From Daphnia carinata (lineage: Eukaryota): DNA of 64,000 nucleotides. Positions 1-64,000 of the stretch are shown piece by piece. The position numbers and the translations under genes were made by a program. How positions within the stretch are numbered: the first letter of the stretch is position 1; every line of letters begins with the position of its first letter. The DNA lies in contig NC_081333.1 in assembly GCF_022539665.2 (NCBI RefSeq), forward strand, positions 4,340,001-4,404,000, in the 5' to 3' direction. The notes below the pieces were generated by a model, which was not told where the DNA came from, did not search any database, and saw only the letters and a list, made by a program, of their open reading frames with translations.

Positions 1-13300: not shown

Positions 13301-14975
13301 CAAGCGGATGAAAGCCTTGGCACAGACGGTCACATCATGCAGGTACTGCTTATACGTCCACTTGATCCACTGTGATTCATTATCCCACGGCCGTAACAAA
13401 ATGATTACATAAAACAAAAAGTGAAAGTTTTGATTTAATTCCAATCATAGCGAAATTCGTATTACTATAGGTGAATAAATAATATCCATAAATGGAAGTA
13501 CGTACCTTTCCATCACGTTTGACGCAAAGCGCGAGATGATCCATATGTCTGGCTACGGTACGTTGCAGTAAGGTCGGCACCGAGAGCGGTGGGATCGAAC
13601 CCATACCTCGTTCATCAATCTTGAGCTTGACAGCGCCCGTCGCCGTCGTCGCCGTGTTCGAATCGGCCGGGAAAAGTTGGTCGGGACCTAGAAAAAAGAA
13701 CAAAAAATAAGAAAAACCTAGGCCAAGGGTGAACCACCACCATAGTTGAGGTCGTTTTAACAGCACGCTCAAGTCTCGTTCGTTACAATCCACACGAATT
13801 TGATTATTAACTATTACGAGTAACAGAAAAGAAACACATTGTCGTTTCAAGGCCCCGTCGTTACTAACTCGTTTAAGACACGATGTCATCGCTATTTTCA
13901 AAAGAAAAAAGCCTTTTAAAAAAATACACATATTTAAATACCTGGAGGCCACGTGTCTACAATGATGAATGGCTCTTATCAAAGCCTCCGTTTTCAACTA
14001 ACCTCTTTATTAACTCTCCCTGACCGAATATGGTTGGCACAGGAAATAATACTCAATGTCTCCATACCTTTAATTAATTCCTTCTGTGGTTGACGAATCT
14101 CGACAGCAACTGGCTTTGATTCGCTAATTTCCAAAACACTTCCCGTCCTTTTTTTGCTGTAAAAAAAAGGTTGTGCCTCATTGAAAAATTCTAAAAAAAA
14201 ATTCTAAAAATATCTCGTACCCCAAATCAGCGCAATCTTTGGTGACCTCAGCACTGACGATTGACGGCAATGGAGTGCTGTGCAAATGTTCCAGCAATCT
14301 ATGTTCCATCTTACTTGGCGGCGTGATATTAATCACAGTCGTTCCACTCTTTTGGTGTGCAAAACCGAAACAAATGTTTAAGCAACGCCCAATCACAAAG
14401 TGGGTCTACATTCCCGAGAAAAAAACATGGAATACCTTTTTGGTCGTGACGGTCATGTCGACCGGTGCAGCAATATCAGCAACATCGTTGGCAGCGGCCG
14501 TCATGTTGGCCATTATCTTGATGCTAGAAGAATCGACGTCCAATTGAAAGCCGCTGTCTTCACTCTCTATTCCATTGTTACTATCCTGTTCGTCTTTGAC
14601 CATCGTCAAATCCCAATCAGACCCTCTGGATTTCGATGAAAGTAATACAACACGTTTCGAGTCGCCTGATGGAACAATCGTGTGAATAAGTGGATCCTCG
14701 TGATGAATTCGTCTTGATTCAAAAGTCGTTTTGTTATTCATTTCACTGATGACGTCGCCGTAAGCCTAAAAGAGAAAACAGTTTCACACTTGCCCAATTT
14801 TCTTGGAAAATATTCTTCTCATTCATCATCTCACCTGTTTTCGGCGTGGAGTCATCTCGACAACAGAAGACATTGGCTGTTGGCCCTGTAATGAAAGGTC
14901 GGCTGCTGAAATAGCGTCTGCTTGATCGTGACTTGACGTCAACGAAGGCATGCTGCTCAACTGCTGCCTGGACAT
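10331..14975 (-). CDS. ACSBG2: Long-chain fatty-acid-CoA ligase, bubblegum/ACSBG family, multi-exon
   Basis: ILGFNSPEW, YT|SGTTGPPKGVMLNHDN, SYLPLSHVAAQ, GMSE, GRHVFMGYL, TGDVG, ITGRIK|EILITAGGENVAP, DFSIPGGEL|GPTMKVKR. The start at 14975 is inferred from in-frame spliced upstream exons and is less certain. Confidence 0.9.
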
Positions 14976-17900
14976 GCCTGTTTTATTGTTGTTTTCGGTA
15001 GAGGTGAAATGTACAAAGAAAAAACCGCAGAATCAGATCGTGACACGCAGGAAAAAAATCACAACACTAAAGAATACACAAAGATAGAGAACCTCCCGCA
15101 GTGTAAACACATGGGAGAGCAGAAAAATTAAATAGCCAAAAGAAAAAAAAATTATAAAAAATGAGCTTCGATCTCAATTAAACGTTGATCGCCCACCAGG
15201 TGGAACAACAATAACATCTAGAAATGAAAAAAAAAATGTTCAAACCGAAAAACTTTCCCCGCTTAAACGAAAATGGGCGTATGACGCCAGCACGCAATAC
15301 AACAAAGATTCCCACAAAAATTATTATAAAAACAAATCCAATTGTGGGATTAACACTTTAAAAAGTGGTAACGGGACAATGCAATCACTGTTAATGTTTT
15401 TCTTTGTCGATTGGATTAAACCTCAATAAAAAGCTGAGACGACATTTTCTTTTCTTTCACCCGACCCAAAAAAAAGTCAACAACGAAACAATAACCCGCA
15501 AAAACCTCAACACCTCAAGAACCCACAATTGTCCATTTTCCGCCAATTCACTCTGGCCAGAAAGAAAAAAGACAAGCAGCTGAGGAACTTCAATTAAAAA
15601 TAGTAGACGCGTGGTTGAATAATAAGTACTGAGATCGGTTACGATCGTTAAAACAAAGAGACCGTAACGCGGGAACTCGATCCTCTTTCATTCCACCATT
15701 TTCTTTCTTTTTTTTTTACGAGAAAAACACCTGTACACAAACATTCATGTGCTTTTTTTTAAATGAAAGGTTTGCTTACCTGAAGAAAAAAGTAAAGAAT
15801 CACCAAACGAGAAAACGTTGTATGGACTTGTTTCGCACGACGTCAAGCTCTGTTGATCTTTCTCCACAACTGGCAAGTCTCTCTGAAAACATAAAAAAGA
15901 AAGAAAATTTATTAAAATTGCATCAACACTAGAAAAACATGGGAGAAGCACTTAAAGGCTGGGTAAATAATAGGGGGGTCGGCCATCTTGGATTTCACAC
16001 ACTTGCGCAAAACAGGTAGAGACATAAAAATGAATAAAAGAAATTCGATCGGCCATATTTCTTTTCTGAAAGCTTATAACGAGGTAGAGAAATTGTAAAA
16101 CAAAAGACGTGACGAAAAAGGCTAACCAAATATTAAACCACATATGGGTAGATTAATGCCCTATGGCATCACAAAAAAACCCCACGTGGTCGTCACATAA
16201 ATTTCAACCTACTGACACACAAATTGATTGGGAGGGAAAAAGGATTTTTCTTTTTACTTACTCAACAATTGGGTGATGCTCCTTTGCACGTTTACTTAAT
16301 CGATCACATGCAAACCAAAAAAAAAAAAAATGAAACGACAACACACAAATGAATCCAAAGTTTAGCTGACCGATGCTGCTGACGCAGAATCCCGCAGCGC
16401 GTGAACGTGTTCTTTTTTTATCTTGGGAAATTCAAGAAAAAAAATAACAACGAACAGCGTATGCTATCTGGACGGGATTCCGACTAGGACTGAAGGCAAG
16501 AAGAAATTTTAAGTGGTTATGAAAGGGCTCTCTGTTTAGGAGCCACTCACAGATTGAGGGGGGGAGAAAGAACTTTTTGGCGGTTCTTAAACTTAATAAG
16601 CTCCGAGCTACGTTGCACATTTTTCAATCACAAATTAAATCGTTTGTTTTATTTTATTTTTTGTCGCCTTATTTTTTTTGTTGCCAATCCCCGCCAAAAT
16701 GAATTTCCAAAAATGTGGAAGGAGGAATGGTTAAAAAAAGAAAATGAAATGAAACATTTTATCCCTTTCAATTTGACTCAGCTGATTACGGGCCTGACAC
16801 GTGTCGATGCCCGTTGGCCAAACGAACAAATCGACTTGAGAAAATCGGTAGAAAGGGTAATTTCCAATTGCTACTTTCCATCCTAACGACCCCATACAAG
16901 GCGTCTCTTTCAATTGGAATTGGAAGTAAAGAGTTTATTTTTCTTTTTCAATTATTTTTTACGACGTGTGAGGTCGCCACTAATCGTCAGACACGATCAC
17001 GTCTGCTAGTGAGACTCAAAAGACGAAAGTGATTGTATACAACTTGATTTCGATATCGTTTCAGCTTGCAGTTTTGCCGACAAATGCATACTTTAACGCA
17101 TCTTTTAATAGTCGTCGGCATTTGCACTCAATGACGGCATGAATGCAAGAATATCGAAATAAAAATGCAGTTGATTACAGCCAACCACATGAGCTATGTA
17201 AAATGATGGAAAACTGGAAAGTCATTGCTCGTAAATCAAGTCAAGCGTGGACTCAAAGAGGAGACATTTTGTAACGGTTGTACGTTTTCACTAGTTCGCC
17301 AGCTCAGTTACAAAACTTGATTTTCCATCATAGTAGATAATGTTAGCCTGTAGTAAAACGTGAAACAATTTGAACACAAGAGAGAGAGAACGGAATGCGT
17401 ACGATACGAATCTTTATGAAAAAATACAAACAAGTGCCGAGAGCCGAAAGAATATGGAAATTTAGCAACCATCACGAAATGAAAATCAGATATAATATTA
17501 GGACAATTTTGTGAAAATATTTCGCCGAATACGAAACGTTTTTCTTCTCCAAGTGGCGTCCTTCTGTGCACAACAATAACGGAATTCCCTTCACCTTCTC
17601 CGGCCATGCCTATACACCTTTCATTCAGGTGAGATTCCCGCAGGGGCCTTCTTCTTGTAGTTACTTTTTTTAAGAAAAAAAACTAGAAGATATTTTGAGA
17701 TATCTATGAGAGGGGCGGGTCAAGGCTCGTCAGGTTGATTTGCATTGAGCCGACAACTCATATTTATGACTAAATAAATAAAAAAGGAAGAGTACTTACA
17801 ACTATTGAGATGGGAAAACAAAAAGAATTTTGGCAAGTTGATTACTAAAAAAAAAAAAACTTTCTCTTGATGGGCAAACAAAAAAAAAATGCAATTTTCT

Positions 17901-20126
17901 AGAATGTGTTTTGTATACACCTTGACTCAATGCGATGATCCTCTTTGTGTATCGAACTTTTCAATCAGATAAGCGAAATGAGGAGCTATATATTTCCATA
18001 ACGATTATTTCAATCGGTATATAGTAATAGCATGAGCGTGCGTGTATAGCTCCTCTATTGTTGTATACATATACAAAAGAAACTGTGTGTAGACCAGATT
18101 TTCTAGACACTAAAAAGCCGAAAGGCACAAACTTCAAATTTTCTTGGATATTCAAAATAATGATGCTCGGGCTGACGAGCAAAAAAAAAAAACAGCAGCA
18201 AAAAAAGTTCATTGATTTGAAAAAAAAAGGCAATTTCACCTGTGGACTCATTTTCTAAAAGGAGAGCCGACAGAAAAAAAGCAAATCACACAGCGCACCT
18301 GCCGGTTGAAAAACAAAATGTATAATGAAGTTTTAACTGATTCCGAACGCCATAATAATATGGGAACGCAGGATTGTGTGCAGTATATTACGCTAATGAC
18401 GTCAACACACACGACAGATGGTGGTTGACGAAGAAAACAACAAAAAATGTGTGTCTCTTTCTGTTGGAAAATTGCACAGAAAAGAAAACCAAAGGGTCAA
18501 GACCTTCCCTGAATTTTGCCACGGCGATGATGACGCACGGTCCAAACACCATCTTTCTCACTCCTCTTTAACCATTTTTCTAATCTAATCGGATGTTCTA
18601 TGACACACATTTTATAAAGCAATTGTTCTTTTTTTTTCTAGTCACGTCAACAAGAGTTCTTTGCCAACACGGATGGCCTCGAGCTGCTGAAGAAGATGTT
18701 CCTCAGGTAATTAGATGGCTTATACTGCAGGTGCGTCGTGCTTCATATAGATGACAAGAGCTCTCAAGTTTTATTATTGCTTTTCTTTTACAACTCTAGT
18801 GATGCTTTTCTTTTGAGTTAGAAGAATATTAGAAGATTGGGGTGAAACTATTTGGCGCACAAGCTACTGCCCTAAAATGATTCACACACTAAAAAATGGC
18901 GGACTGAGCAAAATGATTTTTTTGGCTAGATGGAACTGAGGTCTCAAAAGGATGTTGTAAATATTACGTTAGTCCCTATGACAGGCTGAAATATTGGAAA
19001 CAAATCTTAGCAGCTGTGGATATAAATCACTTACATAGTCGTATTGTCCTTAAAACTGAGTCTTTGTGTAACGGGTTTTTACTGCGTCGGACGTAGTCTA
19101 CCTTCGGAAAGGTAGGAAGAAAATAACACAACTCATTAAGGCAAGCCCGTCTCATTGATATGCATAACCATTCTGTTATACTTGCGTGGAACAGTAAAGT
19201 AGAAACCAGTCTTCTAGAAATGACGTCACGTAATGAAATGCAAGGCGGATAAATAGGGATCTACAAGCAAAATCGGAATGAAATTAAGGTTTTTTTTCCC
19301 ATTAACAACTTAAACTAGGGCGACGGGATCTCAATGGCACCAGTTTTTGTTTATACTCAGAGGGTGACTTTTGAAAAAGAGTTGATATTACGCAATCACG
19401 CACTCGTTTACATTTTCAAATCATTTGCTACTTTACATTCGAGCGTAAAATGAGGCAAAAAACTGGAGGGAATTTGTGCTGATCAGTCAACTGACTTACT
19501 AATCAAAGGGTGGCCCAATGTCTAATATTTTCCTTATGCATTGTTGCATATTAATGAGACTGATATATCACTTGTTTGTTGTTTTTTTTTTTTTGTTTTA
19601 ATTATTTTTTTTGCATTTACCTGGTTGTTGGTAGGTGAAATTTATTTGATGATGATGGAAGACGCCCAGCACGGTTGGATAGACGCGTTCCAGCAGATAA
19701 TTGGAGGTCAACGGAAATAAACAACAAAAAAAATTATTGTTTTTTTTTCAACAATTTTCTTCTGCTACGTTTTCACCTCAGATACAACACTGGTAACACG
19801 ATATGTTGAGGAATTCAAAAAAATAATAATAATTGCACAGGTGGATGTGATTACACGCGGATGCTGTGGGCGCTTGTTTGGCACAAGCCCTCGTGTTTTG
19901 AAAAAAATTCGATTACTATACACCGGAACGAAAAAAAAAACGAGACAAACAACAACACCCAAAAAAAAAAATTAACCAACAAGGAAGGTAACGTATGAAC
20001 GGCGGCACTGGAAAACAAAAAATGTTGCGTTCTTCAGGGTATTTTTTATTATGATATTCTGAGACAGACACAAGTGGCGATGGTTCCATTTATATAGTGA
20101 AGCATAGCCCCGCGGGCATAGCACCA

Positions 20127-20142
20127 GAGCCATCTAGCGGCC
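20127..20142 (-). promoter_or_regulatory. CTCF-like motif GGCCGCTAGATGGCTC between the divergent ACSBG and SAXO genes
   Basis: Close match to the CTCF consensus on the minus strand. Confidence 0.45.
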
Positions 20143-20690
20143 AAATATAACAATGGTTTCTTTTTACTTATTTATGATGGATTGGACAATACAAGAGGAG
20201 GATGTGCGGCGCTACCAAAAGTTCTACTAAGCGCGCATGATCGAAACCGGACATCCGGTATGTGTTCAACTCACCGTGACAATCGCACACGACACCCAGG
20301 GCCCAGCAACAAGCTCCTCACCGTTGGCTATCCGACAGTATATAATTTGGCTTGTGAAGGTAGAGTTGCTTCATTTCTAGTAGTTTCACGTCATCCGACA
20401 AGAACCCCTTCCCACCATATTCGCTTGTACGGACACAGAAAGACAGTAATTAAAAGCCAAGGCGTGTGTTCTGATTTTTAAATTATGCGTATCACCTTAA
20501 CATAGAAAAATTGTTATTGATCGAAAACAGAAGGAAATCAGGGTATTTTGAATGCACTTGCAATAAGCAAAAATATCCCTCATTTTCATTTCCGCGTCTA
20601 ATATTGTAACCTTGTTTCTTATTCTTTTTTAAGCAAAACAAAAAAAAAGGTGGACACGGTGAGAAGGGGAGGGCTGGGGTTTTTTTGTTT

Positions 20691-23600
20691 ATGGAACTAC
20701 CGGCTTTCGAGGAGAAATGCATTTGTCAAATCTGCACATGCGGGTAAGTCAAAACATTTGCCTCTTTTCTTTGACAATGTCGACTGCCTTACGTGTTGGA
20801 CGAAGTGTAAATTCACTCTGGGAGGAGGGTGGACTTACCAAAAATAGGAGGAAGGTCGTTCATACTGGCAAGACATTTCTGGATGATCACGAACTAGCCA
20901 CGATGGCCTCTCATGGACTCTGCGTCCTCGTGTAAATGTCATCTGATCTCTTGAAAGATACGAGAAAATTCTTCCTCTTTTAGTTGTACAAAAAAAAAAA
21001 AATGGTAGCAAACTGCGTTTTATCTGTTGGGTGCGAGATAGAAACATTAGACCTTGTCACTTTCTCCTTTCGACCTCTTTCACTGCCCGCCTCAGTAACA
21101 CAGAAAAAAAAAAGAGATTAAATTTAATGAATTTATCTAGTCACGTATAGCACATGTGCTATGATAAAAGTTAATTTTCAAGTCCGGTACCAGCTATTTG
21201 TCTACACATTTGGAAAAGATCAATGACGAACGGGAGGGGGATGTAACATAGTTTGATCAATATTTAAAGACAGTGATAGATAAGGAGGTGGGGGAGTAAA
21301 AGCTACCTTACGTTTGAAAGTGGCTTTTATGTGTACTTCATAAACACTAGCCACTGTGGTCCAGCACAAGGGGTGGGGCATTTGATTGAGAGAAAAACAA
21401 AAAAAGAATCCCCCCTTTCTTGTGTTTTATATTACAGCTGACACACGTCCAGACTTGTTATGGAACGATGGCGAGTTGGTGACCATTTCTAAAAGAAACG
21501 ATACAGAAATACAAGGATTTTTTTTGTTTACTGCCGAGAGGGTGGAATTCTTTTGGATCACGCACGGTAAAGGAGAGGGCATCACGCAAACGTATTTTCA
21601 TGCTTTGCGTGACACATGATGATGATGACCGCGAGAGAGGGGAAGCAAAAAGTTTCGAACTGTTTTTCTTACTCGGTAGTAGCCTATATATTTTTTTCTC
21701 GTTGAAAAGAGAAATCCGTAAGTCAATCATTTCGTTCTCCCCCCCCCCCCCCCTCGTCATGTGACTCGTCCATGTCCTAATTCAATTCGACAAGTTTTAA
21801 CCAAATTTCAATGTTTTAATTCGAAATGACTACGTTTCGGCATTGCAATAGCCTCGATTATTAACCACTACATTTAAAAAATAATTAGATTTAAAAAAGA
21901 AAGCAGCTAGATCAAACTTACCAACGGCAACGTAGTTACATGGTTACAGATCAGTCAGAAAATGTAACCAAAGTCCAGCAGAGTCAGGGTCATCGTTTGC
22001 TGGGGGCAATCATTGATTTATCGGTCCCAGCGAAGGATCAAAGTTGATTAATATTCTATCAATAGACGAATAGATTGTCTATGCAGCAGAGTCATGTACG
22101 TGTGAATGTAAAAAGAGAGAGAAATGTAAAAAAATAGTCTCAACAGACTGATTGAATTTCATTCGACTATCGGCTGGATCGGCATTCGGATGACAACAGA
22201 CGCCATCGTTGTCGCAAACACCCACAACAAGCAACCTTGGAAATTGGACCTGTTACCCGATCTGCCGAATTGTTGATGAATTCCAGTCTGGCCCAAAACG
22301 ACTACGCCCTGCCGGCCAGAGCAGCCGAACGGCCCGTCATTAAGAAGCTGGTGGACAATTTGCAGGTAGGCGGGCCTGGTATCACTATGGAAGCCAAGCC
22401 ATCGCTCAGGACGGATTATCCGGAATTTCAAGTCAAGAGACCCGTCATCCATCGATTGGTTGATCAACTGAAGACGTCAGGTGGCGCGGCCAGTGATGGC
22501 GAATTCGCTGCAACGACGCTCAGCCGAGATCAGTACAGGCCGTTCAGCAACGTCAGGAGGCCAGAAGGTGGTCGAAAATTGCGATCCTCGTTGAAAGTCA
22601 GAGGCAACCTTGACGCCGTGTCTACAAGTCATGATTATCAGGTATACTCAAATGTAAATAATCGAACCAAATGACCTCACCCGATCGGAGAAAATTCTTT
22701 TTAAATGCCACGAAAACGTTCAATTTCTTGGTCCAAAATAGCGCAATCCGAACAATGGGCTGACGTGTTTGAAAGTAGGGAAGTTCAATTTGGGTCAAGT
22801 TCAAATTAAAGCTGATTTTTATGCGCAATTCCGTGTGCAATCAGCCCCTCGGGCTTGGCAACCGATCCATCAGGGTCTTTTGAGTTTTTTGTTCTATCCT
22901 GTAGGGCCATAGGCTATCTGAATCGTCTACGTTTGGAATCAACCGCCAATCAATCCAAAACAAATCAGAACAAAGACAAACAAACCAAAAAACTAATAAT
23001 AATAATAAAGGAAATGGTTAAATTGATACACTAGTCGACCTCGTCCTACTCTTACACCATCAACCGGTTCACTTCCACGTCGCATGTTTTTTGATAACTC
23101 GAGTCAATCAGTTCAAAAAAGGATCCCGCTGACGAACTAATAAACATAATTAATAAAAGAAGTTAATTGTTTTTTATTTGTTTACCTTTTAAATTACAAG
23201 GATCACGAGAATTACGTCCGGCCAGCCAATCACCGAATCCCTGACAGCATTCAAATAGATGGCGGTAATGTTGCCGATTCCTCCGTGTCCAACGCTGATT
23301 TCCGTCAATTCAGCGTGGAGCGGCCAACGATCCGTCGGCTTCAAAGTTCGTTGAAAATCCCTGCTGGATCGATGGAGCAGAATCAGTCGCTGTCTCAAGC
23401 CACCTACAAGGAGATGCCCGTTTCGCGGCCCAAACGCCACCTACTGGCCGATCAGATCACTACCGGAGGAAACGGACAAGAAATGGCTAAAGCTGGGCAT
23501 TTGCACGAAGACTACAGGCAATTCGCGGCCGAGCGTCCGGTCATCAAGAAATTGCAGGACAATCTGGCCATACCACACTTGGCTAAATTCGAAGCGCACA

Positions 23601-24915
23601 ATGTCGATTATCCGGAACACGCCGACTACGCCAAACCCATCCGCAAAAAGTATACATTATTTTTTATTACACTTTCTCCTTTTTTGTTTGTGGTTTAGTT
23701 CAAACACCCGCCCCTTTTTAAGGTTTTGTTTGAAGCAGAGAGTTTACCGATTAGATTTAACTGCTTTGTTTACTGTTTTTTCTTTCGACACATCCGAAAT
23801 GTTGGAATAGCGTGTGCGGATCCATCGAAGCTTGTTGCATTTATCCTTTCCTTTTTTTTTTGTGTGTGGAAAATAATAGGATGGAAGACACGTTAAAATT
23901 CAGCGGATCCATGGAGCAAGCCTCGCAGTCACGCAAGGATTACGTGGAGTTTCACGCTGAGCGACCCGTCATCAAGAAACTGCAGGACAACATACCCGTG
24001 CATCCGTCCAACGGCTACACAGACGGGCAGCAACAGTCGACGCAGAGGGACTACGGGCAAGTCGAGTCCAAACGGCCCATCATCAACAAACTGCACGACA
24101 ATTTGAAGATGGAAGGCGACGTCGACTTGCAAACGGCCTATCAGAAATCCTACGTCCAAAAAGCCGATCCCGTGCGTCCAGAAATTAAGCGCATGCACAG
24201 CACGTTGGCCGTCCCAGGAGGAGATTTCACTACGGAATCCGTAGTCAAAGCGGATTATCCGGAACATCGGGTCCAGCGACCGACCATCGCCAAACCCGTT
24301 GGTCAGTTGCAGAGTCACGATTCATCTTGGGGTAGTAATGGGGCATCCAGACCAGCAGCCGGAATTCGTCGAATGAGTCAACATACTGACGCTCCAGCGG
24401 GAATGAATTATCTTCAAGCGGGACCAAACATGAATCGCGTCCGCCAGATGGAATCTTCAATTCATTTCGGATCGGGTAATTCGCCGGCAATGATGAGCGA
24501 AGCTCAGGATTCGTTTATTCCGCTGGATGGCGCTCTAAAGAGTCAATTGATGAGGCCGCGTACCAGCAATCGACTGCAAGATTGGAACGTTAGCGAACCT
24601 ACTGCTAGAGGTCGGAATCGAATGAATGCTGCCAACAATAATATGCAACAATCACCGCCAATGACCAGGGACCAAGTAGTTGCCCAACAGGCGAGGAGGA
24701 AGCATCAAGCGACCGAATCATCGTTGTCGTTGAATCAGGGCGGACAACCGGCCAACGAGACGGACGGATCTCTTTACAAAAAGAGCTTCACGTTACCGGC
24801 AATCGAGCCGTGTCCAGCCGCTGTGCTGCATGTGGATGACAAATCAAATTATGAGTTCACTAGAGAATTACATAATCATCGTTTCTATCGGCCCATCATT
24901 AACTCGATGGGTTGA
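20691..24915 (+). CDS. SAXO-family (STOP/Mn-motif) microtubule-stabilising protein (exons 20691-20743, 22200-22641, 23201-~23649, 23880-24915)
   Basis: Splicing gives MELPAFEEKCICQICTCG|RHRCRKH, the SAXO N-terminal Cys motif, followed by many repeats of (T/S)xxxxDY...RPxIxKLxDNL. Confidence 0.8.
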
Positions 24916-25463
24916 TAATTCAAATGATTTTTTAATTGATCCCCATTTAGAAATGACATGATCATTAGTTTTCCATCCTAAAAAAAAAAGTAGTGAAGAA
25001 TCTTCAAGTTTTTAACTTTTCAAAAATACTTTTCCGTATTTCCTGCTCTTTTAAAAAAAAAAAAACTTCAATCGCCTTTTGACTTTCGTCTGCTCGATGT
25101 TTTCTGACTCACCCTAACTGACCACAATACACTTTCCATCTTGAAAACCCATTCTGGAACTTTTGGAAAAACAATCTGGAACAAAAAAATTTTAATTATT
25201 TTGAAATACCATGATAAATGACTGAGAAATAAGTTACCTCAGCTTATCAGTGAATTCTATTATCAGAGCAATCTCAATCTTCTTATCTCTTCCTCATCCG
25301 TTTTGAACCGTCAACAAAGAAAAAACATGGTATCTCTAGGTTTGAGCTTTAAGATAAAGAACACTATGGAAAAAAAGGCAGTTGGCGCAGTACGCGGCAG
25401 ATAGAAGTGTATACTTTAGTCTGAATGGGGACTCCACCCAATTTTAAGTAAATTTAATTCAAG

Positions 25464-28400
25464 ATGACATTTAGGCAAAAAAGATACCCTCCTCCGAGTC
25501 CATACAACCGGCGTTCGAGTAGTGCTTTGGCCAGCGGAGTTGTGCTCGGTTACGATAAGGGTGAGAGGGTCGCCTTAAAAAGAATTCCGTTTAAACCTGG
25601 CGAGAATAGGGGCGAACAAAGTGAGGGCCATTGGGAAAATTTAACAAAGTTACATGATGATAATCTGGTCCAATATCGCAGCTTTACGCTACAGGATGAT
25701 GGCAGGTAATTAAACATTATTGTTTCATTTGTTAAAATTCAAGTAAATTGCACAACTGCGCTGTATTAATAGATACCTAGCGATGGAGTTGTGTCTTGGA
25801 TCTATGCTCGACTATTGTCGCGGCACATTAGACAGCGCGGTTGCGCCACTCGTTAAAGGCAATGATGTCATGTGGCAAATCACGTGCGCTATTGATTACC
25901 TTGAACGCCAAAGAATTGGGCATGGAGACTTGAAACTGGAAAACGTGCTCTTTAAAAAAATCGATTCGGAACCCCAACGGATTGTTGCCAAACTATCCGG
26001 ATATGGATGCAACTATCCTCAACCTACGGTAGAAAAAAATTATCTTTCCAATCTAAATAAGTAAACATTTCGTTTTCACAATTGGATAACGTACAAGGAT
26101 AACATCAAGACGGATTTCTCCAAACTCGGCCGCTTGTACATTTCCGCTGCAACTAAAAAGGAGAACAGACCAAGCGGAGCTCTCGCCACCTGGAATTTAA
26201 ATGAAATCGACCTTAGCGCCCAAAAGGCTGCATTGGAATTGATTAACCTGGTGACTGATGCCAAAAATCCGTTTACTTTTGAAGCTGGCACATTACTGCG
26301 GCACCCGTTTTTTATCTGTTACTGCCAATTTGCGGTACCAAGGCTAATTGAAGAGCAGTCGAATGAGGATATAAGACGTGCATTGAACGATCACCACAAC
26401 CTGGAGATTTGGAGCAAATTTTTGAGTGAAGGCCAAAATAACCCGCTCCCAAATGAAAATTTCAGTGACCTAGAGAAAATTGTAAATTAGAATATTTCAC
26501 GTTTGTTCTTCTATTTTAAGTTATTTAGCAAATATGTTGTTTAGCTTTACGAAGATGATAAACGCCTTGAAACATCGTTAATCGAGGCGTCATCAAGAGT
26601 CCCACAATTATTCGCACAATATGTTTGGTATCTTTCTACTACCCCGGCCGCTATCCCCAACCAAAATAATCAAGTAAGTACAAAAGTATACGGTCTGCAG
26701 AACAGTCAGCTTAAATAATTGCATATTTAGAAATCAGAGTTGGAGATAGGGGAGACTCTAGGACAAGGAATCTATGGAAAAGTGAACAAATGTTATTATA
26801 CCAACAAAGATAGAATACGAATTCTGGCCGCCTGCAAACAATTTAACGCTAAAGTCGGCAAAAAGAACTCATTCGAACGCGAAATTGCTACCCTTTCGCG
26901 GCTAAATCACCTTTTCATCATCAAGTACCTCGATGTCGTAGAAATGGATGACAAAAAGTAAAATCTCAAATTATCATCATCACCTTCATGCTAATTGGAT
27001 ACGATTTGTTAACGTCCTATGGCAGATTTATGGTAATGGAACTGTGTGAAGGATCCTTAAAAGGCTACTTAGAAGGAATGCTGGACCGAGTTCCCAAAGA
27101 CTCAATGGATGACAAAATAATAATAAGTCACGTGGCCCTTGGCCTGGCCTACATCCACAGCAAAGGAATTGTCCACAAGGACTTAACACTCGAAAATATT
27201 CTTCTGAAATGTCCGTCTCCTGCATCCCGTCTCGTGTTGGCCAAAATCGCTGATTTCGTATTGGCTAAAGAACTAAAACCGGATACTTGCGAATTTAGCG
27301 TCACGAAGCATCTTGGTACAGAAGCTTACAAGGCACCTGAACTCAAAGCTCCAAATCACGCTTATCCAGCCAATTTTGCTAGCGACATTTATGCCTTCGG
27401 CATCATAATTGCACAGGTTGCGTTGAAAGGATATCATCCATTCACTTCCGAGAGAACTTATCAATCCCTTTGCATGGCGGCGGGTCTGGTTCCGCCTACA
27501 CTTCAACATCTCAGCTGGGACCTGATTGATTTGATCATCAAATTAACAGCTAAAGAACCAGCGAGACGTCCCATCATGGCCTTAGTTTTGTGCCATCCAT
27601 ATTTCGTCTTGACAAATGCCAAGACCAAAAGACATTTCGTCGATCATCTATGGGCACACATCAATTCGAAAGAGAATAGAAGGATTTCAATGAAACAAAT
27701 CTTCAACAGCCACAATTTCCAGGAGTGGTACAGAACCATAACGGCTAATACACATGAAACTGCCGAGGAAATTGCAGAAAGGGAGACAACCCTTCCAAAG
27801 TTTACACAAGTAAGTTTCGGTTAATGGTAAAACAGTATGCAATTTCGAATTTTTTAAAGCTAAGTAAACCTTTATGGAAACCACAAATCTGACTACTTCA
27901 GATTCAACCAGATTGCACAGTTGAAAGTTTGTACGGTCCGGCCAAACAATACAAACAAAAAATTCAAAACGTATTGAAGGCGGAATACGATGATAAAATT
28001 GCAAATAAAATCAACCAGGTATACACCAAGTGTAGCAGCTCAATGTCAACATCACTCTGATTTCAACCCTATATTTCAGGTCATTTCGCCTCACGCTCTG
28101 TTCGCTCGTGATCATTCCCACAATCGTACTACGCAGCCTGCTGCCGCATCAATTCACCATGGAGAAGCATCAGAAAAGAATGCAACCACAAACGAAATTA
28201 ATAAGGTATTTTTCAAAGAGATAAAAATAACCTACGCGGATCAATTAAACAATCGCAAAAACTAACTGCATTATAGACGAGTACAGTGGTACAAAACCAA
28301 ATTTCCCGGAAACGTTTGCACAAAATGGTAGAAATTACACCAGCGCTTTTGGTGTTGTATTTCTGGTCTTCCTTAGCCGACACGATCAACAGCAAACCTG

Positions 28401-30452
28401 TCAATCCATCGGAGACTGCAACGAATCAACAAAACCCGATTTCTTCCGGCAAAAGAAAGTATCAACTGGCACAATTCAGAAAATTGGTATTCAACTTAAT
28501 TATTCTTGTTCGAATAAGAAAAAATAGAGAAGAAAGATTTTTGCCAATAACTAACTTGGTTGCAAATGTTTGTGCAGATTACCAACGAGTTGCAATGGAG
28601 CAGTTTGTTCTATGATGACGATGAGCAAATCGCCGACGAGTTGTGGAAAATAAAGTATCCCCAAATTCACGAAATGTCGCAAGATACGGAAAAAGAAATA
28701 ATACGAGCAGCGGCGAAATGCAACATCTCGCCAGCTATTTGGTCGGAATTGCTGAATTGGATGGGAACAAGCGCCGATTCAGTTCTACTTCACGAAGTAG
28801 TTCAAAGCCAAGTTCCAAATGCTCCAAAAATTGCCGACATGATTCTAAAAAAACATTGGTTCAAGGAAGAACAACTTTCTTCCTTTCATTTGGCGGCCTT
28901 TAATGAAGGAAACTATACAGACGACATCGTGAAAGTGCTTTTTGATAACAAAAGAATTCCAACCCTGACCGAAGATGGACTTACTCCGATTCACATCGCA
29001 GCCCTAAACGAGTCGGATTGCGGATGGATGATGTTAAAACTTCTCCTGGATAACGGAGCGGAACCAAACGCTCGTTTTCAAAACGGAACCACACCCGTCC
29101 ATTGGGCAGCCATGAATCAAGGGAGACACGCAGGCGAAATGTTAAAACTCCTACTCGATCGCGGTGGCGATAGCGATAAGATCGATGAAAATGGTCTCGA
29201 GCCAATTCACTATGCAACGTTGAATACTAGTGATTCTGCATTCATGCTGTTGGACGTGCTCCTTAAAAAACGAGGTGCCAACGCCACTGACAGCACTGGA
29301 AGAACGTTACTTCACTTTGCAGTGTTAAATGAAGGACATTTTGCACAAGAAATATTAAACAAATTGATTGAAAGTGGAGAAAACCCTAATGCCCGAGATG
29401 ACAATGGACGAACCCCCCTTCATTTAGCAACACGCGATGAAAAAATTCATCAACTTGAATTGATGCGAATTTTGTTACAAAACAGCGGCGATCCGAATGC
29501 TGTTGACCAATCAGGATTGACACCTGTTCACTACGCAGCGGCTAGTGAAAATGAATATGCCCATAAAAAACTTAAACTCTTGTTAACTTGTAAGGGATAT
29601 TTAACCATTCAAGACAAAGACGGACTCACACCTATTCATTGTACCATCATCAATAAAGGCAAATGTGGGGATGAAATGAGAAAGTTAGTGGGTGTCAACC
29701 CACAGAAAACAAACGCTTACCTCAACAGCAATAAAGAGACGCTCCTGCATCGCCTTGTCAGTAAAAATGATGGTCATCTCGATCTTGTTCAAATGGTAAT
29801 CCAAAATGGAGGTGATCCGAACGCAACAGATAAACTTGGACGTTCACCTGTTCATTCGGTCGTCATCTCAAACGACTCACTTGTGGGACTAGGCATGTTA
29901 CGGCTGCTGCTTGCAAATCGAGGAAACGTTAACCTACAGGATAAGGAAAAACAATTTACACCTGTTCACTATGCGGCATCTAGTTTGAAACTAAGAGTAC
30001 CTGAAAAGATGAAGATCCTCCTTAAAAGCGGTGGAGATGTAAACGTAAGGAGCAATGATGAGATCACACCCTTACATTTGGCGGTTGCGAATTCGGGAAT
30101 TTACGGACCGCAAGTGACGAGAATGTTACTCAAATTAGGAGCTGACGTGAATGCCATCGATGTTAATCTACGAACGCCGTTGCATGCGGCAATTAGAAAT
30201 GAAAACGATGAAGCTAGTTTTGATGCGATTTTGCAGTTGGTCGAAAAAGGCGCAAATCCCAACGCTCGTGACATTAAAGGATGGACACCGATCCATTACG
30301 CCGTTCAACGTCGAAAACGTAATTCGGTCCAAGTGGTGAAGCTTCTGGTACAACACGGAGGCAGCATGAAGATCAAAGACAATAAAGGGATGACGCCACA
30401 ACGTCTCGCCGAACACTGCCTGCCCGAGTGTTTGACTGCTGATCAAATCTAA
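25464..30452 (+). CDS. Tandem pseudokinase-kinase-ankyrin protein, copy 1 (10 exons, ~1,400 aa)
   Basis: Approximate exons 25464-25705, 25773-26028, 26098-26481, 26545-26673, 26731-26958, 27026-27809, 27902-28018, 28080-28205, 28278-28487, 28579-30452 join in frame via GT-AG. Domain 1: VALK, HGDLKLEN, SGYG. Domain 2: GQGIYG, AACK, HKDLTLEN, DFV, APE. Last exon encodes ~15 ANK repeats. Confidence 0.82.
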
Positions 30453-30965
30453 ACAAAAAAAGGCGGATGCATAAACTTTGCCCAAACATAGACTTTTTAG
30501 GATTCAGCATCTAGCTGAGTATACTAAAAAGCTAGGGATTTATCGACACAACCGTTCTCTTCATAAGAACGTCATACTACTAAAATTTTAAAACATATTT
30601 CTGGTTAATTTGATGGTTGGACAAAAGCTGATAATTCTGTTCTTAATACGAATGTACAGGGGAGCGATTCAGCAACAGTCCATCATCTTTGAAATCAGAA
30701 TAGAATTCACAATGCCCCTTACGTGTAACTCTTATTCGGATTTACCACAATGTGTACATCTATGGATCATTTAAAAAATCTGTGCAATAAAGAGGGCAAG
30801 TAGAACGTTTCGTAATCTAGGAAGCTTGCATCTGCGTAACAAGTTTCGCAGCCACATTAAACTATTAGGAATGGCCACTGACCTTGCTGACGAAGTTGTC
30901 TTAATAGTCCGAGACCATTTCAATTTGATGTCCACACAGCGAAGTGTTGTTTTACATGTCGCCGC

Positions 30966-31550
30966 TGGTCAGTTGCACAGTAGCGATTTATCTTGGGGTA
31001 GTAATGGGGCATCCAGGCCCGAAGCCGGAGTTCGTCGAGTGAGTCAACATCCTGACGCTCAAACCGGAAAGAATTATTCTAAAGCGGGACTCAACATGAA
31101 TCGCGTCCGCCAGATGGAATCTTCAACTAAGTTCGGACCGAGTAATGCACCAGCAATGATGAGCGAAGCCCAGGAATCTTTTCTTCCGCTGGATAACGCT
31201 CTAAAAGGAAAGGTAATGCATCATCATACCAGCAATTGATTGCAAAATGGAATTGTGGGCAACTCATCGCTGGTGGCTGGAGCCGAATGAACGCTGCCAA
31301 CAACAATCACTGCCAATGATCAGGGACCACCCAACAGGCGGGGAGGAAGCATCAGACGACCGAATCATCGCTCTTGTTCAATTAGGGCGGACAATCGACC
31401 ATCGAGACGGATGGATCTCTTTGCAAACAGGGTTTCACGTTACCGGCCATCGAACCGTGTCCTGCATGTGGATGACAAATCAAATTACCAGTTCACTTGA
31501 GAATTACATAACCAACATTTCTGTTAATCCATTATTCACTCAACGGATTG
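30966..31550 (+). pseudogene. Decayed duplicate of the SAXO 3' exon
   Basis: Homologous to 24300-24915 (SWGSNGASRP...MNRVRQMESS) with stops and frameshifts. Confidence 0.85.
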
Positions 31551-32303
31551 ACAAGTTTTTAGCATACTTAACAGTATTTAAAATTATTTTTCCTATTTCC
31601 ATCTCATTTTTTTAAAACGAAACCTTCATTCGACTTTTGACCTTTGTCTGCTCGATAATTTATCATACACTCTAATCGGTCACATTTTACATTTCGAAAA
31701 AAAATTTGAAAAAAAAACAGTTTCGAAACACCAAGCTTAATTACATATAGCGACGCTAAATCCCCCTGATAAATCTAGGGATTACATGAAAAAGGTCAAG
31801 TGACATCAGAACTTAGTTTCCTGCTAAGCTATTAGTTAGTGTTCTGAGAATGCAAAGAAGAAAACAAAGGACGAATAAAGGCATTAAAGGCGTCAGAAAG
31901 CACGACATTAGAATAAAAGAGAACGTTCTCCAGTTTTTAGTTTCTTGGAAAATATCTGTTGCCCACGCAGAAATTTTCCCGCAAAATGATCGGGAAACCT
32001 TTAGCTTTATCAGCAAATAAAAGTTTACAAACGGTTTTCAATTTTAAATATAAACATTACGTCAACTTTGCCTTATCTTTCCAGCTAACTTTCGAAAGAA
32101 AAAAAAATATATATATATACGTCTAGGGGTCGTATTATTTACACTAGATATGAAACGTAACTTATTGATCACATTTATCAAAGATAAAAGTAGAATACGG
32201 GACTTAAGACGCTGTACATTGTTCACAAAAGTGATTGTCTAACAGTCGCTCAATTCCAGCAGACTGCGATCAATTCCAAGTCTTAATGTAAATTTGAGTT
32301 AAA

Positions 32304-35300
32304 ATGTCATTTAGAAAAAAAGGTTACCCTCCTCCGAGTCCATACAACCGGCGTTCGGCTAATGTTTTGGCCAGCGGAGTTGTGCTCGGTTACGATAAGG
32401 GTGAGAGAGTCGCCTTAAAAAAAATTCCGTTTAAGCATGGCGAGAATAGGGATGAACAAAGTGAACGCTATTGGGAAAATCTAACAAAGTTACGTGATAA
32501 TAATCTGGTACAGTATCGCAGCTTTACGTTACAAGATGATGGCAGGTAATTAAACACTATTGCTTCATTTCTTAAGTGTTCAGTTAGAAATCAAGTTAAT
32601 TGCACAATTCGCTGTATTAATAGGTACCTTGCAATGGAGTTGTGCCAGGGATCCATGCTCGAACACTGTCGCGGGACATTAGACAGCGCAGTTGCGCCAC
32701 TCGTTAAAGGAATCGATGTTATGTGGCAAATTACGTGCGCTGTCGATTACCTTGACCGCCAAGGAATTGGGCACGGAGATTTGAAACTGGAAAATGTGCT
32801 CTTTAAAAAAGTCGATTCGGAACCCCAACGGGTTGTTGCCAAACTATCCGGATATGGATGCAACTCTCTCCAGTCTAGGGTAGAAAAAAAATTTTTATTT
32901 TTAAACACTAAAGTTAAGTAAATATTTTGTTTTTACAATTGGATAACGTACAAGGATGACATCAAGACGGATTTCTCCAAACTCGGCTGCTTGTACATTT
33001 CCGCTGCAACTAAAAAGGAGAACAGACCAAATGGAACTCTAGCCACCTGGAATTTAATGGAAATCGACTTTAAAGACCAAAGACTTGCATTGGAATTGAT
33101 TAATCTTGTGACTGATGCCAGAAATCCGTTTACTTTTGAAGCTGGCACGTTGTTGCGACACCCGTTTTTTATGTGTTACTGCCATTTTGCGTTACCAAGG
33201 CTAATTGAAGAGCCGGCAAATGCGGATATTAAACATGAATTGCACAATCACCGGAATCTAAAGAAATTTGAGAAATTTTTCGGTAATGGACAGCCCCTGC
33301 CTGCAAATTTCAGCGATCTAAAAGAATCGTAAGTTAAAATTTTCAAATTGTTTCCTAGAAACGGTTTCAACAGTGCATCTTTTTTCTTTTTTATCTTAAA
33401 TTATGTTTTTTAGCTTGTGTCAGACGATAACAACATAGAAGCATCGTTAACTAAGGCGTCATTAAGAGCCCCAATGTTACTCGCACAATATATTTGGCAC
33501 GTTTCCACTACCTCGGCCGCCATTCCCAGAGGAAACAATCAAGTACAGAAATTTAAACATAAAGGTGTGCAAATTAATGAGATCAATTCACTCAATTTAT
33601 AGGGATCAGTTTTGGATAATGAAGACTATGTTAGAAAAGGGTCTTATGGAAAAGTGTTCAAATGTAACTATACTCATACAGATGGAAGTCAACTTAAGGC
33701 CGCCTGCAAAAAATGTAAAATAAAGGATGGCGCGGAACCTGTGTTTGAACGTGAAATCCAAACCCTTTCACACTTGAAGCATTTGTTTGTCGTTGAACAT
33801 CTAGGTGTCGTAATAAAGAACGCCAAAAAGTAAAATCTCAAAAATTAGAATTTTAACGTTCATGATTATTCAATTGATTATAATTGTTGATGCTCTTCGA
33901 CAGGTATATGGTAATCGAACTATGCGAGGGCTCCTTGAAGGAATACGTTCTAGGAAAGTTGGAACTACGTTCTAAAGACATGTTGGATGACAAAATAATA
34001 ATAAGTCAAGTGGTCCTCGGCATGGCCTACATCCACAGCAAAAAAATCATTCACAAAGATCTAAAACTTGAAAATATCCTTCTCAAACGTCAATCACCTG
34101 AGTCCCACCTACTGTTGGCCAAAATCGCTGATTTTGGTTTTGCTAAAGAACTGAAACCGAATTCTTTCAGTTTTAGTTCCACTAATCATCCAGGTACAAC
34201 ATCTTATATGGCACCCGAACTTCTCCGTGCTTCTCCAAACGCTTATCCGGCCAATTTTGCCAGCGACGTGTATGCTTTGGGCATAACAATTGCACGAATT
34301 GCGTTGAAAGGAAGGCATCCTTTTACCGATAACGAAAATCTTCGACGGCATTTACAGATACAGGGTCTGATTCCGCCTACACTTCATCATCAAAGCTGGG
34401 ATTTGATCGATTTGATCATTAAATTAACAGCTAAAGAACCAGCGAAACGTCCCATCATGGCCTTAGTTTTGTGCCATCCATATTTCGTCTTGACAAATGC
34501 CAAGACCAAAAGGCATTTCGTCGATCATCTATGGACACACATCAAATCAAAGGAGAATAAAGAAAATTCAATGAAACAAATGTTCAACAGCCATAATTTC
34601 CAAGAGTGGTACAGAACCGTCACCGCTGATACGCAAGAAACTGTCGAAGAGGCCAAGGAAAAGAAGGAAATCGTCGCAACAGCCAGAAAAGTAAGGAACA
34701 GTTAATGCTAAAACAGTATGCAATTATGATGTTGTAGTTATGCAACCATTTATGCTAACAATTAACGTTTACCATTGGCATTTCAGCTTCATCCTAAAAG
34801 TACAATTGAAAGTTTGTACGGTCCAGCCAAACAATACAAACAAAAAACTACGGATGCTCTGAAGACCAGATTCTCTCAACCAGATTGCACAGTTGAAAGT
34901 TTGTACGGTCCGGTAAAACAATACAAACAAAAAATTCAAAAATGCTTTGAATGCCGAATACGACGATAATATTGGAAACCAAATTGACCAGGTATACGTT
35001 ATTTTGAGCCTGAAAATCGACATTATCTTGATTATAGCCATACATTTTAGATTTTTTCGGATCACGCTCTGTTTGTTCACGATCATTTGCATAGTCACAA
35101 CATTTTACAGCCCGCTGCCGAATCGGTTCTCCAGGCAGGAAATCCGGAAAACGATGCCAATTCTGAAAATCCCATTAATCAGGTATTCCTTATTAAAGAG
35201 ATCACAATGACTAGCTATTAGCGTATTAACTATATTTTAGGAAAGTTCAATTCAGTATCTTCAACACCAAATTTATCAAAATCGTTTAAACAAAGCGATC

Positions 35301-37487
35301 CAGAGCAAACCAGCACTTCTAGTGTCCTATTTCTGGTTTCGCTTGGCCGAAACGATCAACAACAAAACTGGTGATACATCGGTGACAGCGACAAATCAGC
35401 AAACATCAATTTCGCCTGACGAAAGAAATCATCGATTTGCTCAACTTAAATATTGGGTACTCAACTAGCTTTATTATGGTTATTATTATTATTATTTACT
35501 TAAAATAAACCAAGCAAATAAACACACACACACAAAACACATTTCACATGACCAAGAATAATATTTATCATTGCTAACATTGTTGGAAATGTTTGTGCAG
35601 ATTCCCAATGAGTTGCAATGGAGCAGTTTGTTCTATGGCGATGACGAACAAATCGCCGACGAGCTATGGAATATCAAATATCCCAAATCGTACCAAACAT
35701 CCGAAAAAACAACAAATAAAATCATACGGACAGCAGCAAAATGCAACATCTCGCTAGCTGTTTGGTCAAAGTTGTTGAATTGGATGGAAAATAGCAGCGA
35801 TGCACTGCTCAGAGAAGTAGTTCAAAGTCACGTTCCAAACGCTCCTAAAATTGCAGATATGATTCTACAAAAACATTGGTTCAAGGAAGAAAATCTGTCT
35901 TTGTTTCATTTGGCGGCCTTTAATGAAGGAAACTACACGATCCAAATAATGCAAGCATTATTTGAAAACAAAAGAATTCCAACCGTGACCGAAGATGGAA
36001 TTACTCCAGCTCACATAGCAGCATTAAACGAATCTAATTACGGACCGGCGTTGTTAAAACTTCTCTTAGATAATGGTGCAAATCCAAACGTTAGCTTCCA
36101 GAACGGGACCACACCCGTCCATTGGGCAACCATGAATCAAGGAAAATACGCAGCAGAGATTCTGAAGTGCCTACTCGATCGCGGTGGCGATAGCGACAAG
36201 ATAGATAAAAATGGTCTCAAGCCAATTCATTACGCAATAATGAATACTGGTGAGTCTGTACTGGAACTGCTGGACTTGCTACTCAAAAAACGAGGTGCCA
36301 ATGTTGTCGACAACACTGGAAAGACATTGCTCCATTTTGCAATCGTCATTGAAGGAGAATGTGCACAGGGGACTCTGAAAAAATTGATGGAAAGTGGAGA
36401 AAATCCCAACGTCGGAGATAACAGAAAACGCACCCCACTTCACTTAACAGCAAGAAACGAAAAAAATCAACAACTTGAATTGATGCGAATTCTTTTACAA
36501 AACGGGAGCGATCCGAATGCAGTTGACCAATCAGGATGTACATCTGTTCACTACTCAGCAGCTAATAAAGGAGAACATGCTCATGAAAAACTGAAGCTCT
36601 TGTTATCTTTTAAGGGAAGCTTGTCTATTAAAGACAAAAATGGATTAACACCTATTCATTATGCCATCATCAATAATGGAAAACGTGGGGACGAAATGAG
36701 AAAGCTAGTAGGTGTTAACCCAGAAAAAACAAATGCACACCTCAACAGCAATGATGAAACGCTTCTTCATCGTCTTGTCAGTAAAAATGACGGCAAACTG
36801 GATCTTGTTCAAATGGTAATCCAAAATGGAGGCAACCCGAACGCAAAGGACAATCTAGGACGTTCACCTGTTCACTCAGTCGTCACTTCGAACCAGTCGC
36901 TTGCAGGACTAGACATATTACGACTGTTGCTTGAAAAAAGAGGGAACGCGAACCTTGGGGACAGGGAAAATCAATTTACACCTGTTCACTACGCGGCATC
37001 TAGCTTAAAAGAGAGGACGCCAGACAAGATGGAGATTCTCTTGAGCAATGGTGGCAATGTAAACGCACAGGGCTATGGCGGAATTACACCCCTGCATTTG
37101 GCTGTCGCAAATTCAGGAATTTACGGACCTCAACTGATAAAAATATTGCTCAAATTTGAAGCTAACGTGAATGCTACTGATGCTCAACAACAAACGCCCC
37201 TGCACAAAGCAATCAGAAACGAAAACGAGGACATTAGTTTCGACGCCATCCTACAGCTGGTCGAAAAAGGCGCAAATCCCAACGCTCGTGACAAGAAAGG
37301 ATTGACACCAGTCCATTATGCCATTCAACATAGAAGACAAAACTCGGTTAAAGTGGTGAAGCTACTGTTACAACATGGCGGACGCATGAACATCGAAGAC
37401 AATACAGGAATGACGCCACAACGTCTTGCCGAATACTGCCTACCCGAATACTTAACTTCGAATGAAAACTTAAATAACGAAGAATGA
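32304..37487 (+). CDS. Tandem pseudokinase-kinase-ankyrin protein, copy 2; two apparent 1-bp frameshifts (pseudogene or assembly error)
   Basis: Same exon layout as copy 1; HKDLKLEN/DFG intact; -1 A near 33320 and +1 A near 34938; internal duplication in exon 7. Confidence 0.75.
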
Positions 37488-38479
37488 CAAAATTCTTCGT
37501 ACGAAAAGTGGTACTGCAATTTCTTTATTTTTACGTAGTCATTTTGTAGCACTGAAAAATTCTTTGTCTTTACGATAAAAATTCCTACTGCAAACACAAT
37601 CCTACGCTTTTCCTTCCTTTTTTTAACCGTTGCTACACTTACTTGTTTGTTAACAGATAGGGATTAAATTCTTATTTCAAGTAGAAAGGAAATAGTTTAG
37701 CAACAAACAGTTTGTTGTTTTTTTCCAATGATTATGAATAATTTTAGCAATTGATAAATCAAATGTAATCGTAGGTTATCTGCGTTTCGTATGGCTACGC
37801 CAATTCAAAAAATTACGAACCCAAATTGGCAAAAGCCTTACTTGAATACAAGGTCCCAATCGCCACAAATATCCATCTACGTCCTCCCGACGCTTCTAAA
37901 CGAAAAGCGGCAATAACCAAGTAAAAACAAAAACCTGCCGGATAAATGCGAAAACGTGGCACGCTAATGGTTACAAATGTTGGATAAGACCCCTTTAGGC
38001 GATTGTTAACAAATGGCCTGAGTTACTGAAAATGCCAATTTTACTAGTTCGAGTAGGTCACATTTTTCAAACAAATGCAAAAACCAAGTGAAACAAGATC
38101 AAATTCCATAGAAAACGGTTACTAAATTTCCAGTTTTAAAAGATAAGACAAATTGTTTATATGTACCTCGGATATTAAAATTAACTTCTTATTTGCGGAT
38201 TAAGGCAGGTAATGGGTTGGTTGAAGTACGGGTTTTAAACAACCTTAGATTTCTGTTTTACAGTAACGCTAAATTAACATAACAATTATTTCTATTTTAT
38301 AGTCCCCAAATGTACAAAATTTACTATTACCCCTCTAACGAAAAAGAACTAACGGGCATGCTCACTGACCTTTCTGATGATGGCTGATGAGTTTCCAGCT
38401 TTCCAACAGCTTTCACGTCGAGCCAGCTGCAACATGGCGAGCCGACACTGACGCCATAGGATTCAGTTTGATGTCCACA

Positions 38480-38655
38480 TCCCACAGCATCTTTTCACGT
38501 CACATCTTGTTTCTTAAAATGTTATGCAACGATAGCGAGAGCAAAGAAAACACGAAACTATGCTTCATGTCTACACCCCCAAAAGATCCACAGCATCTTT
38601 TCACGTCACGACACACTTGTTCCTTAAAATGCTATGCAACGATGGCGAAAGCTAT
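38480..38655. repeat. ~105-bp direct duplication (CACAGCATCTTTTCACGTCAC...ATGCAACGAT) in the spacer
   Basis: Two near-identical copies starting near 38483 and 38589; single copies at 47220 and 54948. Confidence 0.75.
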
Positions 38656-39159
38656 GAAAAGACTAAACTTTGTAAAAATGTTCGCGTCATTGGTGCTTGC
38701 CTGTTGTCTGCTATAATTAAACTCCATCACTGTGCTTAACGTTTAACTGAAATTGCAGTGAGGCGGACGTAACACGAAGCACTGAAAAATTACGTCGGAA
38801 ATTTAATACTGTTGAAATACCCATGAACACTTGGGATTTAACTGTATCACATAAATTCAGTTGAGTAACAGAGTTTTAAGCAAAAACAACTACTCAGCCG
38901 GTTCACATGTATCACCGACTGAGTCCAAACTCCAAAGATCAACTGAGTGATGCAGCGACTTTCGACGAAGAAAGAAAGCGGCCATTTTGATTTTTGTTCA
39001 CCCTTCCCCCAGCTGACAAAATTTCCCTCCAAAAAACTATGCTGTTTCTTGGAACTGTCGAAACAAAAATGGCCGAATAGCAAATGACGAATGATGAAGA
39101 TTGAAGGGAAAGGCAACCACTCGCGGCAATGTAACTGATGGAGAAAACTGTTTCCAGCC

Positions 39160-39900
39160 CGAGCCGTGTCGTAGAGTACGACAGATGTTCCAATTTTAGT
39201 TTTTCATCAACATTCAAAATGTTGATGAGAAATTTTTTTACTCGCTAGAAAAACTGTGTGTATTGAAATGTGAATTATTTCGGTGCTTTTGAACTTTCTC
39301 ATAAAACTTTTTCACCAGTTTGATAGCGACTGATTGTGCATTCAGAACGTTAGGATTCCTGTACATTTTGTTGATTTAAAGAATCAATTGGCTTCAGTAA
39401 TCAGTATTTGCGTTTTCTAACAGCAGGTGAGATCTTGTCTTAAAAGCAACAATCCAGTGATCAAGTTGATAATGATGAATTGTTTTCAACAGTAAGATCG
39501 TTGAGTGCATTAGCATGCAGTTAGAAATAATTAAATGAACATTGGAATTATTTATCATTGCATTTATTTGCACATCACCAAAGATATTCCAAATATCGAA
39601 TGAATCTTAATGAAACGTCAAACTGCACAAATATGCTTACGGCATTTCAATCGACATTAGATGATTTAACGAATGGATTGTCTAGGAAGGCGGAATCGCA
39701 TTTAACGCTGTCTACTGGTTACTCAACTTCTTCTCCGCTGGAAATTCAATTGCCGGCTTCTCATCGAACGCTTAGATAACCTAGAAGATCCCCCACCACC
39801 TGTGAAACGAGACAGCCATTGGGTACATTGAGTGGATTTCTCCATCGACGAAGAAGCAATCGGCTAAGATGGAACCACTTTTCTTGGTTTTAATATCGAT
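39160..39900 (+). pseudogene. Decayed duplicate of the promoter and 5' coding end of OSCA/TMEM63-like gene A
   Basis: Colinear with 55598-56410 (EDPPPPVKR..HWVH, SIDEEAIG*DG) with deletions and stops. Confidence 0.85.
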
Positions 39901-40264
39901 TTTCCTTTATTTCTTACTTCCTTTTGTTCACTTCATGCCCATACCCAACGCCTTCGTGACTAAGTCAACATCAAACTAAATCAACAACAGCATGAAAATA
40001 TCTAAGCAACAATTAGATACGCAATCTCCATCTAGTAGTACCGTTCACTATATCAACAATAACCGAACAAGTCAATTTGGTACAGATTGGGTAATGCGTA
40101 GGTTGTTCGCCTCCGTGAATCAAAATCGGCCTGTGAGGTAAAGCGCTATTCATCACATGATCACCCAATTGAATACTCAAGACCCTATTTCAATCAGGTA
40201 TACATCTATAAAGCATTAAAAATAACTGTGCAATAAATACTATGCAATGCAATAACTTACTACC

Positions 40265-40820
40265 TTGGGGTAGTAATGGGACATCCAGAATAGCAGCCAG
40301 AGTTCGTCGAGTGAGTCGACATCCTGATGCTCCAATCGGAATGAATTATTTTTAAGCGGGATTCAACATGAATCGCGTCCGCCAGATGGAATCTTCAATT
40401 CAGTTTGGATCGAGTAATGCGCCAGCAATGATGAATGAAACCCTGGATCCTTTTATTCCGCTGGATAACAACGCTTTAAAAATTCAGGTAATGAATCACT
40501 ATACCAGCAATTGATTGCAAAATGGAATAGTGAACAACCCACTGCTAGTGGCTGGAGTCGAATGAGCGCTGCCAACAACAAAATGCAACAATCACCGCCA
40601 ACGACCGAGGGCCACCCAACAAGCGAGGAGGAAGCACCAGGCTGCCGATTTGTCGTTGTTGTTCAATCAGGGTGGACGGACGGATCTCTTTACAAACGGG
40701 GTTTCATGTCACGGGCCATCGAGCCATGTCCTGCATGTGGATGACTAATCAAATTATCAACTCACTAGAGAATTACGTCATCATCATTTCTATTAATCCA
40801 TTGCATACTCAAATGGATTG
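40265..40820 (+). pseudogene. Decayed duplicate of the SAXO 3' exon
   Basis: Homologous to 24326-24915; stops and frameshifts. Confidence 0.85.
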
Positions 40821-41558
40821 ACAACTTTCGAACATAAACAACACTATTTGAAATAAATTTTCTATTTTCATCTCTTTTTTTTTATACCTTCATTGGCTTT
40901 TGACCTTTGTCTGCTCGATAATTTATCATACACTCTAATCGTTCACATTTTACATTTCGAAAAAATTTCGAAAAAAAGAGCAAAAAAACGGTTTCGAAAC
41001 ACCAAGATTAATTACAGATAGCGACGCTAAATCCCCCTGATAAATTTAGGGATTACATGAAAAAGATCAAGTGTCGTCAGAGCTTAGTCTACTGCTAAGT
41101 TATTAACTAGTGTTCTGAGAATACCACGAAGAAAACAAAGAACGATTAACGGCCGGTAAAAAAAAAACACGACATTGGAATAAAAGGGAATGTCCCGTTC
41201 TCCAGTTTTTAGTTTCTTGGAAAATGTCTGTTGCCCACGCAGAATTTTCCTACAAAATGATCGGGAAACCTTTAGCTTTATCAGCAACTCAAAGTTTACA
41301 AACGGATTTTAATTTTAAATATAAACCTTACGTCAACTTTGCCTTATCTTTCCAGCTAACTTTCGAAAGCAAAACAAATAAATATATATAGACGTGTAGG
41401 GGTCGTATTATACACTAGAAATAAAATTGATCGCATTTATCAAAGATAAAAGTAAATGACAGGACGTTGTACGTTGTTCACAAATTTGACTGTCTCTCAG
41501 TACCTCAAGTTGGGCGGACTGTGCGCAATTCCGAGTCGTATTGTTAATTTGATTCAAG

Positions 41559-44500
41559 ATGACATATAGACAAAAAAGTTACCCTCCTCCGAGTCCATAC
41601 AACCGGCGTTCGACTAGTTTTCAGGCCAGCACCATCAGCAGCAAAATTGTGTTAGGTTGGGACAAAGGTGAGAGGGTCGCCTTAAAAAAAATTCCGTTTA
41701 ATCCTGGCGAGAGTAGCGATGAAAAAGGTGAGAGCTACTGGGAAAATCTAACAAAGTTACCCGATGACAATCTGGTCAAGTATCGCAGCTTTACGCTACA
41801 GGATGATGGCAGGTAATCAAACACTTTAATTTCTTTTTGTGTGTTTCAATTAGAATTCAAGTTAATTGTACAAGTATGCTGAATGAATAGATACCTTGCA
41901 ATGGAGTTGTGTCAGGGATCGATGCTCGAGTATTGTCGCGGCACATTAGAGAACGCAGTTGCGCCACTCATTAAAGGAATTGATGTCATGTGGCAAATTA
42001 CGTGTGCCCTTGATTATTTATTTCGTAAAAAAATTGGGCACGGAGATTTGGAACTGGAAAATGTGCTTTTTGTGAAAATCGATTCGAAACCTAAGCGGCT
42101 TGCTGTCAAACTATCCGGCTACGGGTACAACCATCTGCAATCTGGGGTAGGAAAAAAATTATTTTTCAAATCTTAAATAAAATAAACTTCTTAATGCTCA
42201 CAATTGGGTGGCCCAAGGATAATGTCAAGACGGATTTCTCCAAACTCGGCTGCTTGTACATTTCTGCTGCAACTAAAAAGGAGCACAGACCAAACGAAGC
42301 TCTCACCACCTGGCATTTGACTGAAATCGACATTGAAGCCAAAAAACTTGCATTTGAATTGATTAATCTTGTGACTGATGCCAGAAATCCGTTTACTTTT
42401 GAAGCTGGCACATTACTGCGGCACCCATTTTTTATCCGTTACTGCCATTTTGCTTTACCAAGACTAATTAAAGAGCAGGCAAATGAAGCCATTAGGCGTG
42501 GATTGCACGATTACAGAAACCTGAAAAAATGGGAAAAATTTTTGGGCAGCCACCCTCAAAATTTCAAAGATCTAGAAACAATCGTAAGTTAAACCGTTTC
42601 TACTTTTTATCTATGTAAGCCCCTGCAAAATGTCATTTACTTTTTATTTTTTTATTATTTTTGTAGCTCTTTTCAGACCATGACGACGTAGAAATTTCGC
42701 TAACTGAGGCGTCAAAAAAAACACCTCAATTACTTTCGCAATACATTTGGCATCTTTCCACTATCCCGGCCGCCATCCCTCAAGGCGATAATCAAGTATA
42801 TGAGTATACGTGCTTTACATGCGGTGCGCAAAACAGTATGTTGATATCATTTAATATTTAGATACCACGTCTGCAAATAAGGAAGCCTCTAGGAGAAGGG
42901 AGTTTTGGAAACGTGTACAAATGTTTTTATACCAATGACGCGGGAATACGATTTCTGGCCGCCTGCAAAAAAAGTAAACAGAGCCCCGACGCAGTTAAGG
43001 TGTTTGAAAGTGAAATCGCTACCCTTTCGAAAATAAAGCATTTATTCGTCATCAAGTACCTGGAAGTCGTAAAAATGGATGACAAACAGTATTTATACTT
43101 AAAATTAGCACTGTAATGTTCACGTTCATTGGATGTAATTTGTTGTTGCTCCGCGGCAGGTATATCTTAATGGAATTGTGCGAGGGGTCCTTAAAGGAGT
43201 ACGTTCATGGAAAGCTGGACCGAATTCCTAAAGACTCGTTGGATAACAAAATAATAATAAGTCAAGTGGCCCTTGGCCTGGCGTACCTCCACAGCGAAGG
43301 AATCATCCACAAAGATTTGAAACTCGAAAATATCCTTCTTCAACGTCAACCGCATGATTCCAATCTCGTGTTGGTCAAAATCGCTGATTTCGGATTTGCT
43401 AAAAAACTGAACCCGGAATCTTTAAGTTTCAGTGCCACTATCCATCTAGGCACACCAAATTACATGGCCCCCGAACTTCTTGCTTCGTCGGGTCGTTATT
43501 CGGCCAATTTTTTCAGCGACGTTTATGCTTTAGGCATAACAATTGCGCGGATAGCGTTAAATGGAGATCATCCTTTCACTAACAACAGAGACCTACAAAC
43601 GACTTACATGGTACAGGGGATGGTTCCACAAAACCTTCTACATCTCAGCTGGGATCTAGTTGATTTGATCGTCAAATTATTAAATAAAGTTCCAGCAAAA
43701 CGACCTACCATGGACTTAGTTTTGTGCCATCCTTATTTCGTCTTGACAAATGACAAGACCAAAAGACATTTCGTCGATCAGTTTTGGGCACATTTAAATT
43801 CGGAGAAGGAGAACAGAGACGATGAACTGGAAAAAATATTCAACGCTAACAATTTCCAGAAGTGGTACGAAACTTTTGTTAATGATAAAAAAGAAGACGA
43901 AGAGACTAAAGAAACGGAGAATATCATTGACATGTTCAAACAGGTAAATGCAAGTTACTAGTAAAACAAGCTGCCATCATTATACAAATGGTCATACATC
44001 GACCATGAAAGTAAAGCAAATTTCGCATTTTAGATTTCGCCAGATTGTACACCCGAAAGTTTGTACTGCGCCAAACGTTACAAACAAGCGATTACGGAAG
44101 TTCTGAAGGCAGAATACGATGCTAAAGTTGGAAATCAAATCAGCCAGGTAAACAACAAGTGTACAAGCTGAACGCCAATGCCGTTGTGATTTTTATCCCA
44201 ATAATTTAGGTCATTTCGAATTCCGACCCGTTTGTTCAAAAGGGCGCAAACTACGAAAATCAAATGAAGCAGGTAATCATTTAAGAGGCCCAAGTGGCCT
44301 ACTATGATCAATGAAATGATAGTAGAATTACCAATCATTTCAGAAAATGTCAACGCAGTATCTTCAACGGCACTTTTCCCGAAATCGCTTGCACAAGCTG
44401 GTTGAAAATAAACCGGTGCTTTTAGTGTCGTATTTCTGGTCTTGCTTAGCCGCCCCGAGCGTCAATCAGTCAGGGACAACTAGTCAGAAAAACCAGACTA

Positions 44501-46547
44501 TGCCTGACAAAAGAAAACAAAAACTGGCTCGACTAAAAAACTGGGTATACAAACAATTATAGTTTTTCAACTAAAATTCCGACTTAACATTCAAACAATC
44601 GCATTTCTAATAAGTATGAATAAGTTAGGTTATTTCTAACTGTTTGCAAACGTTTTGTAGATTAGCAGTGAGTTACAATGGACGGGCCTATTTTACGACA
44701 ACGACGAACAAATCACCGACGAGCTATGGAAAATGAAGTATCCCGAAATTTCCGAAATCTCGCCAGACACAAAAACTGAAATTATACGAACAGCGGCGAA
44801 ATGTAACATATCGCCATCAGTATGGTCAAAATTGCTGAATTGGATGAAACCAAGCGCTACGTCACTGCTGCTTCCTGAAATAGTTCAAAGCCACTTTCAA
44901 AATGCTCCAAAAATTGCAGGAATGATTGTAAAAAAACATTGGTTCCCGGAAGAAAAATTTTCTTCGTTTCATCTGGCAGCCTTTAATGAAGGAAACTACG
45001 CGGATCAAATAATGCAAACGTTATTTGATAACAAAAGAATTCTAACCGTGACCGAAGATGGACTTACTCCAGCTCACATCGCAGCCCAAAATGAGTCGAA
45101 TTGCGGAGGTAGTCTGTTGAAAGTTCTCCTGAATAACGGAGCGGACCCAAACGCTCTTTTTCAAAACGGAACCACACCCGTCCACTGGGCAGCCATAAAT
45201 CAAGGGAAACACGCAGTCGAAATTCTAAAACTCTTACTCGATCGCGATGGCGATAGCAATAAGGTCGATAAAAATGGTTTCAAGCCAATTCATTATGCAA
45301 CCATGAATACCAGCGATTCAGCGCCTAAACTATTAGACTTGCTCCTCCAAAAACGAGATGCCAGCATCATCGAAAGCACTGGAAGGACATTACTTCACTT
45401 GGCAATGTTAAACAATGGAGACTATGCCGAAGAAATCGTCCTAAAATTGCTAAAAAATGGAGAAAATGCCAATAGCACTGATAATGAAAAGTGCACCCCT
45501 CTTCATCTAGCAGTAAGAAACCATAAAATTCATAAGCTTGAATTGATGCGAATGTTATTACACAACAGCAGCGATCCGAATGCTGCTGACCAATCAGGAC
45601 TGACACCTGTTCACTACGCAGCGGCTAGTGAAAACGAATATGCCCACGAAAAACTAAAACTTTTGTTAACCTATAAGGGAAATTTGACTATTCAAGACAA
45701 AGACGGATTCACTCCTATTCATTATGCCATCATCAATAAAGGCAAATGTGGGAACGAAATGAGAAAACTAGTAGGCGTCAACCCGGAAAAGGCAAACGCA
45801 CGCCTCAACACCAATGGTGAAACGCTTCTTCATCGCCTTGTCAGTAAAAATGATGGTCATCTGAAACTTGTTGAAATGGTAATCCAAAACGGAGGCGATC
45901 CCAACGCAACAGACAAGTTTGGACGGTCACCTGTTCATGCAGTCGTCATCTTAAACGAATCATTTGCGGGACTAGAAATGTTGAGGCTGCTGCTTGCAAA
46001 TGGAGGAAACGTTAACCTACAGGACAAGGAAAAACAATTTACGCCTGTTCACTATGTGTCATCTAGCTTGAGAGGTAGGTTATCTGAAAAGATGGAAATT
46101 CTCCTGGGCCACGGCGGAGATGCAAACAAGCAGGGCAATGACGGGATCACGCCCCTACACTTAGCGGTTGCAAACTCGGGAATTTACGCACCTCAACTGA
46201 CAAGAATGTTACTCAACCTTAAAGCTAATCCGAATGCTATGGATGCCCAAAAGCGAACACCTTTACATGAAGCAATCGGAAATGTGAACGATGACATTAG
46301 GTTTGACGCTATCCAGCAACTCGTCGAAAAAGGGGCAAATCCGAACGCTCGCGACAGCAACGGATTGACACCGTTGCACTACGCCGTTCAAAGTAGAAGA
46401 CGTGATTCGGCCAAAGTGGTGGAGTTTCTGTTAGAACACGAGGGAGACATGAACATCGCAGACAATGAAGGTATGACGCCACACCGGCTTGCCAAATACT
46501 GCCTGCCCGAGTGCTTGCCTTTCGAAAAAGAAAGCCTTTCTAAATAA
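41559..46547 (+). CDS. Tandem pseudokinase-kinase-ankyrin protein, copy 3 (apparently intact)
   Basis: Same 10 exons; HGDLELEN/SGYG in domain 1; GEGSFG, HKDLKLEN, DFG, APE in domain 2; shortened exon 8; ANK exon ~44661-46547. Confidence 0.82.
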
Positions 46548-47834
46548 CGGAGAAAAACTTTTCGTAAGGAAGGTGGTACGGCGGCTACTTTTTTAACGTA
46601 GTCATTTGTAATACTAAAAAATTCAATCTTGATTATGCAAATAAAAAGGAAAAAAAATTTCAATAGTGCTGAATCAATGACTCAGTTCAACAACTATTTT
46701 CTGACAAACACACTCCCACGCTTCGCCGTCCTTTTGTTACCATTGGTACACTTATTAGTTTCTATTCTCAACTCTGTTCTTTTCAATTCTCATTTTAATC
46801 CGAAGGTAATAATTCAACGACGAATAGAACAGTCATCTTTAAAACAAATGCGAAGAGAGAAGGAAACAAGGTCGAATTAGATGGGAAAAGGTTACCAGAT
46901 TTCCATTTTTAAAAAATAAAATAAATTGTTTGGATGTACCTCGGATATAAAAATTGAATTCTTATTACGGATTAAATCAGGTCACACTAAATTAATACAA
47001 CAATTATTTCTATTTTATAATCCCCAATTGTACCGCATACTTTACTGTTTGCCCTCTAAGGAAAAAGAACTACCGGGCATGCTCAATAACCTCACCGATG
47101 ATGACTGATGAATTTTCCAGCAACTTTCCAACAGCTTTCACGTCGAGCCAGCTGTGACAGGAGAACACTGACACTAACGCAAAAGGTTTCAGTTTCATGT
47201 CGACATGGCCAAAAGATCCGCAGCATCTTTTCACGTCACGTCACACTTGTTCCATAAAATGTTATGCAACGATGGCGAAAGCAATGAAAAAACGAAACTT
47301 TGTAAAAATGTTGACGTCATTGGTGCGTGTCTGTTGTCTGCTCTAATTAAACACCATCATTGTACGTAACGTTTAACTAAATTGCAGTGTGACTGGCGTA
47401 ATACGAAGCACTGAAAAATTACGTCTCAAATTCTAACACTGTTGAAATACCCACGAATACTTGGGCTTTAACTGCATCACATCAATTCACTTGAGTAACA
47501 GAGTTTGGACAAATACAATTACCCAGCCGTTTGACACCCATCACCGACAGAGTTCAAAGAGCGACTAATTGAGTGATGCAGCGACTGTCGAAGAAGAAAG
47601 AAAGCGGCCATTTTGATTTTTGTTCACCCTTCCCCCCAGCTGACAAAATTTCCCTCCAAAAAACCTTGCTGTTTCTTGGAACTGTCGAAACAAAAATGGC
47701 CGAATAGCAAATTTCCAATGATGAAGGGAAAGGCAAACACTCGGGACAATGTAACTGCTGGTGGAGAAAACCCAATTACCGAGCTTTTTTTCAGTAAAAA
47801 TGCACGCAGATGATTCTGTCTGTCATGGCAGCTA

Positions 47835-48520
47835 AACTCGTTGGTCAGTTGCAGAGCCACGATTCATCTTGTGATAGTAACGGAGCATCCACACCAACAG
47901 CCGGAGTTCGTCGAGTCAGTCAACATACTAACACTACAACCGGAATAAATTATTTTCAAGCGGAGCCCAACATGAATTGCGTCCGCCAGATAGAATGTTC
48001 AATTCAGTTCTGATCAGGTAATCCGCCGGCAATGATGAGCGAAGCCCAGCATTCGTTTATTCCGCTGGATGGCGTTCTAAAGAGTCAAATGATGAGGCCG
48101 CGTACCAGCAACCTATTGCAAGATTGGAATGTTGGCGAACCTACCGCTAGAGATCGGAGTCGAATGAACGCTGCCAACAATAATATGCAACAATCACCGC
48201 CAATGACCAGGGACGAAGTAGTTGCCCAACAGGCGAGGAGGAAGCATCAAGCGACCGAATCATCGTTGTCGTTCAATCAGGGCGGAACAATCATTTCTGC
48301 TAATTGATAATTATACCCAAGTAATATGTTTAAATAATATACAATTATTGGCTCATTTACATTTGCCATCAAGGCGGGAGGATTTCGTTTACAAACAAGG
48401 TTTCACGTTACCGGCCATCGAGCAGTGTCCTGCAAGTGGATGACAAATCAAATTACCAGTTCACTAGAGCATGACATAATCATCATTTCTATCGACCCAT
48501 CGTTCACTCCATGGATTGGC
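47835..48520 (+). pseudogene. Duplicate of the SAXO 3' exon, best preserved, with an unrelated insert at ~48290-48380
   Basis: 48032-48285 is nearly identical to 24490-24745; in-frame stop at 48011. Confidence 0.85.
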
Positions 48521-49277
48521 AACTTTTTAACACAACTGTTTCACACTATTTAGAATGCTTTTTCCTATTTCCATTTCATTTTTTTAAAAACCTAACCGTC
48601 ATTCGGCTTTTGACCTTTGTCTGCTGATAATATATCATACACACTAATCGTTCACATTTCACTTTACATTTCGAAAACAATTTTGAAAAAAAGAAAAGAA
48701 AATGGTTTCGAAACATCAAGCTTAGTTACAGATAGCGACGCTAAATCCCCTGATAAATTTAGGGTTTACATGAAAAAGATCAAGTGACGTCAGAGCTGAG
48801 TCTCCTGCTAAGTTATTAATTAGTGTTCTGAGAATGCAAAGAAGAAAACAAAGAACGATTAAAGTCATGTCAAAAAAGCAAGACATTGGAATAAAATGGA
48901 TTGTCACGATCTTCAGTTTTAAGTTTCTTAGAAAATGTCTGTTGCTCACGCAAAACTTTTCCCGCAAAATGATCGGGAAGCCTTTAGGCGTATCGGCAAA
49001 TCAAAGTTTACAAACGGTTTTCAGTTTTAAAGACAAACATTACGTCAAATTTGTCTTATCTTTCCAGCTAGCTTCCGAACGATAAACAATAAATATATAT
49101 ATGTGTAGGGGTCGTATTATTTACACTAGAAATAAAACGTAACTTTTTAATCGCGTTGGCAAAGATAAAAGTACAAGACGAGACGCTGTACATCGTTCAC
49201 AAATTTGACTGTTTAACAGCTCTTCAATTCGAGCGGGCTGCGATCAGTTCCAAGTCAAATTGTAATTTTGAATCAAG

Positions 49278-52200
49278 ATGGCATCCAGAAAAAAACGTTA
49301 CCCTCCTCCGTGGGCAATCCACCGGCGTCAGCCTAGTGTTTCGGCCAGCGCCAACAGCAGCGGAGTTGTGCTCGGTTACGATAAGGGTGAGAGGGTCACT
49401 TTGCAAAAAATTCCGTTTAAACCTGATGAGAAGAGGGATGAAGAAAGTGAGCGCTACTGGGAAAATCTCACAAAGTTACGCGATGATAATCTGGTCCAGT
49501 ATCGCAGCTTTACGCTACAGGATGATGGCAGGTAATTAAACACTATTGCTTCATTTCCTGTCTTCAGTTAGAATTCAAGTTAATTGTACAAGTGCTCGGA
49601 ATGAATAGATACCTTGCAATGGAGTTGTGTCAGGGAACGATGCTCGAATACTGTCGCGGAAAATTAGACAGCGCAATTGCGTCACTCGTTAAAGGAATTG
49701 ATGTCATGTGGCAAATTACGTGCGCTGTCGATTACCTCGATCGCCAAGGAATTGGGCACGGAGATTTGAAACTGGAAAATGTGCTTTTTAAAAAAGTCGA
49801 TTCGGAACCCCAACGGGTTATTGCCAAACTATCCGGATATGGATGCAATTTTCTCCAATCTAGGGTAGGAAAAAAATTATCTTTCAATTCCAAACTTAAG
49901 TAAATATTTATTCTCTCAATTGGATAACTTACAAGGATGACGTCAAGACGGATTTCTCCAAACTCGGCCGCTTTTACATTTCCGCTGCAACTAAAAGGGA
50001 GACGAGGCCAAAGGGACCTCGCACCACGTGGAATTTGGTTGGAATCGATTCTGAGGCCCAAAATCTTGCATTGGAATTGATTAATCTTGTGGCTATTGCT
50101 AAAAAACCGTTTACGTTTGAAGCTGGCACATTACTGCGACACCCGTTTTTTATCCGTTACTGCCAATTTGCGTTACCAAGACTATTTAACGAGCAGGCTA
50201 ACAAGGAAATTTTGACAAGGTTAAAAATGAAAGAAAACCTTACAATATGGACGAAATCTTTAGGTAATGGCCAGCCTTCACACGAAGATTTCAGCGACCT
50301 AGAGAGGATTGTAAGTTAAAATGTCTCGAATTGTTTTTTAACATAATAATTTTTTTTTAGCTTTTTTTAGAAAATAAAGACATGGAAACTTCGTTAATTG
50401 AGGTGTCCACAAGAACACTTGAATTACTTTCGCAATACATTTGGCATCTTTCCACTACCTCAGCTGCCATCCCTCAAGTAGATAAACAAGTATAAGAGTA
50501 TATGTACTGTAGAACATACGGTACGCAAAATAATGCCTTGAAATCATTTAATATTTAGAGATCCCGTCTGGAAATAAGAGAGCCTTTAGGAAATGGGAGT
50601 TTTGGAGATGTGTACAAATGTTTTTATACCAATAACGACGGAATGCAAATTCTGGCTGCCTGCAAAACAAGTAAAACAGGCGACGAATCCATTAACGTAT
50701 TTCAACGCGAAATCGTTACTCTGAAGCAACTGGAGAATTTATTCATCATTAAGTACCTAGAAGTCGTAGAAGTGGATAAGAAACCGTAATTAGTCTTACA
50801 ATTTGCACTATAATGTTAACATTCATTGGATGAAATTTGTTGATGCTCGGCAGGTATATCGTCATGGAATTGTGCCAGGGCTCCTTAAAGGAGTACGTTC
50901 TAGGAACGTTGAAACGAATTCCTAAAGACTCGTTCGATGACAAAATAATAATAAGTCAAGTAGCCCTTGGCATGGCCTACCTCCACAGCAAAGGAATCAT
51001 CCACAAGGATTTAAAACTCGAAAATATCCTACTTCAATGTCAACCGCCTAAATCCAATATTATATTGATCAAGATCGCTGATTTTGGAATTGCTAAAAAA
51101 CTGAAACCGGAATCTTCTAGTTTCAGTGTGACTAGTCTCCCTGGTACACAATCTTACATGGCACCCGAACTTCTCCGTGCTCCTGAAGGCCTTTATCCGG
51201 CCAATTTTTCCAGCGACGTGTATGCTTTGGGCATAACAATTGCGCGAATTGTGTTAAAAGGAGATCATCCTTTCCCTGGCCCCCTTTACGCACAAACGAA
51301 TTCCATGGCTCGGGGGATGGTTCCACCAAATCTTCAACATCTCAATTGGGACCTGATTGATTTGATCCTCAAATTAACAGATAAAGATCCAGGAAAACGT
51401 CCTAGCATGGCCTTAGTTTTGTGCCATCCATATTTCGTCTTGACAAATGACAAGACCAAAAGACATTTCATCGATCATCTATGGGCACACAGCAATTCGA
51501 AGGAGGATAAAAAGAATTCAATGAAACAAATGTTCAACAGCCACAATTTCCAGGAGTGGTACACAACAATCACTGCTGATACGCAAGAAACTGCCAAGGA
51601 GATCGCCGATAGGGAGGAAACTCATCGATTGTTTAGCCAAGTAAGTGTCGGTTAATGGTAAAACAGCATGCAATTTCGATTTTTTTTTGTAAAGCTAAGT
51701 AAACATTTGTGGAAATCACAAATCTCACTACTTCAGATTCAACCAGATTGCACAGTTGAAAGTTTGTACGGTCCGGCCAAACAATACAAACAAAAAATTC
51801 AAAACGTATTGAAAGCGGAATACGATGATAAAATTGCAAATCAAATCAACCAGGTATACACCAAGTGTAGCAGCTCAATGTCAACATCACTCTGATTTCA
51901 ACCCAACATTTCAGATCATTTCGAATCACGTTCTGTTTGTTCACGATCATACCCATGGTCGCACAATTTCGCAACCCACTGCCGAATCGATTGACCATAG
52001 AGAAACATCGGAAAAGAATGCAAACCTAGGAAATGAAATTAGTAAGGTATTCATCAAAGAGATAACATTGACCTACGCTGATCAATTAAATAATGGGACA
52101 AACTACCACATTTTAGACGAGTACAGTGCAATTTCTACAAAACCAATTTTCCCTAAACCGTTTGCACAAAATGGTTAAAACTAAGCCAGCGCTTTTGGTG

Positions 52201-54311
52201 TCGTATTTGTGGTCTTGCTTGGCCGACACGATCAACAACAAACCTGCCGATCCATCGGAGACCGCAATGAATCAACAAAACCCGATGTCTTCCGGCAAAA
52301 GGAAGTATCAACTAGCACAATTCAGAAAATTGGTATTCAATCCAGTTACTCTTGTCTGAATTTTAAACCAATTGAGAATGATCTTTGCCTTTAGCTAACT
52401 TGATTGCAAATGTTTGTGCAGATTACCAACGAGTTGCAATGGAGCAGTTTGTTCTATGATGACGACGAACAAATCGCCGACGAGCTATGGAAAATGAAGT
52501 ATCCCGAAAGTAACGAAATTCCACAAGAAGCGAAAAAAGAAATTATGCGAACAGCGGCGAAATGCAACATCTCGCCAGCTATTTGGTCGGAATTGCTGAA
52601 TTGGATGGGAACAAGCGCCGATTCAGTTCTACTTCACGAAGTAGTTCAAAGCCACGTTCCAAATGCTCCAAAAATTGCAGATATGCTTCTACAAAAATAT
52701 TTGTTGAAGGAAGAACAACTTTCTTCGTTTCATTTGGTGGCCTTTAATGAAGGAAGCTATGCATACGGTATCATGAAAATGCTTTTTGATAACAAAATAA
52801 TTCCAACCGTAACCGAAGATGGACTTACTCCGGTTCACATCGCAGCCCAAAATGAGTCGAATTGCGGATGGGCGATGTTAAAACTTCTCCTGGATAACGG
52901 AGCGGACCCAAACGCTCGTTTTCAAAACGGAACCACACCCGTCCACTGGGCCGTCATGAATCAAGGGAGGCACGCAGCCGAAATGTTAAAACTCCTACTC
53001 GATCGCGGTGGCGATAGCGATAAGATCGATGAAAATGGTCTCGAGCCAATTCACTATGCAACGTTGAATACTAGTGATTCTGCATTCATGCTGTTGGACG
53101 TGCTCCTTAAAAAACGAGGTGCCAACGCCACTGACAGCACTGGAAGAACGTTACTTCACTTTGCAGTGTTAAATGAAGGACATTTTGCACAAGAAATATT
53201 AAACAAATTGATTGAAAGTGGAGAAAACCCTAATGCCCGAGATGACAAGGGACGAACCCCCCTTCACTTAGCAACACGCGATGAAAAAATTCATCAACTT
53301 GAATTGATGCGAATTTTGTTACAAAACAGCGGCGATCCGAATGCTATCGATCAATCAGGATGGACACCTGTTCACTACGCAGCGGCTAGTGAAAACGAAG
53401 ATGCCCATGAAAAACTGAAACTTTTGTTAACTTGTAAGGAAAATTTAACTATTCAAGACAAAGACGGACTCACACCTATTCATTGTACCATCATCAATAA
53501 AGGCAAATGTGGGGACAAAATGAGAAAACTGGTGGGTGTAAACCCAGAAAAAACAAACGCACACCTCAACTGCAATGGTGAAACGCTTCTTCATAACCTT
53601 GTCAGTAAGAATGACGGTAAACTGGATCTTGTTCAAATGGTAATCGATAATGGAGGCGATCCCAACGCAACAGACAAGTTTGGACGCTCACCTGTTCACT
53701 CAGTTGTAAGGCTGAACGAGTCACTCGCGGGACTAAACATGTTGAGGTTGCTGCTTGAAAATGGAGGAAACGTTAACCTACAAGACAAGGCAAACCAATT
53801 CACACCTGTTCATTATGCGGCATCTAGTTTGAAACTGGGAGTACCTGAAAAGATGAAGATCCTCCTTAAAAGCGGCGGAGATGTAAATAAGCAGGGCAAT
53901 GACAGGATCACACCTTTACATTTAGCGGTTGGAAACTCGGGAATTTACGGACCTCAACTGACAAGAATGTTACTCAAACTTGAAGCTAATCCGAATGCTA
54001 TGGATACCCAACAGCGAACGCCTTTGCATGAAGCAATCAGAAATGCGCAAGATGACATTAGTTTTGACGCTATCCACCAACTGGTCGGAATGGGTGCAAA
54101 TCCGAACGCTCGCGATAGCAACGGATGGACGCCGATGCATTACGCCGTCCAACATAGAAGACGCAATTCGGTCAAAATGGTGGAGCTTCTGTTACAACAT
54201 GGAGGAAGCATGAAGATCAAAGACAATAAAGGGATGACGCCCCACCGTCTTGCCAAATGCTGCCTGCCCGAGTGCTTGCCTATTTATAAACGTCTAAATA
54301 ACGAAGAATAA
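49278..54311 (+). CDS. Tandem pseudokinase-kinase-ankyrin protein, copy 4 (apparently intact)
   Basis: Same 10 exons; GNGSFG, AACK, HKDLKLEN, DFG, APE in domain 2; ANK exon ~52422-54311. Confidence 0.82.
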
Positions 54312-56022
54312 CAAAATACCTTTTACAAAAGGTGGTACGGCAGTTGCTTTTTTAACGTAGTCATTCTGTATTACTAAAAAATTCAATCTTCATTATGCAA
54401 ATAAAAAGGAAAAAATTTCGCTAGGGTTGAATCAATAACACAGGACAACTGCTTTCTGATAAAACACAATTCCACGCTTTTCTTTCCTTTTGTTATTACT
54501 GTTACAACTTCGTGATTTCTGTTCTCAACTTTCTTCTCGTCATATTCTCACTTCAAACTGAAGGAATTAGTTCAGTAACGAATAGAACCGACTTTTTTCA
54601 AACAAATGCGAACAAAGGGAAACAAGGTCGAATGCCACGGGGAAAGGTTACCGGATTTCCACAATTAAAAAATAAATAAATTGTTTGGATGTACCTCGGA
54701 TATTGAATTTAAATTTTTATTTAAGGAGTAAGACAGATCACAGTAAATTAATACAACAATTATCTCTATATTATAATCCCCAATTGTACCAAATACGTTA
54801 CTGCTACACGCCTAACGAAAAAGAACTACCAGGCACGCCCACTAACCTTTCTGACGATGACTGATGAATTTTCCAACTTCCCAATAACAGCTTTCCCATT
54901 GAACCAGCTGTAACACTAAAACGCAAAAGGAATCGGTTTTTATGTCCCACAGCATCTTTTCACGTCACATCTTGCTTCTTAAAAAGTTATGCATCCACGC
55001 TTCTAACTAAACACCAGCATTGTACGTAACGTTTAACAACCATTGCAGTGTAACTGGCATAATATGAAGCACTGAAAAATTACGTCTGAAATTCTAATAA
55101 TGTAGAAATGCCCACTAACACTTTGACTTTAATTGTATCAATTAAATTCACTTGTCTAAAACATTTCAAAGAAATTCAACTACCCCACAGTGGCACAGCT
55201 ATCACCGTCAACGTCCAAAGATTGACTGATGCAGCGACTGTAGACGAAGAAAGAAAGCGGCCATTTTTTATTTTTGCTCACCCTTCCCTTTCTTCTTTCT
55301 AAAAACCTTGGAGTTTCTTGGAACTGTCGAAACAAAAAAGGGCCAAATAGCAAATGGCCAACGGCATGAAGGGAAAGGCAACCACTTGAGGCAATGTAAC
55401 TGATGGAGAAACTTAATTACCGGCAGTAAATGCCACCTTCAATTCAAATTATTGTCTCGCGTCGAAAAAGAAATCTGACTAGAACCCAATTCTTGTTCGC
55501 GTCAACACCCAATATCTAATACGGATGCTGTGGTTGTCAGTTTTTGTGGGCTTCCGTTACAATAATAGAGAACCATATATAGCAGACTCCACAAGAATCC
55601 GTGTCGTAGAGTACGATAGACGTTTCAATTTCAGTCTTTCTTCAACATTCTAAATGTGATAAGTTCTCTTCTTCGCTAGAAAAACTGTGTTTATTGGACT
55701 GTGAATTATTTCGATGCTTTCGGACTTTCTCATAAAACTATTCCACCAGTTTGATAGCGACTGTTTATGCATTCAAAAAGTTAGGATTTCTAACGCTGTT
55801 TTGTAAATGTCGTTAAGTGAATTGGCTTCGGTAATCGTGTTTATCTAAGTAACGTCGGTGAGACCTCTCTGAAAGCAGTGCCAAGTTGATAAATGATGAA
55901 TGGTTTTCAACAGTGTGATTGTTGAGTGGATTAGCATGCAGTTGGAAATAATTAACTGAACATTGGAATTATTATAATTGCATTTATTTGCACATCACCA
56001 AAGGATATTCCAAGTATCACAA

Positions 56023-58278
56023 ATGAATTGCAATAAAACGGATGGGAAAATCAAAATGAATTGCAATCATACAGAATTAGAAATCAACACGTCAAACTGC
56101 ACGAATACAGACGCATACGCTTACGGAATTTCAATCGACATTGGATGGTTTAACGAATGGATTGTCTGGGAAGGCGGAATTGCTTTCAACACTGTCTACT
56201 GGTTACTCATCTTACTCATTTCTTTCATCATTCTTTATCTTCTCCGCTGGAAACTCAATTGCCGGCTTCTCACCGAACGATTAGACGGACTTGAAGATCC
56301 CCCACCACCTGTGAAACGAGCCAGCCATTGGGTACATTTGCTGAATTTCTCCATCGATGAAGAAGCAATCGGCAAAGATGGATCCACTTTTCTCTGGTTT
56401 CAATATCGACTAATTCAAATCGAATTCCTTAGAATGGCTCTTGGTATCGTTTTGATTATCATGCATTTCCATAGCGACCAATTAGGTGAATGGCCTAACA
56501 AAACTCTGCGTTCTACGGGTCTTTACAATAGTGGCGTTAATGGGACTCACGGTGTTATCTGCAGTGCAATTCTAACAGTGTTGGCTTGGCTGATGAAGAA
56601 GCACGGACAACATCGTTGTATCCGCTCATTGGCCAGTCACGATGTCAATAGCAATTCGAGCATTTGTAATCGCAAATGGCTTATGATTACTGGACTTCCA
56701 CTTACCACCACTGTCGATTCGCTATTGGAATACTTGATGTGCACGTTTGAAAGCAGTTTTAGCGTCAAAGGAATTCACAGGGAACAGATTGTGATGGCCC
56801 ACGGTCTGAGTAAATTGCTGCCTGTGGTCGATCGCCTGGATTTGATTAGAAACGTTAAATTGCAGATAAACGGAAAGGCAAACAAAGGAAAGATTATTCA
56901 ACGAAGATTTTGGGATTTTAAATCTTACTTTAAAAAAATTGATGCCCTTTCTTATTACAACAAGATGGAAGAAATGCTCACGATAGAAAAGGACAAAATA
57001 ATCAACACATTGGAATTTACTGGAACAGTTTTCATACGTTTCGACAGCCCATCTGAAGCAAAAGCAGTTAAAATCGCCATCAGACGATACCAATCCAATT
57101 TGTTTTGGAAGAGGGAACAGCTGATGAACAATCAATTACAGCCATCTCGATGGACAGTTCGATATGCTCCGCCCGGCTCAGATCTCAGTTGGATCCATAT
57201 GAAAAAACCACGACCCATTTGGAAGACAATGGCAGTATGGCTCAGACTGGCTGTCAGTTATTCAATTTACGTATTCGTGATGGCCGCACCTGCGTCCATA
57301 GTCCGTTGGCTCCACCTGGAAGGCCACGGCCTGGATCACGGTTCAGTTTTTTGGAAGCGATTCGTTTTACCTACGATGGTCTCATTTTTTACCACTACAT
57401 TGACTAACTGGGTTACGCAACAAGATCAACACAGACGTCATTTAACTGTTACTAAAGCAAGTCTGGCCAGTTTTCGATCCATCTGCTTTTTGGAGATCAT
57501 TCTCTACCTGGTACGAATGATGGCCAGAAAACCCCTGCCTTTATTACTGGCGGGCGACTTCAATAGCGACGATTTCCGGCTAGAATGTCTCTTCTTCCCA
57601 GTGCATGGTAGTTTCGTGGCTTGTTGCATCATCGTCAACACCATCAGTGGAATATTACTGAATCATTTACGCTTCGATTTCCTCTGGTCTTATACAAAAA
57701 AATGGTTTACATTTCGATCTGAAGAAGAAAAGAATGTCTACATTACCTCGTATAGAGCCGAATACAATTTTGCATCCAATTACGCCGAACTAGTCAGCAA
57801 TTTCGCTCTGACGAGTATTTTTATCATGATATTTCCAGTGATCAGCCTAGTCTCGTGTGTCTTTTCGATCCTGCGATTCATAAGCGACAGAGCAGCGCTA
57901 ACCCAAATTTATCCCGTCAGTCAAATCGGTCACAATTTACATCGGGAATCGATTAATATGGTGCTGAGATTCGGAATTGCTTCACCATTGACCTTACTTA
58001 TCTATCGAAGAATTCAGCTCGGACCCAGTAGAAACCTACTTGATCCTGGCATCGTAGCTCCGTTGTGTTTAACGATCCTCTATTTAACGTATTTGGTTTA
58101 TGCTCACTTTAAATCGAGGGGTGCCCTGCCGAAATGGTTCCGCCGTTTGTTGAGACTCCGGCCGAGAAATGCACGTTCGAATGAACAGGACGTGATCGAT
58201 TCAATGAGCAATATCCAGAACGAGTATGATCCAGTAGCTCAAATTCGTGAAGACGCTCTGTGTAAAATTCAAGTTTAG
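56023..58278 (+). CDS. Divergent CSC1/OSCA/TMEM63-family multi-pass channel, paralog A, intronless
   Basis: GKDGSTFLWFQ, WLMITGLP, GTVFIRFDS, WTVRYAPPGSDLSW and YNFASNYA resemble family motifs (GxDAxxYLxF, AFVTF, APxPxDIxW, FxxxYA); many hydrophobic segments. First ATG is at 56023 (alternative 56056). Confidence 0.75.
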   Translation: MNCNKTDGKIKMNCNHTELEINTSNCTNTDAYAYGISIDIGWFNEWIVWEGGIAFNTVYWLLILLISFIILYLLRWKLNCRLLTERLDGLEDPPPPVKRASHWVHLLNFSIDEEAIGKDGSTFLWFQYRLIQIEFLRMALGIVLIIMHFHSDQLGEWPNKTLRSTGLYNSGVNGTHGVICSAILTVLAWLMKKHGQHRCIRSLASHDVNSNSSICNRKWLMITGLPLTTTVDSLLEYLMCTFESSFSVKGIHREQIVMAHGLSKLLPVVDRLDLIRNVKLQINGKANKGKIIQRRFWDFKSYFKKIDALSYYNKMEEMLTIEKDKIINTLEFTGTVFIRFDSPSEAKAVKIAIRRYQSNLFWKREQLMNNQLQPSRWTVRYAPPGSDLSWIHMKKPRPIWKTMAVWLRLAVSYSIYVFVMAAPASIVRWLHLEGHGLDHGSVFWKRFVLPTMVSFFTTTLTNWVTQQDQHRRHLTVTKASLASFRSICFLEIILYLVRMMARKPLPLLLAGDFNSDDFRLECLFFPVHGSFVACCIIVNTISGILLNHLRFDFLWSYTKKWFTFRSEEEKNVYITSYRAEYNFASNYAELVSNFALTSIFIMIFPVISLVSCVFSILRFISDRAALTQIYPVSQIGHNLHRESINMVLRFGIASPLTLLIYRRIQLGPSRNLLDPGIVAPLCLTILYLTYLVYAHFKSRGALPKWFRRLLRLRPRNARSNEQDVIDSMSNIQNEYDPVAQIREDALCKIQV

Positions 58279-58596
58279 TTGGGTGTTTTTAATTCAAAAG
58301 TTAATCTGTAAGCCAGGACAAGTTATAATACAAACAAATTTACATTTTGTGTTATCTCAAATTCATTTAAATATTTTATTACGTTTGATTTATCTTGTTA
58401 CATTTGTACATGTTGTAGTACAGTCTTTAAAATTAACCCTTTCCCTCTTAGAAAAAAGTTTCCTTCAGCTCCTTACGTAAGAAAATTGCGTAAACCCTTT
58501 CTCTCCAAAATACGCGTTCATTTGAATCTTTACGTGTGTATTATTCAAACCGTTTTCTTTCCCTTCACAATTGTTCCCAATTCGTAACGGCTTCAA

Positions 58597-58614
58597 AAGA
58601 TAACGCGTTATCTT
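58597..58614. promoter_or_regulatory. Perfect 18-bp palindrome AAGATAACGCGTTATCTT (inverted double GATA site)
   Basis: Read directly; ~140 bp upstream of the kinase-RhoGAP ATG. Confidence 0.55.
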
Positions 58615-58752
58615 GTTGCTTACAACTTTGTTATCTATGACTGACAGATTTACGTGCTAGATTATTTTAATGTAGATTTTATACTAGTTTGTCTTACACG
58701 ATTTTCTAGCCGTCACTTAGCGTTTCATTAGTGAACAACCAAATCGTTCGCA

Positions 58753-60609
58753 ATGGCTTTCTTAACCTCTTTACATCCAAAAACGTTAAACAAAAAAACC
58801 GGCACTTACTACGTGAAAAAGGACGTTCTCGGTGTCGGTAGTTTTAGCATCGTTTTTCGTGGTTCTCATCGCGGCCTGGATGTGGCTGTCAAACGAATCG
58901 AGTTGCATCGGCTGGATCCGGACGACCGTGAAGCCAAGTTGCAAATGAAACTCGAACACGAAAATGTTTTGAAAATCTTCGCTGTAGAAAAAGATGACGA
59001 TTACAGGTACATTTCAAAACATTTTCAAATGATGTTACGTGCTACATTTTATGGTTTATCAGGTACATTATATTAGAGTTGTGCGTTGGAACCCTTGACC
59101 AAGTGTATGAGAAGGGCAAAGTGTACGAAGGACCTGCCCTGCCACCTGATCAAACAGTCATTTACCAAATTGCTATGGGATTGGATTACATCCATTCGAG
59201 AAATCTGGTCCATCGCGACGTCAAACCGGACAATATTCTCATTTCCAAAACGGGTGAAATGAAACTATCTGATTTCGGTTTGTGCAAACAAATTTGCCCG
59301 AGGGAAACGTTCTCGATGAGCGGATTTAAAGGAACTGCGTCGTGGATAGCGCCGGAGCTTTTAAAGGCAGTCGATAATGAAGGACAAATTCAAATTAAAG
59401 GTACAACAAATAGCGACATTTTCTCAGCGGGTTGCGTGTTTTTCGTGTTCGTCACGCGCGGGACCCATCCATTCGGTGACGACCATATCGCAGTGCAAAT
59501 TAACATCCGCAATAATCAACAAGTCAACATTGACAGTGAGTGCATAGAACATAATTTCTTTTAAATTATTTTTGAATAACATAAACGAATTTTTTAAAGA
59601 ATTAGATTCAGATCATTTTACGAGCTCTGTCATACGTAAAATGATTGAACCTGAACCATCACGCAGAATGCCTCTCACGCAAGTGAAAGAATTGTTCAAA
59701 GCGATCCCGCGGAGGCTTCGCGGGCTTGGCTCTTTAGGTCAGAAGCAATTTTAAAAAATGCGAAATAAAAATTGTCTTTTAATTATTTAAGTTCTGATTA
59801 TAGGCTCGTTCAATGAAGTTGAAAATCGTAACACTACGAGCAACAAAGAAGGTATTCCACATACTCCGCCCGCGAGACGGCGCACGAAATCGATTCAAAG
59901 TGAAAGACGCAAACAATTGCACCATAAATTTCACGGAATCCATTTAAGCAGTTCACCTACCACCGATGCTGGGCAATTTTTCCCGATGGCCAAAGGAGCC
60001 ACGTTGGGAGTCCCGCTGGAAAATTGCCCGCGGTCCACCAAACACGAAAACATTCCAAAGATAGTCGAAGTGTGTATCAGCATCATCGAAGAGCACGGAA
60101 TGGACAGTGTTGGTGTGTATCGCGTTCCAGGTAACGTGTTGGTCGTCAACGATATCTCCGATTCCCTCAACAAAGGAGATTTCGATCAGTTACATCCGCG
60201 CGGGAATGAAGTCAACATCATCTCGTCCGTCATCAAATCATTCTTCCGCAAATTACCCGATCCATTAGTGACGTCAGAGTTTTACAGTTCTTTAATCGAA
60301 GCTAGCAAAATGGAACCGGAAGAATTCCGATTGACGGCCATCAAACAACTGGTGGAAGAATTACCCGATCCTCATTACTCGACGTTGCGTTACCTCATCG
60401 TTCACCTGTCTCGCGTGGCTCGTATGAGTAGTGTCAATAAAATGGATGCTCGGAATTTGGCTACAGTTTTTGGACCGACGTTAGTCAGGCCAGGTGATGA
60501 CAGTATGGCAACCATGATGGCCGACATGCCTTACCAATGTCGCATTGTTGAAATGCTGATCGACAAAGTGGACTTCTTTTTCCCACCGTCATCCAATGAC
60601 GCTGTTTAG
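58753..60609 (+). CDS. IRE1-like kinase fused to an ARHGAP21/23-like RhoGAP domain (exons ~58753-59006, 59063-59535, 59600-59737, 59804-60609)
   Basis: Kinase: LGVGSF, VAVKR, HRDVKPDN, DFG, GTASWIAPE, THPFG. Exon phases join in frame to a RhoGAP with GVYRVPG (arginine finger), KSFFRKLPDPL, NKMDARNLATVFGPTL. Confidence 0.8.
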
Positions 60610-60901
60610 CACTTCCCTGCCTATTTGAATAAAACCTTCTCAATCAATTGCTACCTCAAATTTTAAATACACTCAAATCGAATATCCATGTTCGTGCGAT
60701 CGTCCACAGCACCTAATCCCATTTACAATTGTACAGCCCATTACGCTCAATAAACTGTTGAATTATGTTTGATAAATGGACGTAAATTAAATACATCGAA
60801 ATGGTCATCTCTACTACATAATTTCCATTGGAAATCAATTGCAGATAGCGAAAACTGCGGCTTACTGACCAACGATTTTTAAACTATCGATAATTACAAA
60901 A

Positions 60902-63160
60902 ATGGATCGAATACGTTACGCGGAGAAAATGAATCAAACGTTGAACGCATCCGTAAATCCTGAACTACAGGTTAACACCTCCAATTGCTCCCGTCCAGAT
61001 GCTTACGACATTTCAATTGAAATTGGTTGGTTCAACGAATGGATTGTTTGGGAAGGTGGGATCGCTTTTCACGCTGCGTACTGGTCCATCATTTTATTCA
61101 TCTCATTTACGCTATTCTATGTCCTTAAATGGAAATTCAAATGGTGGTGCCTTTGTAAACGATTTGACGGAAAATCTCATCCCTCAATGCACGTGAAAAT
61201 GAGCTGGGCCAATTGGCTTCGCCTGTCCATCAACGAAGAGGCTGTCGGTAAAGATGGGGCTACTTTCCTTTGGTTTCAATATCGATTGATACAAGTTGAT
61301 GTACTCAGAATTGCTCTTGGCATAATCTTAATTATCATGCACTACTATGGCGACAAGCTGGGCGAATGGCCTAACAAAACTGTGCGTTCTACAGGACTGT
61401 ATAACATCGGAGTTAATGGCACTCACGGTGTTTTCTGCAGCGCTATTCTAACGATGTTGGCCTGGCTGATGAGACAGCACGGACACGATCGCTGCATCCG
61501 ATCATTGGCCAGTCACAACGTCAATAGCATTTCGAGTGTTTGTAATCGCAAGTGGCTCATGATTACTGGAATTCCACTTACCACCACAATCGATTCGCTA
61601 ATTGAATTTATGAAAAGTAGTTTCGATTTAAAGGGAATTAAGCGTGAGAACATCGTTATGGCCAAAGATGTTAGTAAACTACTGCCCGTTGTGGATCAGA
61701 TACATAAGATTAGGAATATCAAGCAACATTTAAATGGGCCAGCATTCATTCGACGTCCATTTTGGAAATTTTGGGATTGCCACTCTACTGACGATGTAGC
61801 TGACACAGTTATGCACGGACCAGAGTTTAAACAACATTTACCTGAAGAGAAGTCCAGTGATCAAATCGATGCTGCTACGTATTACAAATTAAAAGAAGAG
61901 GCTCTTTTGGTCAAAAAAGAGAGTCTCATCAATAATTCGGAATTCACAGGTACAGTTTTCATCCATTTCGACAGTCCAGCTGAAGCAAAGGCCGTGAAAA
62001 TTACGCTCACTAAACGCACATCCAATTGGTTTTGGAATCGTAACAGGGACGAAAATCCGGAATTCCAGCCGTCGCAATGGACCGTTCGATATCCTCCACC
62101 CAGCGCTGACATCAACTGGATCGATTTGAAAAAACCCCGCCCAATTTGGAGAACACTGGCACTCTATCTGCGATTGGCACTGACCTATTCTATTTACATA
62201 ATCCTAATGGCTGCACCGGCTAGTGTCATCCGCTGGCTCCATTTGGAAGGACATGGCTTGGATGAAGGTTCAATCTTTTGGAAGCGATTCGTGTTGCCAA
62301 CAATTGTATCTTTCTTCACCACCGAACTCACTGACTGGGTAACTGGGCAGGACCAACAACGACGTCATTTAACCGTAACTTCCATGTGTCTGGCCAGTTT
62401 AAGATCCATCTGCTATTTGAACATAATCCTGTACTTGATACGAATGTTGGCCATGAAACCGCTTCCCTTATTATTTGCTGGCAAATTTTACAGCCAGGAT
62501 TTCCGGCTGGAATGTCTTTTCTTCCCAGTGCACGGTAGTTTCGTTGCCTGTTGCATCATCGTTAACACGGCCAGCGGAATATTGATGAATCACCTGCGCA
62601 TCGATTGTGTTCTTTCTTATCTCAAGAGTTTGTTCAAATTCCGGTCGGATGCGGAACAAACGGCCTTTAAGGATTCGTACAGAATCGATTTCGATTTTGC
62701 CTCCAGTTATGCAGAATTGACAAGTAATTTTGCTCTGACCAGCTTTTTCATGACGATTTTCCCTGTGATCAGCTTGATTTCTTGCTCTTTTTCCCTCCTG
62801 AGATTTTTGAGCGATAGGACTGCTTTAACTGAGATATATCCTGTTAGTCACACTGGTCACGATTTACACAAGGAATCGATCAACATGGTGCTGAGATTCG
62901 CAATTGCATCACCTTTGGCATTGATTGTGTACCGACGAATCCAGTTGGGCCCTACCGTTCAATTATTGGATCCAGGTGTTGCCGCTCCTCTGTCTTTACT
63001 CATTCTGTACGTTACGTATCTGCTTTACGCTCAATTTAAATCAAGCAGGAAAAACGATTCCATTGAAGACGAGGAAGGTAATTCGATTCAAATGATGGCA
63101 CACGAATATGATCCAGTAGCTCAAATTCGAGCAGAGACACGTTTGGGGACTCAAGTTTAA
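60902..63160 (+). CDS. Divergent CSC1/OSCA/TMEM63-family channel, paralog B, intronless
   Basis: Full-length paralog of 56023-58278 with the same motifs; DRE-type TATCGATA at 60885-60892. Confidence 0.75.
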   Translation: MDRIRYAEKMNQTLNASVNPELQVNTSNCSRPDAYDISIEIGWFNEWIVWEGGIAFHAAYWSIILFISFTLFYVLKWKFKWWCLCKRFDGKSHPSMHVKMSWANWLRLSINEEAVGKDGATFLWFQYRLIQVDVLRIALGIILIIMHYYGDKLGEWPNKTVRSTGLYNIGVNGTHGVFCSAILTMLAWLMRQHGHDRCIRSLASHNVNSISSVCNRKWLMITGIPLTTTIDSLIEFMKSSFDLKGIKRENIVMAKDVSKLLPVVDQIHKIRNIKQHLNGPAFIRRPFWKFWDCHSTDDVADTVMHGPEFKQHLPEEKSSDQIDAATYYKLKEEALLVKKESLINNSEFTGTVFIHFDSPAEAKAVKITLTKRTSNWFWNRNRDENPEFQPSQWTVRYPPPSADINWIDLKKPRPIWRTLALYLRLALTYSIYIILMAAPASVIRWLHLEGHGLDEGSIFWKRFVLPTIVSFFTTELTDWVTGQDQQRRHLTVTSMCLASLRSICYLNIILYLIRMLAMKPLPLLFAGKFYSQDFRLECLFFPVHGSFVACCIIVNTASGILMNHLRIDCVLSYLKSLFKFRSDAEQTAFKDSYRIDFDFASSYAELTSNFALTSFFMTIFPVISLISCSFSLLRFLSDRTALTEIYPVSHTGHDLHKESINMVLRFAIASPLALIVYRRIQLGPTVQLLDPGVAAPLSLLILYVTYLLYAQFKSSRKNDSIEDEEGNSIQMMAHEYDPVAQIRAETRLGTQV

Positions 63161-63553
63161 CATGTGTGATTACCGACGTTAAACAATTAAATAAATCTGA
63201 TTCAAGAAATTTGGCTGTCTCTGTTTTGTTATTTCGTTAACACTTCAAAATTGTGGGGGCGTATTTTTCACAATATTTTAAAACGATATTTCTTTTACCA
63301 TGCATTCTCTGTCACTGAACTGAGTTAACGAAAAAAAAAAGAAAAGGAGGAAAAAGATCTTTTGGCGCAAACTGAAAAAAGAGTTATGGCAAGGTAATAG
63401 ACAAAGAAAGGTGAAAGGAATGGTGAAAATCATTAGTGAAAGATACCCAAGGCTGAATATCGGTATTAGAAAAGATTGGGGGAGTGGGTCGCTTTACACG
63501 ACACGTGTAAAGGGCACATCTTTTTCATTTATATAATACACATACAACTTAAT

Positions 63554-64000
63554 TTAACCAAGGAAATGTTTCACCTTCCAGATCATTAGCTCCATGCACG
63601 CGATGGCGTCTTCTGTGCTGTTATGTCCTACAATTGATTAAAAGAAAAAAAATGCATTTAAACATTCTTAAAATAGTTGAATGCACTTTACTACCTTCGT
63701 TCTGAATGGTCTTTTCTAAAATATCGAACACCAATTTCTTCAATCCCCTTTTCAAGGGTGGTCCTCGAGCGTGTGGAAATACGATGCTCGTATCGACGAC
63801 CGTATCGTGGACCATCTGGGATATCATAAATCGAAATTACTATATCACAATATAGTTGCCATTAATAGATTAAATATTAACTTTAAGAGCACGCAAATCA
63901 GCGCCGAAATCATGTCCAATTAAAATAGTTTTGCTGGAAAACAAATTAAGGAGGAATGTCTGGACGTCTTCCAATGTTGTTGTGACGTCCCTTAAATCAT
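63554..64000 (-). CDS. 3' end of REXO1-like DEDDh RNA exonuclease (partial, last 3 exons)
   Basis: [33 protein letters not shown] | [40 protein letters not shown] | [20 protein letters not shown]. Confidence 0.85.

Follow-up and report, generated by a model that had tools for sequence, protein, structure and literature searches.

The gene at 58753-60609 on the forward strand of the window (the whole 64,000-nucleotide stretch of DNA analysed here) is a real in-frame chimera, which joins an IRE1-like kinase to a complete GAP domain of the ARHGAP21/RhoGAP19D type. By its full architecture, this gene is neither IRE1 nor ARHGAP21; it is a lineage-specific chimera, very probably produced by exon shuffling. 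The reading that we favour combines an origin by exon copying with a working GAP gated by the kinase fold and, taken as a whole, has about an even chance of being correct.

Structure and splicing of the kinase-RhoGAP gene

The fusion gene contains four exons, all on the forward strand, which join into a single frame of 1671 nt encoding 556 residues, with no internal stop. Exon 1 (58753-59006) encodes the N-lobe of the kinase, including a Gly-rich loop where the third Gly is replaced by Ser and the VAVK lysine, K47 (58891-58893). It is followed by intron 1 (59007-59062; 56 nt, GT..AG, phase 2), the site of which is common to another kinase gene of the window, at 2223, and to L001, a second fusion gene described below. 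Exon 2 (59063-59535) carries the kinase core, namely HRD (D137), DFG (D155) and GT..W.APE, and, after intron 2 (59536-59599; 64 nt, GT..AG, phase 1), exon 3 (59600-59737) supplies the end of the C-lobe. Intron 3 (59738-59803; 66 nt, GT..AG, phase 1), identical in site and phase in L001, marks the kinase-GAP junction. Exon 4, the last one, is 806 nt long, in agreement with the approximately 800 bp given in an earlier note on this DNA. It starts with a linker (59804-60054), whose homology to the PH-GAP linker of ARHGAP21 is clear from about residue 324 (59908) and weak upstream, continues with the Pfam RhoGAP match (60055-60492), which contains the R395 finger, K433, R437, N500 and N506, and ends with the last GAP helix, a short tail and the stop (60493-60609). 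The Pfam Pkinase match lies in exons 1-2 (E 7.8e-32), and the RhoGAP match in exon 4 spans positions 1-146 of 148 (E 3.7e-48). Two AATAAA motifs at 60628 and 60749 (within 60628-60754, forward strand) are candidate polyadenylation sites. The window is characterised by short introns, and its best named protein matches are from Daphnia.

The earlier note had given the kinase exons the intron positions of the kinase at 2223. Indeed, introns 1 and 2 coincide with those of that gene in position and phase, but no counterpart of intron 3 was found there, the third exon of the kinase at 2223 running to a stop near 3222. An alternative acceptor of intron 3, at 59791, is also in frame and would add 4 residues, while retention of this intron would stop the fusion frame 5 codons on. 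Near 60603, the tail contains one extra base compared with three relatives, which makes it 7 residues shorter than that of P0277.

Splicing was assessed with public sequencing runs, 4 of 19 of which were mapped. The mapped runs come from relatives (mostly 90-95% alike) and not from the window genome, the 19 runs sharing a word fraction of 0.05-0.06 with the window; X11 is the sole mapped run recorded as RNA, and X1, X5 and X9 are taken as RNA by guess. All three introns are skipped by single contigs of X1 (1683 nt) and X5 (1795 nt), from two studies, whose shorter arm at the kinase-GAP junction measures 135 letters. The X11 contig skips introns 1 and 2; at 59738, it runs into a loose end of 27 letters, and X9 into one of 15. 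Both loose ends resemble by eye the start of exon 4 and fall short of the 31-letter threshold. The kinase-GAP junction is thus spliced as one message in relatives approximately 90% identical to the window, and the in-frame splice that the earlier note read from the sequence is borne out. A processed DNA copy in the X1 and X5 relatives is formally still an alternative source of the intron-less contigs; the introns are kept in both genomic copies, the window and L001. That the gene model joins two neighbouring genes by chance is hardly credible: the mapped runs are from relatives with a shared-word fraction of 0.06 at best, but the spliced contigs come from two studies and the identical kinase-GAP junction is present in L001 and Daphnia galeata.

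The fusion lies between two single-frame TMEM63/OSCA-like genes on the same strand (55978-58278 and 60869-63160; Pfam PHM7_cyt, 766 and 763 residues, 62% identical). Both are intronless and possibly retrocopies; a related piece is found at 39164-39899. A 497-nt X1 contig (58227-58857) on kinase exon 1 has a loose end that resembles, by eye, the end of the upstream TMEM63-like gene, reflecting either conserved gene order in the relative or read-through. Further upstream (25400-54400, forward strand), four tandem genes each combine two kinase-like domains with a long ankyrin exon of about 630 residues. They show 74-82% DNA identity in long matches and share, by eye, the first intron site of the fusion kinase; their layout recalls tandem-kinase receptors. 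A 384-residue frame with no Pfam match (23761-24915) is repeated near 30962, 40264 and 47831; the copies are interspersed with the kinase-ankyrin units and show 76-90% DNA identity. The window also carries exons of a Syntaxin-18 N-terminal domain (5201-6160, forward strand) and of a heme oxygenase (6302-7000, reverse strand).

Origin, distribution and age of the GAP exon

The best named match of the fused GAP is P0004, an ARHGAP21/RhoGAP19D-type protein of D. sinensis, with 65% identity. As regards descent from the ARHGAP21/23-RhoGAP19D-PAC-1 lineage, the fused GAP falls inside a clade, supported at 100/100, with the D. sinensis gene and its close relatives. The fused GAPs themselves form one clade (100/100) with two subclades, and this tree shows a single origin of the fused GAP.

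The exon layout of the parents was deduced from protein frames called on contigs by intron-ignoring callers, and not from DNA. In P0003 (from a cluster whose contigs reach 44 kb), the PH domain is closely followed by 22 inserted residues that end in a Phe run; they are missing from the spliced D. sinensis protein, and P0003 then continues without interruption through the linker and the GAP. The whole GAP is unbroken in 13 of the 15 parent-type frames, the other two beginning inside the GAP. In all 15, intron-like text begins 26-32 residues past a fixed motif (14 recognised by pattern, one by eye). The fusions stop 26-32 residues past the same motif in seven of eight rows; the window row stops at 19, because its final codons are shifted by the base that three relatives lack. 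Four parent-type rows (P0278, P0441, P0447 and P0005) continue past the exon border unbroken and therefore the border intron is not universal, and two others (P0449 and P0289) show an apparent intron inside the GAP. Since the parent frames are unbroken and the stop positions match, the intronless state of the GAP is likely inherited and the copy would end at an exon border.

A DNA-level copy of one already-intronless ARHGAP21/RhoGAP19D exon was, very probably, placed behind the kinase. The copied exon would then be spliced through phase-1 intron 3, with its acceptor inside the old exon, and translation would end at the old exon border. The nearest sister, a kinase-alpha-kinase gene (P0274), apparently has no intron at the intron 3 site, and the kinase gene is not shown to be the source of this intron.

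The earlier note had considered the GAP possibly retrocopied. An origin of the exon from a reverse-transcribed ARHGAP21 message, shortened later by a stop, is very improbable. The GAP exon is indeed intronless, stand-alone partial copies of the GAP segment exist in D. pulex and the locus is flanked by two single-frame TMEM63-like genes, but the parent stretch was apparently intronless beforehand and the fusions stop at the parent exon border. Hence, as far as the parent frames tell, no parental introns were lost in the copied stretch. Neither continuation to the 3' end of the message nor a poly(A) remnant was found: the approximately 750 downstream residues of the parent leave no trace 3' of the fusion (best other tblastn E 0.17), and no A-run occurs in the 260 bases between the fusion stop and the next open frame, though age could have erased such traces. 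The D. pulex stand-alone partial copies belong to the P0278 and P0447 clusters (EFX68347.1, EFX79292.1, EFX64738.1, EFX64745.1 and EFX64746.1), and in one 39-member cluster the finger motif is altered. It seems that the ARHGAP21 GAP segment is prone to copying.

A scan of metagenome contigs reduced 51 candidate stretches to one locus, L001. This locus holds another full-length fusion gene, whose three introns agree with those of the first in site and phase and whose DNA is 67% identical to it; protein identity is 68.5% for the kinase, 71.9% for the GAP and 37.5% for the linker. A third fusion, D. galeata CAH0107577.1 (553 residues), carries both Pfam domains and is annotated merely as a kinase-domain protein. 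Additional fused-type GAP exons were found in P0277, P0432, P0433 and P0446. Among the proteins compared, 1 of 556 matched both kinase and GAP, and the kinase family was found on none of the longer RhoGAP matches among the best 120 of 1638; the D. galeata fusion was hidden behind the fragment representing its cluster, so D. magna, D. pulex and D. sinensis may carry fusions that these counts miss. A position of the fusion clade among daphniid-like parents has an AU p of 0.40, and a position outside all cladoceran-like parents is rejected at the borderline (p 0.046).

The fusion sequences found are confined to Daphnia-like ones, and the fusion is neither recent nor widespread as judged from these comparisons. 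This contradicts the "young" chimera of the earlier note, as orthologue-like fusions share 69-72% of their amino acids, their synonymous sites are nearly saturated and D. galeata has the fusion too. The tree places the kinase at 2223 in a group with genes of D. magna and D. sinensis (100/99), a hint that the source species belongs to Ctenodaphnia. Fossils place the split of the Daphnia subgenera at about 145 million years, as given in PMC3123605. If the species is of Ctenodaphnia and the two subclades are orthologues, the fusion would be older than this split.

The two domains and their possible function

The fused GAP has the features of a RhoGAP domain, i.e. both a complete fold and the finger/Lys/Arg/Asn set. 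The arginine finger is R395 (codon 60121-60123), and R395, K433, R437, N500 and N506 are conserved in all five fusions and all 11 parents; the conserved Lys and Asn of RhoGAP domains have known roles. Together with the nearly complete Pfam match and the 100/100 clade, the finger confirms the ARHGAP21-type RhoGAP named by the earlier note. In a structure model of the GAP, 173 of 267 residues reach a pLDDT of at least 90, and the linker has low confidence. The best Foldseek match of this model is the p190A GAP (5irc_A, E 1.4e-13), and it also matches RhoGAP chains from complexes with RhoA or Cdc42. The fly orthologue of the parent is described as a Cdc42 GAP positioned by alpha-catenin, and a Cdc42-contacting position has been predicted in the RhoGAP19D-type GAP (PMC7927664). 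By descent, Cdc42 is likely the substrate of the fused GAP. Five residues past the arginine finger, the five fusions carry V, M, F, F and S, and all 11 parents carry S; by way of a motif, we take this +5 position to be, likely, the predicted Cdc42-contacting one. The GTPase specificity of the fused GAP may have shifted.

Selection was estimated at two depths. Between the window and X5, 23 synonymous and 13 non-synonymous changes were counted over 166 GAP codons (36 of the 39 differences), giving a dN/dS of 0.146 (p 1.5e-7). Between the window and L001, dN/dS is 0.16 for the kinase, 0.10 for the GAP and 0.55 for the linker; these ratios are rough, since dS is near saturation (1.3 for the kinase, 1.8 for the GAP). 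A count for the kinase, from 39 of the 40 rows listed out of 194, gives 25 synonymous and 13 non-synonymous codons. By these estimates, kinase and GAP are both under purifying selection (dN/dS 0.10-0.16). The earlier note had suggested comparing the GAP with its parent; run instead against X5 and L001, the comparison indicates purifying selection. At the same time, the fused GAP evolves fast: the stem of its clade measures 0.27 and a further 0.17-0.33 separates this stem from the tips, compared with 0-0.04 in the nearest parent rows, and mean pairwise identity is 77.7% among five fusions versus 92.5% among 11 parents. At residue 422, the clade of the window has Gly where the parents have a conserved Trp, and the I509 position is T or A in all five fusions.

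The kinase of the window has all active-kinase motifs: the VAVK Lys, the helix-C Glu, HRD, DFG and GT..W.APE. In L001 and D. galeata, EFG replaces DFG, and the GT before W.APE is GP or AP; some L001-type/P0432-cluster alleles also have HGD for HRD and retain the GAP. Two of the three full-length fusions are therefore predicted to carry pseudokinases, while the window kinase looks active. The non-Daphnia matches of the kinase, among those listed, are nearly all IRE1/IRE2 (43-48% identity), and IRE1 accounts for all 13 PDB matches with E <= 1e-30 obtained for the sister kinase P0132. The IRE1 RNase family is absent from the Daphnia members among the matches listed. The three RhoGAP-bearing kinases cluster (91/87, not starred), and their nearest neighbours (98/95) are a D. 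pulex kinase-alpha-kinase, two kinases from D. magna and D. sinensis and the kinase at 2223. An ESM Atlas search with the D. galeata fusion protein returned kinase clusters only. A single-chain model of this protein, built with a kinase-only alignment, is poor outside the kinase (mean pLDDT 56.7) and uninformative on domain contact.

The sister kinases bear other tails. In P0133, the tail is an alpha-kinase (Pfam E 2.5e-50). In P0132 (D. magna), it contains an eIF4G-like eIF4E-binding stretch whose best PDB match is eIF4G1 (5t46_B; E 0.0012, an optimistic value as the stretch was picked by eye), with 9 of 10 PDB matches being eIF4G or 4E-BP. P0131 (D. sinensis) has a tail related to that of P0132, and a second short motif in both may resemble the PABP-binding site of eIF4G. 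Remoter family members are pseudokinase-kinase pairs with WD40 repeats, and the four kinase-ankyrin genes of the window form a far branch of the kinase tree. The kinase at 2223-3222 (forward strand) stops shortly past its kinase domain, and a Pro/Ala/Thr-rich frame (3410-3979, forward strand) lies downstream of it. This low-complexity frame does not match the P0132 tail significantly (best E 0.55); the kinase at 2223 may have lost or replaced its tail.

The chances are slightly better than even that the fused domain is a working GAP, predicted to switch off Cdc42/Rho GTPases. Parental targeting relies on PDZ, PH and alpha-catenin binding, according to PMC7927664 and PMC10249030. The fused GAP would have lost the PDZ and PH/Arf-binding part of this targeting, and the kinase fold would now set where or when it acts, as a gate or a scaffold. 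The affinity or specificity of the GAP has likely been altered by substitutions close to the surface that faces the GTPase. Control would operate through conformation, pairing or scaffolding and not through phosphorylation alone, as the kinase looks active in the fusion of the window but is predicted to be a pseudokinase in its L001 and D. galeata counterparts. Furthermore, since it is under purifying selection (dN/dS 0.16) against a predicted pseudokinase, the kinase fold probably does something besides catalysis. The "kinase-controlled GAP" of the earlier note is thus the better fit of its two guesses, provided that control is not understood as phosphorylation alone, which two predicted pseudokinases among three fusions make unlikely.

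The other guess, an integrated decoy, rests on circumstantial evidence. The GAP would then act as bait for a parasite effector or for effector-locked GTP-Rho, with the kinase or pseudokinase relaying a defence signal. Several observations point this way: the unrelated tails of the sister kinases (alpha-kinase, eIF4G-like, pseudokinase-kinase-WD40), the four tandem kinase-ankyrin genes, and the fast evolution of the fused GAP with changes at the +5 and I509 positions relative to the parents. Manipulation of Rho is also sensed in fly and mammal immunity (PMC8084149), and wheat receptors with a pseudokinase-kinase and a decoy domain are known (PMC13478195). Fast evolution could indeed fit a sensor or decoy as well as a modified GAP. 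On the other hand, the catalytic residues of the GAP are invariant and dN/dS is well below 1 at two depths; as to selection on a bait surface, the domain-wide dN/dS is 0.10-0.15, with a fast rate and one variable loop position in few sequences. Moreover, the effectors listed in PMC8084149 modify GTPases or mimic their regulators and do not attack GAPs, and the kinase, the presumed output, is the half with catalytic losses in two of three fusions. In the literature listings, nothing linked these genes to infection through expression, genetics or binding, and we therefore rate this explanation as rather unlikely.

It is improbable that the two domains are loosely coupled, both useful and conserved with no mutual regulation, the kinase gene having given the GAP a new promoter and location. 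The linker agrees with such an arrangement in its 37.5% identity, dN/dS of 0.55 and low model confidence, but the kinase fold is under purifying selection (0.16) even when a predicted pseudokinase is the sequence compared. Our preferred reading stays that of a functional GAP with the kinase fold as its gate.

Comparison with known systems

ARHGAP21 and ARHGAP23 are large PDZ-PH-RhoGAP proteins without a kinase. Together with Drosophila RhoGAP19D and C. elegans PAC-1, they represent the source of the GAP of the fusion and of part of its PH-GAP linker. The fusion differs from them by the lack of the PDZ and PH/Arf-binding domains (Pfam finds the kinase and RhoGAP families only) and of the long C-terminal tail, by its N-terminal kinase and by its much faster evolution. 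With IRE1 (ERN1/2), it shares the IRE1-type kinase domain. However, no luminal domain, membrane span or KEN RNase is recognised (Pfam), the 556 residues being filled by kinase, linker and GAP, and the fusion belongs to a Daphnia-expanded set of soluble IRE1-like kinases.

The pairing of a kinase and a RhoGAP domain in one chain has precedents. BCR combines an atypical kinase with a RhoGAP. In Dictyostelium, two ROCO kinases and one STE-group kinase carry a RhoGAP domain, and PMC1420674 states that such extra domains are generally missing from metazoan orthologues. The Dictyostelium proteins belong to other kinase groups and have an independent origin. What seems new is the IRE1-like version in animals, for which no description was found: the literature listings gave no account of this gene or kinase family, the IRE1/RNase L fusions catalogued in PMC3710099 do not include this one, and the main text of PMC12102780 has no matches for kinase, ankyrin, IRE1 or Rho, though its supplements may list the family. 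The fusion offers a testable case of a new signalling protein that very probably arose by copying one exon and has long been kept. Its host is a model genus, for which CRISPR is available and the parasites have been studied in depth.

Beyond this gene, the finding extends to its family: one kinase module precedes tails as diverse as RhoGAP, alpha-kinase, WD40 repeats and an eIF4G-like motif. A kinase joined to a borrowed host domain, within a family of varied partners, is a feature of integrated decoys and is present here. Similarly, the cereal proteins WTK4, RWT4 and Pm4 combine a kinase or pseudokinase with a borrowed host domain and include tandem-kinase members with varied extra domains (PMC13478195). 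In contrast to these receptors, the Daphnia kinases belong to an unrelated lineage, the borrowed domain looks catalytically intact and they have no known effector, helper receptor or resistance trait. One may speculate, at decidedly less than even odds, that the soluble IRE1-derived kinases and pseudokinases of Daphnia are an animal counterpart of the cereal kinase-fusion receptors, whose tails (ARHGAP21 GAP, eIF4G stretch, alpha-kinase, WD40, ankyrin) would act as baits against parasite attack on Rho signalling and translation, with the fusion as a guard of Rho. Daphnia are reported to have no PGRP receptors (PMC4833078). If the tails are baits, Daphnia would possess intracellular sensors of a class so far overlooked, in parallel to the tandem kinases of plants.
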